A stretch of 45,246 bases of DNA, from the IMG/VR virus record IMGVR_UViG_3300015050_000992, positions 1-45,246 of that record. The stretch is one strand, 5' to 3'. How positions within the stretch are numbered: position 1 is the stretch's first letter; every line of letters starts with the position of its first letter. Below, piece after piece: positions 1 through 45,246 of this stretch. The notes under the pieces were generated by a model. That model made no database searches. It was given only the letters and a program-made list of their open reading frames with translations, and was not told the DNA's origin. The translations under genes were made by a program, and so were the position numbers. The stretch is from a virus. Its lineage: Duplodnaviria; Caudoviricetes.

Positions 1-123
1 ATCTATGGCCGACTGGATGACGGCACCATGGGTATGGGCGTTGTCGGAAAAGACGGCAGCTTCAAAAAGGTCGACACCGGTGGCCTACAGGTACTCGGTC
101 CCTACGACACCAACGCATTGAAG
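1..123. repeat. Terminal direct repeat, copy 1 (circular assembly overlap)
   Basis: 1-123 is identical to 45124-45246, and an ORF runs in frame across the junction. Confidence 0.97.
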
Positions 124-636
124 GCCGCCGGCACTGCCTACGGCAAGGGCACTGGTCAGGCACAGTTCGACGTGCCGGCTGCTGAACTCACGATGCAGGA
201 AACGCTCGGTGCCATTCAGGACATCAAGAACAACAAGAAGGGCGCTGACGAGCAGTTCAGCATGGGCGGTCTGCAGCAGATGACGCCGGCTTGGCCAGGC
301 TCGGAGAAGGCGAACTTCCGCAATGCGGTCGCTCGCGGCGCCGATCAGGCCTTCCTCCAAGCTCGCGAAATGCTGCGTGGCGGTGGCCAGATTACCGACT
401 TTGAAGGCCGCAAGGCAGAGAACGCCATCACCAACATGACGCTGGCCTCCGAGTCCGGCAACAAGGCGGCCTTCGATGCCGCGCTGAAGGACTTCGAGGA
501 GGCGGTGAAAGCTGGCTATGCCAAGTTGGTTCAGCAGGCGTCCACCATGCCTGCGTTCGGTGGCGGCGCAGCCCCCCAGGCTTTGACCAGCGGCAACGTC
601 ACATCGACCGGCGTTCAGTGGAGCGTTGAACCCTAA
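1..636 (+). CDS. 3' part of a putative ejection (internal virion) protein that starts at 44584 (about 391 aa in total)
   Basis: ATG 44584 is in frame with ORF 28..636 across the repeat. A/G/Q-rich, and lies among the ejection-protein genes after the nozzle. Confidence 0.7.
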   Translation: MYGRLDDGTMGMGVVGKDGSFKKVDTGGLQVLGPYDTNALKAAGTAYGKGTGQAQFDVPAAELTMQETLGAIQDIKNNKKGADEQFSMGGLQQMTPAWPGSEKANFRNAVARGADQAFLQAREMLRGGGQITDFEGRKAENAITNMTLASESGNKAAFDAALKDFEEAVKAGYAKLVQQASTMPAFGGGAAPQALTSGNVTSTGVQWSVEP

Positions 637-2261
637 TGGCAACGCTGACCGTCAACGGCCGCAAAGTGAAGGTGGACGACAGCTTCTTGTCGCTGTCCCC
701 TCAGCAGCAGGAAGCGACCGTCAACGAAATCGCGGCGTCGATGGGGCAGGGCGCTCCGGCCGCGGCCGCGCCGACGCTTGGTCCTGGCGTGACGCAGTTG
801 CAGGGCAAGGTTGCCGACCTACCATCCAAGCAGGTCGAACGCCCGTCCCTTCTCAATTCCACCATGGCGACGGTCAACGGCCTCAGCGCGTCTGTGCCCG
901 GACTACAGAACGTTACGGATGCTATCGGTGGCACCGTAGCGCAGGTGATGGGCGGCAACTACGACCAGTACATCGATCGTCAACGCCAGCTCCGCGACAG
1001 CTTCGCAGCGTCCGCGCCTCTCGCGCGTCTCTCTGGCGAAATCGGCGGCACGGTGGCTGGCATGGGCGCGCTCGGCTCAACAAAGCTTGGCGCCGAAGCT
1101 CTCGGCATGTCTGGGCAGGGGCTTGGCAAACTGGTCAACGCCGGTCTGTCGTCCCAGGGTCTCTACACTGCGGACCAGTTGACGAAGGGCAAGGGCGGGC
1201 TCGAGGCGACTGGATACGGCTTGCCTGTTCTAGCGGGCGTAGGAGGCTCACTGGCGGGCGATCTGGTTTCAGGCATTGGCGGCAAGGTCGCGGACGCCGT
1301 GACGGCTGGCGCTCAGCGCAACCTCACCAAGAAGGCCATTGTCGGGGCTCCGTCCGCTACCGACCTCAAGAGCGCTGCATCTCAGATGTTCGAAGCGTCG
1401 ACCGGCGGCAAGCCGCTCATGGTCAACGACAACGCCTATTTTCGTTTCCTCGGGGACGTAAAGCAGGTTGCGGACAAGTTCCGTATCAACGCCGACAATG
1501 ACCAGCAGTCGGTCGGCCTGCTCAACACGCTGATGCGGATCGCCGACGAAACGGCAACTGGCACCAAAGTCGACATGAAGGACCTTCACCTGATCCGGCA
1601 GTTGGCTGGCAGCGTTGCCGACAGCTCGCAGGGGCGCGATGCGGCGTTTGGTCGTTCGGTCATTTCCAAGATGGACGACTTCATCAAGACGCTGAAGCCC
1701 TCAGACATTCTTGGCGGTGCTGATCCGAAGCAAGCGGCGAACGACCTGCTGATGGGCATCTCGACATGGTCGCGCGCCAGCAAGGTTGCGGCCATCGAGA
1801 AGGCCATCAATGCTGGTCAGGTAGCGGCGTCTGGTCCAGAGAAGGGTATCCGGAACGCTCTACGCGCAATCGTCAAGGACGAGCAGACGTGGAAGACCTT
1901 CACCAAGGCTGAACAGCGCGCCATCCTCGATGTGGTCGAAGGCACCCCGGGCTCCAACCTGCTGAAGCTCATCGGCACGTTCGGCTTCGGCGCGAACACC
2001 GCCACCAACGGCATCGGCGGCGCGGCTGGCATGATGATCGGCAATTCACTCGCGCCTGGCATTGGTCTGGTGCTTGGGCCGGCCATCGGCGCTGCAGCAA
2101 AGAAGGGCAGCGAGGCGATGACGGGCAATCTGGCTCAGCGCGCGCTCGGGGCCGCTGCTACGCCTAATGTGCCGATCGCCAAGCAGGCTCCTAACCTCCT
2201 CGCTGGCGCCAAGCGGCCGCTGGAGCTGCTAATCCGCGGTGGAGCGCTATCCGGTCAGTAA
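636..2261 (+). CDS. Putative DNA ejection/transfer protein, 541 aa
   Basis: G/A-rich helical protein; TAATG overlap with the previous gene; last of three ejection-type genes, as in podoviruses. Confidence 0.65.
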   Translation: MATLTVNGRKVKVDDSFLSLSPQQQEATVNEIAASMGQGAPAAAAPTLGPGVTQLQGKVADLPSKQVERPSLLNSTMATVNGLSASVPGLQNVTDAIGGTVAQVMGGNYDQYIDRQRQLRDSFAASAPLARLSGEIGGTVAGMGALGSTKLGAEALGMSGQGLGKLVNAGLSSQGLYTADQLTKGKGGLEATGYGLPVLAGVGGSLAGDLVSGIGGKVADAVTAGAQRNLTKKAIVGAPSATDLKSAASQMFEASTGGKPLMVNDNAYFRFLGDVKQVADKFRINADNDQQSVGLLNTLMRIADETATGTKVDMKDLHLIRQLAGSVADSSQGRDAAFGRSVISKMDDFIKTLKPSDILGGADPKQAANDLLMGISTWSRASKVAAIEKAINAGQVAASGPEKGIRNALRAIVKDEQTWKTFTKAEQRAILDVVEGTPGSNLLKLIGTFGFGANTATNGIGGAAGMMIGNSLAPGIGLVLGPAIGAAAKKGSEAMTGNLAQRALGAAATPNVPIAKQAPNLLAGAKRPLELLIRGGALSGQ

Positions 2262-2392
2262 AACTGACCACCATTCGTGAAGTAGCGGATGAGGACCAAG
2301 CCAACGGCAACCGTAATGAGCTGCCACCACCATCCCTTGTTGGTCAGCCAATCCGGGCCTTTAGGGACTTCGTTGTCTTCGCGTTCGCCCAT
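2255..2392 (-). CDS. 45-aa single-TM membrane peptide (MGEREDNEVPKGPDWLTNKGWWWQLITVAVGLVLIRYFTNGGQFY); superinfection-exclusion candidate
   Basis: Hand-translated; strong GGAGGTGA SD upstream; convergent with the ejection gene. Confidence 0.6.
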   Translation of the reverse strand: MGEREDNEVPKGPDWLTNKGWWWQLITVAVGLVLIRYFTNGGQFY

Positions 2393-2440
2393 CTCACCTC
2401 CAAGCCCCGCACAAAACTAAGCGCATCCCGAACTCTCAAC

Positions 2441-2463
2441 AAGGCCCTCAGGGGCCTTTTTCT
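2441..2463 (+). terminator. Rho-independent terminator
   Basis: AAGGCCC-TCAG-GGGCCTT followed by TTTCT. Confidence 0.7.
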
Positions 2464-2474
2464 ATGAGGCCATC

Positions 2475-3647
2475 ATGGCAGGCAGCTTTCTCGACTTCAT
2501 GGGCGGCATCGGTAGCACGCCGCCGAAGGTCTACGGCACCAGTGCTGAAGACGTGGCGCTGCGTCAGCAGATGTCAAGCGGCGCGAACTACTGGAACAAC
2601 ACCAGACCGTCGCAGACTGGCTACCTGCCGTCGTTGACAGGCCCGTCAGCAACGAACACCGGCGGCTCGGTCTACCCGTGGAACTCCCCGTCGCAGATGA
2701 CGGCTCCGACCTACGGCGGAAACGGCGCCGCGAACCCGGTCCAGACCACGACCAGAGGCGGGCTCAATCCCGCCACTGACAAGAGGCTGGAGCACTTCCT
2801 GGCATCTGAAGGGCGTTCGGTAGCCGATCTGCTCGCCGGCATCGGCTCCTACGGCGGTACGGCCGGTCTGAGCCAGCCTGGCACCGCTGCGGGTGCCGCG
2901 GCGAAACTGGCGCAGGGTGGGGCACCTACCCAAGGTTATGCGCCGTGGGGCACCTACAGCCGTTCGCTGGCCTATAACAACCTTAACCCTTCGCCCGCAC
3001 CGGCTTCTCCGGCATCGCCAATGGAAGACGCCCTGATTGCTCAAGGCGTGCGGCCTGGCGTGTCGCAGCAGCCCCCCGTGGGCGCGAACCCCGGCATGGG
3101 CGGCGCCATGATCGGCAACGGCCAGATGGCGTCTGGCATCCCGCCGCAGCTACCACCGGCCGATGGCAGCTCCCCGCTCCCGGTATGGGCCGGCGACAAT
3201 CCACAGCAGGCAGGCGGGCAGCCGCTCGGCATCAACGTGCGCGGTGGGCAGCAGCCGAACGTGTCTCCGAGCGATCGCTACAGCCTCGCAAACATGCTGG
3301 GGCAGATCAATGCTCAGAAGGCGCAGTCCAACGCCAATGGCGTGGCTGGTGGATACAACTACGTCAACGGCAAAAAGACCGGCCTCGCCGCTCGGACTAT
3401 CGGCGGCACGGTGTACGCGCCGCGTGACGCCGCGTCAGCCTACGGCCTCGCCAATGCAGCCGGGCAGATCGCGGCCAAGAACAAGCAGGCCACTGCGACC
3501 GGAAATACCGGGGTCTATTCGTACAAGAACGGCGTGAAAACCGGAACCGTTGGTGGCGGCTCAAGCGCCTCTGCCTATGAAAAAGCCGCGTCCAAGTCCC
3601 GAGACAGAGGGACGAGTGGCGAAGGCGGCAACCCGAGCTGGTGGTGA
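2475..3647 (+). CDS. Low-complexity G/A/S/P-rich putative virion protein, 390 aa
   Basis: GAGG SD; lies between ejection and tail fibre genes; internal repeat of the form Y.LAN..GQI.A.K / Y.Y.NG.KTG. Confidence 0.55.
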   Translation: MAGSFLDFMGGIGSTPPKVYGTSAEDVALRQQMSSGANYWNNTRPSQTGYLPSLTGPSATNTGGSVYPWNSPSQMTAPTYGGNGAANPVQTTTRGGLNPATDKRLEHFLASEGRSVADLLAGIGSYGGTAGLSQPGTAAGAAAKLAQGGAPTQGYAPWGTYSRSLAYNNLNPSPAPASPASPMEDALIAQGVRPGVSQQPPVGANPGMGGAMIGNGQMASGIPPQLPPADGSSPLPVWAGDNPQQAGGQPLGINVRGGQQPNVSPSDRYSLANMLGQINAQKAQSNANGVAGGYNYVNGKKTGLAARTIGGTVYAPRDAASAYGLANAAGQIAAKNKQATATGNTGVYSYKNGVKTGTVGGGSSASAYEKAASKSRDRGTSGEGGNPSWW

Positions 3648-3650
3648 TCC

Positions 3651-4331
3651 ATGCCCATTACTGAATATTCGCAGTGGTCAACCACGGCTGCCAGCAACAC
3701 TGATCTGAACTCCATCAGCCTCGCGGAGGGTGTGACACTGCCCTCGTCAGTGAACAACCTGTTCCGCGAGATGATGGCGCAGCTCAAGACGGCGGCGTTC
3801 AGTGCCGGCGGCTACGCTCCAGGCGGAACCGATGTGGCACTCGCCGATGGCGGCACGGGTGCATCGCTCGTAGACCCGAACGCTGACCGCATACTGTTCT
3901 GGGACGACAGTGCGGGTGCTATGACGTGGCTGAGCCTCGCGGGCAACATCGCGATTTCAGGTACGGAGCTGCGAGTCTCCGAAACCATCGCCATCGCTGT
4001 TTCCGACGAGACAACGGCCATCACCACCGGCACGGACAAGGTGAAGTTCCGCATGCCCTATGCCTTCACCGTGACGGCTGTACGGGCTTCGCTCTCGACA
4101 GCCTCATCCTCTGGGCTGCCGACCTTCGACATCAACGAGAGCGGCACGACCATCCTCTCGACCAAGCTCAGCATCGACGCCAACGAGAAGACATCGACCA
4201 CGGCGGCAACGGCTGCAGTCATCTCGGATACCGCGCTAGCCGATGATGCGGAAATCACCATTGATATCGACGTGGCGGGCACGGGCGCAAAGGGCGCCAA
4301 GATCTACCTCATTGGCTACAAGGCGAGCTGA
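3651..4331 (+). CDS. Tail fibre protein 1 (anchor-containing)
   Basis: N-terminus WSTTAASNTDL...SSVNNLFREMMAQ resembles rhizobiophage tail-fibre anchors and is shared with 5595..7079. Confidence 0.7.
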   Translation: MPITEYSQWSTTAASNTDLNSISLAEGVTLPSSVNNLFREMMAQLKTAAFSAGGYAPGGTDVALADGGTGASLVDPNADRILFWDDSAGAMTWLSLAGNIAISGTELRVSETIAIAVSDETTAITTGTDKVKFRMPYAFTVTAVRASLSTASSSGLPTFDINESGTTILSTKLSIDANEKTSTTAATAAVISDTALADDAEITIDIDVAGTGAKGAKIYLIGYKAS

Positions 4332-5137
4332 TGTTCCTGATCTCGCCATTCTCGCATCTGCCGGGGACGATGCTCTCGGCCATCCAGCGTATCGGCGCCA
4401 CGGGCTCGCTTCAACTCTGCTACGATGCGGGGGATATCAGTTCATGGCCTGGATCCGGCCAGTACTGGGAGGATGTTTCAGGCAACAACGTCGATGCGAT
4501 CAACGGCACCAGCGCTGGGGACGCCAACCTCGACTATACGTTCAATGGCGTCGTCGGGGGGCAAAGCTCGGGGGAGTCCTGGCGCAACAACCTCGGCCTC
4601 TTCCGTATACCGCTGCAGTCGTGGATGCATGCCTTCCACAAGAACGACGCCCAACTCACGATTGCTGGGTGGTCGAAGGGATCAAACAAAGGCATGTTCA
4701 ATTTCAACACGCTCGACATCAACGGCGATTTTGGAGGAGTAGCAGGGCCGGGGATTGCTTTCGGTCCCGCAAACGGTTCCGGCGGATCCACGTTGTACGC
4801 TCCCGTTTTCAATGCCTTCAACGGGTCTGAGGCGTTAGTTGGAGCTGCCCAAAGTACCATCGTACCACCTAGCAACACATGGATATTCTCCGCGGTGTCG
4901 TACAACGAAACGACAGGGGCTTGGGTGCTCCAAGTCAACGGCACACAGGAAACCGGAACCATGACATACTCATCCCCCTCCGCTTCCGATGGTACGAAAG
5001 ACGGAGAGATATACCTCAGCAGCAATGGCACCGGCGGCACGCTGGAACTCAATTCAATGGCGGTGTGGAACCGGCCACTATCAGCGAGTGAACTAACGGC
5101 GCTCTACAACGCACAGGCGACGAAGTTCGGGCTCTAG
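4331..5137 (+). CDS. LamG/ConA-like jelly-roll protein, probable receptor-binding tip
   Basis: W.DVSGN, W.FSAVSYN, LQVNG and WNRPLSASE..LYN motifs; TGATG coupling to fibre 1. Confidence 0.7.
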   Translation: MFLISPFSHLPGTMLSAIQRIGATGSLQLCYDAGDISSWPGSGQYWEDVSGNNVDAINGTSAGDANLDYTFNGVVGGQSSGESWRNNLGLFRIPLQSWMHAFHKNDAQLTIAGWSKGSNKGMFNFNTLDINGDFGGVAGPGIAFGPANGSGGSTLYAPVFNAFNGSEALVGAAQSTIVPPSNTWIFSAVSYNETTGAWVLQVNGTQETGTMTYSSPSASDGTKDGEIYLSSNGTGGTLELNSMAVWNRPLSASELTALYNAQATKFGL

Positions 5138-5169
5138 AGTTTTGACTGCCGACCACTTATCTATCCCGT

Positions 5170-5508
5170 ATGAGGGAATTTGCCTTATCTGCTATATTGG
5201 TCCTGTCGATGTCGTCCGGAGCGATGGCTTGCGATGCCCGGCACTTGCCGCCAGCCTATTTCGACCACGAGCCCACCGTGCCCTACAAGGTATTCAAGTG
5301 GGACGCGGACATGCTGCTCTCGGTATGCGGCGGCGGGTACTTTCCCAACCCTGGTGGTTGTGCCGAGCGGGTTTCTGACGACATGTGGTTCATCTATCTG
5401 AAGGCGACGGCGAAGTCCCCAGAGTGCCTGCTGCGCCACGAAAAGGGCCATGTGAACGGGTGGGAGCACTCCGCTTTCTCGTCCTCCAAAGGGCGGGAGC
5501 CCAAGTAG
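5170..5508 (+). CDS. Secreted Cys-rich protein with HExxH motif (possible moron)
   Basis: Signal-peptide-like N-terminus; LRHEKGH; TTGACT at 5142 upstream; terminator downstream. Confidence 0.55.
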   Translation: MREFALSAILVLSMSSGAMACDARHLPPAYFDHEPTVPYKVFKWDADMLLSVCGGGYFPNPGGCAERVSDDMWFIYLKATAKSPECLLRHEKGHVNGWEHSAFSSSKGREPK

Positions 5509-5546
5509 CCTCTGCTTAGCCCACGCCTGACATCATTGAACTCTCC

Positions 5547-5575
5547 AGCCCCGCCACTCAGCGGGGTTTTTCTTT
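5547..5575 (+). terminator. Rho-independent terminator
   Basis: AGCCCCGC-CACTCA-GCGGGGTT followed by TTTCTTT. Confidence 0.75.
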
Positions 5576-5594
5576 GCCCCACACATGGTGACGC

Positions 5595-7079
5595 ATGCCC
5601 AACAACACAGTTTCGGACTGGTCGGTGACCCCTGCCTCAAATACTGAGGTAGGTGGCGTTGATCTCGCTGAAAACAGCATGCGCCCCCGTGACGTGAACA
5701 ACGCCATCCGGACCATGATGGCGCAGATCGCGACGGGGATTGATAACAGCGAGTTCGGCAGCGCGTACTTTAGCCCTGCGAGCGCGAGCAGTGCGGCGTA
5801 CCTAGATTTCCGCGAGGACACGGACAACGGCACCAACCGGGTGAGGGTGATCGCGCCGGCAGCCGTCGCCGCGGACCGTACGTTCACGCTGCCAGATGTG
5901 GACGTGACAATATCCACGTTTGGCGCCTCGCTCATGGACGATGCTGCAGCTTCTAACGGGCGAGCAACACTCGGCCTCGCCACTACCACCACAGACAATG
6001 CCGTGGCTCGGTTTGATAGCACCGCAGGGGCAACGCAGAACAGCGGCGTCATCGTCGATGACAGCAACAACGTTAGTGGCATTGGCACCCTGGCGTCAGG
6101 CGCGGTGGCGGCAACTACGGGAGCAGGCGTTAGTCCTGTAGTCGGCACCCTGCAAGCTGCAAATGCCTTCTCTGCTGGCTTTGTGATGCAGAAGCGCGGT
6201 CACACCAGCGATGCAACCGCGGCCGTAGGGTCGGGAGGAGAGATCGGCTACCACGAGTTTAAGGGGTGGGACGGAAGCGCGTACGGTCGCGCGGCTTACG
6301 TCATCGTTAGCGCGACGGAAGCATTCACCGGATCGGCCCACGGCGGAAAGTACACCATCGTTACTACTACCACCGGCACCACGTCCGAGGGGGCCCGTGT
6401 CACTATCGGTCCCGGCGTGCAGGTTGGCAGTCCTACGGGTGGCGACAAGGGGGCGGGCACTATCAACGCCAACGATGTCTATAACGACAACGTTGCCCTG
6501 ACCTGCATGGCTCTGCAGGCGGAATTTCTCAAGAGCGGCACGGTGGATATCGAGAAATGGGACGCTCTTGTTCCGGACATAGTTATTCCCGAGCGCAGGG
6601 AAAGCGTGCCACTCACCTACACGATAACTGAGACGAAGCCGGTTGAGGTGACTAAGGAAGAGGGCGGCCGGCTGGTTCGGCGCTTGGAGGTGAGGCCCGT
6701 CGAACGGAAAGTTCCTGTGGTGTGGGCGGAGCCGGTTTATGATGACAAAGGCACCATCGTAGATGCGGTCGAAACGCCGCTGTTCGATGAAGTCGTGACG
6801 CCGGAGAAGGTCACCCCCCGAGTTCACGGCACCGCCCGGCTGTTCGCCGCGATGCTTGCCGAAGGGTTCGACCCCCGCGACCCGGCTCAGTACATCGCCA
6901 AGCTCAAATCAGACCAGGCGCTGCCCGGCATGCCATCGCTGGCGTCGTGGCAGCACAACGAAATCGGCTCTGGCGAAATGTTTATGCGCCTTTGGCTCGC
7001 CAGCGAAATGATGGCGCTAGTCACTATGAACTTGCACGACAGAGTGTCTGCCCTCGAAGCCGTGCGTCGGCGCGCCTAA
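5595..7079 (+). CDS. Tail fibre protein 2, possibly with a C-terminal intramolecular chaperone
   Basis: Anchor motif, G/T-rich shaft, PTGGDKGAGTINA motif, and a C-terminal LPGMPS...LHDRVSALE coiled-coil end. Confidence 0.75.
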   Translation: MPNNTVSDWSVTPASNTEVGGVDLAENSMRPRDVNNAIRTMMAQIATGIDNSEFGSAYFSPASASSAAYLDFREDTDNGTNRVRVIAPAAVAADRTFTLPDVDVTISTFGASLMDDAAASNGRATLGLATTTTDNAVARFDSTAGATQNSGVIVDDSNNVSGIGTLASGAVAATTGAGVSPVVGTLQAANAFSAGFVMQKRGHTSDATAAVGSGGEIGYHEFKGWDGSAYGRAAYVIVSATEAFTGSAHGGKYTIVTTTTGTTSEGARVTIGPGVQVGSPTGGDKGAGTINANDVYNDNVALTCMALQAEFLKSGTVDIEKWDALVPDIVIPERRESVPLTYTITETKPVEVTKEEGGRLVRRLEVRPVERKVPVVWAEPVYDDKGTIVDAVETPLFDEVVTPEKVTPRVHGTARLFAAMLAEGFDPRDPAQYIAKLKSDQALPGMPSLASWQHNEIGSGEMFMRLWLASEMMALVTMNLHDRVSALEAVRRRA

Positions 7080-7127
7080 CCCCCAGTATGCGGGCATGTC
7101 CCGCGATCCATCACATCGGAGCGAACA

Positions 7128-7286
7128 ATGCGAACCTTCTTCGGAATGGTGGCGCTCCTCGCTGGCCTCTTCTTGCTTGTCCGCTATGCCATCGAGCGCT
7201 TCGTCACCCGGACGGAGCCACCAGCCATTTCGGCAATTGTCGGGCTTGCGCTGTCTGGCACCGGCATCGCCGTTATCCTCATCTGA
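7128..7286 (+). CDS. 52-aa two-TM protein, holin candidate
   Basis: Hand-translated MRTFFGMVALLAGLFLLVRYAIERF...AIVGLALSGTGIAVILI; GGAG SD; immediately upstream of the endolysin. Confidence 0.55.
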   Translation: MRTFFGMVALLAGLFLLVRYAIERFVTRTEPPAISAIVGLALSGTGIAVILI

Positions 7287-7298
7287 TCGGAGACCATC

Positions 7299-7982
7299 AT
7301 GAACCTCGCCGCGTTCTTCGCGGGGGTGCGCCCGCTATTCGGCGGCGAACTCTCCCAGCAGCAGGTGGATGCGCTCAATGCCATCCTCGCAGCCTGGGAT
7401 CAGTACGGCGACGATGATATCCGCCATCTAGCCTACATCCTCGCCACCAGTAAGCACGAGACACGCAACTACGACTTCATGCGGGAAATCTGGGGCCCGA
7501 CGCCAGCCCAGAAGGGCTATGAGGGGCGCAAAGACCTCGGCAACACCGTCAAGGGCGACGGCAAGCGCTTCATGGGTCGCGGCTTCGTCCAGATCACCGG
7601 CCGTCGCAATTATGCGGACTGGTCGAAGCGCCTCGGGCTGGACCTGCTCAGCAAGCCGTCGCTGGCTGAGGGCTACGAAGTTGCGGCCCGCATCATAGTC
7701 GAAGGCATGCTGAAAGGCACGTTCACCGGCAAGAAGCTGGCGGACTATCCCCACGACTTCGTTGAGGCCCGCCGCGTCGTCAACGGCACCGACCGCGCCG
7801 TGATGATCGCTGGCTATGCCTATCAGTTCCAGACGGCTCTGGCAGACGCGCTGACACCGCCGAAGCCCGCCACACCAGCCGCACCCCAAACGCCTGCCAG
7901 CGAGGCCCCTACGCGCCGCCCCGGCTTCTGGCAGGCCATGCTCAACATCATCCTCGCCATCTTTCGCAGAAAGCCCCTCTGA
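7299..7982 (+). CDS. Endolysin, glycoside hydrolase family 19-like
   Basis: AYILAT.KHET, YEGRKDLGN..GDGKRFMGRGFVQITGR.NY and ARRVVNGTD motifs; amphipathic C-terminal tail. Confidence 0.9.
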   Translation: MNLAAFFAGVRPLFGGELSQQQVDALNAILAAWDQYGDDDIRHLAYILATSKHETRNYDFMREIWGPTPAQKGYEGRKDLGNTVKGDGKRFMGRGFVQITGRRNYADWSKRLGLDLLSKPSLAEGYEVAARIIVEGMLKGTFTGKKLADYPHDFVEARRVVNGTDRAVMIAGYAYQFQTALADALTPPKPATPAAPQTPASEAPTRRPGFWQAMLNIILAIFRRKPL

Positions 7983-8224
7983 TGGACCCAATTCGCTGGT
8001 TTCAATCGCGCACAATCTGGCTGCAGATCGTCGGACTGATCTCCGTTCTCGCCTCGCTGGCGCTTACGCATCTCCCCGGCCTCGGCCTCGATCCCAAGCC
8101 GCTGCTCTGGTGGACGCTCGGGCTGACGGTGGTTGTGCACGTCGCCACGTGGATCGTGCGCCAGGCACCGAATGAGCCGGCCCCCCCGGTTGGCACCAAG
8201 GCAGAGGTGGAGGAGGCGAAATGA
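7982..8224 (+). CDS. Holin-like two-TM protein
   Basis: WFQSRTIW N-terminus, two hydrophobic helices, charged C-terminus; coupled to the endolysin. Confidence 0.65.
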   Translation: MDPIRWFQSRTIWLQIVGLISVLASLALTHLPGLGLDPKPLLWWTLGLTVVVHVATWIVRQAPNEPAPPVGTKAEVEEAK

Positions 8225-8526
8225 ACCTCTCCTGCGTCTTCGACCCGGGCGCCTGTGCTTCCGCCGTCCTCGCCGATTGGGTGAACTGGGTTCCATTTGG
8301 CTCCCACGGCCTGATGTTCCTCGCCGGCATGATTGTCGGGGCAGTGCTCGGCAAGTGGGGCGTTGGCGCGCTGTTGGTGGCGTTCGCCGCCCTGAAATTC
8401 GTCCCGAAGTCGCCCAAGCCCGATGATGGCGACGATCCGATTGAACACATCCCAGACAGCCGGCCGTTCGGGTCAAAGCCCAAGGTGCAGGTGAAGAAGC
8501 GCCGCACCATTTTCGACCGTTCCTGA
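8221..8526 (+). CDS. Membrane protein of the lysis cassette
   Basis: Hydrophobic core, basic C-terminus, ATGA overlap. Confidence 0.6.
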   Translation: MNLSCVFDPGACASAVLADWVNWVPFGSHGLMFLAGMIVGAVLGKWGVGALLVAFAALKFVPKSPKPDDGDDPIEHIPDSRPFGSKPKVQVKKRRTIFDRS

Positions 8527-8537
8527 AAGGAACCCCA

Positions 8538-8700
8538 ATGGACCTAACAACCATCTTCATCGTCGTGGCCGCAATCGTCGGCCTCTGGTGGATATTCCCC
8601 CAGGCTGCCGCGCATTGCCCAGATCGTCGTGGCTATCGTGGTCGCCATCGCCTGCGTGCTGGTCCTGCTGAATTTCGCAGGCGTTCCAGTCCACTTCTGA
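8538..8700 (+). pseudogene. Two-TM small membrane protein interrupted by a +1 frameshift at C5 (8597-8601)
   Basis: Removing one C gives MDLTTIFIVVAAIVGLWWIFPRLPRIAQIVVAIVVAIACVLVLLNFAGVPVHF*. Confidence 0.65.
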
Positions 8701-8812
8701 AGCGGCCCCGAGCAGCAGTTGCAATGCTGCCCGAGGCCTTGAGCCCACCAGCGTCTACCTGGAGAAGCCCCGTGCCCATTATTGACCACCAACCATTGAA
8801 GGGATGCTAACC

Positions 8813-9154
8813 ATGGCTCCCGCTATCAAAGACCCTGCCGAAGCCTCCTGGCACTTCGATCGCAGGATACCGATTGCCCTCATCGTCACGATTGCCGTGC
8901 AGACCTTCGGCATTGTCTGGTGGGCATCGTGGGTGAACTCACAGATCGTTGCCGGGCAGGCGACAGATGTCACTCTCGCCAATGCCGATGTCGCAATTGC
9001 TGTTCGGCTCAAGGACGTTGAAGGCGCCACCAACGATGTGAACGTTCGGCTGGCTCGGTTTGAAGTGCTGCTCGAGGGAGCCGCCGATCAGATCAAGGAA
9101 CAGCGGGCCATCCTTACCCAGATCCGGGATAGCGTAGGGCCGGCGAAACAGTGA
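8813..9154 (+). CDS. TM plus coiled-coil lysis-region protein
   Basis: WHFDRRIPIALIVTIAVQT..WWAS helix followed by heptad repeats. Confidence 0.6.
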   Translation: MAPAIKDPAEASWHFDRRIPIALIVTIAVQTFGIVWWASWVNSQIVAGQATDVTLANADVAIAVRLKDVEGATNDVNVRLARFEVLLEGAADQIKEQRAILTQIRDSVGPAKQ

Positions 9155-9525
9155 CCCGGCACATAGCGGAACTGCTCGTCGGGCTGGTGATCATCCTAGC
9201 GGTCGCCTTCCTGTTCTCGGCGCCACCAGTGCGAGCTGCAGAGTGCGGCGGTGCTAGTTGGTATGGCCCAGGCTTTCACGGCAAGCGCACAGCGTCGGGG
9301 GAGCGGTTCAACGAGAACGCTATGACAGCGGCTCACAAGAAACTGCCGATGGGCACTGTCGTGAAGGTCACGAACCAGCGGACCGGCAAATCCATCAAAG
9401 TCACCATCAACGACCGCGGCCCATTCGTGCGAGGTCGCATCATCGATCTCAGCAAGGCGGCTGCCATCAAACTCGGCACCAAACGGGCCGGCGTAGGGCG
9501 GGTCTGCGTCACTCGGCTGCGCTAG
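9151..9525 (+). CDS. RlpA-family (DPBB) lytic transglycosylase with signal peptide
   Basis: ASWYG..FHG..TASGE.F, TAAH..LP.GT.V.VTN and INDRGPF..GRIIDLS motifs. Confidence 0.9.
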   Translation: MTRHIAELLVGLVIILAVAFLFSAPPVRAAECGGASWYGPGFHGKRTASGERFNENAMTAAHKKLPMGTVVKVTNQRTGKSIKVTINDRGPFVRGRIIDLSKAAAIKLGTKRAGVGRVCVTRLR

Positions 9526-9740
9526 GCATACCATTTGTCGATCTTGCTGAACCGATCTACGATGTCGTCGTAGCCGAGATCGCGCAAGAACTCGCAGATG
9601 ATATCGTCCGCTTGCGAATGGTCGTTCTCGATGTCAGACCGTTGGGCGACAGTCTGCCGGAGGATGATCGCCTCCAGCTTGTCGATCGCTTCTTGCTCTA
9701 GCCGCGATTTTCCCATCGATTTCGTCTCCTGCCTATCCAA
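9522..9740 (-). CDS. Hypothetical phage protein
   Basis: Ends in H..AD.I.C.FL..LGY...KWYA, a small phage protein pattern. Confidence 0.6.
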   Translation of the reverse strand: MDRQETKSMGKSRLEQEAIDKLEAIILRQTVAQRSDIENDHSQADDIICEFLRDLGYDDIVDRFSKIDKWYA

Positions 9741-9781
9741 GCATTATCAGGGAAGAGGATGCTGAGCCTACGGAGTAGGGA

Positions 9782-10207
9782 TCACGGTTCAAGCGTAAGC
9801 TTCGCGAGTGCGCGCCGATACTTCGCTACCCGCTCCGGATTTGGAGCGATCAGCCCTAGCCGCAGCGGCTCTAGGTTATCCTTGAGATCGGCCATCTTCA
9901 CGTTCAGGGCAATGCGGCTGTCGCAGACCCTGTCGATGAAGGCGTCATAGGTTTCGCCCTTGTGTCGAGTGAGGGCGGCGATGGCGTTCAGCACCGGCAC
10001 TGAGAAACCTTCCACGGCCAACCGATCTAGCGTCCACTCGGGGCAGTCCTCCAACACGTCATGCAGAACGGCGGCGATCCGCTCGTCATAGGCTTCGACG
10101 GCCAGCATCACCCGCAACGGGTGCAGGATGTACGGCACGCCAGCCTTGTCCGTCTGGCCCGCATGCGCCTCAGCAGCAATCTCGATTGCGCGTTCTAGTG
10201 TGCTCAT
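9782..10207 (-). CDS. HD-domain hydrolase (Mesh1/SpoT hydrolase-like)
   Basis: AH.GQ.DK.G.PY..HP, AAVLHDVLED and VKMADL.DN motifs. Confidence 0.85.
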   Translation of the reverse strand: MSTLERAIEIAAEAHAGQTDKAGVPYILHPLRVMLAVEAYDERIAAVLHDVLEDCPEWTLDRLAVEGFSVPVLNAIAALTRHKGETYDAFIDRVCDSRIALNVKMADLKDNLEPLRLGLIAPNPERVAKYRRALAKLTLEP

Positions 10208-10437
10208 TCCCCACCTTTCCCATCACTATCCGGATAGAGTAGCCCTGCGTCGAGCGCCAAGGCGTTGCAGCTAGGGCAGGGCGCGCCAGCACCACAGTTG
10301 CAGGCACCTTCCATCGGGCCCGTCATCATGTCGGCCCAAGGCTTGTCCAAATGGTTCTCGCAGACCCAGCCGCAGCCGCCACAGCGTTTGCAGTTCGGGT
10401 CGCTGGTTTCGCGCTCAGCGAGCGTCAGCAGTTCCAC
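10204..10437 (-). CDS. Cys-rich Zn-finger hypothetical protein
   Basis: CKRCGGCGWVCENH...CNCG...CPSC; GTG start with AGGAGG SD. Confidence 0.6.
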   Translation of the reverse strand: MELLTLAERETSDPNCKRCGGCGWVCENHLDKPWADMMTGPMEGACNCGAGAPCPSCNALALDAGLLYPDSDGKGGE

Positions 10438-10480
10438 TCTATCCCTCCTGCTATCTCGCGGTCGTGGAGTTGCTGGAGGG

Positions 10481-10702
10481 TCACTGCTGCACCGTGTTGC
10501 CGAAGTCTGGCTCACCAATGATCATAGGGTGAACCACGACGCACGGAAACGGCTGCTTGTCTGACCACGCCGTGGCAGTCTCAATGTCCGGGAAGATGCC
10601 GTACTGATCGCCGGCGGGATCAATTGCAATCACCAAGGCGACTGCGCGGCCATGGAGGTCGGCAGGCTTGTAGTATAGCGCAGCTAGGTCCGTCATCTTC
10701 AT
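10481..10702 (-). CDS. Hypothetical protein
   Basis: GAGG SD; tightly packed in the operon. Confidence 0.5.
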   Translation of the reverse strand: MKMTDLAALYYKPADLHGRAVALVIAIDPAGDQYGIFPDIETATAWSDKQPFPCVVVHPMIIGEPDFGNTVQQ

Positions 10703-10705
10703 ACC

Positions 10706-11257
10706 TCACTGTCTTGGAGGGATTGGGGCGGGCAGAGCGAACTGCCACCAAGGCGCTCGTATGCGCGGCGTCCCGCGGCTCTTGAGGAAGGCAGGGAGCC
10801 GTTCGGCAAGCTCCTGCGCGAGGGCGTCCTCTTGGCGCTTCATCCACGCGTATTCATCGTGAGTGTAGCAGCCGGCAGGGATCGACGTAGCCCAATCGTC
10901 ATAGAGACGGCGGATACCATCGTCGCCGTCCTGCAGTTGGCGGCTATACTGCTTCCCGTTCCGCCGACGTCGGTAGCCGCTCCGTACATACTCGTGGCTT
11001 TCCAGCACAGAGCCACTATCAACTACAGCATCAATGCCGACGCAGGCCCACGACCCGAACGTCACGCCATTCCCGATCTTCGCGAAATGGCCGATACGCG
11101 ACCAATTGCCGGGCTTGCTGCCGAACCCGATGCGTGCACCCGTCCCGATCTTGGTCCAGAAGCCGAAACCGGAGTGATTGGTCACATGCTCGCCGACATG
11201 GGCAAACGCGCCCTCCGGGGTGCTTTCGTCAGCGCAGTTGTTGAACGTGATGGTCAT
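10706..11257 (-). CDS. Hexapeptide-repeat (left-handed beta-helix-like) protein
   Basis: Periodic xxIGxx repeats: KIGTGARIGFGSKPGNWSRIGHFAKIGNGVTFG. Confidence 0.6.
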   Translation of the reverse strand: MTITFNNCADESTPEGAFAHVGEHVTNHSGFGFWTKIGTGARIGFGSKPGNWSRIGHFAKIGNGVTFGSWACVGIDAVVDSGSVLESHEYVRSGYRRRRNGKQYSRQLQDGDDGIRRLYDDWATSIPAGCYTHDEYAWMKRQEDALAQELAERLPAFLKSRGTPRIRAPWWQFALPAPIPPRQ

Positions 11258-11339
11258 CGATTTTGCTCGCTTTCAAGCCTGAGGAATGGTATCACAAGAA
11301 CGCGCAAAACACCAACGTTTCCGGGCCTCTCCGCCGAAA

Positions 11340-11561
11340 ATGAAGGCCGAAGTTCTCCTCTCCGAAGCCCCGTCCCGCATCGTCATATCCTGCAAAACCT
11401 GCGGCAGACACGGACAATACGATAGAGCCAGAGCCATTCAAAAGCATGGCGATATAGGCCTCCCTACTTTCCTCAATACGGTCGTTGGAGAGGTCTGCGA
11501 TAGGAAGAGGGACATTAAGATGTTTGGCGGGTGCGGTGCGGTGTTCGTGCATCTGAGCTAG
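11340..11561 (+). CDS. Small Zn-ribbon hypothetical protein
   Basis: CKTCGRHGQY...HGD..LP..L...C...C pattern; lone + strand gene in this block. Confidence 0.6.
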   Translation: MKAEVLLSEAPSRIVISCKTCGRHGQYDRARAIQKHGDIGLPTFLNTVVGEVCDRKRDIKMFGGCGAVFVHLS

Positions 11562-11827
11562 GGGCGCTGCCGTATCGCGTCGGCGCAGCACTGCTCGCAG
11601 TCCTCGTACATGTAGCGGCCGTGGGGGCACTTGTCGTGCTTGCTCCGAACATTCGGATCATCCGCATAGCTCTCGCCAACGATGCGCTCAAAACCTTCTT
11701 CGATGAGTGCGGCGCAAGCCTCGCGTTCAGCAAGCACCGCTTCCACCACGGCCTCCCTCCCCACCAGGCCCACCCGCTCAATTAGCGTCTCGAGATAGGC
11801 CGGGTCCGTCACATCCGGGGCGCTCAT
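11558..11827 (-). CDS. Hypothetical protein
   Basis: AEREACA and C...AIR motifs; GGAG SD. Confidence 0.6.
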   Translation of the reverse strand: MSAPDVTDPAYLETLIERVGLVGREAVVEAVLAEREACAALIEEGFERIVGESYADDPNVRSKHDKCPHGRYMYEDCEQCCADAIRQRP

Positions 11828-11857
11828 TTTCTCTCCTTCATAAACAGTAGATGGGGA

Positions 11858-12322
11858 TCAGGCGGCGGACAGGGTCGCGACCACTTCTGCCGGGTCAACG
11901 GCGAACCATTCGCCCGCCACGCGATGGCCAGAGAACGTAGCGTGCAGCGCCCGCTCTGTAGCGACGGCTCCCGCCCTGTTGCTGAACTCCCGAGAATGAA
12001 CCAGGGCGACCAGAGGGGCAGCTGTTCGCAGTTGCCGCATCCGGTGCTCCGGGTTACTGGCAACCCCAATCTTCACCCGTTGGCCATCGCTGGCGACGTA
12101 GACGTGGACCGGCCTGTTGGCCCGTTCTGTCCTGCCGTGGCGCGCCATTGCCGGATCAGCCGAGCGGGCGTCGTCGTATGCCGTCAGGAAGCCGTTCGCC
12201 TTCACGTCATCGGGTAGCGGAACGCGATACGATCCATGGCGGAAATAGACCCGCACTCGACCATGCCGATCGGTGTATTGTTGCAGGTAAGGTAGGCGGA
12301 AAAGGTTAGACATCGTGGCCAA
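11858..12322 (-). CDS. GIY-YIG/T5orf172-type protein with an integrase-like N-terminus
   Basis: C-terminal VYV..VKIG.A.NP..R..QL, E..LH..F...GEWF; N-terminal LPYL..YTDRHGR.RVYFR. Confidence 0.7.
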   Translation of the reverse strand: MATMSNLFRLPYLQQYTDRHGRVRVYFRHGSYRVPLPDDVKANGFLTAYDDARSADPAMARHGRTERANRPVHVYVASDGQRVKIGVASNPEHRMRQLRTAAPLVALVHSREFSNRAGAVATERALHATFSGHRVAGEWFAVDPAEVVATLSAA

Positions 12323-12509
12323 TTTCCCCTGATGCTATGGGAGTAGGGTAGACAGTTCGGCGGGAGCTAAGCTCTTGAACCACAACACTGACTTTCGCAG
12401 TCAGAGTCCGTAGTTCTACCGTTGAACTATTCCCCAAAAGCCTTGATTTTGCAAGCCTTTTAGCTGGCGAGGCGCTGCGGTTAGACACCCTTTTTGCTCG
12501 GGTTAGACA
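12304..12509. other. attP region with four GG(T/G)TAGACA arm-type repeats
   Basis: Repeats at 12304, 12346, 12479 and 12501 flank a tRNA-derived core next to the int 3' end. Confidence 0.8.
12399..12436 (-). other. attP core: 5' half of tRNA-Gln(CTG)
   Basis: Reverse complement TGGGGAATAGTTCAACGGTAGAACTACGGACTCTGACT gives the acceptor 5' strand, D-arm (GTTC/GAAC) and anticodon loop CTCTGAC; the tRNA pattern then stops. Confidence 0.8.
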
Positions 12510-13557
12510 AACCACGTTCACGCTTCGGGCGGGCTTGTAGCATATCTGCCATCTGGATCAACTCCCCTCGTACGTCTGCGGACGCAGAATAATGCTCCGC
12601 CATTTCGTCGGTGTCGTGCCCGAGCACCATCTTGCGCTGCTCGGCCGAATAGCCCGCTGCCCGCAGCTCGGCGCCCACCGAATGACGCAGGCCATGGATT
12701 GAGCCCTTCGGCCCCATGATCCCGCGCTTACGGCACTCAGCCAGATACTTGGCGATCTGCACACTCAGGCCGTTCTCAGTCCACGGCTGGCCACGGGTGT
12801 TGAGGCAGAGCAGGGTGCTGTCGCCCGTTGGGGCGTTGGCCATGGCCGCATCCATTTCCACCTTCAGATCCCCGCGCACCGGCAGCGTGATCAGCGCGTC
12901 GTTCTTCCCCGCCCGGAACGTCAGCCAGCCATCGACATAGGCCGACCGCGGCATCTTGACGATATCGCCCCGGCGGATGCCCCAGGTACGCGCCAACAGC
13001 AGCGGCAGGCGAAGCTGTGGCCATGCGGCGGCGGGAACATTGGCCCGCTCGTCAGGTGTCCATGCGCGGTTCGGCCGCTTCCGGTCCGATGTCATCTTGG
13101 CCTTTGCGATTTCGCGGCACGGGTTGGCGTCGACCAGTTCGTACTCGAGCCCGTGCTTGAAGGCTGACGAGAGCATTGCCAGCATGTGGTTAGCGAACCC
13201 CGCGCGCTTCTTCTTCACGGTCTTGTCGCGCAGCTTGGCGATGAAGCCTGATCCGATCTCAACTAACGGCGTGCCTTCGATCGGCTCCAGATAGTCCATG
13301 ATCTTGCGGTAGTCGGCCTTGGTGCGCTCAGCTAGGTCGGTGAACGACGGTGACGCTTTCCAGCTCACCAGCAGCGAACCGAGTGTGCCGGCCTTCGCCG
13401 CGGCCTTCCCATGAAGCTTGTCGAGACGCGCCACTTCGGCAGCGATTTCCTGCCCGGAAAGGCTTGTGTCTATTGGTGTTCCAGACGCCCGGTGGTATAG
13501 TCGTTCCTTGCCGTGGCGGTCTTTGTACCTCTTAACGCCCGACACCTTGACCCTCAT
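12481..13557 (-). CDS. int: Tyrosine integrase
   Basis: Catalytic R (GIRRGD), K, HGLRH, LGH and Y (AEHY). Confidence 0.95.
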   Translation of the reverse strand: MRVKVSGVKRYKDRHGKERLYHRASGTPIDTSLSGQEIAAEVARLDKLHGKAAAKAGTLGSLLVSWKASPSFTDLAERTKADYRKIMDYLEPIEGTPLVEIGSGFIAKLRDKTVKKKRAGFANHMLAMLSSAFKHGLEYELVDANPCREIAKAKMTSDRKRPNRAWTPDERANVPAAAWPQLRLPLLLARTWGIRRGDIVKMPRSAYVDGWLTFRAGKNDALITLPVRGDLKVEMDAAMANAPTGDSTLLCLNTRGQPWTENGLSVQIAKYLAECRKRGIMGPKGSIHGLRHSVGAELRAAGYSAEQRKMVLGHDTDEMAEHYSASADVRGELIQMADMLQARPKRERGLSNPSKKGV

Positions 13558-13774
13558 CTAGTTTCTCCAGCCAATCGTCGCCCGTAAGTGGCTCAGATCG
13601 GTTCTGGCGAGTGATCCAGCGGTCAAGGTCTTGCCGGTCGTAGCGCACGGAATGCCCGATCTTCACAGGCGCAATCCTCACCATAGCGCGAAAGGTGTTG
13701 ACGGAAACTCCGCAATAGTCCGCAGCCTCGTTCCCCGTCAAAAGCCGCTTCTCTGGCAAGGGCAGAGCGCTCAT
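13532..13774 (-). CDS. xis: Excisionase/RDF (MerR/AlpA-like HTH)
   Basis: LLT..EAADYCGVS..TF...YDR.DLDRWI; overlaps the int start. Confidence 0.85.
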   Translation of the reverse strand: MSALPLPEKRLLTGNEAADYCGVSVNTFRAMVRIAPVKIGHSVRYDRQDLDRWITRQNRSEPLTGDDWLEKLDEGQGVGR

Positions 13775-13855
13775 TTCACAGCCACCCCATAAAGTACGCC
13801 AGTACCAGAAGAGCAACACAGGCTAGGCCGATGAGGGCGAAGTTCTCTGCGCGCT

Positions 13856-14689
13856 TCATTCCCCATCCCCCTGTATATCGGGTGAGAGAGCGGCGGTGAT
13901 CCGAGCCTCGTAATCGGCTTGGGCTGCGGCCTTGGCGTCGTCAAGCGTGAGGTAGGCAACGTTCCGGCCTTCCAACACGTAGTTGATGCCGCCCTCGTCC
14001 CGGTCATGGTGGACGCGGTAGGAGAACTGCTCAAACGACCCAAGCCCGCGCCACCAGCGATTGCCAACCGAGTCGCGCTGCTTACCCTCGATCCACTCCA
14101 GCGGCTTTACACTCACTGGGGGAGAGGGGGCGAGCGCCGGAACGAAGTCCACGTCCTCCCATTCGCAACCGCTGGCGGGCGTCAGATTGGCCGGGCCGAT
14201 GCGCCACTCAGACCAATCCTGGGCGCCAATCGGACGGAACCTATGCAGCCTCACCTTCGGGCTTGATGCTGGGGGCGTTGGAGCGGCGGCGAGCGCTAGC
14301 CCGTCAGGATTGCAGTACGGGCACTTGGCGGCGTTGTGGTGGTTGGTCGGGTCGAAGCCGAGAGCATCGCAGATCAGGCGCCCGCCGATGTGGTTTGGCG
14401 CAGGCGCGGCAGCGACCATGGCGCGGTACACCGCAGGGCACCAGGGGTGTGGATTGGAGGCGTTCTTTTTGAGCCCGGCCTCGATCATCGCCTTTGTCGG
14501 CTCGCTCGGCACAAGCATCCAGCCCTCGGGCACGCCCACCGGCTCCACCGCTTCCGCTACAGCTAGGTAGGCGGTGATGGCGACGTCAGCAGCACCACCC
14601 ACTCCAACGGACCCGCTCATGAGCGCTTCACGTGTTGCTCGGCGCGCCGCCTCCAACGCCTTCTGGTCCAGCGCATTCATATCAGTCAT
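13856..14689 (-). CDS. Mosaic early hypothetical protein (Ead/Ea22-like segments)
   Basis: PEGW.LVP.EPT.AM and VKPLEW...AKAAAQADYE.RI motifs. Confidence 0.7.
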   Translation of the reverse strand: MTDMNALDQKALEAARRATREALMSGSVGVGGAADVAITAYLAVAEAVEPVGVPEGWMLVPSEPTKAMIEAGLKKNASNPHPWCPAVYRAMVAAAPAPNHIGGRLICDALGFDPTNHHNAAKCPYCNPDGLALAAAPTPPASSPKVRLHRFRPIGAQDWSEWRIGPANLTPASGCEWEDVDFVPALAPSPPVSVKPLEWIEGKQRDSVGNRWWRGLGSFEQFSYRVHHDRDEGGINYVLEGRNVAYLTLDDAKAAAQADYEARITAALSPDIQGDGE

Positions 14690-14700
14690 GGGAGGGCTCC
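14649..14700. repeat. Gene-junction direct repeat A (second copy 15267-15321)
   Basis: 32-bp identity (14649-14680 = 15267-15298) plus 16-bp identity (14685-14700 = 15306-15321). Confidence 0.9.
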
Positions 14701-14894
14701 AAAGCAGCGCGGCCAGCGTCGGTGATGATCAGGCGCTCCGATAACGGGTCAGCATCGCGCCACGCCGCAAGCCCTCGACGGGATAAAACCTTCGCCGGGG
14801 CGTAGTGAGAAACAACGCCGGTCATCCCGCGTGGGTCGTCCGCACAGAGTTGCAGGAGGTCGCGCTGCGCCTTCGTCAGCTTCTCCTCACCCAT
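14682..14894 (-). CDS. Small winged-helix-like hypothetical protein
   Basis: KLTKAQ..LL and ITDAGRAAL motifs. Confidence 0.6.
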   Translation of the reverse strand: MGEEKLTKAQRDLLQLCADDPRGMTGVVSHYAPAKVLSRRGLAAWRDADPLSERLIITDAGRAALEPSHD

Positions 14895-15081
14895 TCTGAT
14901 CACCAAGGTGCGCGCGAGGAACCCAAATCGTGTAGAGGCCACAGCCGGAGCACTTCACCTGCTTGTGGGTTCGCGACTTCGTCTTTGCCCAGTCGTGCCA
15001 CTGCATGTAGCCAGCCGGAGCCGGAGTATGCTGTTGACGCCGGTCGCAGATTTCTTCGTTCGTCATCCGCTTACTGGTCAT
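14887..15081 (-). CDS. Small Zn-binding hypothetical protein
   Basis: HTP.P.GY..W..WA...H.Q..C..CGL..IW pattern. Confidence 0.6.
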   Translation of the reverse strand: MTSKRMTNEEICDRRQQHTPAPAGYMQWHDWAKTKSRTHKQVKCSGCGLYTIWVPRAHLGDQNG

Positions 15082-15310
15082 GAAGATCACCGAAGGCGGA
15101 GAGAGCGGCGTCGAGCTTGAGTATCGCGATACCGGCCGCTGTACTGGCGAGGCGCTGCGCGACAACGACACCCGCGACCTTGAGCACCACGTACTGCTCA
15201 TCTTCGACGGTGTAGATCGTAATCGGCAGCGCCTCTCTTACCCGTGCCAGGGGCCACTTGACCGCAGCCTCCAACGCCTTCTGGTCCAGCGCATTCATGT
15301 TAGAGGTCAT
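15071..15310 (-). CDS. Hypothetical protein
   Basis: Starts with the repeat A peptide MNALDQKALEAA and ends with the repeat B peptide GDLHDQ. Confidence 0.55.
   Translation of the reverse strand: MTSNMNALDQKALEAAVKWPLARVREALPITIYTVEDEQYVVLKVAGVVVAQRLASTAAGIAILKLDAALSAFGDLHDQ
15073..15091. repeat. Gene-junction direct repeat B (second copy 16452-16470)
   Basis: ACTGGTCATGAAGATCACC is identical in both copies, with an imperfect extension to GGCGGAG. Confidence 0.85.
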
Positions 15311-15842
15311 GGGAGGGCTCCGGGGTGGAGCGGCTGGCACGAACGAACCAGATGCAGATCGCAGCGGCCAAGGTCATCCAGAGCTTGCCGACGATCTGGC
15401 CTTCGATGAGGGCTATCGAGCCGAACGCCAGCCACAGGAACACCGCGCTGTCGATGATCGATCCCGCGATGCCGCTGAGCAGCACAGCCCACACCAGCCG
15501 GCGCTCACGCAACGGCGTGTAGACGATCATGTCCGCGCCCTCGGCCAGAAGGAACGCCGTGGCGGAGGCGAGCACCAATGCGGGCGGTGCGAGGAACGCT
15601 GAGAGGATGGCGCCGGTGATGATGGCAGCGCCGGCCCACCACACGCCCAGCCGCTCGTGCACGATGTCCCGCAGGACCAGTGCCGCGCCGACCATCAGAA
15701 CGCCGCTCGGTGCCATCAGGCCGAAGCCTACGGGGATCAGGCAAGGGCCGCTGGGGATGCACTCGGCCCCGACGTTGCCGATGAGCCAGTTGGCGGCGGG
15801 GATGGTCAGGGCGAAAAGCGCGAAGGCGAGATAGCCGATCAT
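15300..15842 (-). CDS. VUT/YhhQ-family queuosine-precursor transporter
   Basis: Multi-TM; AANW, IPVGFGL.AP.G, LVLRD, AS..AF...E..D..VY, S...GS.IDS..FL..AFG and GQ.VGK motifs. Confidence 0.85.
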   Translation of the reverse strand: MIGYLAFALFALTIPAANWLIGNVGAECIPSGPCLIPVGFGLMAPSGVLMVGAALVLRDIVHERLGVWWAGAAIITGAILSAFLAPPALVLASATAFLLAEGADMIVYTPLRERRLVWAVLLSGIAGSIIDSAVFLWLAFGSIALIEGQIVGKLWMTLAAAICIWFVRASRSTPEPSHDL

Positions 15843-16435
15843 TGGAATAGTTCCTCGTGTTCGTTGCGCCCGGCGATTGCCTCGCGCATGTGGGTGTGTC
15901 TGCCGATGCCGTTGCCGTCGCAGCTGTCGACGCCTAATTGCTCGAAATGCTTGAAGCGGGCGGGGGTGTTGACGCGGCCGACATGCACCCATTTGTCGAG
16001 GGCGTGGGCGGCGCGGATGATGTGCTCGGCGTGCGGGCCGCATTTCCATTCGGTGCTGCCACCGATGAACACGGCGTCGATGTCATCCCAAGGAAGTGGC
16101 AAGTCCTCCTGCCCATCTTGGCAGACCAGAGCGAGCTTCCAGCCTGCCAGTTTGGGCTTCCACCGCTCGAACACCTCGAGCGTGCGCCGGGCCGAGCCAA
16201 CGATGTCGGGGACAGCGACGAACAGGCATTGTTCGCGGCGATGCTCCTCGCGGTGCAGCAGAGCCCGCAGGGCAGGAATGTCGAGAGTCTTGTATCCGCC
16301 GTTGTCGATGGCCCAAGGGCGGGACGGATCGCGCAGGGTGTAGCGGGTAAGCGCCGTCAACAGTTGGCCTACGTCGCAACCGAGTTCAGCGGCGCACTGA
16401 TCCAAGTCTTGGCCATTGTCGAGCAGGACGATCAT
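15839..16435 (-). CDS. TGT-fold, DpdA-like candidate DNA base-exchange transglycosylase
   Basis: WAIDNGGY, AVPDIVG, FIGG, VHVGRVN and GVDSCDG parallel the TGT/DpdA motif order; ATGA-coupled to the VUT gene. Confidence 0.6.
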   Translation of the reverse strand: MIVLLDNGQDLDQCAAELGCDVGQLLTALTRYTLRDPSRPWAIDNGGYKTLDIPALRALLHREEHRREQCLFVAVPDIVGSARRTLEVFERWKPKLAGWKLALVCQDGQEDLPLPWDDIDAVFIGGSTEWKCGPHAEHIIRAAHALDKWVHVGRVNTPARFKHFEQLGVDSCDGNGIGRHTHMREAIAGRNEHEELFQ

Positions 16436-16449
16436 GGCCTCAGCGCTTC

Positions 16450-17073
16450 TCACTGGTCATGAAGATCACCAAGGGCGGAGCGGGCGCGGATGGCGCGGAC
16501 GATGTCGGGGATGACGTTGTCGTTCATGTCTTTGACGTAGTTGGAGAACGCCGTTTCCAACTCGGCCACGCGCTCGGCAGCGGCCTTGAGATGCGTTTCG
16601 CCGTCGAACATCTGGCCTTCGATTTTGCCAGCGGCACGGTGAAGTGGACCAGCAGGGATCACATAGGCAGTGATGCGCTCTGGGTCGTTCGGATCGTACT
16701 GGCAAGGCGTGGCTTTCGCGGTGATCTCAGCAAAGCAATCGCGATGCGCCTTCAGCGCCTCCCCTTGCCGTGCAAGTTGGGCTTCGGCGGCTTCGGCCCG
16801 CTCACGCAAGCTGGTGACGGTCGCGGCGGTTTCCTTCATCAGCACAAGGTCTTCCTGCGCTGTCCGCAATAACGTGGTCGCGTGGTTCCTCGCCTCATCC
16901 CTCTCAGCGGTTAGCGCGTCGAGTTGGGAGCGGGCAGCGACAAGCTCGGAAGCCATCGCGCGGAACTCATCCCAAGTCGGGCTTCGAACAGTCGCATCGC
17001 CGCCGAGCCATGCCGCGATCTCGGTCAGGCGCTCGGCGGGCACACCCAGCGTCTCGTTCGCTTCGTTCGTCAT
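16450..17073 (-). CDS. Coiled-coil hypothetical protein
   Basis: ERDEAR and ERAEAAEAQL heptads. Confidence 0.65.
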   Translation of the reverse strand: MTNEANETLGVPAERLTEIAAWLGGDATVRSPTWDEFRAMASELVAARSQLDALTAERDEARNHATTLLRTAQEDLVLMKETAATVTSLRERAEAAEAQLARQGEALKAHRDCFAEITAKATPCQYDPNDPERITAYVIPAGPLHRAAGKIEGQMFDGETHLKAAAERVAELETAFSNYVKDMNDNVIPDIVRAIRARSALGDLHDQ

Positions 17074-17116
17074 GTTCTAGCCTTCCTGAGGAATTGGAAC
17101 TTGTCGCTGAGCGGGG

Positions 17117-17581
17117 TCATTGGTCGCGACGGAGGTTGTTGCGGGACTGCAACGGGCGGCCTGTGGGCCATGCGTTCTCGCGCTGCGGGATCTTCGTGCG
17201 CTCGGCGGCAGGCTTCCGCGGCTTCACCGGGCGGTCAGCGAAGGGCTTGGGAGCGTCGAGCTTCACCTTGACGGCGCCGGTATCGATGAGGTGCACGAAC
17301 GCCCGCTGCATCGCCCGCAGCACGTAGAAGCGGATCAGCGCGACATCCATCTTCCCGGCCCAGCCGACGTCCAGCCAGGCATGGCACGAACTGCACCCGG
17401 GAAACCCGCTGGTGTCGTGCGCCTTGCGACCCTTGCCGAAGCTCTCATCGTCCCAGTGGCACCAGACGGTAGTTTCCGGGTCGTGGTTGCAGCAGGGGAA
17501 GTTCAGCATGCAGGGAGCGCCGCGGGCGCTGTCGCGGATGGCCTTCGACCGAATGGGCTCAATTCGCTGGCGCAAGCTCAT
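17117..17581 (-). CDS. DUF1364-like Zn-binding nuclease-domain protein
   Basis: SARG.PC....PCC..DPETTV.CH...G.G.K.HD...GCS.CH..LD. Confidence 0.75.
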   Translation of the reverse strand: MSLRQRIEPIRSKAIRDSARGAPCMLNFPCCNHDPETTVWCHWDDESFGKGRKAHDTSGFPGCSSCHAWLDVGWAGKMDVALIRFYVLRAMQRAFVHLIDTGAVKVKLDAPKPFADRPVKPRKPAAERTKIPQRENAWPTGRPLQSRNNLRRDQ

Positions 17582-18375
17582 GACAGCCATGCCCACGTCT
17601 TGCCGGTGACGATGCTCTGCACGCAGCCTGGGGTGACAGCGAACATTCGAGCGATGTCGGCTTGAGCCTCGTCGCGAGCAAAACGCTCGCGAATCTCACG
17701 GACCTTTTCCTCGGTCAGTTTGGCGCCCTTGCTCCGCTCCCCTCGATTGGTCGTGCCGTGGCGCAGTTTGTCGGCGTTATTCTGGCGCGGGGTTGCCCAC
17801 CGAAGATGCTTCGGGTTGACGCACCCGAGATGGCCATTGCCGCATGCGTGCGCCGCCTGATGCCGCCTCGACGGAGGCTGACCATGGACAAGGATGCACA
17901 TCTGCCGGTGGGCGAGGATATGCACCCCCTCGAAGGTCACCTGACCGTAACCCGTGTCGCTGCTGCCGAAGGGCCAGGTCAGGCATTCGTCGCCCTGGTG
18001 GTTCTGGTGCGCGATGAGCCACGCTGCGGCCTTGCCATAGGGAGTGTGCATCGGGTCGCCATGCCGGCGCCACCGCGTGTAGTGCTTCCAGCAGTAGCCG
18101 TGCGAATTGCACTGGAAGGACTCGCAGCCGACTATGGTGCACCGGTCGACGGGTGCCGTTCGACGGCGAAAGTCGGTGCAACCGCACGAGATGGCGCCGC
18201 CGGCGTTGAAGTGCCCGACACGGACGATGCGCTCGTTGCCGCAGTCGCAGCGGCACCTGACCTTGCTACCGGGCAGCCGCTCGATTGCGACCAACTTCTG
18301 AACCCGCTTTCCCACATCGAAGTCGAGGTAGCGTCGGGAGCGGATGGGCTCGATGCGCTGGCGGAGATCGCTCAT
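17578..18375 (-). CDS. HNH homing endonuclease
   Basis: CLTWPF..GYG, AHR, AAHACGNG..CVNP.HL.W.T..QN..D; C-terminal KLTEE.VREIR HTH. Confidence 0.9.
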   Translation of the reverse strand: MSDLRQRIEPIRSRRYLDFDVGKRVQKLVAIERLPGSKVRCRCDCGNERIVRVGHFNAGGAISCGCTDFRRRTAPVDRCTIVGCESFQCNSHGYCWKHYTRWRRHGDPMHTPYGKAAAWLIAHQNHQGDECLTWPFGSSDTGYGQVTFEGVHILAHRQMCILVHGQPPSRRHQAAHACGNGHLGCVNPKHLRWATPRQNNADKLRHGTTNRGERSKGAKLTEEKVREIRERFARDEAQADIARMFAVTPGCVQSIVTGKTWAWLS

Positions 18376-18734
18376 GCGACGAGCCTCCAGCGGGTCAACC
18401 GCCCTACGAAGTAGGCGTCGTCGTACCGTTCGGCGAACCAGCGGTGCATGTCGGCATAGTCTCGGAAGCCGTCCATGCGCGCGAAGTCGTCGGCGGAGGG
18501 GAATAGCGAGGCGTCACCGAACGTGATGCCGTCCGGACGCAGGGCGATGTAGTTGGTGAGGATGCAGACCGGATCAGGGTCGACGATCTTGCGGCAGGCC
18601 TTCGTGCGCATCCCGGTGTAGAGTTGCAGCCGGTCGCCGACTTCGGCCCGTGCCGTGCGGCGGATGGTCTGCGTTTTGGCGCCGCTCTGGATGTCGACGA
18701 TGAACTGGGGCTGGAAATTGAACGCAACCATCAC
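18372..18734 (-). CDS. ASCH-domain protein
   Basis: I.SG.K.QTIR, GD.LQLY.GMRT and FA..DGF motifs. Confidence 0.8.
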   Translation of the reverse strand: MMVAFNFQPQFIVDIQSGAKTQTIRRTARAEVGDRLQLYTGMRTKACRKIVDPDPVCILTNYIALRPDGITFGDASLFPSADDFARMDGFRDYADMHRWFAERYDDAYFVGRLTRWRLVA

Positions 18735-19186
18735 GCAGCCCTCCGCTCGTCATAAGCGAACCGATCCGGCGGGATGGTCAACGCGATGCCGAACTCGGCG
18801 TGCCGCTGAAACACGATGTCCATGTAGGCCGTCATTTGCGTGACGTTCATCAGGCGTGTGATCGGGACATCAGCATCGCGGATTAGCGCCAGCTTGTCGG
18901 CATAGTCGAGCGGCCGGATCAATCGGTCATAGGTCTTGCGGAACGGCTCCGAGCCGTCGCGGAGGATTGGGACACCGATCTCCAACTTGCACCTGGCGCG
19001 CACGTCCTCGACGGCCTCGCCAGTTTGCTCGGCTATCTCGGCATACCACTTGTGGGAAAGCCGGTTCTGTTCGGCCGAGCGGTCGCGGCCGTCCGTCACG
19101 TCAACAGTGAAGGGACGCTTCCGGCCATCGAGGTAGACCTTAAGCAGCGCCAGGTCGTCGGCGTTCTTCACGGCGCGCGTGGTCAT
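18731..19186 (-). CDS. NinB/Orf-like recombination mediator
   Basis: RS.EQN.L.H.W..EIA and T..M...QM..Y motifs; lies downstream of exonuclease and ERF. Confidence 0.65.
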   Translation of the reverse strand: MTTRAVKNADDLALLKVYLDGRKRPFTVDVTDGRDRSAEQNRLSHKWYAEIAEQTGEAVEDVRARCKLEIGVPILRDGSEPFRKTYDRLIRPLDYADKLALIRDADVPITRLMNVTQMTAYMDIVFQRHAEFGIALTIPPDRFAYDERRAA

Positions 19187-19188
19187 CG

Positions 19189-19410
19189 CTACGGCCTCGC
19201 CATGCCCGTCGCCATCATAGCGGCGGCATGCAGCTGCATCAGCCCATCCTGCGCGTCCTGCGACAGCAGCTTGAACTTCGGGTTCTCAAGCCGGATGTTC
19301 GCCCGGCGCATGGCTTTCTCGTCGCCGTGGTTCTTGGCGTCGAGCAACAGCCTCTGGGTTGTGGTGAACCAGACTGCCAGTACGTCGAGGGAGATGGGTT
19401 GGCCGGTCAT
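19189..19410 (-). CDS. Hypothetical protein
   Basis: ATGA overlap with the exonuclease gene. Confidence 0.55.
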   Translation of the reverse strand: MTGQPISLDVLAVWFTTTQRLLLDAKNHGDEKAMRRANIRLENPKFKLLSQDAQDGLMQLHAAAMMATGMARP

Positions 19411-20042
19411 GCTGCGATCGCCAGTTCGCCGCCGTAGGCCCGCAGCAGCCGCGTCACGGTGGTGTCGAGCTCGAACAGGAAGATGCGAACCTCTTCCTCG
19501 AGTTCAGCGATGCGGGCGTCGTTGCGCTCGAGGCGCTTCACGAACAGCCGCATGGCCTCCGGCATCCTCGGGTCGAAGCTGGCGAAGTCGCACCAGGCGC
19601 GGCCGGTGCAGGCCATCTGCCAAAGCATCTGCGTCTCGTACTTCGCGGGGATCGCGCCGGTGAGCAGCGTTTCGATGTGCGTGGCGGTGTTCGGGCACTT
19701 GATCTCGACAAGGCCGTCGGCGCCGACCAACCCATCGGGCGAGGCACCCGACATGGCGATGGTCGGATGGTCGATGAGGCCGACTTGCGCGACGGTGGCA
19801 TCGGTGCGGAACTCGTAGGCCAACCGAGCCTCCGGTTCCTGGTCGTTGCCCCACTGCATCGCGGCATTGGTGAAGCCCTCATTTCGCGCGCCGGACAACC
19901 GCTCCGCCACCAGTTCGGCGAGGTAGTTGGCGCGGCTGGCGCCGTAGCCGGTCTTGGTCTTGGCGACGACGTCAGCCACGCGCGAGGCGGTGACCTTGCC
20001 AATTCTGGCGGCGAACCACTCAGCGGATTGCTGGTCCATCAC
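19407..20042 (-). CDS. Lambda-exonuclease/YqaJ-family exonuclease
   Basis: Q.S.EWF..R.GKVTAS, AMQWG...E, GASPDGLV and EIKCP motifs. Confidence 0.93.
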   Translation of the reverse strand: MMDQQSAEWFAARIGKVTASRVADVVAKTKTGYGASRANYLAELVAERLSGARNEGFTNAAMQWGNDQEPEARLAYEFRTDATVAQVGLIDHPTIAMSGASPDGLVGADGLVEIKCPNTATHIETLLTGAIPAKYETQMLWQMACTGRAWCDFASFDPRMPEAMRLFVKRLERNDARIAELEEEVRIFLFELDTTVTRLLRAYGGELAIAA

Positions 20043-20779
20043 TTGGCCCTCTTGGCTTCGAGGGCAGAGATGGCCCGGTCATACTGAGCGGCGGGCAGCG
20101 CGGCGATGGCAGCGATCTTGAAGTACTTACAGAACACGTCTGCCGAACCGCCGACCTCGTCGATCAGCTTGAGGATGGCGTTCCGCTGGGCTTCGCTGAT
20201 GACCTCGCCGGTATCCACGGCGCCGCCATCATCGTCATCGCCCTTCTCGGCGAGCCCGGTCACCGCCTTGAGGGTGGCACGCTCCAGATAGGTGACGGTG
20301 CTGATGCGAGCCTGCAGCGGATTTTTCGCGCCGCCGGAATCGGGCGGGCCGCCCTGAGAGACCTGTTTCTTCCCGCCGAGCGAGTGCTCAAGGACGCAGG
20401 TGACCTCGATCCAGTCCTTCTCGTCGCGACTGACGCTCCACGAATGGCTCAGGCCGTGCTTGGCGAGCGCTGGCGTGGCGGCATCGACGAACGAGTGTAG
20501 CTCGGCATACTTCCGGCCCTTCAGCGGGCCGTCTGTCACTTCCTTGCCGCGGATCACCGTGACCACTTCGGCCTTGAAGGCAGCGAACGCCACGCTAAAA
20601 GCGCGGGTCGCTTCATCGTCGGCCATTTCCTTGGCCATCGCCTTGATCTCGCGGATCACCTCGATGGGCATGCCCTTCTGGATAGCGTCGGACAGCAGCG
20701 CTAGCATGGGCGAAGACGCTACGGACGCGGCGGGCGCCACGGGCAAGCGGTCGACAGGAAGGGCCATGGCCTGGCTCAT
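20039..20779 (-). CDS. ERF-family ssDNA annealing protein
   Basis: YA.L, P.L.KHGL, VTC.L.H..G, S..TY..R.TL and DDDG motifs; adjacent to the exonuclease. Confidence 0.85.
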   Translation of the reverse strand: MSQAMALPVDRLPVAPAASVASSPMLALLSDAIQKGMPIEVIREIKAMAKEMADDEATRAFSVAFAAFKAEVVTVIRGKEVTDGPLKGRKYAELHSFVDAATPALAKHGLSHSWSVSRDEKDWIEVTCVLEHSLGGKKQVSQGGPPDSGGAKNPLQARISTVTYLERATLKAVTGLAEKGDDDDGGAVDTGEVISEAQRNAILKLIDEVGGSADVFCKYFKIAAIAALPAAQYDRAISALEAKRAK

Positions 20780-20979
20780 AGCGGGGCTCCAGTGTTGGCG
20801 CAGGTCGCGCGGTTGCGGTCGAGGTCGGCCATCTGCAGCGCCACGTCGCGGCCAACGGGGCCGGAGTGCCATGCGCGCAGCATCAGCTCGATGTCCGTGT
20901 GGGATGGATCAGGGCCGACGGTGGGCGCGCGGGCTGCATCGCGGTCGGTGGTGTAGGTGCGATCGGGGAGGGCGGTCAT
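20776..20979 (-). CDS. Hypothetical protein
   Basis: Overlapping start/stop chain in the left operon. Confidence 0.5.
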   Translation of the reverse strand: MTALPDRTYTTDRDAARAPTVGPDPSHTDIELMLRAWHSGPVGRDVALQMADLDRNRATCANTGAPL

Positions 20980-21278
20980 GGCCGTTCCTCAGCCTTGGCG
21001 ATGGCCTCGGTCGCCGTGGTCAGCAAGTCGACCAGCACCCAAGGACGGGGAGAGCCGCTGCACTCGTCGCGGAGCGCCTTCAACGCCTGCAGTAGTTCAG
21101 GAGCGGCGGCAATCAGGCGCGCGTCAGCGTCGTTGTAGACCGCCGCGAAGTCTGCATCGCCCTCCTCAACGATCGTCAGAAGTGAAACGCGCTCTGCATC
21201 TGCTGGGCACATGCGCGACGTTCCGTCGCCAACCGCAAGCAGGCACCACGGTCCGGGCGTGTGCGTCGCGCCCATCAC
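20976..21278 (-). CDS. Conserved phage early hypothetical protein
   Basis: HTPGPW...DARLIAAAPELL.AL...AIAKA pattern. Confidence 0.75.
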   Translation of the reverse strand: MMGATHTPGPWCLLAVGDGTSRMCPADAERVSLLTIVEEGDADFAAVYNDADARLIAAAPELLQALKALRDECSGSPRPWVLVDLLTTATEAIAKAEERP

Positions 21279-21688
21279 GCCACCTGTGCCAGTTCGAGGG
21301 CAGGGGCGGCCAGCGCAGCATCAACGCCGGCAAGGTTGCGCTCGCATGTCTCGACGGCACGGCGATGCGTTTCCTCCCGCCGCAGGTCAGCAGCGAGCGC
21401 GAGGAGCTTTCCCATCGTGGAACGGTCGCCGTTGTAGAGCTTGGCGCGGCGGGCCAGCATCAGTTCGCGAGCCCGGCGGTAGCGGATCGACACAGCCGAC
21501 GAGTGGTAGTGCGCGATACGGTCAAACCCGGCCCAGCCGTAATCGCTCTCGTGGAACTCAACCCGGTTCCTGGCGACCGTGTCGGCGAGGAAGCGATAGC
21601 GCCGGTCGTTCTCGATGCGAGCGATGCGGCCGTCGTGCCTATCAGCACTGGCGTGGATTTCAGCGATTGCGCGGTCGAGGGCGTTCAT
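21275..21688 (-). CDS. First gene of the leftward early operon, hypothetical
   Basis: GGAGA SD; directly downstream of PL. Confidence 0.6.
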   Translation of the reverse strand: MNALDRAIAEIHASADRHDGRIARIENDRRYRFLADTVARNRVEFHESDYGWAGFDRIAHYHSSAVSIRYRRARELMLARRAKLYNGDRSTMGKLLALAADLRREETHRRAVETCERNLAGVDAALAAPALELAQVA

Positions 21689-21715
21689 GGCCGGTGTCTC
21701 CGTTCGATGGAGACC

Positions 21716-21760
21716 AAGCTACAAGGCAGCTAGTAGAGTGTCAACAAGAAATCTAGTAGG
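21716..21760 (-). promoter_or_regulatory. PL promoter with two repressor operators
   Basis: TTGACA(21744-21739)-17 bp-TAGCTT(21721-21716); operators TCTACTAG-N4-CTTGTA (21720-37) and CCTACTAG-N4-CTTGTT (21743-60). Confidence 0.85.
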
Positions 21761-21814
21761 ACGCGATGCGGATTTGCCACCAGGCCGGCGCTGCCCGCAA
21801 TTCCCCTATCGCGA

Positions 21815-22243
21815 CTAGTTGAGCTTCAGCCCGCCTTGAACCGCCGAATAGCTGCCCACTTCCTTGCCGCTCCGGCTGTCGAAGATGCGCACCGAGTCGG
21901 CCTCGCTCGAGCCGTCGAAGTAGTAGGCGTAGACCACGCTGACGAAGCTCTGCTTCTGGTCGAACTCCGCCGCATAGAACCTGGGGCGCACCCAAACCCG
22001 GGGCAGGGTGCCGGGTGTCTCCACCTTCTGAAACACGCCTTCGCCGATCAGCTTCTCGATGAGCTTCTTCCGATCCGCCTGCATCGCGGCAGACTTGTCG
22101 ATCGTGGCGACGGGCGCCGGCCGCGATGCCGTAGTAGGCACGCTCTTTGCTCCGCCGTCCGTGCGCCCGCCGACGACCGCGCCAATAATCCCGATCACGA
22201 ACAGGATCGCGATAATAGATACCAGCCCCCTCAGACACCCCAT
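21815..22243 (-). CDS. Membrane-anchored protein in the immunity region (possible exclusion or lysogenic conversion)
   Basis: GGAGG SD; N-terminal TM helix followed by a soluble domain; lies between cI and PL. Confidence 0.7.
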   Translation of the reverse strand: MGCLRGLVSIIAILFVIGIIGAVVGGRTDGGAKSVPTTASRPAPVATIDKSAAMQADRKKLIEKLIGEGVFQKVETPGTLPRVWVRPRFYAAEFDQKQSFVSVVYAYYFDGSSEADSVRIFDSRSGKEVGSYSAVQGGLKLN

Positions 22244-22324
22244 AGTTCCTCCACAGCCGCCTAACGCGACCTAACCTCAAATAAGATCAAAGCAGGGCAG
22301 TGGGTTAGTGTCGAGTCCCGCCCT

Positions 22325-22668
22325 CTAGTTGACGCGGTCGATAAAATCGTCGGCGTTAAGCACTTGAACGCACGGTGTAAATTGCGCACTGTAGCAGTGG
22401 GCGTAGAAACCCGGACCAACAATATCGCCGACCGCCCCCAGTTGGACTGGGGCGACATCCTTGCGCGGTTTTGAGCGGGGATGCGGCTGAACACATCCGC
22501 CTGCAACGGGCGGATGGGAACGCGCTTGGCGGCGCGCTCCGAACTCGGCTTAGGCCGGGGGCGGGCGTGCTGTCCAAGGGGGAACCCCAAAAGCGTCCGG
22601 CCTGTCTTGTTGGCAGGTTTCTACCCCCCGGCTGCACCGGTGCCATGGTGTGAGCTGGTATTGACTAG
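22325..22668 (+). ncRNA. Candidate large structured ncRNA
   Basis: Long-range stems (GTAGAAACC/GGTTTCTAC, CCAACAA/TTGTTGG, TGTAGC/GCTGCA) enclose about six hairpins; mismatches are mostly G-U on the + strand. Confidence 0.6.
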
Positions 22669-22705
22669 GAATTATGTCCTATGACACAGTGAACGAAATG
22701 AGAAC
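22661..22705 (+). promoter_or_regulatory. Promoter with alphaproteobacterial LexA box
   Basis: TTGACT at 22661, possible -10 CACAGT at 22685, GAAC-GAAATGA-GAAC at 22691-22705. Confidence 0.7.
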
Positions 22706-22725
22706 ACGGTGGGGCGGGGGAGAAG

Positions 22726-22950
22726 GTGGAACCTACAACTGAAGAAGACGACAGGCGGGCGCTGTCGGAGATTATCTGTCGCCTGCCGCCTTGGGCGGTG
22801 ACCGAGTTGCTGACCGCCGCACGCGCAATTCCAGATCCTTTGCCTGTTCAAGCAGATAAGCCTGCCAATCAGGATACTCTTTCAGGCGATCATATATCGC
22901 CATCAGTTCATCGCCTTCCGGACCGAGGCCGGCGCCAGGGGCGAAATTAG
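22726..22950 (+). CDS. Putative SOS-induced antirepressor-like peptide, antisense to the cI 3' half
   Basis: GGGGGAG SD, GTG start, directly downstream of the LexA box. Confidence 0.45.
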   Translation: MEPTTEEDDRRALSEIICRLPPWAVTELLTAARAIPDPLPVQADKPANQDTLSGDHISPSVHRLPDRGRRQGRN

Positions 22951-23134
22951 GATCGATCTCCTGAATCGTTGCATTCAGTGCCCGGGCGATCTCTGGCAGT
23001 TTTTTCGTCGTGACGTTTTCCTCGCGCTCGAGCTGCGAAATGAGCTGCTGGCTAACACCAGCCTTCTTCGCGAGCCCCGTCTGTGACAGGCCCTCGCGCT
23101 CCCTAAGCCGCTTTAGATTCTCGGGTATTCCCAT
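22772..23134 (-). CDS. cI: CI-like repressor (XRE HTH, no S24 peptidase domain)
   Basis: LKRLR...GLSQ..LA..AGVSQQ.ISQLE; divergent from cro; 120 aa. Confidence 0.85.
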   Translation of the reverse strand: MGIPENLKRLREREGLSQTGLAKKAGVSQQLISQLEREENVTTKKLPEIARALNATIQEIDPNFAPGAGLGPEGDELMAIYDRLKEYPDWQAYLLEQAKDLELRVRRSATRSPPKAAGDR

Positions 23135-23143
23135 GCGGCGCAA

Positions 23144-23220
23144 TCTACCAGTTAGCTTGTAACCTGAAACACAAGTTTCCTAGTTGACGACCATGCGAGT
23201 TATCTACTAGATTGCTTGTA
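23144..23220. promoter_or_regulatory. OR: three operators and PR
   Basis: TCTACCAG-N4-CTTGTA (23144-61), an inverted copy (23170-87) and TCTACTAG-N4-CTTGTA (23203-20); TTGACG at 23184 and TAGATT at 23208. Confidence 0.85.
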
Positions 23221-23453
23221 TGGCTACGCTCAAAGACCACATCGAGAACGCTGTTAAGCACTACGGCTCGCAGGCCAAGCTTGCTGAGGCCCTTCGGTGT
23301 TCGCAGCAGCAGATTTCGTACCTCCTCAAGGCATCGAGTGTCAGCGCCGAGATGGCGAAGAAGCTCGACGAGGCTACGGGTGGCGCGGTGTCTCGCCATG
23401 ATCTTCGCCCGGATATCTACGGGCCGGCTCCTGCTCAGGGCAGGGCAGCATGA
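23220..23453 (+). CDS. cro: Cro-like regulator (YdaS family)
   Basis: GSQAKLAEAL.CSQQ.IS and T.G.VSR.DLRPD.Y motifs. Confidence 0.88.
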   Translation: MATLKDHIENAVKHYGSQAKLAEALRCSQQQISYLLKASSVSAEMAKKLDEATGGAVSRHDLRPDIYGPAPAQGRAA

Positions 23454-23557
23454 CCCAGCAAGCCATAATCCTCGGGCTTCTTTGGTCCGCAGTCGGTGCC
23501 CTTGGCGCTGGCATCCTCATCGCGGAAATCGCCGACCTGTTCAGGAAGGGGCGCTAG
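23450..23557 (+). CDS. 35-aa hydrophobic peptide
   Basis: Hand-translated MTQQAIILGLLWSAVGALGAGILIAEIADLFRKGR; fills the cro-to-endonuclease gap exactly. Confidence 0.5.
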   Translation: MTQQAIILGLLWSAVGALGAGILIAEIADLFRKGR

Positions 23558-24091
23558 ATGGCCCGCGTCAGGCGCATAGGTGCTGCACTGGTGCCGACCG
23601 ACGCTCAGCTCGCCAAGAGCGGTTGCAGCCTCCAAGAGTACCGCCGCATGCAAGACATCGGCGACGGCATGAGGTTGCTTGGCGCCACAAAACGTCAGAC
23701 GCCGCTCGGACGCTACACCTCTCAGCGCCGTGACGCTGGTAGGCGCGGCATAGAATGGAAAATCACCCTCATCGAGTGGTGGCACGTGTGGGTGTCGTCG
23801 GGACATTGGGCAGAACGCGGCCCCGGTCAGGGTTACGTGATGTGCCGATTTGGCGACACCGGGCCTTACGCGGCGAACAACGTCTACATCGCCACAAATC
23901 CTCAGAATGCTCGCGATGCGGCGAGAAAAGACGACCTGCCGATGGGCGTGTACCGGCAACACAACGGCTTCCGGGCCAAGCGCTCGCTTGGTGGGCGCTG
24001 CTACGAACTCGGGCTGTTCCAGACGATCAGCGAGGCCGATCGGGCCTATCAGGAGTTCCAGTCTCCGCCAGCTGCGTCGGGGGGCGTGTAG
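23558..24091 (+). CDS. His-Me-finger-type endonuclease with AP2-like C-terminus
   Basis: RGIEW.IT..EWW..W, YVMCR.GD.GPY...NV.I and LP.GV...LG.F.T..EA..AY motifs. Confidence 0.7.
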   Translation: MARVRRIGAALVPTDAQLAKSGCSLQEYRRMQDIGDGMRLLGATKRQTPLGRYTSQRRDAGRRGIEWKITLIEWWHVWVSSGHWAERGPGQGYVMCRFGDTGPYAANNVYIATNPQNARDAARKDDLPMGVYRQHNGFRAKRSLGGRCYELGLFQTISEADRAYQEFQSPPAASGGV

Positions 24092-24802
24092 ATGTCCGAC
24101 ACGAAGCTCAAGGCCTACATCGACCGCGTGCTGCGCAGCCGTGAGCGTGAGGACGCGGAGAAGGCCAACACCAAGGCGATCTACGCCGAACTCAATTCCG
24201 ACGGCTACGACAAGGCGATCGTCGGCAAGGTCGTGAACCATCTGCGCAAGGACCAGGACAAGGTCCGCGAGCAGTCCGACCTGTTTGACACGTACCTCAT
24301 CGCCTACCTCGGAGCCTCGCACGTACATGCACGTGCGAGGGACACCGAGAACGAAGATCACCCAGGAGGCGAAAATGCGAACAGCGTCGGGAAAGCCGAC
24401 GCATCGCATGCCTCCCTGCGCAGCGGTAGAGAAGCGGCATCTCGCCTGGCTCATAACCAGGAAATCGCGGGTTCGAGTCCCGCCCCTGCAACCACATCCA
24501 CAGTTCCCCAGCACAACGCTGAGGAAGCGGGCGAGGGCACTACCGCGGCGTCCTCGCTCGCCGATATTCCCGAACCGGAGACAGGGGCTTCCTCCTCCCC
24601 TTCTGTCTCCGAGGCTGGCGGCGAGAGCGCTATCCCTGCGGCTGCTCTCGCCGTTCCATCCGCTGATCGTTCCAAGCCGCACCCGTGGTGCAAAGACCCC
24701 GAAGATTGCGGCGTCGAGGCAAGCTGGGATCACATGTGTTTGAGCTGTCATCGCCGCATGGAGAAGGCGCTTACCGAGCGCCCTTCATCGGTGCTGCAAT
24801 GA
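24092..24802 (+). CDS. GapR/DUF2312-like DNA-binding domain, linker and C-terminal Cys4 finger
   Basis: LKAYIDRV.R....D.....K.IYAE....GYD......V...RKD......D..DTY; C-terminal C.DP.DC...C.SC. Confidence 0.75.
   Translation: MSDTKLKAYIDRVLRSREREDAEKANTKAIYAELNSDGYDKAIVGKVVNHLRKDQDKVREQSDLFDTYLIAYLGASHVHARARDTENEDHPGGENANSVGKADASHASLRSGREAASRLAHNQEIAGSSPAPATTSTVPQHNAEEAGEGTTAASSLADIPEPETGASSSPSVSEAGGESAIPAAALAVPSADRSKPHPWCKDPEDCGVEASWDHMCLSCHRRMEKALTERPSSVLQ
24419..24494 (+). tRNA. tRNA-Met(CAT), initiator-like, embedded in a CDS
   Basis: CGCAG(C)GG TA GAGA..TCTC G CCTGG CTCATAA CCAGG AAATC GCGGG TTCGAGT CCCGC CCCTGCA ACCA; C1:A72 mismatch, A11-U24 pair, encoded CCA. Confidence 0.85.
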
Positions 24803-25104
24803 TCCGTTCCACCAACAAGCATCAGATGAAAGCCGGTACGGCGCGGGGGCGCGCGCCTGGGGTCATGTACCGGCTTACACCTGCTGCTGACTATGCGCAG
24901 GACCGCGTTCATTCGTTCGCGGTTGGCTCCGTCCAGGATCTCCTCCCCCTGACGCAGCTCCGTAGACTTGGCCGAGGGCGCATTGCTCTCGGCTCTTTTA
25001 CCGGCTCGAGGGGCGGCGCCAACCGCACCCTCGCCAGTACCAACCATACCCTTCGCGATTGCGTCCGTAAGTGCTTCGCCGAGGGTTCTAAACGTCATTT
25101 CCAA
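24748..25104 (-). CDS. Possible antisense hypothetical gene
   Basis: GGAG SD before TTG/ATG; competes with a + strand ORF at 24799..25188. Confidence 0.35.
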   Translation of the reverse strand: MEMTFRTLGEALTDAIAKGMVGTGEGAVGAAPRAGKRAESNAPSAKSTELRQGEEILDGANRERMNAVLRIVSSRCKPVHDPRRAPPRRTGFHLMLVGGTDHCSTDEGRSVSAFSMRR

Positions 25105-25150
25105 GTCTCCGACTGCCTAGGACCCGAACCTAGGCAAGGAGACCTCGTAA

Positions 25151-25546
25151 ATGTCCAAATCATCGTTGGAGAAATCAGAAATGTCTGAGATCGCGTGGGC
25201 GTCGAATGCGCTTCAAGAACGCATCGCACCGGTCGGAAGTTCACAGTTTGTCGAAACGCGCATCCGCAAGGCCGCCACTGCCTTGGGGTGGAAATTCAGC
25301 CGCGCCAGGACGGTCTGGTACGGCGACGAGCGCGTCAGCATCAAGCCGCGGGAATTGCGGCGTATCGAGGAAGTTGCGGGGATCCACTATGGCCGAGAAG
25401 AAATCAGGGACGTCGACGCGCTCATCAGCAGCGCCGACGCTCTCCTTATGGGCGTCAATTCGGATTTCTACAGCGCGTTCGCTGCTGCGCTCCGCGCGGT
25501 GGCTGGCGCTGTGGATCGCTCCCGAGCTTCGAAACGAGACCGGTGA
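25151..25546 (+). CDS. Putative CII-like HTH regulator
   Basis: AA..LGW..SR....WY motif; AAGGAG SD; position in the early right operon. Confidence 0.55.
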   Translation: MSKSSLEKSEMSEIAWASNALQERIAPVGSSQFVETRIRKAATALGWKFSRARTVWYGDERVSIKPRELRRIEEVAGIHYGREEIRDVDALISSADALLMGVNSDFYSAFAAALRAVAGAVDRSRASKRDR

Positions 25547-25555
25547 GGCCGAGGA

Positions 25556-26083
25556 ATGAGCGTCTATTTCATCAAGGCTGCCAATGGCCGCGTGAAGATC
25601 GGCTACAGCGCCAACCTCGAGCGCCGTGTTTCGGAGTTACTCCGGTTGAATGGCGGTGAGTTTCTCGGATCGATCCCAGGCGACCGATCGGTGGAGCGAC
25701 ACTTCCACAGCCTCTACCGTCGCCACCGCCTTGCGGGAGAATGGTTCGAGGCAACCGATGAGATGCTGGCGCTGATTGCCGCGCTCGCCGTTCCGGAACT
25801 GATCACGGACGCAATCAAAGACCCGCCTGCCAAGCTCCGGCACATGGACTTGAAGTTTGCTCGGGAGGTGTCGGACGCCTTGTCAGAGACGGTGCTCGCT
25901 ATTCGCCACAACGAGTCGATTGGCGAAGTGGTCGCGGCGTTGGCGCCTGCCTTCGGTCTCTCCGAGGCTCGCCTTCGCGCGATCATGGATTGCGAAGTCG
26001 ATCACGTCACCGCCGCCGAATACACGCAGATCATGCGCAGTCCTGAGTTGGCTCGCACGGTCTTTGCGGAAGCCGCCTCCTAA
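25556..26083 (+). CDS. GIY-YIG/T5orf172-type protein
   Basis: VYFI...VKIGYS.N..RR and E...H..Y...R..GEWF motifs. Confidence 0.8.
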   Translation: MSVYFIKAANGRVKIGYSANLERRVSELLRLNGGEFLGSIPGDRSVERHFHSLYRRHRLAGEWFEATDEMLALIAALAVPELITDAIKDPPAKLRHMDLKFAREVSDALSETVLAIRHNESIGEVVAALAPAFGLSEARLRAIMDCEVDHVTAAEYTQIMRSPELARTVFAEAAS

Positions 26084-26110
26084 CCTCACCCATCAGTAGG
26101 GGCCGCTCTG

Positions 26111-26377
26111 ATGAACCAGATCCTCGCAACGCTCTTTCGTCCCAAGCCCTTCAGCTCCCGTGCGGTGATTGCCGGGCTTCGTGACCAGATCATTGAGATC
26201 GGAACGCATGTCCGGTTTCTCGAGGCGGATAAGCCCGTTCCTCAGCCCCGCGACGACGACGGCAGGTTCGTCAGCAAGCGCGAACTCATGCGCCAGCAGA
26301 TGGCCGATGCGTGTTCGCACCTCACCCCTGAACAGCGAGCAGCAGCCAAGGCTCGCGGGCTGGAGAGGAAAGCATGA
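26111..26377 (+). CDS. Hypothetical protein
   Basis: QPRD..GRF motif; ATGA overlap with the MTase. Confidence 0.6.
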   Translation: MNQILATLFRPKPFSSRAVIAGLRDQIIEIGTHVRFLEADKPVPQPRDDDGRFVSKRELMRQQMADACSHLTPEQRAAAKARGLERKA

Positions 26378-27249
26378 GCGGGAAACTGCGGGTGCTCGAC
26401 CTGTTCAGCGGCATTGGCGGCTTCAGCCTTGGGCTGGAGAGAACGGGCGGGTTTGAAACCGTGGCGTTCTGCGAACTCAAGCCACGGGCACGGGCGGTGC
26501 TGGCGAAGCATTGGCCGGACGTTCCGTGCTTCGAAGACGTTACCACATTGCGAGGCGCGGATGTCGGAACAGTTGATGTTATCTGCGGAGGATTTCCCTG
26601 TCAGGACATCTCCCTCGCCGGGTTGGGAGCGGGTTTGGACGGTGCCAGGTCCGGCCTCTGGTCCGAATACGCCCGCCTTATTGGCGAACTTCGACCCCGC
26701 TACGTCATCGTGGAGAACGTCGCAGCGCTCCTTAGTCGAGGGCTGGACCGTGTTCTCCGGGACTTGGCCGCGCTCGGGTATGATGCAGAGTGGCACTGTA
26801 TTCCAGCTTGCGCCGTTGGTGCCCCTCACCGACGCGACCGTCTCTGGATTGTGGCCTACGCCGGCCGCGATGGACACGGGGATCTCGACGCCCCTCGAGA
26901 AGATACAGGAGCGTCGGACGAGGATCAAAGCCAAGCGGATCAACGGCAACGGGTTCGGACTGAGCCTGGGCGAAGCGGTCCGCATGTGGCCGACGCCGAA
27001 CGCCGGGGATTGGAAGGCGGGGATGAGCAACGCGCCCGGCCGACAGCAATCATCCCTGCCGCGTACGGTCGGTATCGTGGAGGGAGTGACTTCGGGGAAG
27101 CGTGGAGGGCTGAACCCGACGTGGGTCGAGTGGCTCATGGGGTTCCCTCTGGAATGGACCGTCTTGAAGAACTGGGCAACGCCGTCGTCCCGCAAATCCC
27201 GGAAATCATCGGTCACGCCATCCTCGAAAGCATGAGGGCTGCAGCATGA
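26374..27249 (+). CDS. C5-cytosine DNA methyltransferase, alpha chain
   Basis: DLFSGIGG, GGFPCQD, ENV, H.RDR and LGNAVVPQ motifs; motif IX is absent from this frame. Confidence 0.95.
   Translation: MSGKLRVLDLFSGIGGFSLGLERTGGFETVAFCELKPRARAVLAKHWPDVPCFEDVTTLRGADVGTVDVICGGFPCQDISLAGLGAGLDGARSGLWSEYARLIGELRPRYVIVENVAALLSRGLDRVLRDLAALGYDAEWHCIPACAVGAPHRRDRLWIVAYAGRDGHGDLDAPREDTGASDEDQSQADQRQRVRTEPGRSGPHVADAERRGLEGGDEQRARPTAIIPAAYGRYRGGSDFGEAWRAEPDVGRVAHGVPSGMDRLEELGNAVVPQIPEIIGHAILESMRAAA
26561..27235 (+). CDS. Nested +1-frame MTase beta chain
   Basis: GAGG SD plus ATG at 26561; two WPTP repeats and a motif IX-like LNPTWVEWLMGFP..WT. Confidence 0.8.
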   Translation: MSEQLMLSAEDFPVRTSPSPGWERVWTVPGPASGPNTPALLANFDPATSSWRTSQRSLVEGWTVFSGTWPRSGMMQSGTVFQLAPLVPLTDATVSGLWPTPAAMDTGISTPLEKIQERRTRIKAKRINGNGFGLSLGEAVRMWPTPNAGDWKAGMSNAPGRQQSSLPRTVGIVEGVTSGKRGGLNPTWVEWLMGFPLEWTVLKNWATPSSRKSRKSSVTPSSKA

Positions 27250-27470
27250 CGCTCCACCCCCATAAAGACCTAGCTACCGCAGTACCCGCTGACTTTGAAC
27301 TTCCGTGGAACACAACTCGGACAATGGCCGACGTGTGGAGGGACGAGGCCCAACGTGAGCGCTACCGGAACCTCCTGATGGTTCACCGCGCCGCGGCCAA
27401 TGCGCCTCAAGTCAAGATCACGCCGGCTGGCAAGATTGCCTTCGCCGGTTACGACAGGAGCGAAGTATGA
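27246..27470 (+). CDS. Hypothetical protein
   Basis: ATGA overlaps on both sides; ends I.FAGYD. Confidence 0.6.
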   Translation: MTLHPHKDLATAVPADFELPWNTTRTMADVWRDEAQRERYRNLLMVHRAAANAPQVKITPAGKIAFAGYDRSEV

Positions 27471-27895
27471 GTGTTGGACCCTATGAGCAGTCTCTGCGCG
27501 ACCGGGCGATCACTGCCAGGCGCAACCTCGTCGGCAAGGTATCCGTCGACGTCATCAAGCGGATCGCCCTCATCGCGGCAACGCCGGTGAAGAAGCGCGG
27601 CCCGGCACCCCAACCGATCGAGCCAGCGTATCTCCCTGAGGAAGCGCCCACGCCGCAGCTTGGCAGCGCCCGCATCATCAAGGAAGTGAGCCTGAAGCAT
27701 CACGTATCGGTCGGTGAAATCCTGAGCGATATGCGCTCCACGTGGATTGTCGCTGCCCGCTTCGAAGCCATGTACCGCATTCGCGAGGAACGACGCCTGA
27801 GCTGGGCGCAGATCGGCCGGCAGTTCAATCGGGACCATACATCGGTTTTGCACGCTTATCGCACGCACAAGAAGCGGCTGGAGGCTGATGCATGA
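27467..27895 (+). CDS. DnaA C-terminal-like HTH protein
   Basis: AR.EAMY..R...LS..QIGR.FNRDHTSV.HA. Confidence 0.85.
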   Translation: MSVGPYEQSLRDRAITARRNLVGKVSVDVIKRIALIAATPVKKRGPAPQPIEPAYLPEEAPTPQLGSARIIKEVSLKHHVSVGEILSDMRSTWIVAARFEAMYRIREERRLSWAQIGRQFNRDHTSVLHAYRTHKKRLEADA

Positions 27896-28524
27896 GCGAC
27901 GATGAGGAATTCCCCATCTATTCGCTGAAGAACGCATTGGCGGTGGTGCTGCACAACATCGCCACACCTGAAGGCGAGGACAAGTTCCTTAGCACTCATC
28001 CGGGCCGAGGCCTGTCAGTGCTCGAGATGGGCATGAGCAGAGTTCACCAGCATCCTCTGGCCGGCCGCCACTCAGAAGCCGCCCCGGCGCTTGAGGAAGC
28101 CGTGAAGGCGCTATACGGGCGGGCGGAGCAACTGTGCGACAGCCCCATTGAAAGGAACCTGCTGGCGGCCCTGGTAACGGGCTGCTGGGCGTTCAATCCG
28201 GCAGTCATCCCAACAGTGCTGAACGTCAAGGGCGATCAGCGGGTGCCGAAGAACGACGTCACCATCGTGCCGCAGCTCACGATCGGTCGTTACCGTCTCG
28301 ACTTCGGCATTGTCATCGCCAAGGGCGGTCAAAAGCACATCATCGGCATTGAGTGCGATGGCGCCGACTTCCACCAGGACAAGGTGAAGGACTTTGACCG
28401 CGACGAGTACCTAGCTGCCTTCGGCGTGCCAGTGCTGCGCTTCCAAGGCTCAACGCTCCACCGTGCGCCGATCAGCATGGCGGATGCCATCATCGACGCG
28501 ATCACAGTCTGGCGGGACGAATGA
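27892..28524 (+). CDS. DUF559/Vsr-like endonuclease-domain protein
   Basis: SPIE, PQ..IG.YR.DF, IECDG..FH and RD......G..VLRF.G motifs. Confidence 0.8.
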   Translation: MSDDEEFPIYSLKNALAVVLHNIATPEGEDKFLSTHPGRGLSVLEMGMSRVHQHPLAGRHSEAAPALEEAVKALYGRAEQLCDSPIERNLLAALVTGCWAFNPAVIPTVLNVKGDQRVPKNDVTIVPQLTIGRYRLDFGIVIAKGGQKHIIGIECDGADFHQDKVKDFDRDEYLAAFGVPVLRFQGSTLHRAPISMADAIIDAITVWRDE

Positions 28525-29177
28525 TCGATCTAGCCCAAACCATTGCCAACATGGAAGCGCTCGGCATGACCGAAAGCGAGATCGTTCGCTCGCTGCGCTG
28601 CATCCAGAATGGCGTGGTTGCTCCGGTTCGATCGGCCGGCGCTGAGCGCCAGGCGCGCTACCGGCAGCGTCATGCGTCACAAACCGTAACAGGTGACGTA
28701 ACAGGTGACGCAAACGCCTTCCCCGATAAAGAAAATCCCCAGACCCCTAAAGAAATTACCCCAACCAAATCTAGCCTATCCCCCCCTAAAGGGTCCCCCC
28801 TTTCCCAAGCCGAACCCACCGAGTTCGAGGTTTGGTACGGCGGCTACCCCCACAAGATGCAGCGCGGCGCCGCAGAGCGAGCATTCAAGGCAGCTCGCAA
28901 GATCGCCAGCCTCGAGGTGCTGATCGCTGGGGTGGCCCGGTACGTCGCCACCAAGCCGGCCGATGTGGCGTGGCGCTACCCGTCAACGTGGCTGAACGGC
29001 AAGGGCTGGCTGGACCAGCCGGACGAAATCTACCCGCTAGCTCGCGGCTCACCGCCTCAACGCAGCAATCCGCTTTCGGACGCATTCGGAAGTTTCGACC
29101 AGGGGCCCAGATATGACGATCTCGATACCGCATCAGCTCAAGGTACTGTTCTCTACCTTCCCGCAGCAGCCCGGTGA
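28521..29177 (+). CDS. Putative replication initiator
   Basis: AERQARYR, FE.WY..YP.K...A...F and P.TWLN...W.D motifs; VTGDVTGD repeat and C/A-rich tract in the linker. Confidence 0.7.
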   Translation: MIDLAQTIANMEALGMTESEIVRSLRCIQNGVVAPVRSAGAERQARYRQRHASQTVTGDVTGDANAFPDKENPQTPKEITPTKSSLSPPKGSPLSQAEPTEFEVWYGGYPHKMQRGAAERAFKAARKIASLEVLIAGVARYVATKPADVAWRYPSTWLNGKGWLDQPDEIYPLARGSPPQRSNPLSDAFGSFDQGPRYDDLDTASAQGTVLYLPAAAR

Positions 29178-29559
29178 TCTGGCTGCGCAGATCGAGGCCT
29201 ACGGCATTGCGCTCGAGGGTCACGACCCGCGCGATATCCAGGCGGCGGTGCGCAGGTTCATCCGCGGCGAGGTCGAAGGCCACAACCAGAGTTTCCCGCC
29301 TACCGCCTCAAAGATGGGCGGCGTAGTGCGCAAGTGCATGGCCGATCGGTTGGACGACGAGCACCGCGAGCGCATGAGCCAGCCGCAATTGCCGCCGCCG
29401 GAGATACCCAAGAGCGCCGAGTCACGTCAGCGCGTGCTGAGGAAGGCGGAGGAGACGGTGCAGCGCCTTACCGATGCGATGCTGACGGACGACGCCAGGC
29501 GCGCTCGCGGCCCTCGCTACAGCATCGGTTCCCCCGAGTCTGACGACGCAGCAGCCTAA
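29113..29559 (+). CDS. Putative helicase loader or replication accessory protein
   Basis: Follows the initiator; Y..AL...I..AV..F..G...F.PT pattern. Confidence 0.5.
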   Translation: MTISIPHQLKVLFSTFPQQPGDLAAQIEAYGIALEGHDPRDIQAAVRRFIRGEVEGHNQSFPPTASKMGGVVRKCMADRLDDEHRERMSQPQLPPPEIPKSAESRQRVLRKAEETVQRLTDAMLTDDARRARGPRYSIGSPESDDAAA

Positions 29560-29585
29560 CCACTTCAGAGCGAGAGAGAGGCATC

Positions 29586-29816
29586 ATGAGCGAGACAAAG
29601 TGCACAAGCTGGTTGGGACATCGTTTCGAGGCTCGGTACTCAGTCACCAACGCGGCGCTCAGTCATCTGATCGAGCATGCCACCTCGATCGAGAGCCTGC
29701 CGAACAGCACCATCCAATCCATGCAGGATCGGCATTACGAGCGCGATATCTGCGTCCGGTGCGGGTTCGCGGTTGAGAAGCACATCGAAATCTCAGGGGA
29801 GCCCTCCAATGTCTAA
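29586..29816 (+). CDS. Hypothetical protein
   Basis: GH.FEARY and DICVRCG motifs. Confidence 0.6.
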   Translation: MSETKCTSWLGHRFEARYSVTNAALSHLIEHATSIESLPNSTIQSMQDRHYERDICVRCGFAVEKHIEISGEPSNV

Positions 29817-30120
29817 CCCCAATACCATCATGAGAGACGAGACAATACCGGAGGCTTGGCACACGTTCGCTGAAGCGCCGCCTGCGCTGTTCGATGTCGT
29901 CTGCCGCTACTACGACGCGGGGCTGAACAAGTTCCTCATCCAGCGCTTCACCAACTGCTTCATGCAGGACGGAGTGCTGGTTTGGCCCTCGCCGTTCGTC
30001 GGTTCCGAAAGCGCCATTGACCTCCAGAAAGCGGGCTACCGAGCGGTGCTTTGGATGGATGCGCCGGAAGTCCCTAGCGCCTACCGCGAACTGCTAAACG
30101 GGCCTGCTGACCATGACTGA
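29809..30120 (+). CDS. Hypothetical protein
   Basis: GGGGAG SD before ATG 29809. Confidence 0.55.
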   Translation: MSNPNTIMRDETIPEAWHTFAEAPPALFDVVCRYYDAGLNKFLIQRFTNCFMQDGVLVWPSPFVGSESAIDLQKAGYRAVLWMDAPEVPSAYRELLNGPADHD

Positions 30121-30451
30121 GGGGGAGAACATGGTGGAGAGGCTGGCACAGGTGCTGTGGGACGCCAGGATCGCGCCGGGAGGCGGTGGCCGCACGTTGA
30201 TGCCGTGGCCGTTCTGCCCTGAGCACGACTGGTGCGTGAACACCGCCCGCGCCGTCATCGAAGCCCTTATGGAGCCGACCAAGGAAATGCTGGAGGCTGG
30301 GAACACAGAGGCGCGGGACTGGATAGCCATCGACGGCTACGAGTCGACGGGCTTCTACCCCGATATTGACCCGCAACTGGCCTACGCAACCTTCACCACA
30401 ATGCTCCGTACCTCCCTATCTCAACCCAATGAAGAAGGAGAGGGGAAGTGA
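30113..30451 (+). CDS. Hypothetical protein
   Basis: MVER.A and ARA.IEAL.EPT.EM..AG motifs. Confidence 0.65.
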   Translation: MTEGENMVERLAQVLWDARIAPGGGGRTLMPWPFCPEHDWCVNTARAVIEALMEPTKEMLEAGNTEARDWIAIDGYESTGFYPDIDPQLAYATFTTMLRTSLSQPNEEGEGK

Positions 30452-30506
30452 GCGACACGCACCCCTTGCTCCGCATGATCATGAACAGCCCGAAAGCGCG
30501 GTTCAA

Positions 30507-30671
30507 ATGAGCGGTGGCACGGCAGATCCGGGGTTGGTGGCGCTGTCGGCACTCGCAATGCTGTGCATCGGCTTCTTCGGCTGGTCAGTCACGCTGGTGC
30601 TTCTTCTGGCCTTCTGGGCGATAGGCGAAGGCGGCGCTGAAATCATCGACTATCTCGTAAATCGACGCTGA
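30507..30671 (+). CDS. Small membrane protein
   Basis: Long hydrophobic stretch; start uncertain. Confidence 0.4.
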   Translation: MSGGTADPGLVALSALAMLCIGFFGWSVTLVLLLAFWAIGEGGAEIIDYLVNRR

Positions 30672-30705
30672 GAGACTAGCACATCCACAACCCAAGGGGC
30701 ACCAA

Positions 30706-31287
30706 TTGGGCAAGCGCGGACCAAAAAAGCAGTCAGGCATCCGAGAAGCAGGCGGGCGTCTATCCCGCAAGCCAATCGAGAAGCAGGCTCGAGACGCCTC
30801 GAAGATCATAGCCGAGGAATGGGAGACCATGAACACGGCCCTGATGGCTCGCCTGCGGGTCCACAAGGTGCCAATGGACAAGCTGCGGGACCAGATGGCT
30901 GGCAGCTACATTGGCCGCCTGTGCCTGTCTGGCGAGATCACACACCAGCAGTTTGACGCAGCTCAGGCGTACCTGGCTGACCGTCGAGACTATCACATGG
31001 CCATCGATGCGCCAAAGCAGATGGGCGCCGTGGATCTCAACGCGGTGCATGGTCGAAACCACGGCGAGAACGTCAAGCGCTCGCAGCAGTCGGTGGCGAA
31101 GTTCGAGGCAGCCGATGCGGCAATCCGTGAAGCGCAGACCGTGCTCGGCAACATGGGCAATCTCTACGCTGCGGTATCGCTGTGCATCATCAACGACGGT
31201 GAGTTGCGGCACATGGTGGGCGATGTGCGGCTGGTGCTCAATGCATTGGCAAGGCACTATGGGCTAGATAACAGGAGGGCGGCGTGA
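30706..31287 (+). CDS. Putative late-gene activator or antiterminator
   Basis: Basic N-terminus (RE..GRLSR), IGRL.L.G.I...Q.DA and L.ALA.HYG; Q-like position ahead of the late promoter. Confidence 0.5.
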   Translation: MGKRGPKKQSGIREAGGRLSRKPIEKQARDASKIIAEEWETMNTALMARLRVHKVPMDKLRDQMAGSYIGRLCLSGEITHQQFDAAQAYLADRRDYHMAIDAPKQMGAVDLNAVHGRNHGENVKRSQQSVAKFEAADAAIREAQTVLGNMGNLYAAVSLCIINDGELRHMVGDVRLVLNALARHYGLDNRRAA

Positions 31288-31697
31288 GCGATGTGAAAGA
31301 AGATACGTCCATTGACTTGAAGGAAGTCGCCACCGCGTTCCGGCGCCTGATGTACAATGCCTACGTGGCAACTCTGGTGGGACACCCGGCGCGGTCAACC
31401 GAAAGGTTCGGGGATCGGATGAAGCAACCACAGGTCGGTGATTGGGTGACGGAAACCAGCACAGTGTACCGATCGCGCGGGACTGAAGACATCGACGCAA
31501 TCGGGAAGCTCGAGGAGATAGCTTGGGAACCTGTAGATTTCGGTGATCCAGAGTTCGTCTGGGACGAGGCAATCGAAGGCGGGCCACATCCGAAGGAGAA
31601 GGTGTTCTACATTCGGACCTTGGATGGTCGGCGGTTCCGCTGGGTCAATGCCGACTTTGTCGCAGCGCCTGTGGACCTAAACCTCAACCGCACTTGA
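31284..31697 (+). CDS. Hypothetical protein
   Basis: GGAGG SD, GTGA overlap. Confidence 0.6.
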   Translation: MSDVKEDTSIDLKEVATAFRRLMYNAYVATLVGHPARSTERFGDRMKQPQVGDWVTETSTVYRSRGTEDIDAIGKLEEIAWEPVDFGDPEFVWDEAIEGGPHPKEKVFYIRTLDGRRFRWVNADFVAAPVDLNLNRT

Positions 31698-31788
31698 CAT
31701 CCTAAGCCAAATCATACGACATAGTTTCCAACATGCGCTTCTGCGCACACAGCGGCCCCGTGGTTTGACCTCCCGGGGCCTTTTCTTT
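31694..31788 (+). promoter_or_regulatory. Putative late promoter and attenuating terminator
   Basis: TTGACA at 31694 (-10 unclear); GGCCCCG...CGGGGCC-TTTTCTTT at 31754-31788, ahead of terS. Confidence 0.6.
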
Positions 31789-31838
31789 GCCCACCAAGCC
31801 GATCTGTCTCAACGAGACCCCGGCGGAGGCTCCCCAAC

Positions 31839-32285
31839 ATGGCCTACAGCCCAGAAGAAGCCCAATCGATCAAGGATCGCGTCTGTCTCGAGATCACAGA
31901 GGGCAAGAGCCTTCGGTCGATATGCGAAGCTGATGATATGCCAGCCGCCGAAACAATCCGGGTCTGGCTGATTGAGGATGGCGAGTTCTCTGCGCAGTAC
32001 ACGCGTGCGCGGGAAGAGCAGGCTGACTTCTACGCCGACGAGATCATCGACATTGCGGACACGGCTAAGGACGCGAACCTGGCGAGGCTGCAGATTGATG
32101 CCCGCAAGTGGAAAGCCTCCAAGCTGCAGCCGAAGAAGTACGGCGACAAGATCGACCTCAACCACTCTGGCGCAATCGAGCACCTGACGGATGAACAGCT
32201 TGAATCCAAGCTCGCTATCCTACTCGGAAAAGCGGGAGTTGGCCTCCTTGCTGGAGGAAGTGGAACGCCGGAAGACGAGGCGTAA
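31839..32285 (+). CDS. terS: Terminase small subunit
   Basis: G.SLRSIC...MP...T...W, F..QY.RARE.QAD, IDARKW.ASKL.PKKYG (Sf6 gp1-like). Confidence 0.92.
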   Translation: MAYSPEEAQSIKDRVCLEITEGKSLRSICEADDMPAAETIRVWLIEDGEFSAQYTRAREEQADFYADEIIDIADTAKDANLARLQIDARKWKASKLQPKKYGDKIDLNHSGAIEHLTDEQLESKLAILLGKAGVGLLAGGSGTPEDEA

Positions 32286-32940
32286 GCTCTTCGACCTCTA
32301 CCCGGCAACAGGTCCGCTGCGGCGCGAACTCTATCGCAAGCACATGGAGTATTTCAGGCTCGGTGCGGAGCTTGGCGTCAACGAGCGGGCCATGATGGCT
32401 GCTAACCGTGTGGGCAAGACCTACGGCGGTGGTGGCTATGAAACCGCGCTGCACCTCACTGGACTTTACCCGGATTGGTGGGAAGGGCGGCGCTTCAACC
32501 ATCCGGTGGATTGGTGGGCTGCCGGCGATACCGCCGAGACAACGCGCGACATCATCCAGTTGTGTCTGTTGGGCCCAGTAGAGGATATGGGCACGGGCCT
32601 CATTCCAGGCGACTGCATCATCGGTGAGCCGAGCAGGCGCCGCGGTGTGGCTGACTCGGTCGACACCGTCGCGGTTCGGCACAAGAGCGGCGGCGTCAGT
32701 TCGCTTGGCCTCAAGTCCTACGATCAGGGGCGCAAGAAGTTTCAGGGCACGGCCAAGCATGGTGTGTGGCTCGATGAAGAGCCGCCGCAGGATGTCTACA
32801 CCGAATGTCTGCTGCGCTTGATGACGACGCAGGGCCTCATGATGCTCACGTTCACCCCGTTGTCCGGCATCTCGGAAGTTGTCCTTCAGTACATGAGCGA
32901 GGATCAGCTTGCGGCACTTAGTGACGGCAACGTGGGATGA
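32191..32940 (+). CDS. terL: Terminase large subunit, N-terminal ATPase part
   Basis: Walker A AANRVGKT, Walker B VWLDEE, coupling motif TFTP. Confidence 0.93.
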   Translation: MNSLNPSSLSYSEKRELASLLEEVERRKTRRKLFDLYPATGPLRRELYRKHMEYFRLGAELGVNERAMMAANRVGKTYGGGGYETALHLTGLYPDWWEGRRFNHPVDWWAAGDTAETTRDIIQLCLLGPVEDMGTGLIPGDCIIGEPSRRRGVADSVDTVAVRHKSGGVSSLGLKSYDQGRKKFQGTAKHGVWLDEEPPQDVYTECLLRLMTTQGLMMLTFTPLSGISEVVLQYMSEDQLAALSDGNVG

Positions 32941-33652
32941 TGTCCCGCACCTCAGCGCAGATCAGAAGCAACAGCTTTGGGACGCACTGCCTCCGCACGA
33001 GAAGGAAGCGCGCTCAAAGGGCATACCGGGGCTAGGCGAGGGCGCCATCTTCCCAGTCTCCGATGAGAGTATCCTCGTAGACCCGTTCGAAATACCGAAG
33101 CACTGGCGCCACATCGGTGGCCTCGACTTTGGCTACGACCATCCATTCGGTGCGGTGAAACTGGCGCACGACCTCGACACCGACAGCGTCTACGTGACGG
33201 CGGAGTATCGGGAGCGCAAGGCAACGCCGGTCATTCATGCCGCTGCGTTGCGACCGTGGGGCAGTTGGTTGCCGTGGGCATGGCCGCACGATGGTCTGCA
33301 ACACGACAAGGGCTCGGGCGAGCAACTGGCGCAGCAGTACCGCGACCAGAACCTCGACCTGCTGGCAGAGCGCGCCACGTTCGATGACGAGACGAACGGC
33401 GTTGAGGCCGGCCTGTCCGACATGCTGGTTCGAATGCAGACCAACCGGTGGAAGGTCTTCAGGACCTGCCCGCTGTGGATGGAAGAAAAGCGGCTCTATC
33501 ACCGCAAGAAGAATGATAAGGGCAAGATCGCCATCGTGGCTCTTCGCGACGATCTCATCAGCGCCTCTCGCTACGCACTGATGATGATCCGGCACGCGGA
33601 AATGAACCAGCGAGCGCTCATGCCTCAGGTTGAAACGGATTGGGTGGCATGA
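32909..33652 (+). CDS. terL: Terminase large subunit, lid and nuclease part (+1 frame)
   Basis: WDDVPHL, AR..GIP..G.G, GLDFG..HP, WPHDG and DDL.SA.RYA motifs. Confidence 0.92.
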   Translation: MRHLVTATWDDVPHLSADQKQQLWDALPPHEKEARSKGIPGLGEGAIFPVSDESILVDPFEIPKHWRHIGGLDFGYDHPFGAVKLAHDLDTDSVYVTAEYRERKATPVIHAAALRPWGSWLPWAWPHDGLQHDKGSGEQLAQQYRDQNLDLLAERATFDDETNGVEAGLSDMLVRMQTNRWKVFRTCPLWMEEKRLYHRKKNDKGKIAIVALRDDLISASRYALMMIRHAEMNQRALMPQVETDWVA

Positions 33653-33828
33653 CCGCGCACACGAGCTTTCGCCAAGGCCAGCCGGTGTTCGTCCAACTCA
33701 AGTCTGGCGAGCAGTTCATGGACAAGTTCCAAGAGCGCCGCTCCACCCATGTCGTCCTTCGCAAGCGAGGCAAAGTCGCAATGACCGATCTTCGCGCTGT
33801 AAGCATCGCAAGGAAGACCGATGACTGA
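33649..33828 (+). CDS. Hypothetical protein
   Basis: ATGA overlap with terL. Confidence 0.55.
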   Translation: MTAHTSFRQGQPVFVQLKSGEQFMDKFQERRSTHVVLRKRGKVAMTDLRAVSIARKTDD

Positions 33829-34039
33829 AGGTGTTCGAACGTTTGCCGACGCGCTGCGCACCATCATTGCCCACTGTGGCGATATGCGCCCGCGCTACAT
33901 GGTGATGTCTGAGTACGGCCATGCTGCGTTCCATCTGTCGCTTAAGGCAGAGCAGCAAGCATGGGACCGCCGCCGCCTGAAGCGCGAACTGCGCAAGGGC
34001 AACCGCAGCGTCTATTCAAAGGCGGCGCTAGATGGCTGA
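33821..34039 (+). CDS. Hypothetical protein
   Basis: Fills the gap to the portal gene. Confidence 0.5.
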   Translation: MTEGVRTFADALRTIIAHCGDMRPRYMVMSEYGHAAFHLSLKAEQQAWDRRRLKRELRKGNRSVYSKAALDG

Positions 34040-36266
34040 AGACATCGAGATCGAAGGCTCCGATCTCGGCGCCATCGTCGCTGACGAAATCCGTTCGGCC
34101 AAGGGCTATGACTCGACCGAGCTAAGCGACAAGCGCACCCGTGCCATCGAGTACATGCGCGGCGAAATGAACGATACGCCGGCGCGGCCCAACGGCTCGA
34201 CGCAGACCAGCCGTGACTTCGCCGATACCGTGTCGTGGATCTTGCCTGGCGTGGTGCGCGTGTTCACCGCCTCGGATCAGATGGTCCAGTACGACAAGGT
34301 GCGCGAAGAGAACGACGACTGGGCACGTGACGCCAGCGAGTACACCAACTGGTCCTTCTTCCGGGAGAATGACGGCTACAAGATCCTCTACAACGCGACC
34401 AATGACAGCCTGCAGCTCGGCAATGGTCTGGCGGCTTCCTACTGGGAGCCGGAGCGCGCAGAAACCCGCTGGTTCCGTGACAAGACTGAGATGGAGCTTA
34501 CCATCCTCATCGAGGACGAGGGCTGGCAGCCCACGGGTGTAGCAAGGCCCGGCAAGCCGACGCAGGAAGAGGTGATTGACGAGGCAACCGGCCAGCCCAT
34601 GCTGGTCGATGTACCGACGCTGACGGTCAAGCTCGCCAAGGTATCGCGGCCGGCGAAGATTTGCGACGTGACGTGCAAGCCTGAGAACCTGTTCCTCAAC
34701 CGCATGGCGACAACCATCGAGGGCGCACGGTTCGTTGCCTATCTGCACGATGACAAGACCCGCTCCGATCTCATTGAGATGGCCGACGACTACGGCTGGG
34801 ACAAGAGCGTCATTGAGGAGCTGCCATCGTTCAGCCGCGCTGCACGGCGCGAGGTGGATACGGCGCGAGATGACGACAGCCCCTATGACCACACATCGCC
34901 GGTCAAGTCCGGTGATCCGATCGACCTCTACGAGTGCTACCTGCGCGCTGACCGCGACGGGGACGGCATTGCGGAGCTGGTGCAGTGCTGGTTTGCCGGG
35001 GATACCGGAACCGGGGCGCTGCTGAGCGAGGACGAATACGAGGACGAGTGTCCGTACACCGACATTCCCTGCTATCCGATGCCTCACCGCTTCGATGCGC
35101 AGAGCGTGTTCGACCGCACGGCCGATGTGCAGCGGGTGAAGACCGTGCTGCTGCGTCAGGCGCTTGACAACATCTATGCTTCGAACCTGCCGATGCGCGA
35201 GGTCGAAGCGGGAACAGTCGATAACCCCGACATTCTAGTCAACCCCAAGTTCGGCGGGATTATCTGGCGCACCAAGGGCAAGGCGACGGTCCCGATCGTA
35301 CCGCACACCGTGCCATTCGTAGCCGACAAGGCGTTTATGGCCATGCAGTACATGGACGAGATGATTGCCAAGCGCACCGGCATCTCTCGGACCACCATGG
35401 CGCTCGACCCCGAGGCGCTGCAGAACCAGACGGCGACTGCCGCGGCTCAGCAGCGTGACGCCGGCTACTCGCAGATCGAACTCATCGCCCGCAACATGGC
35501 GGAGTTGGGCTGGTCCAAGTTCTTCAAGAAGCGCCTGAACATCGCCATCAAGAATGGCCTGGTGCGGAAGATACCGGCCAAGGACGAAGAGAACGGCTTC
35601 CGCGAGATCGACGCCGGCAAGTGGGACCCATCCATGGCGGTGACCATCAACGTTGGGCTGGGCACTGGTTCGCGCGACCGCGACATGGCGATGCTCAACA
35701 ACATCCTCAATGGGCAGATCGGCATGGCTGATCGGCTCGGCGCTGCTGGGATGACATCGAAGGCCATCGAGTTCCTGCCCAAGATCCGGAACACCGCGGT
35801 CAAGATCGCCGAGTCGTCTGGCCTCAAGAATCCGGAAGAGTTCTATCCCGAGGTCACGGACGACGAGGTTATCGAGCTTCAGAAGGCAGCATCGCAGCCG
35901 CAGCCTGATCCGGCGCTCGAGCTTGAGAAGGCCAAGGGCGAGGTTGCTGCCCAACTGGAGCAGGCTAAGGGCCAGACGGCCATGCAACTGAAGCAGGTCG
36001 ATGCGCAAGTGTCGATGCAGCAGGCGCAACTGAAGGCTGAGGGCGACGTGGTGAAGAACCAGGCCGAGCTTGAAGCCGATCTCGCCACCAAAGCAGCAGA
36101 CCGTGAGAACGCGATGCTCCTCGCCCAGCAGGAAGCGCAGCTCAAGCTCACGATGCAGGCCAACGACCACGCCTTCCAGCTTCAACTCGAGCGCGAGCGC
36201 ATGGCCAATGCCGCGCATATCGCTTCGCTGAAGCCCGACCCCAAGCCGAGCGGCAAGCCCGCATAG
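34032..36266 (+). CDS. Portal protein with C-terminal coiled-coil barrel
   Basis: 744 aa, follows terL; Q..KT.L.RQ.LDN.Y, NQTATA and INVGLG.G motifs; Q/A/E-rich tail. Confidence 0.9.
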   Translation: MAEDIEIEGSDLGAIVADEIRSAKGYDSTELSDKRTRAIEYMRGEMNDTPARPNGSTQTSRDFADTVSWILPGVVRVFTASDQMVQYDKVREENDDWARDASEYTNWSFFRENDGYKILYNATNDSLQLGNGLAASYWEPERAETRWFRDKTEMELTILIEDEGWQPTGVARPGKPTQEEVIDEATGQPMLVDVPTLTVKLAKVSRPAKICDVTCKPENLFLNRMATTIEGARFVAYLHDDKTRSDLIEMADDYGWDKSVIEELPSFSRAARREVDTARDDDSPYDHTSPVKSGDPIDLYECYLRADRDGDGIAELVQCWFAGDTGTGALLSEDEYEDECPYTDIPCYPMPHRFDAQSVFDRTADVQRVKTVLLRQALDNIYASNLPMREVEAGTVDNPDILVNPKFGGIIWRTKGKATVPIVPHTVPFVADKAFMAMQYMDEMIAKRTGISRTTMALDPEALQNQTATAAAQQRDAGYSQIELIARNMAELGWSKFFKKRLNIAIKNGLVRKIPAKDEENGFREIDAGKWDPSMAVTINVGLGTGSRDRDMAMLNNILNGQIGMADRLGAAGMTSKAIEFLPKIRNTAVKIAESSGLKNPEEFYPEVTDDEVIELQKAASQPQPDPALELEKAKGEVAAQLEQAKGQTAMQLKQVDAQVSMQQAQLKAEGDVVKNQAELEADLATKAADRENAMLLAQQEAQLKLTMQANDHAFQLQLERERMANAAHIASLKPDPKPSGKPA

Positions 36267-36276
36267 GAGAACCACA

Positions 36277-36759
36277 ATGGCCAACTATTCAGGCAGCGGG
36301 TATTACGCATCAATGAGCGTGACCGCGGTAGCCGCAGCTATTCACGCCAACGATGTCATGGGAACCATCCAGGCTCTCACATGGCTCGACAAGGACGGCG
36401 GCGCAATGCGGGGCGGTGAACTGAAGATCGTCAGTTCCATGTTCTACATCGCAGATACCGCGCTGATCGCGTCGGAAGCTGGCTATACGCTCAAGCTGTA
36501 CAAAAGCTCCCCAGCGAGCCTTCCCGCCGACAATGCGGCATGGGACATCGCCGCGGCTGATCGGGCGATCTACCAGGGCTCGCTCGCCATCGGCACGCCA
36601 GTCGATATCGGCTCTACGTGCCTTGTCGAAGTGGATACCTACACCAAGCAGATCACGGTGGGGTCGACGGGCATCACCTACGCGGCGCTTCAGACCCTTG
36701 CCGGCTTCACTGCTACCGCCACGGTGCGCAACATCATCCTTCACGGCGTGGCCCTGTGA
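36277..36759 (+). CDS. Putative virion protein
   Basis: AGGAG SD; beta-rich; in the head module. Confidence 0.55.
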   Translation: MANYSGSGYYASMSVTAVAAAIHANDVMGTIQALTWLDKDGGAMRGGELKIVSSMFYIADTALIASEAGYTLKLYKSSPASLPADNAAWDIAAADRAIYQGSLAIGTPVDIGSTCLVEVDTYTKQITVGSTGITYAALQTLAGFTATATVRNIILHGVAL

Positions 36760-37019
36760 GCGCTCTCGCTGATCATTACGCCAAAGAAGCCGAGCGACTG
36801 CTCAATGACGACGTGCTGGCTGAGGCATTCACCGCGGTTCGCATGAACGCGCTCGTCGCGCTGTCAACTGTCGACGCTGACAACAAGACCGAAATTCTGA
36901 GGCTCCAGGCCATTGCCGGCATCCTCCCCGACGTTGTGGACGCGCTGAAATCACACATCATCGCCGCTGGCGGGATGAGTGGTGGCGTCGATCCCAACCA
37001 GCCGACCAGCGAAAGCTGA
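36756..37019 (+). CDS. Small head-module protein
   Basis: EAERLL.D..L.EAF pattern; between portal and scaffold. Confidence 0.65.
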   Translation: MSALADHYAKEAERLLNDDVLAEAFTAVRMNALVALSTVDADNKTEILRLQAIAGILPDVVDALKSHIIAAGGMSGGVDPNQPTSES

Positions 37020-37053
37020 CCCCGGCTTTACTGCCACCAAAGGACCCCTACTC

Positions 37054-38088
37054 ATGCCAATCGACAATCTCCCTGGCGTTGAGCCGGGGCCTGTTGACAC
37101 GACTCCTCCGACCGAAGCTTCTTTGATCGAGGACATCTCCAATCTTCTCGATGACGACCCGGAAACGGACCCCGCCGAAGAGAAAGAGGACCAAGCGACA
37201 GCCGATGCAGACGATGGCGATGAGCCTGATGTCGACGTGTCGGAAGACGTTGAGGACGAGGCTGAAGCCGACGATCCTGACGGCTCACAGGAACCGGAAA
37301 TCAAGGGCGGCCGCTTTGCACCTGACAGTGCGAAGGTCACCCTCGAGGACGGCTCGGTGATCACCGTTGCGGACCTGAAGCGCAACAACCTGTTCCAGCG
37401 CGATTACACCAAGAAGACGACCGAGTTGGCTGCCGAACGCGAGCAGATCACAACCCGGAAGTCGGAGGTGGATCAGCAGGCTCAATCACTGACGCAGCTT
37501 GCGGAACGACTGACTGTCTTTAGCCAGAAATACCTGCCTCAACCCCCGGAACCGTTCACCGGCACGCCCGACACCGACCCGCTCGGCTACATGACCTACA
37601 TGCAGCGACGGGAGCAGTACGAGCAGGCCGTCAGCGAGTTCAACGGCATCCAGCAGGGAACCTCGCAACTCACCGAAGAGCAGCAACGTGCCAAAGACGA
37701 CCAGGCCAAGTTGGCGTGGGCGGCTGAGGCGGCGGCTCTGGCGGCGAGCGACAAGTTCTTTGCCGACCCCGTCAAGGTCGAAGGCTTCTTCAAGGAAGCT
37801 GTCGAACTGGGTGGCAAGGCCTGGGGCCTCACTCGCGATGACATCGCGAACTTGAGGTCCGGCAAGGCCTTCCGGGTCCTTCGCTCGGCTGTTCTCTACG
37901 AACGCGCCAAAGCCAAGGCTCAGGGGGTCAAAGAGCAGGTCAAGGCAAAGCCAGCAGTGCCAATCGGCGGCCGCAGGGCCGATCCGAATGCACGGGTCTC
38001 CGCACAAAAGCAGGCGCGGTCTGAGCGGCTTCGCGCGACCGGCAGTTTCGAAGACGGAATTGCCGCGATCGAGGACCTCATTCCCTAA
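37054..38088 (+). CDS. Capsid scaffolding protein
   Basis: Acidic N-terminus, DYT.KT.ELA, DP.GY, coiled coil; precedes the MCP. Confidence 0.85.
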   Translation: MPIDNLPGVEPGPVDTTPPTEASLIEDISNLLDDDPETDPAEEKEDQATADADDGDEPDVDVSEDVEDEAEADDPDGSQEPEIKGGRFAPDSAKVTLEDGSVITVADLKRNNLFQRDYTKKTTELAAEREQITTRKSEVDQQAQSLTQLAERLTVFSQKYLPQPPEPFTGTPDTDPLGYMTYMQRREQYEQAVSEFNGIQQGTSQLTEEQQRAKDDQAKLAWAAEAAALAASDKFFADPVKVEGFFKEAVELGGKAWGLTRDDIANLRSGKAFRVLRSAVLYERAKAKAQGVKEQVKAKPAVPIGGRRADPNARVSAQKQARSERLRATGSFEDGIAAIEDLIP

Positions 38089-38103
38089 TCCGGAGCATCC
38101 CCC

Positions 38104-39105
38104 ATGGCACAGGCTGCCAATACCTATGAGACCTACGACGCCGTAGGCAACCGGGAAGAGCTTGCCGACAAGATCTACATGATCACGCCGGAAAAGACTC
38201 CTTTCCTCTCCCTCGCCGGCCGCAAGGCCGTCGTCTCTGTCCACCCCGAGTGGCAGACCGACACCCTCGGCTCCCCCGACACGGCCAACAACCAGCCGGA
38301 AGGCAACGATTGGTCGTATGACGCGATCACCCCCACGACCCGGATCGGCAACTACACGCAGATTTCCGAGAAGTCGTTCCTGATCTCCCGCACCCAGGAG
38401 AACACCTCCAAGGCGGGTCGGAAGTCTGAAAAGGCCCGTGAAGCGGCCAAGAAGATGACCGAGCTGAAGATCGACATGGAAGTGATCGGCCTCAGCAACC
38501 AGGCGGCCTCGGCCGGCTCTGGCAACGGCGCCACCAACCGCACGCTGGCCGGGCTTCGTGCCTGGCTGACGACTAACGACAGCCTTGGTGCTGGCGGGTC
38601 CTCGGGCTCGTTCTCCAACGGCATCCAGGGCGCCGCGACCAACGGCACTCAGCGTGCGCTGACCAAGGCGCTCATTGACGAAGTCGTGCTCTCCACTGCC
38701 AACGCTGGCGGTGAAGCCGACGTGCTGATGATGAGCAACTACAACAAGACCGTCTCGTCGCGCTTCCTCGATGACGCCGATATCGTCCCGCTCCGCAAGG
38801 AAGTCGGGAAGGGTGCGGCAACCATCGTCGGTGCGGCTGACGCCTACCTGACGGACTTCGGCCTCGTGACTTTTGTGCCGAACGTCCAGATGACCCGTGC
38901 CGGTGCGGCTATCGCCCGCAACGTGTTCCTCATCGATCCGTCGATGGTGACCTACGGCATCTTTGACGACATCCAGGTCCACAAGCCGGCGAAAACCGGT
39001 GACGCGGACAAGTATGTCCTCAACGTCGAGTACACCCTCATCGTCAACAACGAAGCTGCCCATGGCGTCATCGCTGACACCTTCGGCATCTCGGCAGCGG
39101 CATAA
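38104..39105 (+). CDS. Major capsid protein (DUF5309/SU10-like)
   Basis: GNRE.L.D.I..I.P..TPF, EWQTD.L, NYTQI, ELK.D.E and KTGD..K....EYTL motifs. Confidence 0.9.
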   Translation: MAQAANTYETYDAVGNREELADKIYMITPEKTPFLSLAGRKAVVSVHPEWQTDTLGSPDTANNQPEGNDWSYDAITPTTRIGNYTQISEKSFLISRTQENTSKAGRKSEKAREAAKKMTELKIDMEVIGLSNQAASAGSGNGATNRTLAGLRAWLTTNDSLGAGGSSGSFSNGIQGAATNGTQRALTKALIDEVVLSTANAGGEADVLMMSNYNKTVSSRFLDDADIVPLRKEVGKGAATIVGAADAYLTDFGLVTFVPNVQMTRAGAAIARNVFLIDPSMVTYGIFDDIQVHKPAKTGDADKYVLNVEYTLIVNNEAAHGVIADTFGISAAA

Positions 39106-39117
39106 GGAGACCTGATC

Positions 39118-39543
39118 ATGGCATATCCCATGCAGACTATCACGGTCACCGGCTCCACGACGCTGACCAAGGACAACCATGCCGATACGCTGGTTGTGCA
39201 CAACGCGGTTGGCGGCGGCACCCTCACGCTGCCGGCATCGAACGGCGACGGCAAGTCCTTCGAAGTCATCGTGCACACCACCGTCACCTCGAGCCTGATC
39301 ATTGCGGTGGCGAATGCTACCGACGTGATCCGGGGCGGCGTGGCGATCTCGACGGACGTTGCGGGTATTACGATGCTCGCGGGCGGCACCGACGACACGA
39401 TCACGATGAACGGCTCCACCACTGGTGGCCTGGCGGGCAGCACCGTCAAGCTGACCGACTACAAGGCCGGCTTCTGGCGGGTGACGGGCTTCCTTGTCTC
39501 GACAGGCTCCGAGGCCACTCCGTTCTCGGCGACCATCTCGTAA
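39118..39543 (+). CDS. Putative capsid decoration protein A
   Basis: TLTLPA..G.G, DTITMNG.TTGG and G.EATPFS motifs; paralog of the next gene. Confidence 0.6.
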   Translation: MAYPMQTITVTGSTTLTKDNHADTLVVHNAVGGGTLTLPASNGDGKSFEVIVHTTVTSSLIIAVANATDVIRGGVAISTDVAGITMLAGGTDDTITMNGSTTGGLAGSTVKLTDYKAGFWRVTGFLVSTGSEATPFSATIS

Positions 39544-39564
39544 ACCACGAGCAACCGAACCATC

Positions 39565-39592
39565 GCGGCGGGCCTTCGGGTCCGCCGTTTTT
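39565..39592 (+). terminator. Rho-independent terminator with cUUCGg loop
   Basis: GCGGCGGGCC-TTCG-GGTCCGCCGT-TTTT. Confidence 0.85.
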
Positions 39593-39630
39593 ACATGGGC
39601 GCTCCCGGCCCCAACTGAAGGATCTTCGTC

Positions 39631-40227
39631 ATGGCCGCTGAAACCGGTTTGACCACCTCCCGACTGCTCAATCGCCTTGCCTACGATACGGCGAACATCG
39701 CCTCCGACATCGGTGTTGTCGCCAGTGCTGACCGCATTCCGATCTATGACGTGTCCGGTGAAATCGCTGGCTACACCACGGCCGGCGCGTTGCTCACCGT
39801 GCCGCCCGTCACCCTGACCGCCTCGACTGCCATCACGGCTGCTTCCCACGCCAACCGCACGCTGCTGATGGGGGCTGCAGGCGCTGCGCTGACCTTTACG
39901 CTCCCCGCTGCAACCGGCACCGGCAACAAGTACCGGTTTGTCGTTTCGGTGGTGAACACCTCGAACTACCTCATCAAGTCGGCGGTTGGCACAGACCTTA
40001 TGGAGGGCTGCCTCATCGGCGACGATGGCGCAGGCGTCACGACTACCTTGCGGTGGCAGGCGGGCGCGACCGACGACACCATCACGCTCAACGGCACGAC
40101 CACGGGCGGCGTCGATATCGGCGACTGGATTGAACTGGAGGATATCACCTCCGTTGGCTGGGCCGTTCGCGGCGTCATCAGCCAGTCCGGCGCCGAAGCT
40201 ACGCCGTTCAGCGACACTGTCACCTGA
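39631..40227 (+). CDS. Putative capsid decoration protein B
   Basis: TFTLPAATG.G, DTITLNG.TTGG and G.EATPFS motifs. Confidence 0.6.
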   Translation: MAAETGLTTSRLLNRLAYDTANIASDIGVVASADRIPIYDVSGEIAGYTTAGALLTVPPVTLTASTAITAASHANRTLLMGAAGAALTFTLPAATGTGNKYRFVVSVVNTSNYLIKSAVGTDLMEGCLIGDDGAGVTTTLRWQAGATDDTITLNGTTTGGVDIGDWIELEDITSVGWAVRGVISQSGAEATPFSDTVT

Positions 40228-40284
40228 TAACGCAGGGCGCAGTTCATTCCGCGCCCTTTCCATTGAAAAACAAAGGACAATCCG

Positions 40285-40776
40285 ATGCCCAAAGGTATTC
40301 CGAACCCCAAGCCGTTTGGCGGCAAGGGCGATCACGACGACAACGGAACCACGGGCGGCGCTCATGCGTCCGTCGAAGAGAAGGCTGCCCCGCTGGCGCC
40401 ATTTCCGCCGACGCCAATGGACGACATCGGCCACACCCCGGCTGTGACTGCCAAGATCGAAGCCGCCAAGCCCAAACTGGTTCCGGTGCGCCTGCTGCGC
40501 AACTACCGGCCCATGACGAGCGTGTTCGAGGTCGTCGGCTACCACAAGGAGCCGATCATCCGTAAGCGCTCCGACGGCAAGATGGTCACCATCGAGGAAG
40601 GCGGGTTCTTCAAGGAAGCTGATGACGTGACGGGTGTGGTGCTCAGCGCACCTCCCGCGATGGTCGGAACTGGGTTCGGCGATCGGCTGAACGTCGGCAC
40701 GGTCGTGCGGCTGCCTCGCGAAGAGGCGAAGCGTGCTCGCGACCTGAAGATCGGCGAGTACGAACTTGACGAATAA
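40285..40776 (+). CDS. Hypothetical head-module protein
   Basis: AAGGA SD; P.RLL.NY.P and GTV..LP.EEA motifs. Confidence 0.65.
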   Translation: MPKGIPNPKPFGGKGDHDDNGTTGGAHASVEEKAAPLAPFPPTPMDDIGHTPAVTAKIEAAKPKLVPVRLLRNYRPMTSVFEVVGYHKEPIIRKRSDGKMVTIEEGGFFKEADDVTGVVLSAPPAMVGTGFGDRLNVGTVVRLPREEAKRARDLKIGEYELDE

Positions 40777-41161
40777 GGTCAAGCTCTCCGAAGCCGACTG
40801 CCAGAACGTCACCTGGCAGGTGGTTGAGGTCACGCCCGAATACCGGCGCTCGATAGGGCGGGGCACGCACCCCGCCACCGGGCTGCCCATCGAGGTGATG
40901 CGTACCGAATTCCTCGCTGACGAGGCGCTGCAGGCGCTCAACGCCGAGCGGCGTAACAACACGGCTGGCAAGCGCTGGTCGTCGGGCATGGGCAGCGACA
41001 AGGGCGGCAACATGCCGTTGGTCTCAGTCGGCTCCATCCCGCTCAACAAGCTCTATTCGGACGTCGTCCCCAAGATGCGGGAAGGCGACAAGGACCATTT
41101 GCGCTGGTTCCTGAACCGCGACGAAAACCTGCCGTTCCGTACCAGAACCGGGAAGCTGTAG
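40766..41161 (+). CDS. Conserved hypothetical protein
   Basis: V.SIP and LN..EN..FRT..G.L pattern. Confidence 0.65.
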   Translation: MTNKVKLSEADCQNVTWQVVEVTPEYRRSIGRGTHPATGLPIEVMRTEFLADEALQALNAERRNNTAGKRWSSGMGSDKGGNMPLVSVGSIPLNKLYSDVVPKMREGDKDHLRWFLNRDENLPFRTRTGKL

Positions 41162-41779
41162 ATGGGTCTCGCCAACTACTCAGAGCTGAGCACGGCCATC
41201 GGCACGTGGGAGGAACGCACTTTCACGTCTGGTGAAACCGACGAGTTTATCCTGCTCGCTGAGGCCAACGCCAACCTGCGGCTGGCTTCGGACTATCGCC
41301 GCCGCGGCAGTGCAACCATTAACACCGACAGCTCAGGCGTTGGCACGCTGCCCACCAGTTTCATCGGTATGTCGGCGCTGACCCGTGATGTGCTCGGCTC
41401 GCTGCCATTGAAACAGGTCAGCTACGGCGCCTTCATCGAGCGCAACCCCTACGAGATTTCCGACGACGCGCAGGTCTACGCACTGCTGAGTGCAACCACG
41501 CTGATCGTCTCCCCGGTCACCGATGACAATTTCCTCGCGGTCTACTCGACCGTTGTCCCGGCCCTGACGGGTTCGAACACCACCAACTGGCTGCTCACCC
41601 TGGCACCGCACTACTACCTGTTTGCCTGCCAATCAGCGGCGGCTGCCAAGTTCAAGGCCTACCAGGAAGCGGCGATGCTCGACAGCAAGGCCAATGACAT
41701 TCTCGATCAGGTCATCTCTCAGGGCAACGTCGCTGAATACGGCAATGCCGAACTGACCATGGCGATGTGCACGCCGTGA
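41162..41779 (+). CDS. Head-tail adaptor
   Basis: NYSEL..AI..W, FI.LAEA..N, L...N.TNWLL..AP..YL motifs. Confidence 0.8.
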   Translation: MGLANYSELSTAIGTWEERTFTSGETDEFILLAEANANLRLASDYRRRGSATINTDSSGVGTLPTSFIGMSALTRDVLGSLPLKQVSYGAFIERNPYEISDDAQVYALLSATTLIVSPVTDDNFLAVYSTVVPALTGSNTTNWLLTLAPHYYLFACQSAAAAKFKAYQEAAMLDSKANDILDQVISQGNVAEYGNAELTMAMCTP

Positions 41780-43239
41780 TCCCATACGGTCCCCTCGCTC
41801 CCGATGCCGGCGAACTCGAGCCGGGCATCTGCCTCGTCGCTGACGGCGTTTTGCCCCAGCCGGTAGGGTATGGCCCGGCACCAGCGCTGAACGTGGCTGT
41901 AGGGGCAGGAGCATTGGCTGACGACCCGCGCGGTGTGGTGTCGGTGGTCAAGAACGACGGCACCTGGCAGGTGTACGGCTTCACGGCGACCGAAGCCTAC
42001 AGCATGGGCGCCGATTACACGTGGACGGCGCTCACGGCCACGCTGAACGTCACGGCAGGCGATGACGTGTCGGCCATCCACTTCGGCGACTACCTGCTGA
42101 TGACCAACACCACGGATGGGCTCGAGAGCTACAACGTCGAGACGCCTGCCGGGTTTTCGGCCATTGCCGATGCGGGAGATCCCCGGTTCATCTTCACTTT
42201 CGCCAACAAGGTGTTTGGCCTCGATTGCCTCGATGACCAGGGCAACCGGGACAACCGACTGATCCGCAATTCTGACGACAACGACTTTACCAACTGGACG
42301 ACGCGGGCTGCCGACTATCAACCCCTTGCCGATGGCGGGGCGCTGCTGTTCGGGGCGGACCTGAAGGAAGGCGCTGCCCTGGTGCTGCAAGAGCGCGCGG
42401 TGCGGCTGCTGCAGTTCGGCAATGCCGGTGGCGGCGCGCAGTACTCGCTGCACACGGTATCCAGCGAACTCGGCTCGGTTGGGGCACGATCGTGCGTTCC
42501 GTACGATGGCGCAGTGTATTGGCTGGCGACGGACGGCTTTCGGCAGTTCACCATGGGCGGCGGTATCAAGACCATCGGCGCCGGCAAGATCGATGAGTGG
42601 TTCTTCAACAATGTCGACCAGGGCGCGCTGCAGCTCGTGCAGGGGCAGGTGGACCCGTTTACCAAAATGATCTGGTGGCGCTTCAAGGCGCAGGGCGCTT
42701 CGTCCGATGTGATCTTCGACCGGATGATCGGCTATTCGTGGCAATGGGACCGCTGGGTCACCAACTCGGTACAGACGACCTATCTCGCCAATCTCGCTAC
42801 TCCCGGCGTGACGCTCGACAGCATGGACAGCTACGGCGTTCTCGACAGCATCGATATTCCGCTGGATAGCCGCGCCTTTCAGGGCGGGCAGCCGCTGTTC
42901 GGTGCGCTCGACAGCACGGCAAAGTTCGGCACGTTCTCGGGCGGCAACCAGGCGGCAATCCTGACCACCAGCACGACCAACAGCCCGGTTACGACGCTGA
43001 TTGGCTGGGCAACGCCGATCGATGATGCTTCGGCCGGCACGCTAGAGCTAGGCGTCAAGGATGAACCCGCCGACTCCATCACGTGGAAGACTGGCGCGGC
43101 GAAGGTCTCGAGCGGGCGGGCACCATTGCGGGGCAGGGGCAAGAACATCGCGTTCCGGCGTCAGGTGTCGGCTTCAGCGACTTGGACCTATGCGCGGGGC
43201 GTTGACCACGTGCAGAGCGCAGGCGGTGGCGTGCGATGA
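41776..43239 (+). CDS. Tail nozzle (beta-propeller-like)
   Basis: 487 aa beta-rich protein after the adaptor; YW...DGF and IG..KID.WF motifs. Confidence 0.7.
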   Translation: MIPYGPLAPDAGELEPGICLVADGVLPQPVGYGPAPALNVAVGAGALADDPRGVVSVVKNDGTWQVYGFTATEAYSMGADYTWTALTATLNVTAGDDVSAIHFGDYLLMTNTTDGLESYNVETPAGFSAIADAGDPRFIFTFANKVFGLDCLDDQGNRDNRLIRNSDDNDFTNWTTRAADYQPLADGGALLFGADLKEGAALVLQERAVRLLQFGNAGGGAQYSLHTVSSELGSVGARSCVPYDGAVYWLATDGFRQFTMGGGIKTIGAGKIDEWFFNNVDQGALQLVQGQVDPFTKMIWWRFKAQGASSDVIFDRMIGYSWQWDRWVTNSVQTTYLANLATPGVTLDSMDSYGVLDSIDIPLDSRAFQGGQPLFGALDSTAKFGTFSGGNQAAILTTSTTNSPVTTLIGWATPIDDASAGTLELGVKDEPADSITWKTGAAKVSSGRAPLRGRGKNIAFRRQVSASATWTYARGVDHVQSAGGGVR

Positions 43240-43577
43240 GCATTCTTGTTGCCGGCCAGCCGCAGACAGAATGGTCCCGCCTCACGGACAACACGGCGAC
43301 GGTGATTTACACCGCGGATAAGCGCACTACGATCACGGCAATCGCGGCTACCGAGAACAACGGCGGTACCCCGACACTGGCGATATGGCGCCTCAAGGGT
43401 GCGACATCCTACTTCCTCCGCAGCACGCTAGCGGTGACGGCGCGGCAGCGGGTGCTGATCGATGAAGTGCTGGTGCTGGATCAGGGCGACATCCTCAAGG
43501 CGCAGTCCAACGATGCCTCCGGGCATTTCGACATCACCGTAACGCACCTCGCTCCGAGCGCACTTCAGAACCGCTGA
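43236..43577 (+). CDS. Small tail/virion protein
   Basis: LVL..GD.L.A motif; ATGA overlap. Confidence 0.6.
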   Translation: MSILVAGQPQTEWSRLTDNTATVIYTADKRTTITAIAATENNGGTPTLAIWRLKGATSYFLRSTLAVTARQRVLIDEVLVLDQGDILKAQSNDASGHFDITVTHLAPSALQNR

Positions 43578-43876
43578 TGCAGATCCAGCCGATTGGCGTG
43601 GTCAGGCCCGGTATTCGGGTCTTCATCCGGCTTGAGGCCTACGAAGACAACGGGCAGGTCGTCTGCCTCATTCACACGCTGAGCGGGACCATCTCGCTTG
43701 GTCCGAAAGCATGGCTCAAAGCCGTGCGCGACGAAATCGGCAAACTCGAACGAATAGCCAAGGCGGCCGGATGCGCGGAAATGCGCGTCGAGGGTCGCGA
43801 TTGGTCGCGAATATTGCCCGGGTACACCCACTGGCCGGCCGGCGAAGGCCATGGACTGAGAAAGGCGCTCATCTAA
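43577..43876 (+). CDS. GNAT-like hypothetical protein
   Basis: E..AK..GC......GR.W.R.L.GY pattern; precedes the ejection genes. Confidence 0.55.
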   Translation: MQIQPIGVVRPGIRVFIRLEAYEDNGQVVCLIHTLSGTISLGPKAWLKAVRDEIGKLERIAKAAGCAEMRVEGRDWSRILPGYTHWPAGEGHGLRKALI

Positions 43877-44568
43877 TGGGTTCCAGCACGAACAAGACGA
43901 CCACCACCAGTGGTTCGGCAAGTCCACAGGTCACTGCGACCGTCAACAAGCTCGCGACGGGCATTGGCAACGCATATACCCCCGGTGCGTCGTCCTATGT
44001 GGCACCGTCATCGACCACCAGTGGCGGCTGGCAGAACTCGCTCGATGCGGCCAATAACTCCGGCTTCAACAGCGGCATTGCCGGGGCTCTCTCGTCCTAT
44101 GGCAATCGCGCGGCTGGCAATGAACTCGGCCTCAACGATCCGCTCTATGCTCAGCAGCGCCAAACCCTCACCGATGACACGCTGACCGGCGTCAATTCAA
44201 TCTTCACCGGCTCGGGGCGGTTTGGGTCCGGCTCGCATGTCGGCACAGCCTCGCGGGGCTTGGCCAACGCGCTAGGCGGGCTGGACACACAGCAGCGCAA
44301 CGAAAGCTACGGACGCCAGTCGGAGGCGGCAAACCTTCTCCCCTCGCTCTTTGCGGCCGGCCAGCTTCCATCCTCGATCCAGCAGAGCGTCGGTGCTTCG
44401 ATGGATGCCGACAAGAAGGCACAGGAAGGTGGCGTGTGGGACTACCTCAACCGCGCCACTGGCACGCTCAGCGGGGCTGCGGGCTCGGCGGGTACCAACA
44501 CGACCACAAGCACTCCGACAGCTCCATTATGGCAGCAATTACTTGGGGTTGGGCTCAACTTCTTATGA
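43876..44568 (+). CDS. Putative DNA ejection (pilot) protein
   Basis: MGSS..TTTT start, VNS.F..SGRFGSG.H motif, G-rich hydrophobic C-terminus. Confidence 0.65.
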   Translation: MGSSTNKTTTTSGSASPQVTATVNKLATGIGNAYTPGASSYVAPSSTTSGGWQNSLDAANNSGFNSGIAGALSSYGNRAAGNELGLNDPLYAQQRQTLTDDTLTGVNSIFTGSGRFGSGSHVGTASRGLANALGGLDTQQRNESYGRQSEAANLLPSLFAAGQLPSSIQQSVGASMDADKKAQEGGVWDYLNRATGTLSGAAGSAGTNTTTSTPTAPLWQQLLGVGLNFL

Positions 44569-44583
44569 TGAAGGTGAACTGAA

Positions 44584-45246
44584 ATGGGCATCGCATCGCT
44601 GCTCCTCGGCGAGAACAACCCGTTCGCCCAGTGGACCAATCAGAACCAGAACCTGCTCGGCGCGATTGGTGCTGGGCTGGGGCAGGGCCAGAACATTCAG
44701 GGCGGGTTGGCTGCTGGTCTCGCTGCAGCACCGCAGGCGAAGCAGCTTGACCTTGCCGCATCGGAGAAGATGAAGGCCGAGAAGCTTGCCGAACAGCAGG
44801 CCAACGCCACCCAGAATTGGCTGCAGTCCAATCACCCGGATCTAGCGCAGATGGTACAGGCTGGAATGCCTGTGTCGGAAGCATGGTCGACGGCTATGCA
44901 GCGGATGCAGCCCAATGCCGGCATGAAGCCGATGGAGATCAACGGCCAACTTGTTGATCCTTCTACGGGTAAGGTCATCGGTGACTACCGTGATCAGGCA
45001 GGCAACAGCATCAAGCCTATCGAGGTCAATGGTCAGCTCGTAGACCCTAATACGTACGAAGTGCTTGGGGACTTCCGAACCGCTGAGGGCGGATCTGGTG
45101 GCGTCGAGTACGGTGTAAACCCGATCTATGGCCGACTGGATGACGGCACCATGGGTATGGGCGTTGTCGGAAAAGACGGCAGCTTCAAAAAGGTCGACAC
45201 CGGTGGCCTACAGGTACTCGGTCCCTACGACACCAACGCATTGAAG
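44584..45246 (+). CDS. 5' part of the ejection protein that continues at 1..636
   Basis: Open to the window end; two KP.E.NGQLVDP.T..V.GD.R repeats. Confidence 0.7.
   Translation, partial: MGIASLLLGENNPFAQWTNQNQNLLGAIGAGLGQGQNIQGGLAAGLAAAPQAKQLDLAASEKMKAEKLAEQQANATQNWLQSNHPDLAQMVQAGMPVSEAWSTAMQRMQPNAGMKPMEINGQLVDPSTGKVIGDYRDQAGNSIKPIEVNGQLVDPNTYEVLGDFRTAEGGSGGVEYGVNPIYGRLDDGTMGMGVVGKDGSFKKVDTGGLQVLGPYDTNALK
45124..45246. repeat. Terminal direct repeat, copy 2
   Basis: Identical to 1-123. Confidence 0.97.

What the first reader, a model, noticed from the sequence alone, without database searches (positions are those of the whole stretch)
22325..22668. Roughly 345-nt densely structured candidate ncRNA in the immunity region
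Seen: the gap of about 480 bp between the membrane gene and the cI 3' end has no convincing CDS but folds by eye into a long rod capped by a multibranch head. Nested long-range pairs are CTAGTTGA 22325-32/TTGACTAG 22661-68, CGCACGGTG 22369-77/CATGGTGTG 22644-52, TGTAGC 22390-95/GCTGCA 22631-36, GTAGAAACC 22403-11/GGTTTCTAC 22616-24, CCAACAA 22416-22/TTGTTGG 22607-13 and GCCGAC 22427-32/GTCCGGC 22595-601. They enclose hairpins at about 22433-54, 22456-83, 22494-516, 22518-39, 22544-59 and 22578-88. Nearly all non-Watson-Crick pairs are G-U on the + strand (they would be C-A on the - strand), which suggests selection on a + strand single-stranded molecule. I do not recognise it as tRNA, tmRNA, RNase P, 6S or an intron. 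Inference: a lysogen-expressed large RNA acting in immunity, defence, as a protein sponge or in induction control. Its 3' end overlaps the -35 of the LexA-boxed promoter.
Basis: partly seen in the sequence, partly recalled or inferred. Interest (0 to 1): 0.85.

Follow-up and report, generated by a model that had tools for sequence, protein, structure and literature searches.

The report
C4-type antisense RNA beside phage repressor
The folded stretch is a phage antisense-RNA cassette built like the C4 immunity RNA of phage P1, with two loops that match a target in its own leader across dozens of relatives; this copy lacks the family's second target and likely gates read-through into a small, probably DNA-damage-controlled gene facing the repressor, a layout that recurs in one unrelated prophage.

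Summary
The + strand structure is real (z -5.7), but it is not one 345-nt RNA. It is a C4/CI-type antisense cassette: a conserved promoter (22364-92), a leader target (b1 22403-09, a1 22416-22), spacer hairpins and an ~81-nt three-way-junction RNA (22553-22633) whose loops complement that target. His three outer helices lie in promoter DNA and are not conserved. About 65 relatives were found, mostly in Hyphomicrobiales genomes and prophages. The loop words vary, yet co-vary with the leader target and with a second target before the next gene's ATG (0 of 20,000 permutations, repeated on a second set). Best Rfam hit: sRNA-Xcc1, 25.5 bits against a cut-off of 53. The window has no second target anywhere in the phage. 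In its place are a LexA box and a small ORF facing a repressor without a self-cleavage domain. An unrelated prophage (L153) repeats this layout with another code. Likely role (about 45%): gating read-through into a putative antirepressor that SOS induction reaches independently. Expression and function are untested. The scan found this RNA class before on other DNA. New variant of a known kind.

The parts
22364..22392 (+). Predicted promoter of the cassette: -35 TTGAAC (22364-69), 17 nt, -10 CACTGT (22387-92); start predicted at about 22398-99
   Evidence: TTG...N17...xAxxxT in this exact register before site 1 in 15 of 26 loci, offset by about one base in several more; also in register in L153. 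Not found by the E. coli consensus scan. Inferred from conservation.
22399..22422 (+). Site 1 (leader target): hairpin GGG..CCC with b1 GTAGAAA (22403-09) in its loop, then a1 CCAACAA (22416-22)
   Evidence: Hairpin recovered by RNAalifold; 13 of 14 site-1:loop pairs show two-sided change, 93% of cells paired, 0 of 500 shuffles
22427..22552 (+). Spacer of the precursor: variable hairpins (22433-54, 22456-83, 22494-516), conserved hairpin 22518-39 with a TTGGCG loop, and 22544-59, predicted to pair with the 5' arm of P1 in the rod state
   Evidence: Alignment A2; hairpin covariation in helix 1; alternative pairing only predicted
22553..22633 (+). Predicted mature antisense RNA, three-way junction: P1 22553-61/22625-33, extended P2 with an internal loop, P3 with loop a' TTGTTGG (22607-13), junction b' TTTCTAC (22618-24)
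   Evidence: Folds so on its own; 97.5% of cells paired, 10 of 34 pairs with two-sided change, 0 of 500 shuffles; sRNA-Xcc1 25.5 bits; one copy in the phage
22634..22658 (+). Tail hairpin without a U run; in most relatives site 2 follows here, in the window it is absent
   Evidence: no terminator-like site on + here
22661..22705 (+). Second, probably LexA-repressed promoter: -35 TTGACT (22661-66), candidate -10 CACAGT (22685-90), box GAAC-N7-GAAC (22691-22705)
   Evidence: One of two such boxes in the phage; motif as in PMC8565304; both GAAC halves kept in two related contigs whose spacers differ. Hexamers read by eye.
22726..22950 (+). 74-aa ORF, putative antirepressor, overlapping the repressor's 3' end by 179 nt on the other strand
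   Evidence: no Pfam or PHROG family, no homologue at E <= 10; in the close relative the changes seen are in frame (E>D twice, C>A, E>D). Role inferred.
22772..23134 (-). cI-type repressor, 120 aa, HTH only, no S24 self-cleavage domain
21815..22243 (-). Divergent membrane-anchored protein gene of no known family; not tied to the RNA in relatives
   Evidence: 55 proteins listed, itself included; the two metagenome homologue loci L098 and L099 have no similar DNA

Best explanation
The stretch is a C4/CI-type antisense cassette whose RNA loops complement a target in its own leader, and in this phage it likely acts as an RNA gate on read-through into the small ORF 22726, a putative antirepressor. 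Shown by comparison: the three-way junction, and the pairing code between loops a'/b' and site 1 (site 2 as well in most relatives). Inferred from P1 C4 and P4 CI: that RNA is cut out (RNase P in P1), accumulates in the lysogen, and pairs in trans with site 1 of new transcripts to stop them early. Read-through into the ORF would then happen only just after infection, before RNA builds up. Inferred: the LexA promoter lies downstream of site 1, so SOS induction would bypass the gate. This would also explain why site 2 is missing: on the ORF's ribosome site it would block induction. Odds: C4-type cassette about 0.9; this gating role about 0.45.
For: Fold and covariation. Own-versus-other word matches out of 7: b1 6.95 vs 4.34, a1 5.8 vs 4.08, b2 6.58 vs 4.21, each 0 of 20,000 (20 codes, three misaligned rows dropped). 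Repeated on 24 codes from loci not in the alignment, with sites located by frame only: 6.88 vs 4.34, 6.46 vs 3.29, 6.68 vs 4.27, each 0 of 20,000. Rod is the free minimum in 26 of 26 precursors, 7-22 kcal/mol below the junction fold. In the family the cassette usually leads the next co-oriented gene: site 2 in 24 of 27 loci, an ATG within 11 nt of the a word in 22. One relative has a P22_AR_N antirepressor 1.3 kb downstream on the same strand (L108). L153 repeats the window's layout in another prophage, with a different code and a repressor that does not align (E 2.7): site 1 only, GTTC-N7-GTTC at +129, a 68-aa ORF overlapping a convergent short repressor, and a divergent cro-like ORF. A close phage relative has 0 listed substitutions in 22398-22649 against 16 in 235 flanking bases (Fisher p 7e-6). 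Non-cleavable repressors with LexA-controlled small antirepressors are known (PMC3121763 abstract). CI pairing with seqA and seqC causes termination (PMC4825925 passage).
Against: No transcript, processing or termination was observed. In P1 and P4 the downstream target is central, and whether site 1 alone can stop transcription is not shown. The ORF has no homologue, overlaps cI in antisense, and could be an antisense RNA or a spurious frame. Only two independent prophages show the layout. Other copies without site 2 lie in other settings: before HTH genes (L103, L107), before an integrase (L184), in a Mu-like prophage (L156), in a non-phage-looking region (L142). The mature RNA alone folds only at z -1.95. 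The 3' edge of the conserved block was chosen after seeing the data, and a recent exchange of DNA could also explain it.
Confidence: 0.5

Rival explanations
1. Trans-acting exclusion RNA. The solo RNA is made in the lysogen to silence cassettes of other prophages or satellites that share its a/b code, and site 1 serves only its own folding and autoregulation; the LexA ORF is an unrelated neighbour.
For: It sits just past the repressor's 3' end, where lambda carries rexAB (recalled). Codes are many (34 among 39 cores), as expected of immunity groups. Relatives L144, L147 and L155 share the window's b word. The same idea was raised for Acinetobacter C4-like RNAs (PMC5320573 passage).
Against: No viral contig carries the same a'/b' loops or a matching site 2; none of the ~65 relatives has the window's a word with its b word. 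It does not explain why L153 has the same LexA/ORF/repressor neighbourhood.
Confidence: 0.25
2. Cis antisense on the ORF's ribosome site through a degenerate site 2 (GGAGAAG at -7, CCTACAA 6 nt on), blocking leaky translation.
For: Ranks first among 76 starts for the window's code (11.5 of 14); same 6-nt gap as site 1; no substitution listed there in the relative.
Against: 158 of 2,000 shuffled codes reach that score, and 3 of 23 foreign codes also rank this start first. Duplex rank 611 of 9,042. L153's ORF start scores only 10. True site 2s with both words matched score 12.5-14.
Confidence: 0.1
3. Relic of a cassette that lost its cargo gene and no longer functions.
For: Site 2 and cargo are gone; such cassettes are mobile and occur in many contexts.
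Against: Promoter, site 1 and both loops are intact with 7 of 7 pairing; no listed substitutions in a relative that differs on both flanks; the layout recurs in L153.
Confidence: 0.1
4. A new large (345-nt) structural or protein-binding RNA, as first proposed.
For: Strong + strand fold; the rod is the minimum-energy state of all 26 precursors.
Against: Outer helices lie in promoter DNA and do not co-vary. Only ~22520-22640 recurs in unrelated contexts. The loop words co-vary with an external site at ribosome-binding sites.
Confidence: 0.05

Closest known systems
Phage P1/P7 C4 antisense RNA and the immI operon c4-icd-ant (Rfam C4 RF01695; c4-a1b1 motif of PMC2864571)
   Same: Three-stem RNA with two unpaired specificity segments a' and b'; targets before and, in the family, after it at a ribosome-binding site; variable code; prophage setting; one relative leads to a P22_AR_N antirepressor.
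   Different: No C4 match in the window at E <= 10. P2 is extended by an internal loop. The b site precedes the a site, whereas the c4-a1b1 figure labels a1 before b1. The window has no downstream target and no icd/ant homologue, but a LexA promoter and an orphan ORF.
sRNA-Xcc1 (Rfam RF02221)
   Same: Best Rfam hit of the window, L133 and L153; full-length alignment with the same P1, extended P2, P3 and 6-nt junction; similar length (88 nt by end mapping in PMC2996969).
   Different: 20.6-28.9 bits against a cut-off of 53. In the passages read it is treated as a trans-acting or virulence-linked sRNA; none mentions flanking self-targets.
Phage P4 CI RNA (seqA / seqC)
   Same: Processed from an untranslated precursor; pairs with sites upstream and downstream of itself; ends transcription early (PMC4825925 passage).
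   Different: No sequence match tested; the window has only the upstream site; the host is alphaproteobacterial and the phage also has a cI/cro switch.
LexA-controlled small antirepressors of non-cleavable repressors (Gifsy GfoA/GfhA, PMC3121763)
   Same: Short repressor without a cleavage domain plus a small ORF behind a LexA box.
   Different: [quoted passage not shown]

Membership tests
C4 antisense RNA (RF01695) | Score at or above the gathering cut-off (45 bits) | tested here: not met
   No C4 hit at E <= 10 in 22200-22800; 0 of 5 related virus records over the cut-off
C4 antisense RNA (RF01695) | Three stems P1-P3 with unpaired a' (P3 loop) and b' segments | tested here: met
   description in PMC5320573 section 16
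C4 antisense RNA (RF01695) | Simple P2 hairpin closed by a tetraloop | tested here: not met
   P2 is extended by an internal loop and a variable cap
C4 / P4 CI cassette design | Complementary target upstream of the RNA | tested here: met
   7 of 7 for both words in the window; covariation
C4 / P4 CI cassette design | Complementary target downstream, at the ribosome-binding site of the controlled gene | tested here: not met
   Absent in the window and in the whole phage; present in 24 of 27 first-set loci and 27 of 39 second-set cores by script
C4 / P4 CI cassette design | Controls an icd/kil and antirepressor or replication operon | tested here: inconclusive
   Window's ORF has no family; most cargo ORFs of relatives have no Pfam hit, and one locus has P22_AR_N further downstream
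C4 / P4 CI cassette design | Cut from a precursor by RNase P; represses in trans | not testable with these tools
   Needs RNA end mapping; the core begins GGC, as two Acinetobacter cases do
sRNA-Xcc1 (RF02221) | Score at or above the gathering cut-off (53 bits) | tested here: not met
   Window 25.5, L133 28.9, L153 20.6; no hit over cut-off at the element in 20 loci
sRNA-Xcc1 (RF02221) | Architecture P1, extended P2 with internal loop, P3, 6-nt junction over the full model | tested here: met
   Model positions 1-87 aligned
sRNA-Xcc1 (RF02221) | Discrete ~88-nt RNA in cells | not testable with these tools
   No expression data for this phage

The most novel reading that the evidence does not exclude
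Alphaproteobacterial prophages have, at least twice, wired a C4-type RNA gate and a LexA promoter in series onto one small antirepressor that faces a non-cleavable repressor. The RNA would time the lysis-lysogeny decision after infection and LexA would trigger induction, with the RNA's downstream target dropped so that the SOS transcript escapes it. The wider family, missed by Rfam's cut-offs, offers dozens of natural orthogonal 7+7-nt RNA codes.
Probability: 0.35. Interest if true: 0.65.

Novelty: new variant of a known kind. Interest (0 to 1): 0.45.

Why it matters
It turns an apparent new large RNA into a testable switch with named pairing sites. It adds a Hyphomicrobiales branch of C4-type RNAs that falls below every Rfam cut-off (matches in 17 of 401 and 29 of 401 genomes of two families), and it supports reading sRNA-Xcc1-like RNAs as coded antisense regulators. 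If the gating model holds, one small gene integrates an RNA timer and the SOS signal, which the searches here did not find in print. The design itself has been known since P1 and P4, and this scan has met it repeatedly, which caps the surprise.

Tried and rejected
Rfam at cut-off: only the tRNA. blastn of the region: no phage match, only short chance plasmid matches. Inverted-repeat pattern scan: 80 loci, mostly of one repeated type, none similar by blastn. The b'/P1 pattern gave 8 chance hits. Loci found through cI, the ORF or the membrane protein lacked the element; the two loci were not examined for it. Order-wide model search was insensitive: 6 of 151 genomes, 23 candidates scored per genome; the pattern found 5 of 401, one of them a chance hit. 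Trans target inside the phage: two b+a pairs, none before a start codon, like the 23 foreign codes (0-5 pairs); a perfect a word at 24812 has no b word; nothing at the methylase or cI starts, although an earlier scan note suggested looking. No trans site in 19 kb around L153. Degenerate site at ORF 22726 not significant. No viral contig with the same loops or a matching site 2. Sequencing runs: no RNA holder listed. The sRNA-Xcc1 paper PMC3256417 is not held. The search for N15 CA RNA papers returned nothing useful. tRNA, tmRNA, RNase P, 6S and intron readings: no Rfam support.

Full report
Setting. The window is a whole 45,246-base virus record with direct terminal repeats. It has an integrase, recombination genes, cI (22772-23134, -), cro (23220-23453, +), terminase, portal and head genes. 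The head protein is closest to two Rhizobium phages at 64%, and the neighbouring membrane protein has a Devosia homologue, so the host is probably in Hyphomicrobiales.

Observation. The stretch folds far better than shuffles on + (z -5.72) and less so on - (z -3.27). Only the helices 22403/22624, 22416/22613 and 22427/22601 are well populated inside the predicted transcript; 22369/22652 and 22390/22636 have probabilities of 0.11 and 0.01. No Rfam family reaches its cut-off. sRNA-Xcc1 aligns over its whole model at 22553-22641 with 25.5 bits against 53.

Finding relatives. Contigs of four public runs laid on the region showed that only ~22520-22640 recurs in unrelated contexts, and that one run holds a close relative of the phage across the region. 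A 22-letter pattern from that part gave 9 viral and 25 genome loci. By script 26 of the 34 were true elements, 8 were chance and 2 were duplicates. Named records are mostly Hyphomicrobiales (Bradyrhizobium, Mesorhizobium, Aminobacter, Afipia, Tardiphaga, Rhodoplanes, Enterovirga, Hansschlegelia); two MAGs bear other labels. Two more came (read). blastn found matches in 17 of 401 and 29 of 401 genomes of two families. The model R1 matched 42 times in 51 loci, 39 of them new. The phage has one copy.

Anatomy. On 23 aligned cores the three-way junction has 97.5% of cells paired and 10 of 34 pairs with two-sided change, 0 of 500 shuffles; the columns of the search pattern are invariant by construction. 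RNAalifold found the same fold unaided, plus small hairpins at both target sites. On 24 full elements, site 1 pairs with loops a'/b' in 93% of cells, with 13 of 14 pairs changing on both sides. The downstream b word pairs with b' in 91.7% of cells, 6 of 7 pairs changing on both sides (86 of 500 shuffles reach that pair count, 0 of 500 the cell counts). Own-versus-other permutation, one locus per code, gave 0 of 20,000 for all three comparisons (L103, L107, L131 left out as misaligned). It did so again on 29 of the 39 new cores (24 codes; ten weak or mis-registered ones left out) with sites located by frame alone. These tests do not correct for relatedness. That region does not pair preferentially with its own tail. 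In 26 of 26 precursors the free fold is the rod with site 1 on b', 7-22 kcal/mol below the junction fold (window 21.7).

What is special here. Site 2 was found in 24 of 27 first-set loci, with an ATG within 11 nt in 22; none was found in the window, L103 or L107. In the second set the script found site 1 in 37 and site 2 in 27 of 39. Of the 11 with site 1 only, four show a site 2 by eye and three are weak distant hits. The phage has no family-format site 2 anywhere. A degenerate one at ORF 22726 ranks first of 76 starts but is reached by 158 of 2,000 shuffled codes. Instead the core is followed by a LexA-type box (motif in PMC8565304, one passage) and a 74-aa ORF without homologues that overlaps a repressor lacking the S24 domain. 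The close relative shows no listed substitution in 22398-22649 against 16 in 235 flanking bases (p 7e-6). The table omits differences near contig ends, and the 3' boundary was picked after the fact. A second contig in that run keeps part of the core and the LexA promoter with another spacer and a different start. L153, in a prophage region with methylases and a DGR, has the same order of parts with another code and an unrelated repressor, and no trans site within 19 kb.

Mechanism. Shown: fold, code and layout. Taken from papers: C4 has three stems, is cut by RNase P and uses a'/b' on targets (PMC5320573, passages and section 16); it represses c4-icd-ant (PMC8198154, passages); P4 CI pairs with seqA and seqC to end transcription (PMC4825925, passages); non-cleavable repressors use LexA-controlled small antirepressors (PMC3121763, abstract and outline). 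Inferred: the mature RNA pairs with site 1 of new transcripts and limits read-through into the ORF, while the LexA promoter bypasses it. I put the identity at about 0.9 and this role at about 0.45. Rivals are exclusion of foreign cassettes (0.25), a degenerate cis target (0.1), a relic (0.1) and a large structural RNA (0.05).

Comparison with print. It works like C4/CI but is not a member of RF01695 or RF02221 by score. In PMC2864571 I saw passages and supplement rows for C4 and c4-a1b1; its Additional file 1 and two other supplements could not be read and may describe variants. sRNA-Xcc1 passages were read in PMC2996969, PMC12189769, 10.1101/2025.06.18.660453 and 10.1101/2020.03.17.996009; none mentions self-targets. 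The founding paper PMC3256417 is not held. Searches for 'c4 antisense' with 'alphaproteobacteria' and with 'LexA' gave no paper; 'sRNA-Xcc1' with 'antirepressor' gave only the APSE paper. The library lacks most subscription journals. Earlier notes of this scan report the same class on other DNA; no look-alike of this sequence or of L110 is indexed.

Verdict. A real, selected RNA cassette; a new variant of a known kind; the target-less, LexA-coupled layout beside cI is the interesting part and rests on two prophages. Interest 0.45.

Noticed in passing
window 24803-25150 (+): Second hairpin-rich gap in the rightward early operon (z -3.84, 0 of 100 shuffles), no Rfam family; it opens with a perfect a word (24812) but has no b word.
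   Followed up: partly
window 21721, 21744, 23171, 23206: Four ACWAG-N4-CTWGT palindromes, two at each early promoter: likely cI/Cro operators. A weaker copy may lie at 22664-77 over the LexA promoter.
   Followed up: partly
window 23134 (-) and 23220 (+): cI and cro both look leaderless, with a -10-like hexamer about 7 nt before the ATG; promoter hit at 23184-23213.
   Followed up: no
window 24420-24490 (+): tRNA gene with a CAT anticodon, lying inside the 3' part of ORF 24092-24802, whose real length may be shorter.
   Followed up: no
window 32191-32940 and 32909-33652 (+): Terminase large subunit appears in two overlapping frames: frameshift, split gene or assembly error.
   Followed up: no
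window 27297-27311 (+): The only other GAAC-N7-GAAC box, inside ORF 27246-27470; may be chance.
   Followed up: no
A4 (cI homologues P0059-P0074): Short repressors share a C-terminal P-K-A-x-G tail, the part that overlaps ORF 22726 in antisense; a hint that the overlap is conserved.
   Followed up: no
A2 columns 100-225: Spacer hairpins in many relatives repeat one loop (TTGGCG, CTGGCA, CTGCAA) two to three times; possibly protein-binding sites.
   Followed up: no
L139 1501-1617 (-): Distant member with a U-rich leader terminator-like stretch and both target sites; a possible bridge to the gammaproteobacterial C4/sRNA-Xcc1 leaders (the likeness is recalled).
   Followed up: partly
L196 12899-16518: Diversity-generating retroelement (target, Avd, reverse transcriptase) in the prophage that carries L153.
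   Followed up: no
L184 1480-1587, L103, L107, L156, L142: Other copies without site 2, before an integrase, before HTH genes, in a Mu-like prophage and next to quorum-sensing-like genes.
   Followed up: partly

Follow-up and report, generated by a model that had tools for sequence, protein, structure and literature searches.

A tRNA-Met gene nested in frame in the linker of a GapR-like early phage gene, and a likely swappable tRNA slot among its homologues

We analysed a window of 45,246 bases that is a whole virus record, with integrase, terminase, portal and capsid genes. An early open reading frame (ORF) of this phage encodes a GapR-like domain, a long linker and a Cys4 tail, and a complete tRNA-Met(CAU) gene is nested, sense and in frame, within the linker. 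Among homologues, nested tRNAs of three isotypes are found in the same orientation, their stem pairs are conserved, and they are gained or lost in frame. Judged by sequence evidence, the dual-coded locus appears to be real, and the linker of this gene family is likely a swappable tRNA slot, which is a new result here.

The early gene and its nested tRNA

The window phage is temperate, and its best capsid match is Rhizobium phage RHph_N3_2 (65%). Because Devosia is named as a source of homologues of the gene family, we infer a Rhizobiales host. The rightward early block runs in the order cI, cro, an HNH-like gene and then 24092-24802; the tRNA-bearing ORF is an early gene, the second 3' of cro, and lies 11 kb away from the integrase. 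The candidate promoter is the sole sigma-70-like match within 22900-25300, and no intrinsic terminators were found on the + strand of the linker. The features of the locus are as follows; the hairpin z scores are against dinucleotide shuffles, for stretches picked after the fact.

22772-23143, - strand: cI-like HTH repressor (PF01381, E 7e-12)
23184-23213, + strand: candidate early rightward promoter, a weak sigma-70-like match (1 found, 0.6 expected)
23220-23453, + strand: Cro-like HTH gene (PF15943, E 5e-17; PF14549, E 5e-4)
23558-24091, + strand: HNH-like gene between cro and the tRNA-bearing ORF (PHROG 374/953, E about 2-4e-5)
24092-24802, + strand: tRNA-bearing ORF, 236 aa, with GapR domain, linker and Cys4 tail
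24101-24304, + strand: GapR-like domain, aa 4-71 (PF10073, 42.3 bits, cut-off 22.6)
24320-24670, + strand: linker, aa 77-193, predicted disordered (pLDDT <50 for 77-97 and 101-193), the RNA cassette region
24365-24415, + strand: hairpin 1 (-31.4 kcal/mol, z -6.6), with a Shine-Dalgarno and AUG in its 5' arm
24365-24377, + strand: GGAGG-N5-ATG in the +1 frame, here opening a 122-codon frame
24419-24494, + strand: tRNA-Met(CAU), initiator-derived, with CCA and a bulged acceptor C (ARAGORN and Rfam)
24504-24526, + strand: hairpin 2, small (-9.3 kcal/mol, z -4.0)
24527-24561, + strand: hairpin 3 (-24.1 kcal/mol, z -4.3)
24576-24611, + strand: hairpin 4 (z -2.9)
24591-24599, + strand: CCUCCUCCC, the anti-Shine-Dalgarno (cuckoo) motif, in hairpin 4, partly in the loop
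24617-24655, + strand: hairpin 5, directly 5' of the Cys4 tail (-25.5 kcal/mol, z -3.9)
24689-24748, + strand: Cys4 motif, C200-C206-C216-C219
24799-24802, + strand: stop/start overlap ATGA with the next open frame (129 aa, no Pfam match)

Elsewhere in the window, the terminase large subunit (32191-33652) is covered by two overlapping ORFs in different frames, each matching terminase PHROGs, which reflects a split gene, a frameshift or an assembly error. The C5 methylase gene has long overlapping + strand frames at 26374-27249 (291 aa) and 26414-27235 (273 aa), and the Pfam match of the former is limited to its first 163 aa.

A GapR/DUF2312-like N-terminus and a Cys4 C-terminus had been proposed for this ORF, and both are supported, the first by a PF10073 score above the cut-off and the second by four cysteines that are nearly invariant across 16 aligned proteins. 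The N-terminal domain also matches PDB UPF0335/GapR chains (E 3-9e-5) and has the expected three predicted helices (2-36, 41-53 and 55-74). AlphaFold modelled residues 2-74 confidently as three helices and the linker (77-193) with low confidence; Foldseek with the whole predicted model returned no match at E≤0.001. GapR is an oligomer that binds overtwisted DNA, and the product of this ORF is likely a GapR-type DNA-binding protein. It shares the three-helix domain with GapR, but in this family a long, variable linker follows it and the protein ends in a Cys4 or another C-terminal domain; DNA binding is predicted. The Cys4 motif probably binds zinc.

ARAGORN, run over the 45 kb window, found a single tRNA, the tRNA-Met(CAT) at 24419-24494, and Rfam RF00005 scored it at 54.1 bits against a cut-off of 29, which bears out the full cloverleaf with CCA that had been read from the letters. 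The finer marks described with it (C1:A72, A11-U24, U29-A41, an extra acceptor-stem C and the CCA end) are all present in the sequence. A 1:72 mismatch is given as a mark of initiator tRNA in the part of the source available to us (PMC2528185), and the window tRNA has one (C1:A72) together with the CAU anticodon and CCA end. Instead of three G-C pairs at 29-31/39-41 it has U29-A41 plus two G-C pairs; the host fMet genes examined likewise have two, with A29-U41. A11-U24, G2-C71 and C3-G70, which are initiator tRNA determinants, are all present. Columns identical to host fMet number 57 of 78, compared with 48 of 79 and 41 of 78 for the other CAU tRNAs, and the window tRNA derives from the initiator. 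Its acceptor stem is not a regular 7-bp helix, since one C is bulged. Of 95 distinct phage tRNA-Met sequences (loci L004-L117 and L165-L189), 23 have a one-base bulge in this stem; the bulge is a phage trait. The bulged C and the lost 29-41 G-C pair may impair tRNA function. In the same set of 95, the D loop is short (7 nt) in 6 of 6 in-ORF copies and 21 of 89 others. One locus (L171) carries a tRNA-Met without the 3' acceptor strand, fused to unrelated coding sequence.

The open frame and its tRNAs among homologues

The frame across this one linker was open by chance in shuffles with p=0.055, and the case for the ORF therefore rests on its homologues. A single-protein viral scan found no relative. 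Fifteen relatives of 196-377 aa were found, 482 proteins match at E≤0.001, and the Cys4 motif is present in 89 of 139 newly found proteins, conserved and in frame across linkers of widely differing length. A stop/start overlap marks the ORF end in 28 of 33 long homologues. Ungapped linker matches were in frame in 2743 of 2743 cases among 102 ORFs and in 94 of 94 cases in 45 disjoint pairs; we used ungapped matches because in gapped blastn alignments the gap lengths modulo 3 were too noisy to be informative, even within the GapR domain. Synonymous and nonsynonymous changes in the 45 pairs numbered 337/478 in the linker, 200/54 in the N-terminal part and 214/97 in the C-terminal part. These two results together indicate that the frame is kept while the linker peptide is weakly constrained.

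The alignment proposed with the original prediction thus gives a frame that stays open through the tRNA. Homologues that stop right after the GapR domain, which had been named as evidence against the reading, are not the general case; short forms exist, 9 of 40 viral homologues being about 90-100 aa long. Dual coding of protein and tRNA gains support from the open frame, from the homologues that continue past GapR and from compensatory changes in tRNA pairs. Some family members have other architectures: the GapR domain is fused to a C5 methylase piece or a T5orf172/MUG113-type domain in P0059, P0036, L132 and L157 (the assignment of L132 and L157 being our own reading), and in many homologues the C-terminus is a second domain that has no Pfam match and that we take to be ParB-like.

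Of the 132 distinct family ORFs for which DNA was available, ARAGORN identified a linker tRNA in 7, always in sense orientation; a fairer count is 5 of 130, which leaves out the window, as the query, and L186, whose tRNA led to its discovery. Five are tRNA-Met (the window, L133, L149, L186 and L316), one is tRNA-Gln(UUG) (L284, which came from a query bearing the Gln peptide) and one is tRNA-Arg(UCU) (L303), so that the Gln and Arg isotypes are represented by one DNA locus each. The remaining 125 ORFs carry no tRNA. No antisense tRNA was found in the 132 ORFs at the default threshold, and relaxed matches (antisense Leu/Gln/Trp; odd Ala/Phe/Trp) were treated as noise. One of seven metagenome matches (L168) was the window's own record and was dropped.

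Three of these loci (L284, L303 and L316) are the tRNA bearers among 18 distinct ORFs obtained from 243 genomes of one Rhizobiales family. Their tRNAs score 57.5, 60.9 and 49.5 bits with Rfam, respectively, and all end in CCA. The ORF frame is the only stop-free frame in L284 and L303. Compared with its sister L310, L303 carries its tRNA-Arg as a 72-nt in-frame indel, and L311 has a hairpin in place of the tRNA-Gln of L284, with gaps of 18 and 9. A degenerate pattern for the Gln peptide matched 0 viral loci, the Gln DNA having come from the genomes. P0001 had one match at E≤1e-14 in the 243 genomes, and hence no close relative with DNA.

Further copies are represented by protein-only evidence. 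The Met peptide occurs in P0011, P0015, P0016, P0018 and P0031 (of 88 proteins) and in P0091, P0133 and P0205 (of 139 proteins). A peptide in five proteins resembled a translated second tRNA; the Gln peptide occurs in P0048, P0055, P0060, P0069 and P0070. P0200, with six repeats of the tRNA peptide, is likely a translated tRNA array and was excluded from the counts. Rfam searches of 40 further family loci returned the L133 tRNA alone, and those of 16 loci at E≤0.05 returned DUF3800-VIII alone. The latter RNA lies in sense within the linker of one locus (L313:1916-1982, 55.1 bits), and P0070 has a similar peptide.

In the nine in-ORF Met copies compared, pairing is complete in the D, anticodon and T stems (126 of 126 cells), compensatory change is seen in 6 of 14 pairs and CCA is always present; L149 was left out of this count as decayed, with the tail ACCC, a broken D arm and no Rfam match. 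P0067 also looks decayed, and these two cases indicate that some in-ORF copies are not maintained. In a quick, poorly resolved tree, tRNA-less sisters join P0001 (P0004, support 98) and L303 (P0065, support 99). A Met tRNA that arose once is compatible with this tree.

The same tRNA type is found in or beside other phage genes. Five unrelated post-cro ORFs read through it (L001, L041, L050, L054 and L068), among them gp13 of Mesorhizobium phage vB_MseS-P1, and all do so in the same frame; this is weak evidence, since stops usually close the other frames of these tRNAs. Three of them (L041, L054 and L068) have Cro-like or DNA-binding N-termini, the Cro label of L041 being our own reading. In four of the five, the ORF end coincides with the next ATG or lies no more than two bases from it. 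In phage RR1-A the tRNA is intergenic, directly 3' of the gene in the cro position, and is followed by hairpins. According to the part of the report available, temperate rhizobial phages of the phiLM21-like prophage group carry tRNA-Met/fMet (PMC12429752). Like ours, these phages and RR1-A are temperate Rhizobiales phages with one tRNA(CAU) each, but that part counts the genes without mention of nesting, and the RR1-A copy is intergenic.

The likely swappable phage slot is a variant of a nested-tRNA kind with one published bacterial precedent, selC (tRNA-Sec) nested in selB of Alphaproteobacteria, for which an either-or processing model was put forward as a prediction (Mukai, 2021; PMC8124441, seen in part). 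As far as that text goes, both systems have a whole tRNA, sense and in frame within an ORF whose stop overlaps the next start; in both the tRNA is optional and leaves remnants, and the either-or model rests on prediction. There, however, a host gene carries one fixed isotype, tied to the function of the protein, in a C-terminal extension. Here a phage gene carries three interchangeable isotypes and other RNA modules in an internal linker between two domains, with no known functional link between tRNA and protein. Our literature search, which itself did not match Mukai (2021), returned no description of a tRNA nested within a phage ORF, this one or any other.

Hairpins and the out-of-frame start in the linker

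The five hairpins around the tRNA fold as had been described (z -6.6, -4.0, -4.3, -2.9 and -3.9). In a fairer control, the trailer tile 24498-24657 ranks 2nd of 282 genome tiles by folding (z -4.7). Other strongly folding tiles lie at 28658-28817, 36978-37137, 22418-22577 and 24978-25137 (z -4.9 to -3.6). Family-wide hairpin enrichment was rejected, as linkers were no richer than other phage DNA by crude counts (8.9 per kb against 7.2 and 8.2 elsewhere). Against synonymous shuffles, the median folding z is -1.2 in linkers and -0.7 in the domain. No match to the window hairpins was found by blastn among the fetched loci. Hairpin 1 ends 3 nt 5' of the tRNA, and the two are joined in contigs from 4 of 8 public runs, of which two diverge right 3' of the tRNA; no joint across the tRNA was seen in public-run DNA contigs. 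Eight loci (L304, L305, L307, L309, L311, L314, L315 and L317) share a conserved bulged hairpin with GGTAAG at its start and apparent covariation, located directly 5' of the C-terminal domain and without an Rfam match.

The trailer was also considered as a member of the cuckoo/ar14 sRNAs. With that group, as described in the part of PMC4615179 available, it shares adjacent GC-rich hairpins and one exact CCUCCUCCC. However, the motif is in one of four trailer hairpins rather than in every loop, the hairpins are inside an ORF, and the ar14 match (Rfam RF02344) at hairpin 4 is far under the cut-off (22.7 against 58.8 bits). Membership was rejected on the motif count and the Rfam score. The motif occurs in 3 of 114 family ORFs. 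C-rich loops are found in 6 of 31 hairpins near post-cro tRNAs and 1 of 105 far away, and in 7 of 84 and 2 of 183 in a second count, for 20 hand-picked post-cro tRNAs. The P4 CI and P1 C4 immunity RNAs are antisense RNAs cut by RNase P from an early phage transcript, and P4 CI lies within an ORF; these are not tRNAs, and the window locus has no Rfam match to them.

In most homologues, GGAGG-N5-ATG in the +1 frame is followed directly by a stop. The motif is present in 23 of 53 long ORFs that had been identified independently of it, and in 17 of the 53 a stop codon follows the AUG immediately. Inside ORFs (34,488 nt) we counted 15 cases of Shine-Dalgarno-AUG-stop, compared with 2 outside them (440,668 nt). 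When the DNA motif was the sole search criterion, 87 loci were obtained, 80 of them distinct; 76 of the 80 are preceded, in the same frame, by 100 or more open codons, 52 match GapR and 72 show a stop/start overlap, and none has a tRNA within 2 kb. No Shine-Dalgarno-AUG-stop is present within the window, where the out-of-frame AUG has no stop after it. The +1 frame from the hairpin-1 AUG (24375-24743, 122 codons) also traverses the tRNA, has no Pfam match and is not conserved in L186. That the window AUG is unusually buried is weakly supported, its opening energy being somewhat raised (12.9 kcal/mol; median 8.15, maximum 15.5). In E. coli, an out-of-frame Start-Stop damps the main ORF by about 16%, and by more with the stop removed, according to the portion available of Meydan et al. 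(bioRxiv 10.1101/520783). The phage motif has the same elements (Shine-Dalgarno, AUG and stop, out of frame inside an ORF), but is conserved family-wide with a fixed 5-nt spacer and frame; the window copy differs further in having no stop and lying within a hairpin. By analogy, the start-stop module likely damps the main frame.

Explanations for the nested tRNA

We consider it reasonably probable that the linker is an exchangeable cargo slot, and that the tRNA is likely cut by host enzymes from untranslated transcripts to replenish the tRNA pool in lytic growth. The linker would tolerate any stop-free insert, and RNA modules would be moved between phages by recombination. Inserts would be kept only in a stop-free frame because, as we infer, the C-terminal domain and the stop/start coupling must survive. 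The tRNA would be transcribed from the cro promoter and matured by RNase P and 3' nucleases from a share of the transcripts; cut transcripts could not give the full protein, so that each would yield either protein or tRNA, as known tRNA processing implies. The +1 Shine-Dalgarno-AUG(-stop) would be a second module of the slot that likely throttles main-frame ribosomes. The phage would thereby be insured against defences by which the host cleaves tRNAs, or against a low supply of the tRNA concerned.

The suggestion that the tRNA replaces one attacked by anticodon nucleases fares differently by isotype. The nuclease-evasion hypothesis predicts that phage anticodon loops differ from those of the host, and phages of a VapC-LT2 host generally avoid tRNA-fMet (PMC10264068, in the part available). 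The Gln loop does differ from the same-genome host isoacceptor, at 32/37/38, as does the Arg loop at 32/38. The Met loop, however, is identical to the host fMet loop, and nuclease escape is therefore not evident for the window copy. A bolder reading, which we regard as possible but doubtful, is that the linker is a dedicated, recombining payload bay for RNA in a widespread early gene of temperate Rhizobiales phages: phages would swap in whichever tRNA (fMet, Gln or Arg) a defence destroys, hidden in frame, with the start-stop as a turnstile that splits transcripts between protein and RNA.

The original prediction also offered a processing switch. In this model the tRNA serves mainly as a target of RNase P, whose cutting would stop synthesis of the full protein and uncouple the downstream early genes; ribosome loading at the Shine-Dalgarno of hairpin 1 could then set the cutting frequency. 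The placement of hairpin 1, with its Shine-Dalgarno-AUG, 3 nt from the tRNA fits this model, and so do the overlap of the ORF end with the next start and the recurrence of the hairpin 1-tRNA pair, seen in contigs from 4 of the 8 runs and at the peptide level in P0011 and P0016. Any isotype would serve as a cut site, and the same model has been proposed for selB/selC, as far as the available part of that report goes (Mukai, 2021; PMC8124441). Most homologues, including the closest (sister P0004), are without a tRNA, however, and the isotype varies, so a cargo fits better than an obligatory switch. Near-identical sisters are among the 125 of 132 ORFs that lack a tRNA, and no tRNA lies within 2 kb of any of the 80 start-stop loci. 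A20 is a tRNA-Arg determinant; the anticodons, the CCA ends and the A20 of the tRNA-Arg are kept, though needless for a mere cut site. We thus judge the switch improbable as the main explanation; such a role is possible but cannot be general.

The tRNAs might instead be silent passengers, post-cro cassettes swept into a tolerant linker by recombination or a lost stop, rarely matured under ribosomes and now decaying. The decayed copies (L149 and P0067), the patchy presence of the tRNA, the weak amino-acid constraint in the linker and the intergenic tRNAs of the same type in other phages are as this would predict. We find it unlikely given the perfect pairing with compensatory change in nine in-ORF copies, although part of this change may predate entry into the ORF, and the intact Gln and Arg genes with CCA. 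That the key product is a cuckoo/ar14-like anti-Shine-Dalgarno sRNA freed from the tRNA 3' trailer seems very improbable: the exact CCUCCUCCC in hairpin 4, the weak ar14 match and the C-rich loops near post-cro tRNAs would agree with it, but the motif is partly paired, confined to one of four trailer hairpins and present in 3 of 114 family ORFs, and the match reaches 22.7 bits against 58.8. It is similarly hard to believe that the frame past GapR is untranslated, with GapR and the RNA cassette as separate units and the frame open by chance. The p=0.055 for this linker and the 9 of 40 viral homologues ending near 90-100 aa leave room for this, but the Cys4 motif in frame across differing linkers, the C-terminal synonymous excess, the 100% in-frame linker matches, and the open codons (76 of 80) and stop/start overlaps (72 of 80) at the motif loci all speak against it.

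If the nested tRNAs are matured, phage tRNA counts would be too low wherever overlaps with coding sequences get filtered out, and the RNA may be as strong a reason as the peptide for disordered linkers to be retained. The sister prophage genes, which differ in carrying a Met, Gln or Arg tRNA or none, can serve as a natural allelic series for asking why phages carry tRNAs and whether a single bacterial mRNA can be the source of protein and tRNA alike.
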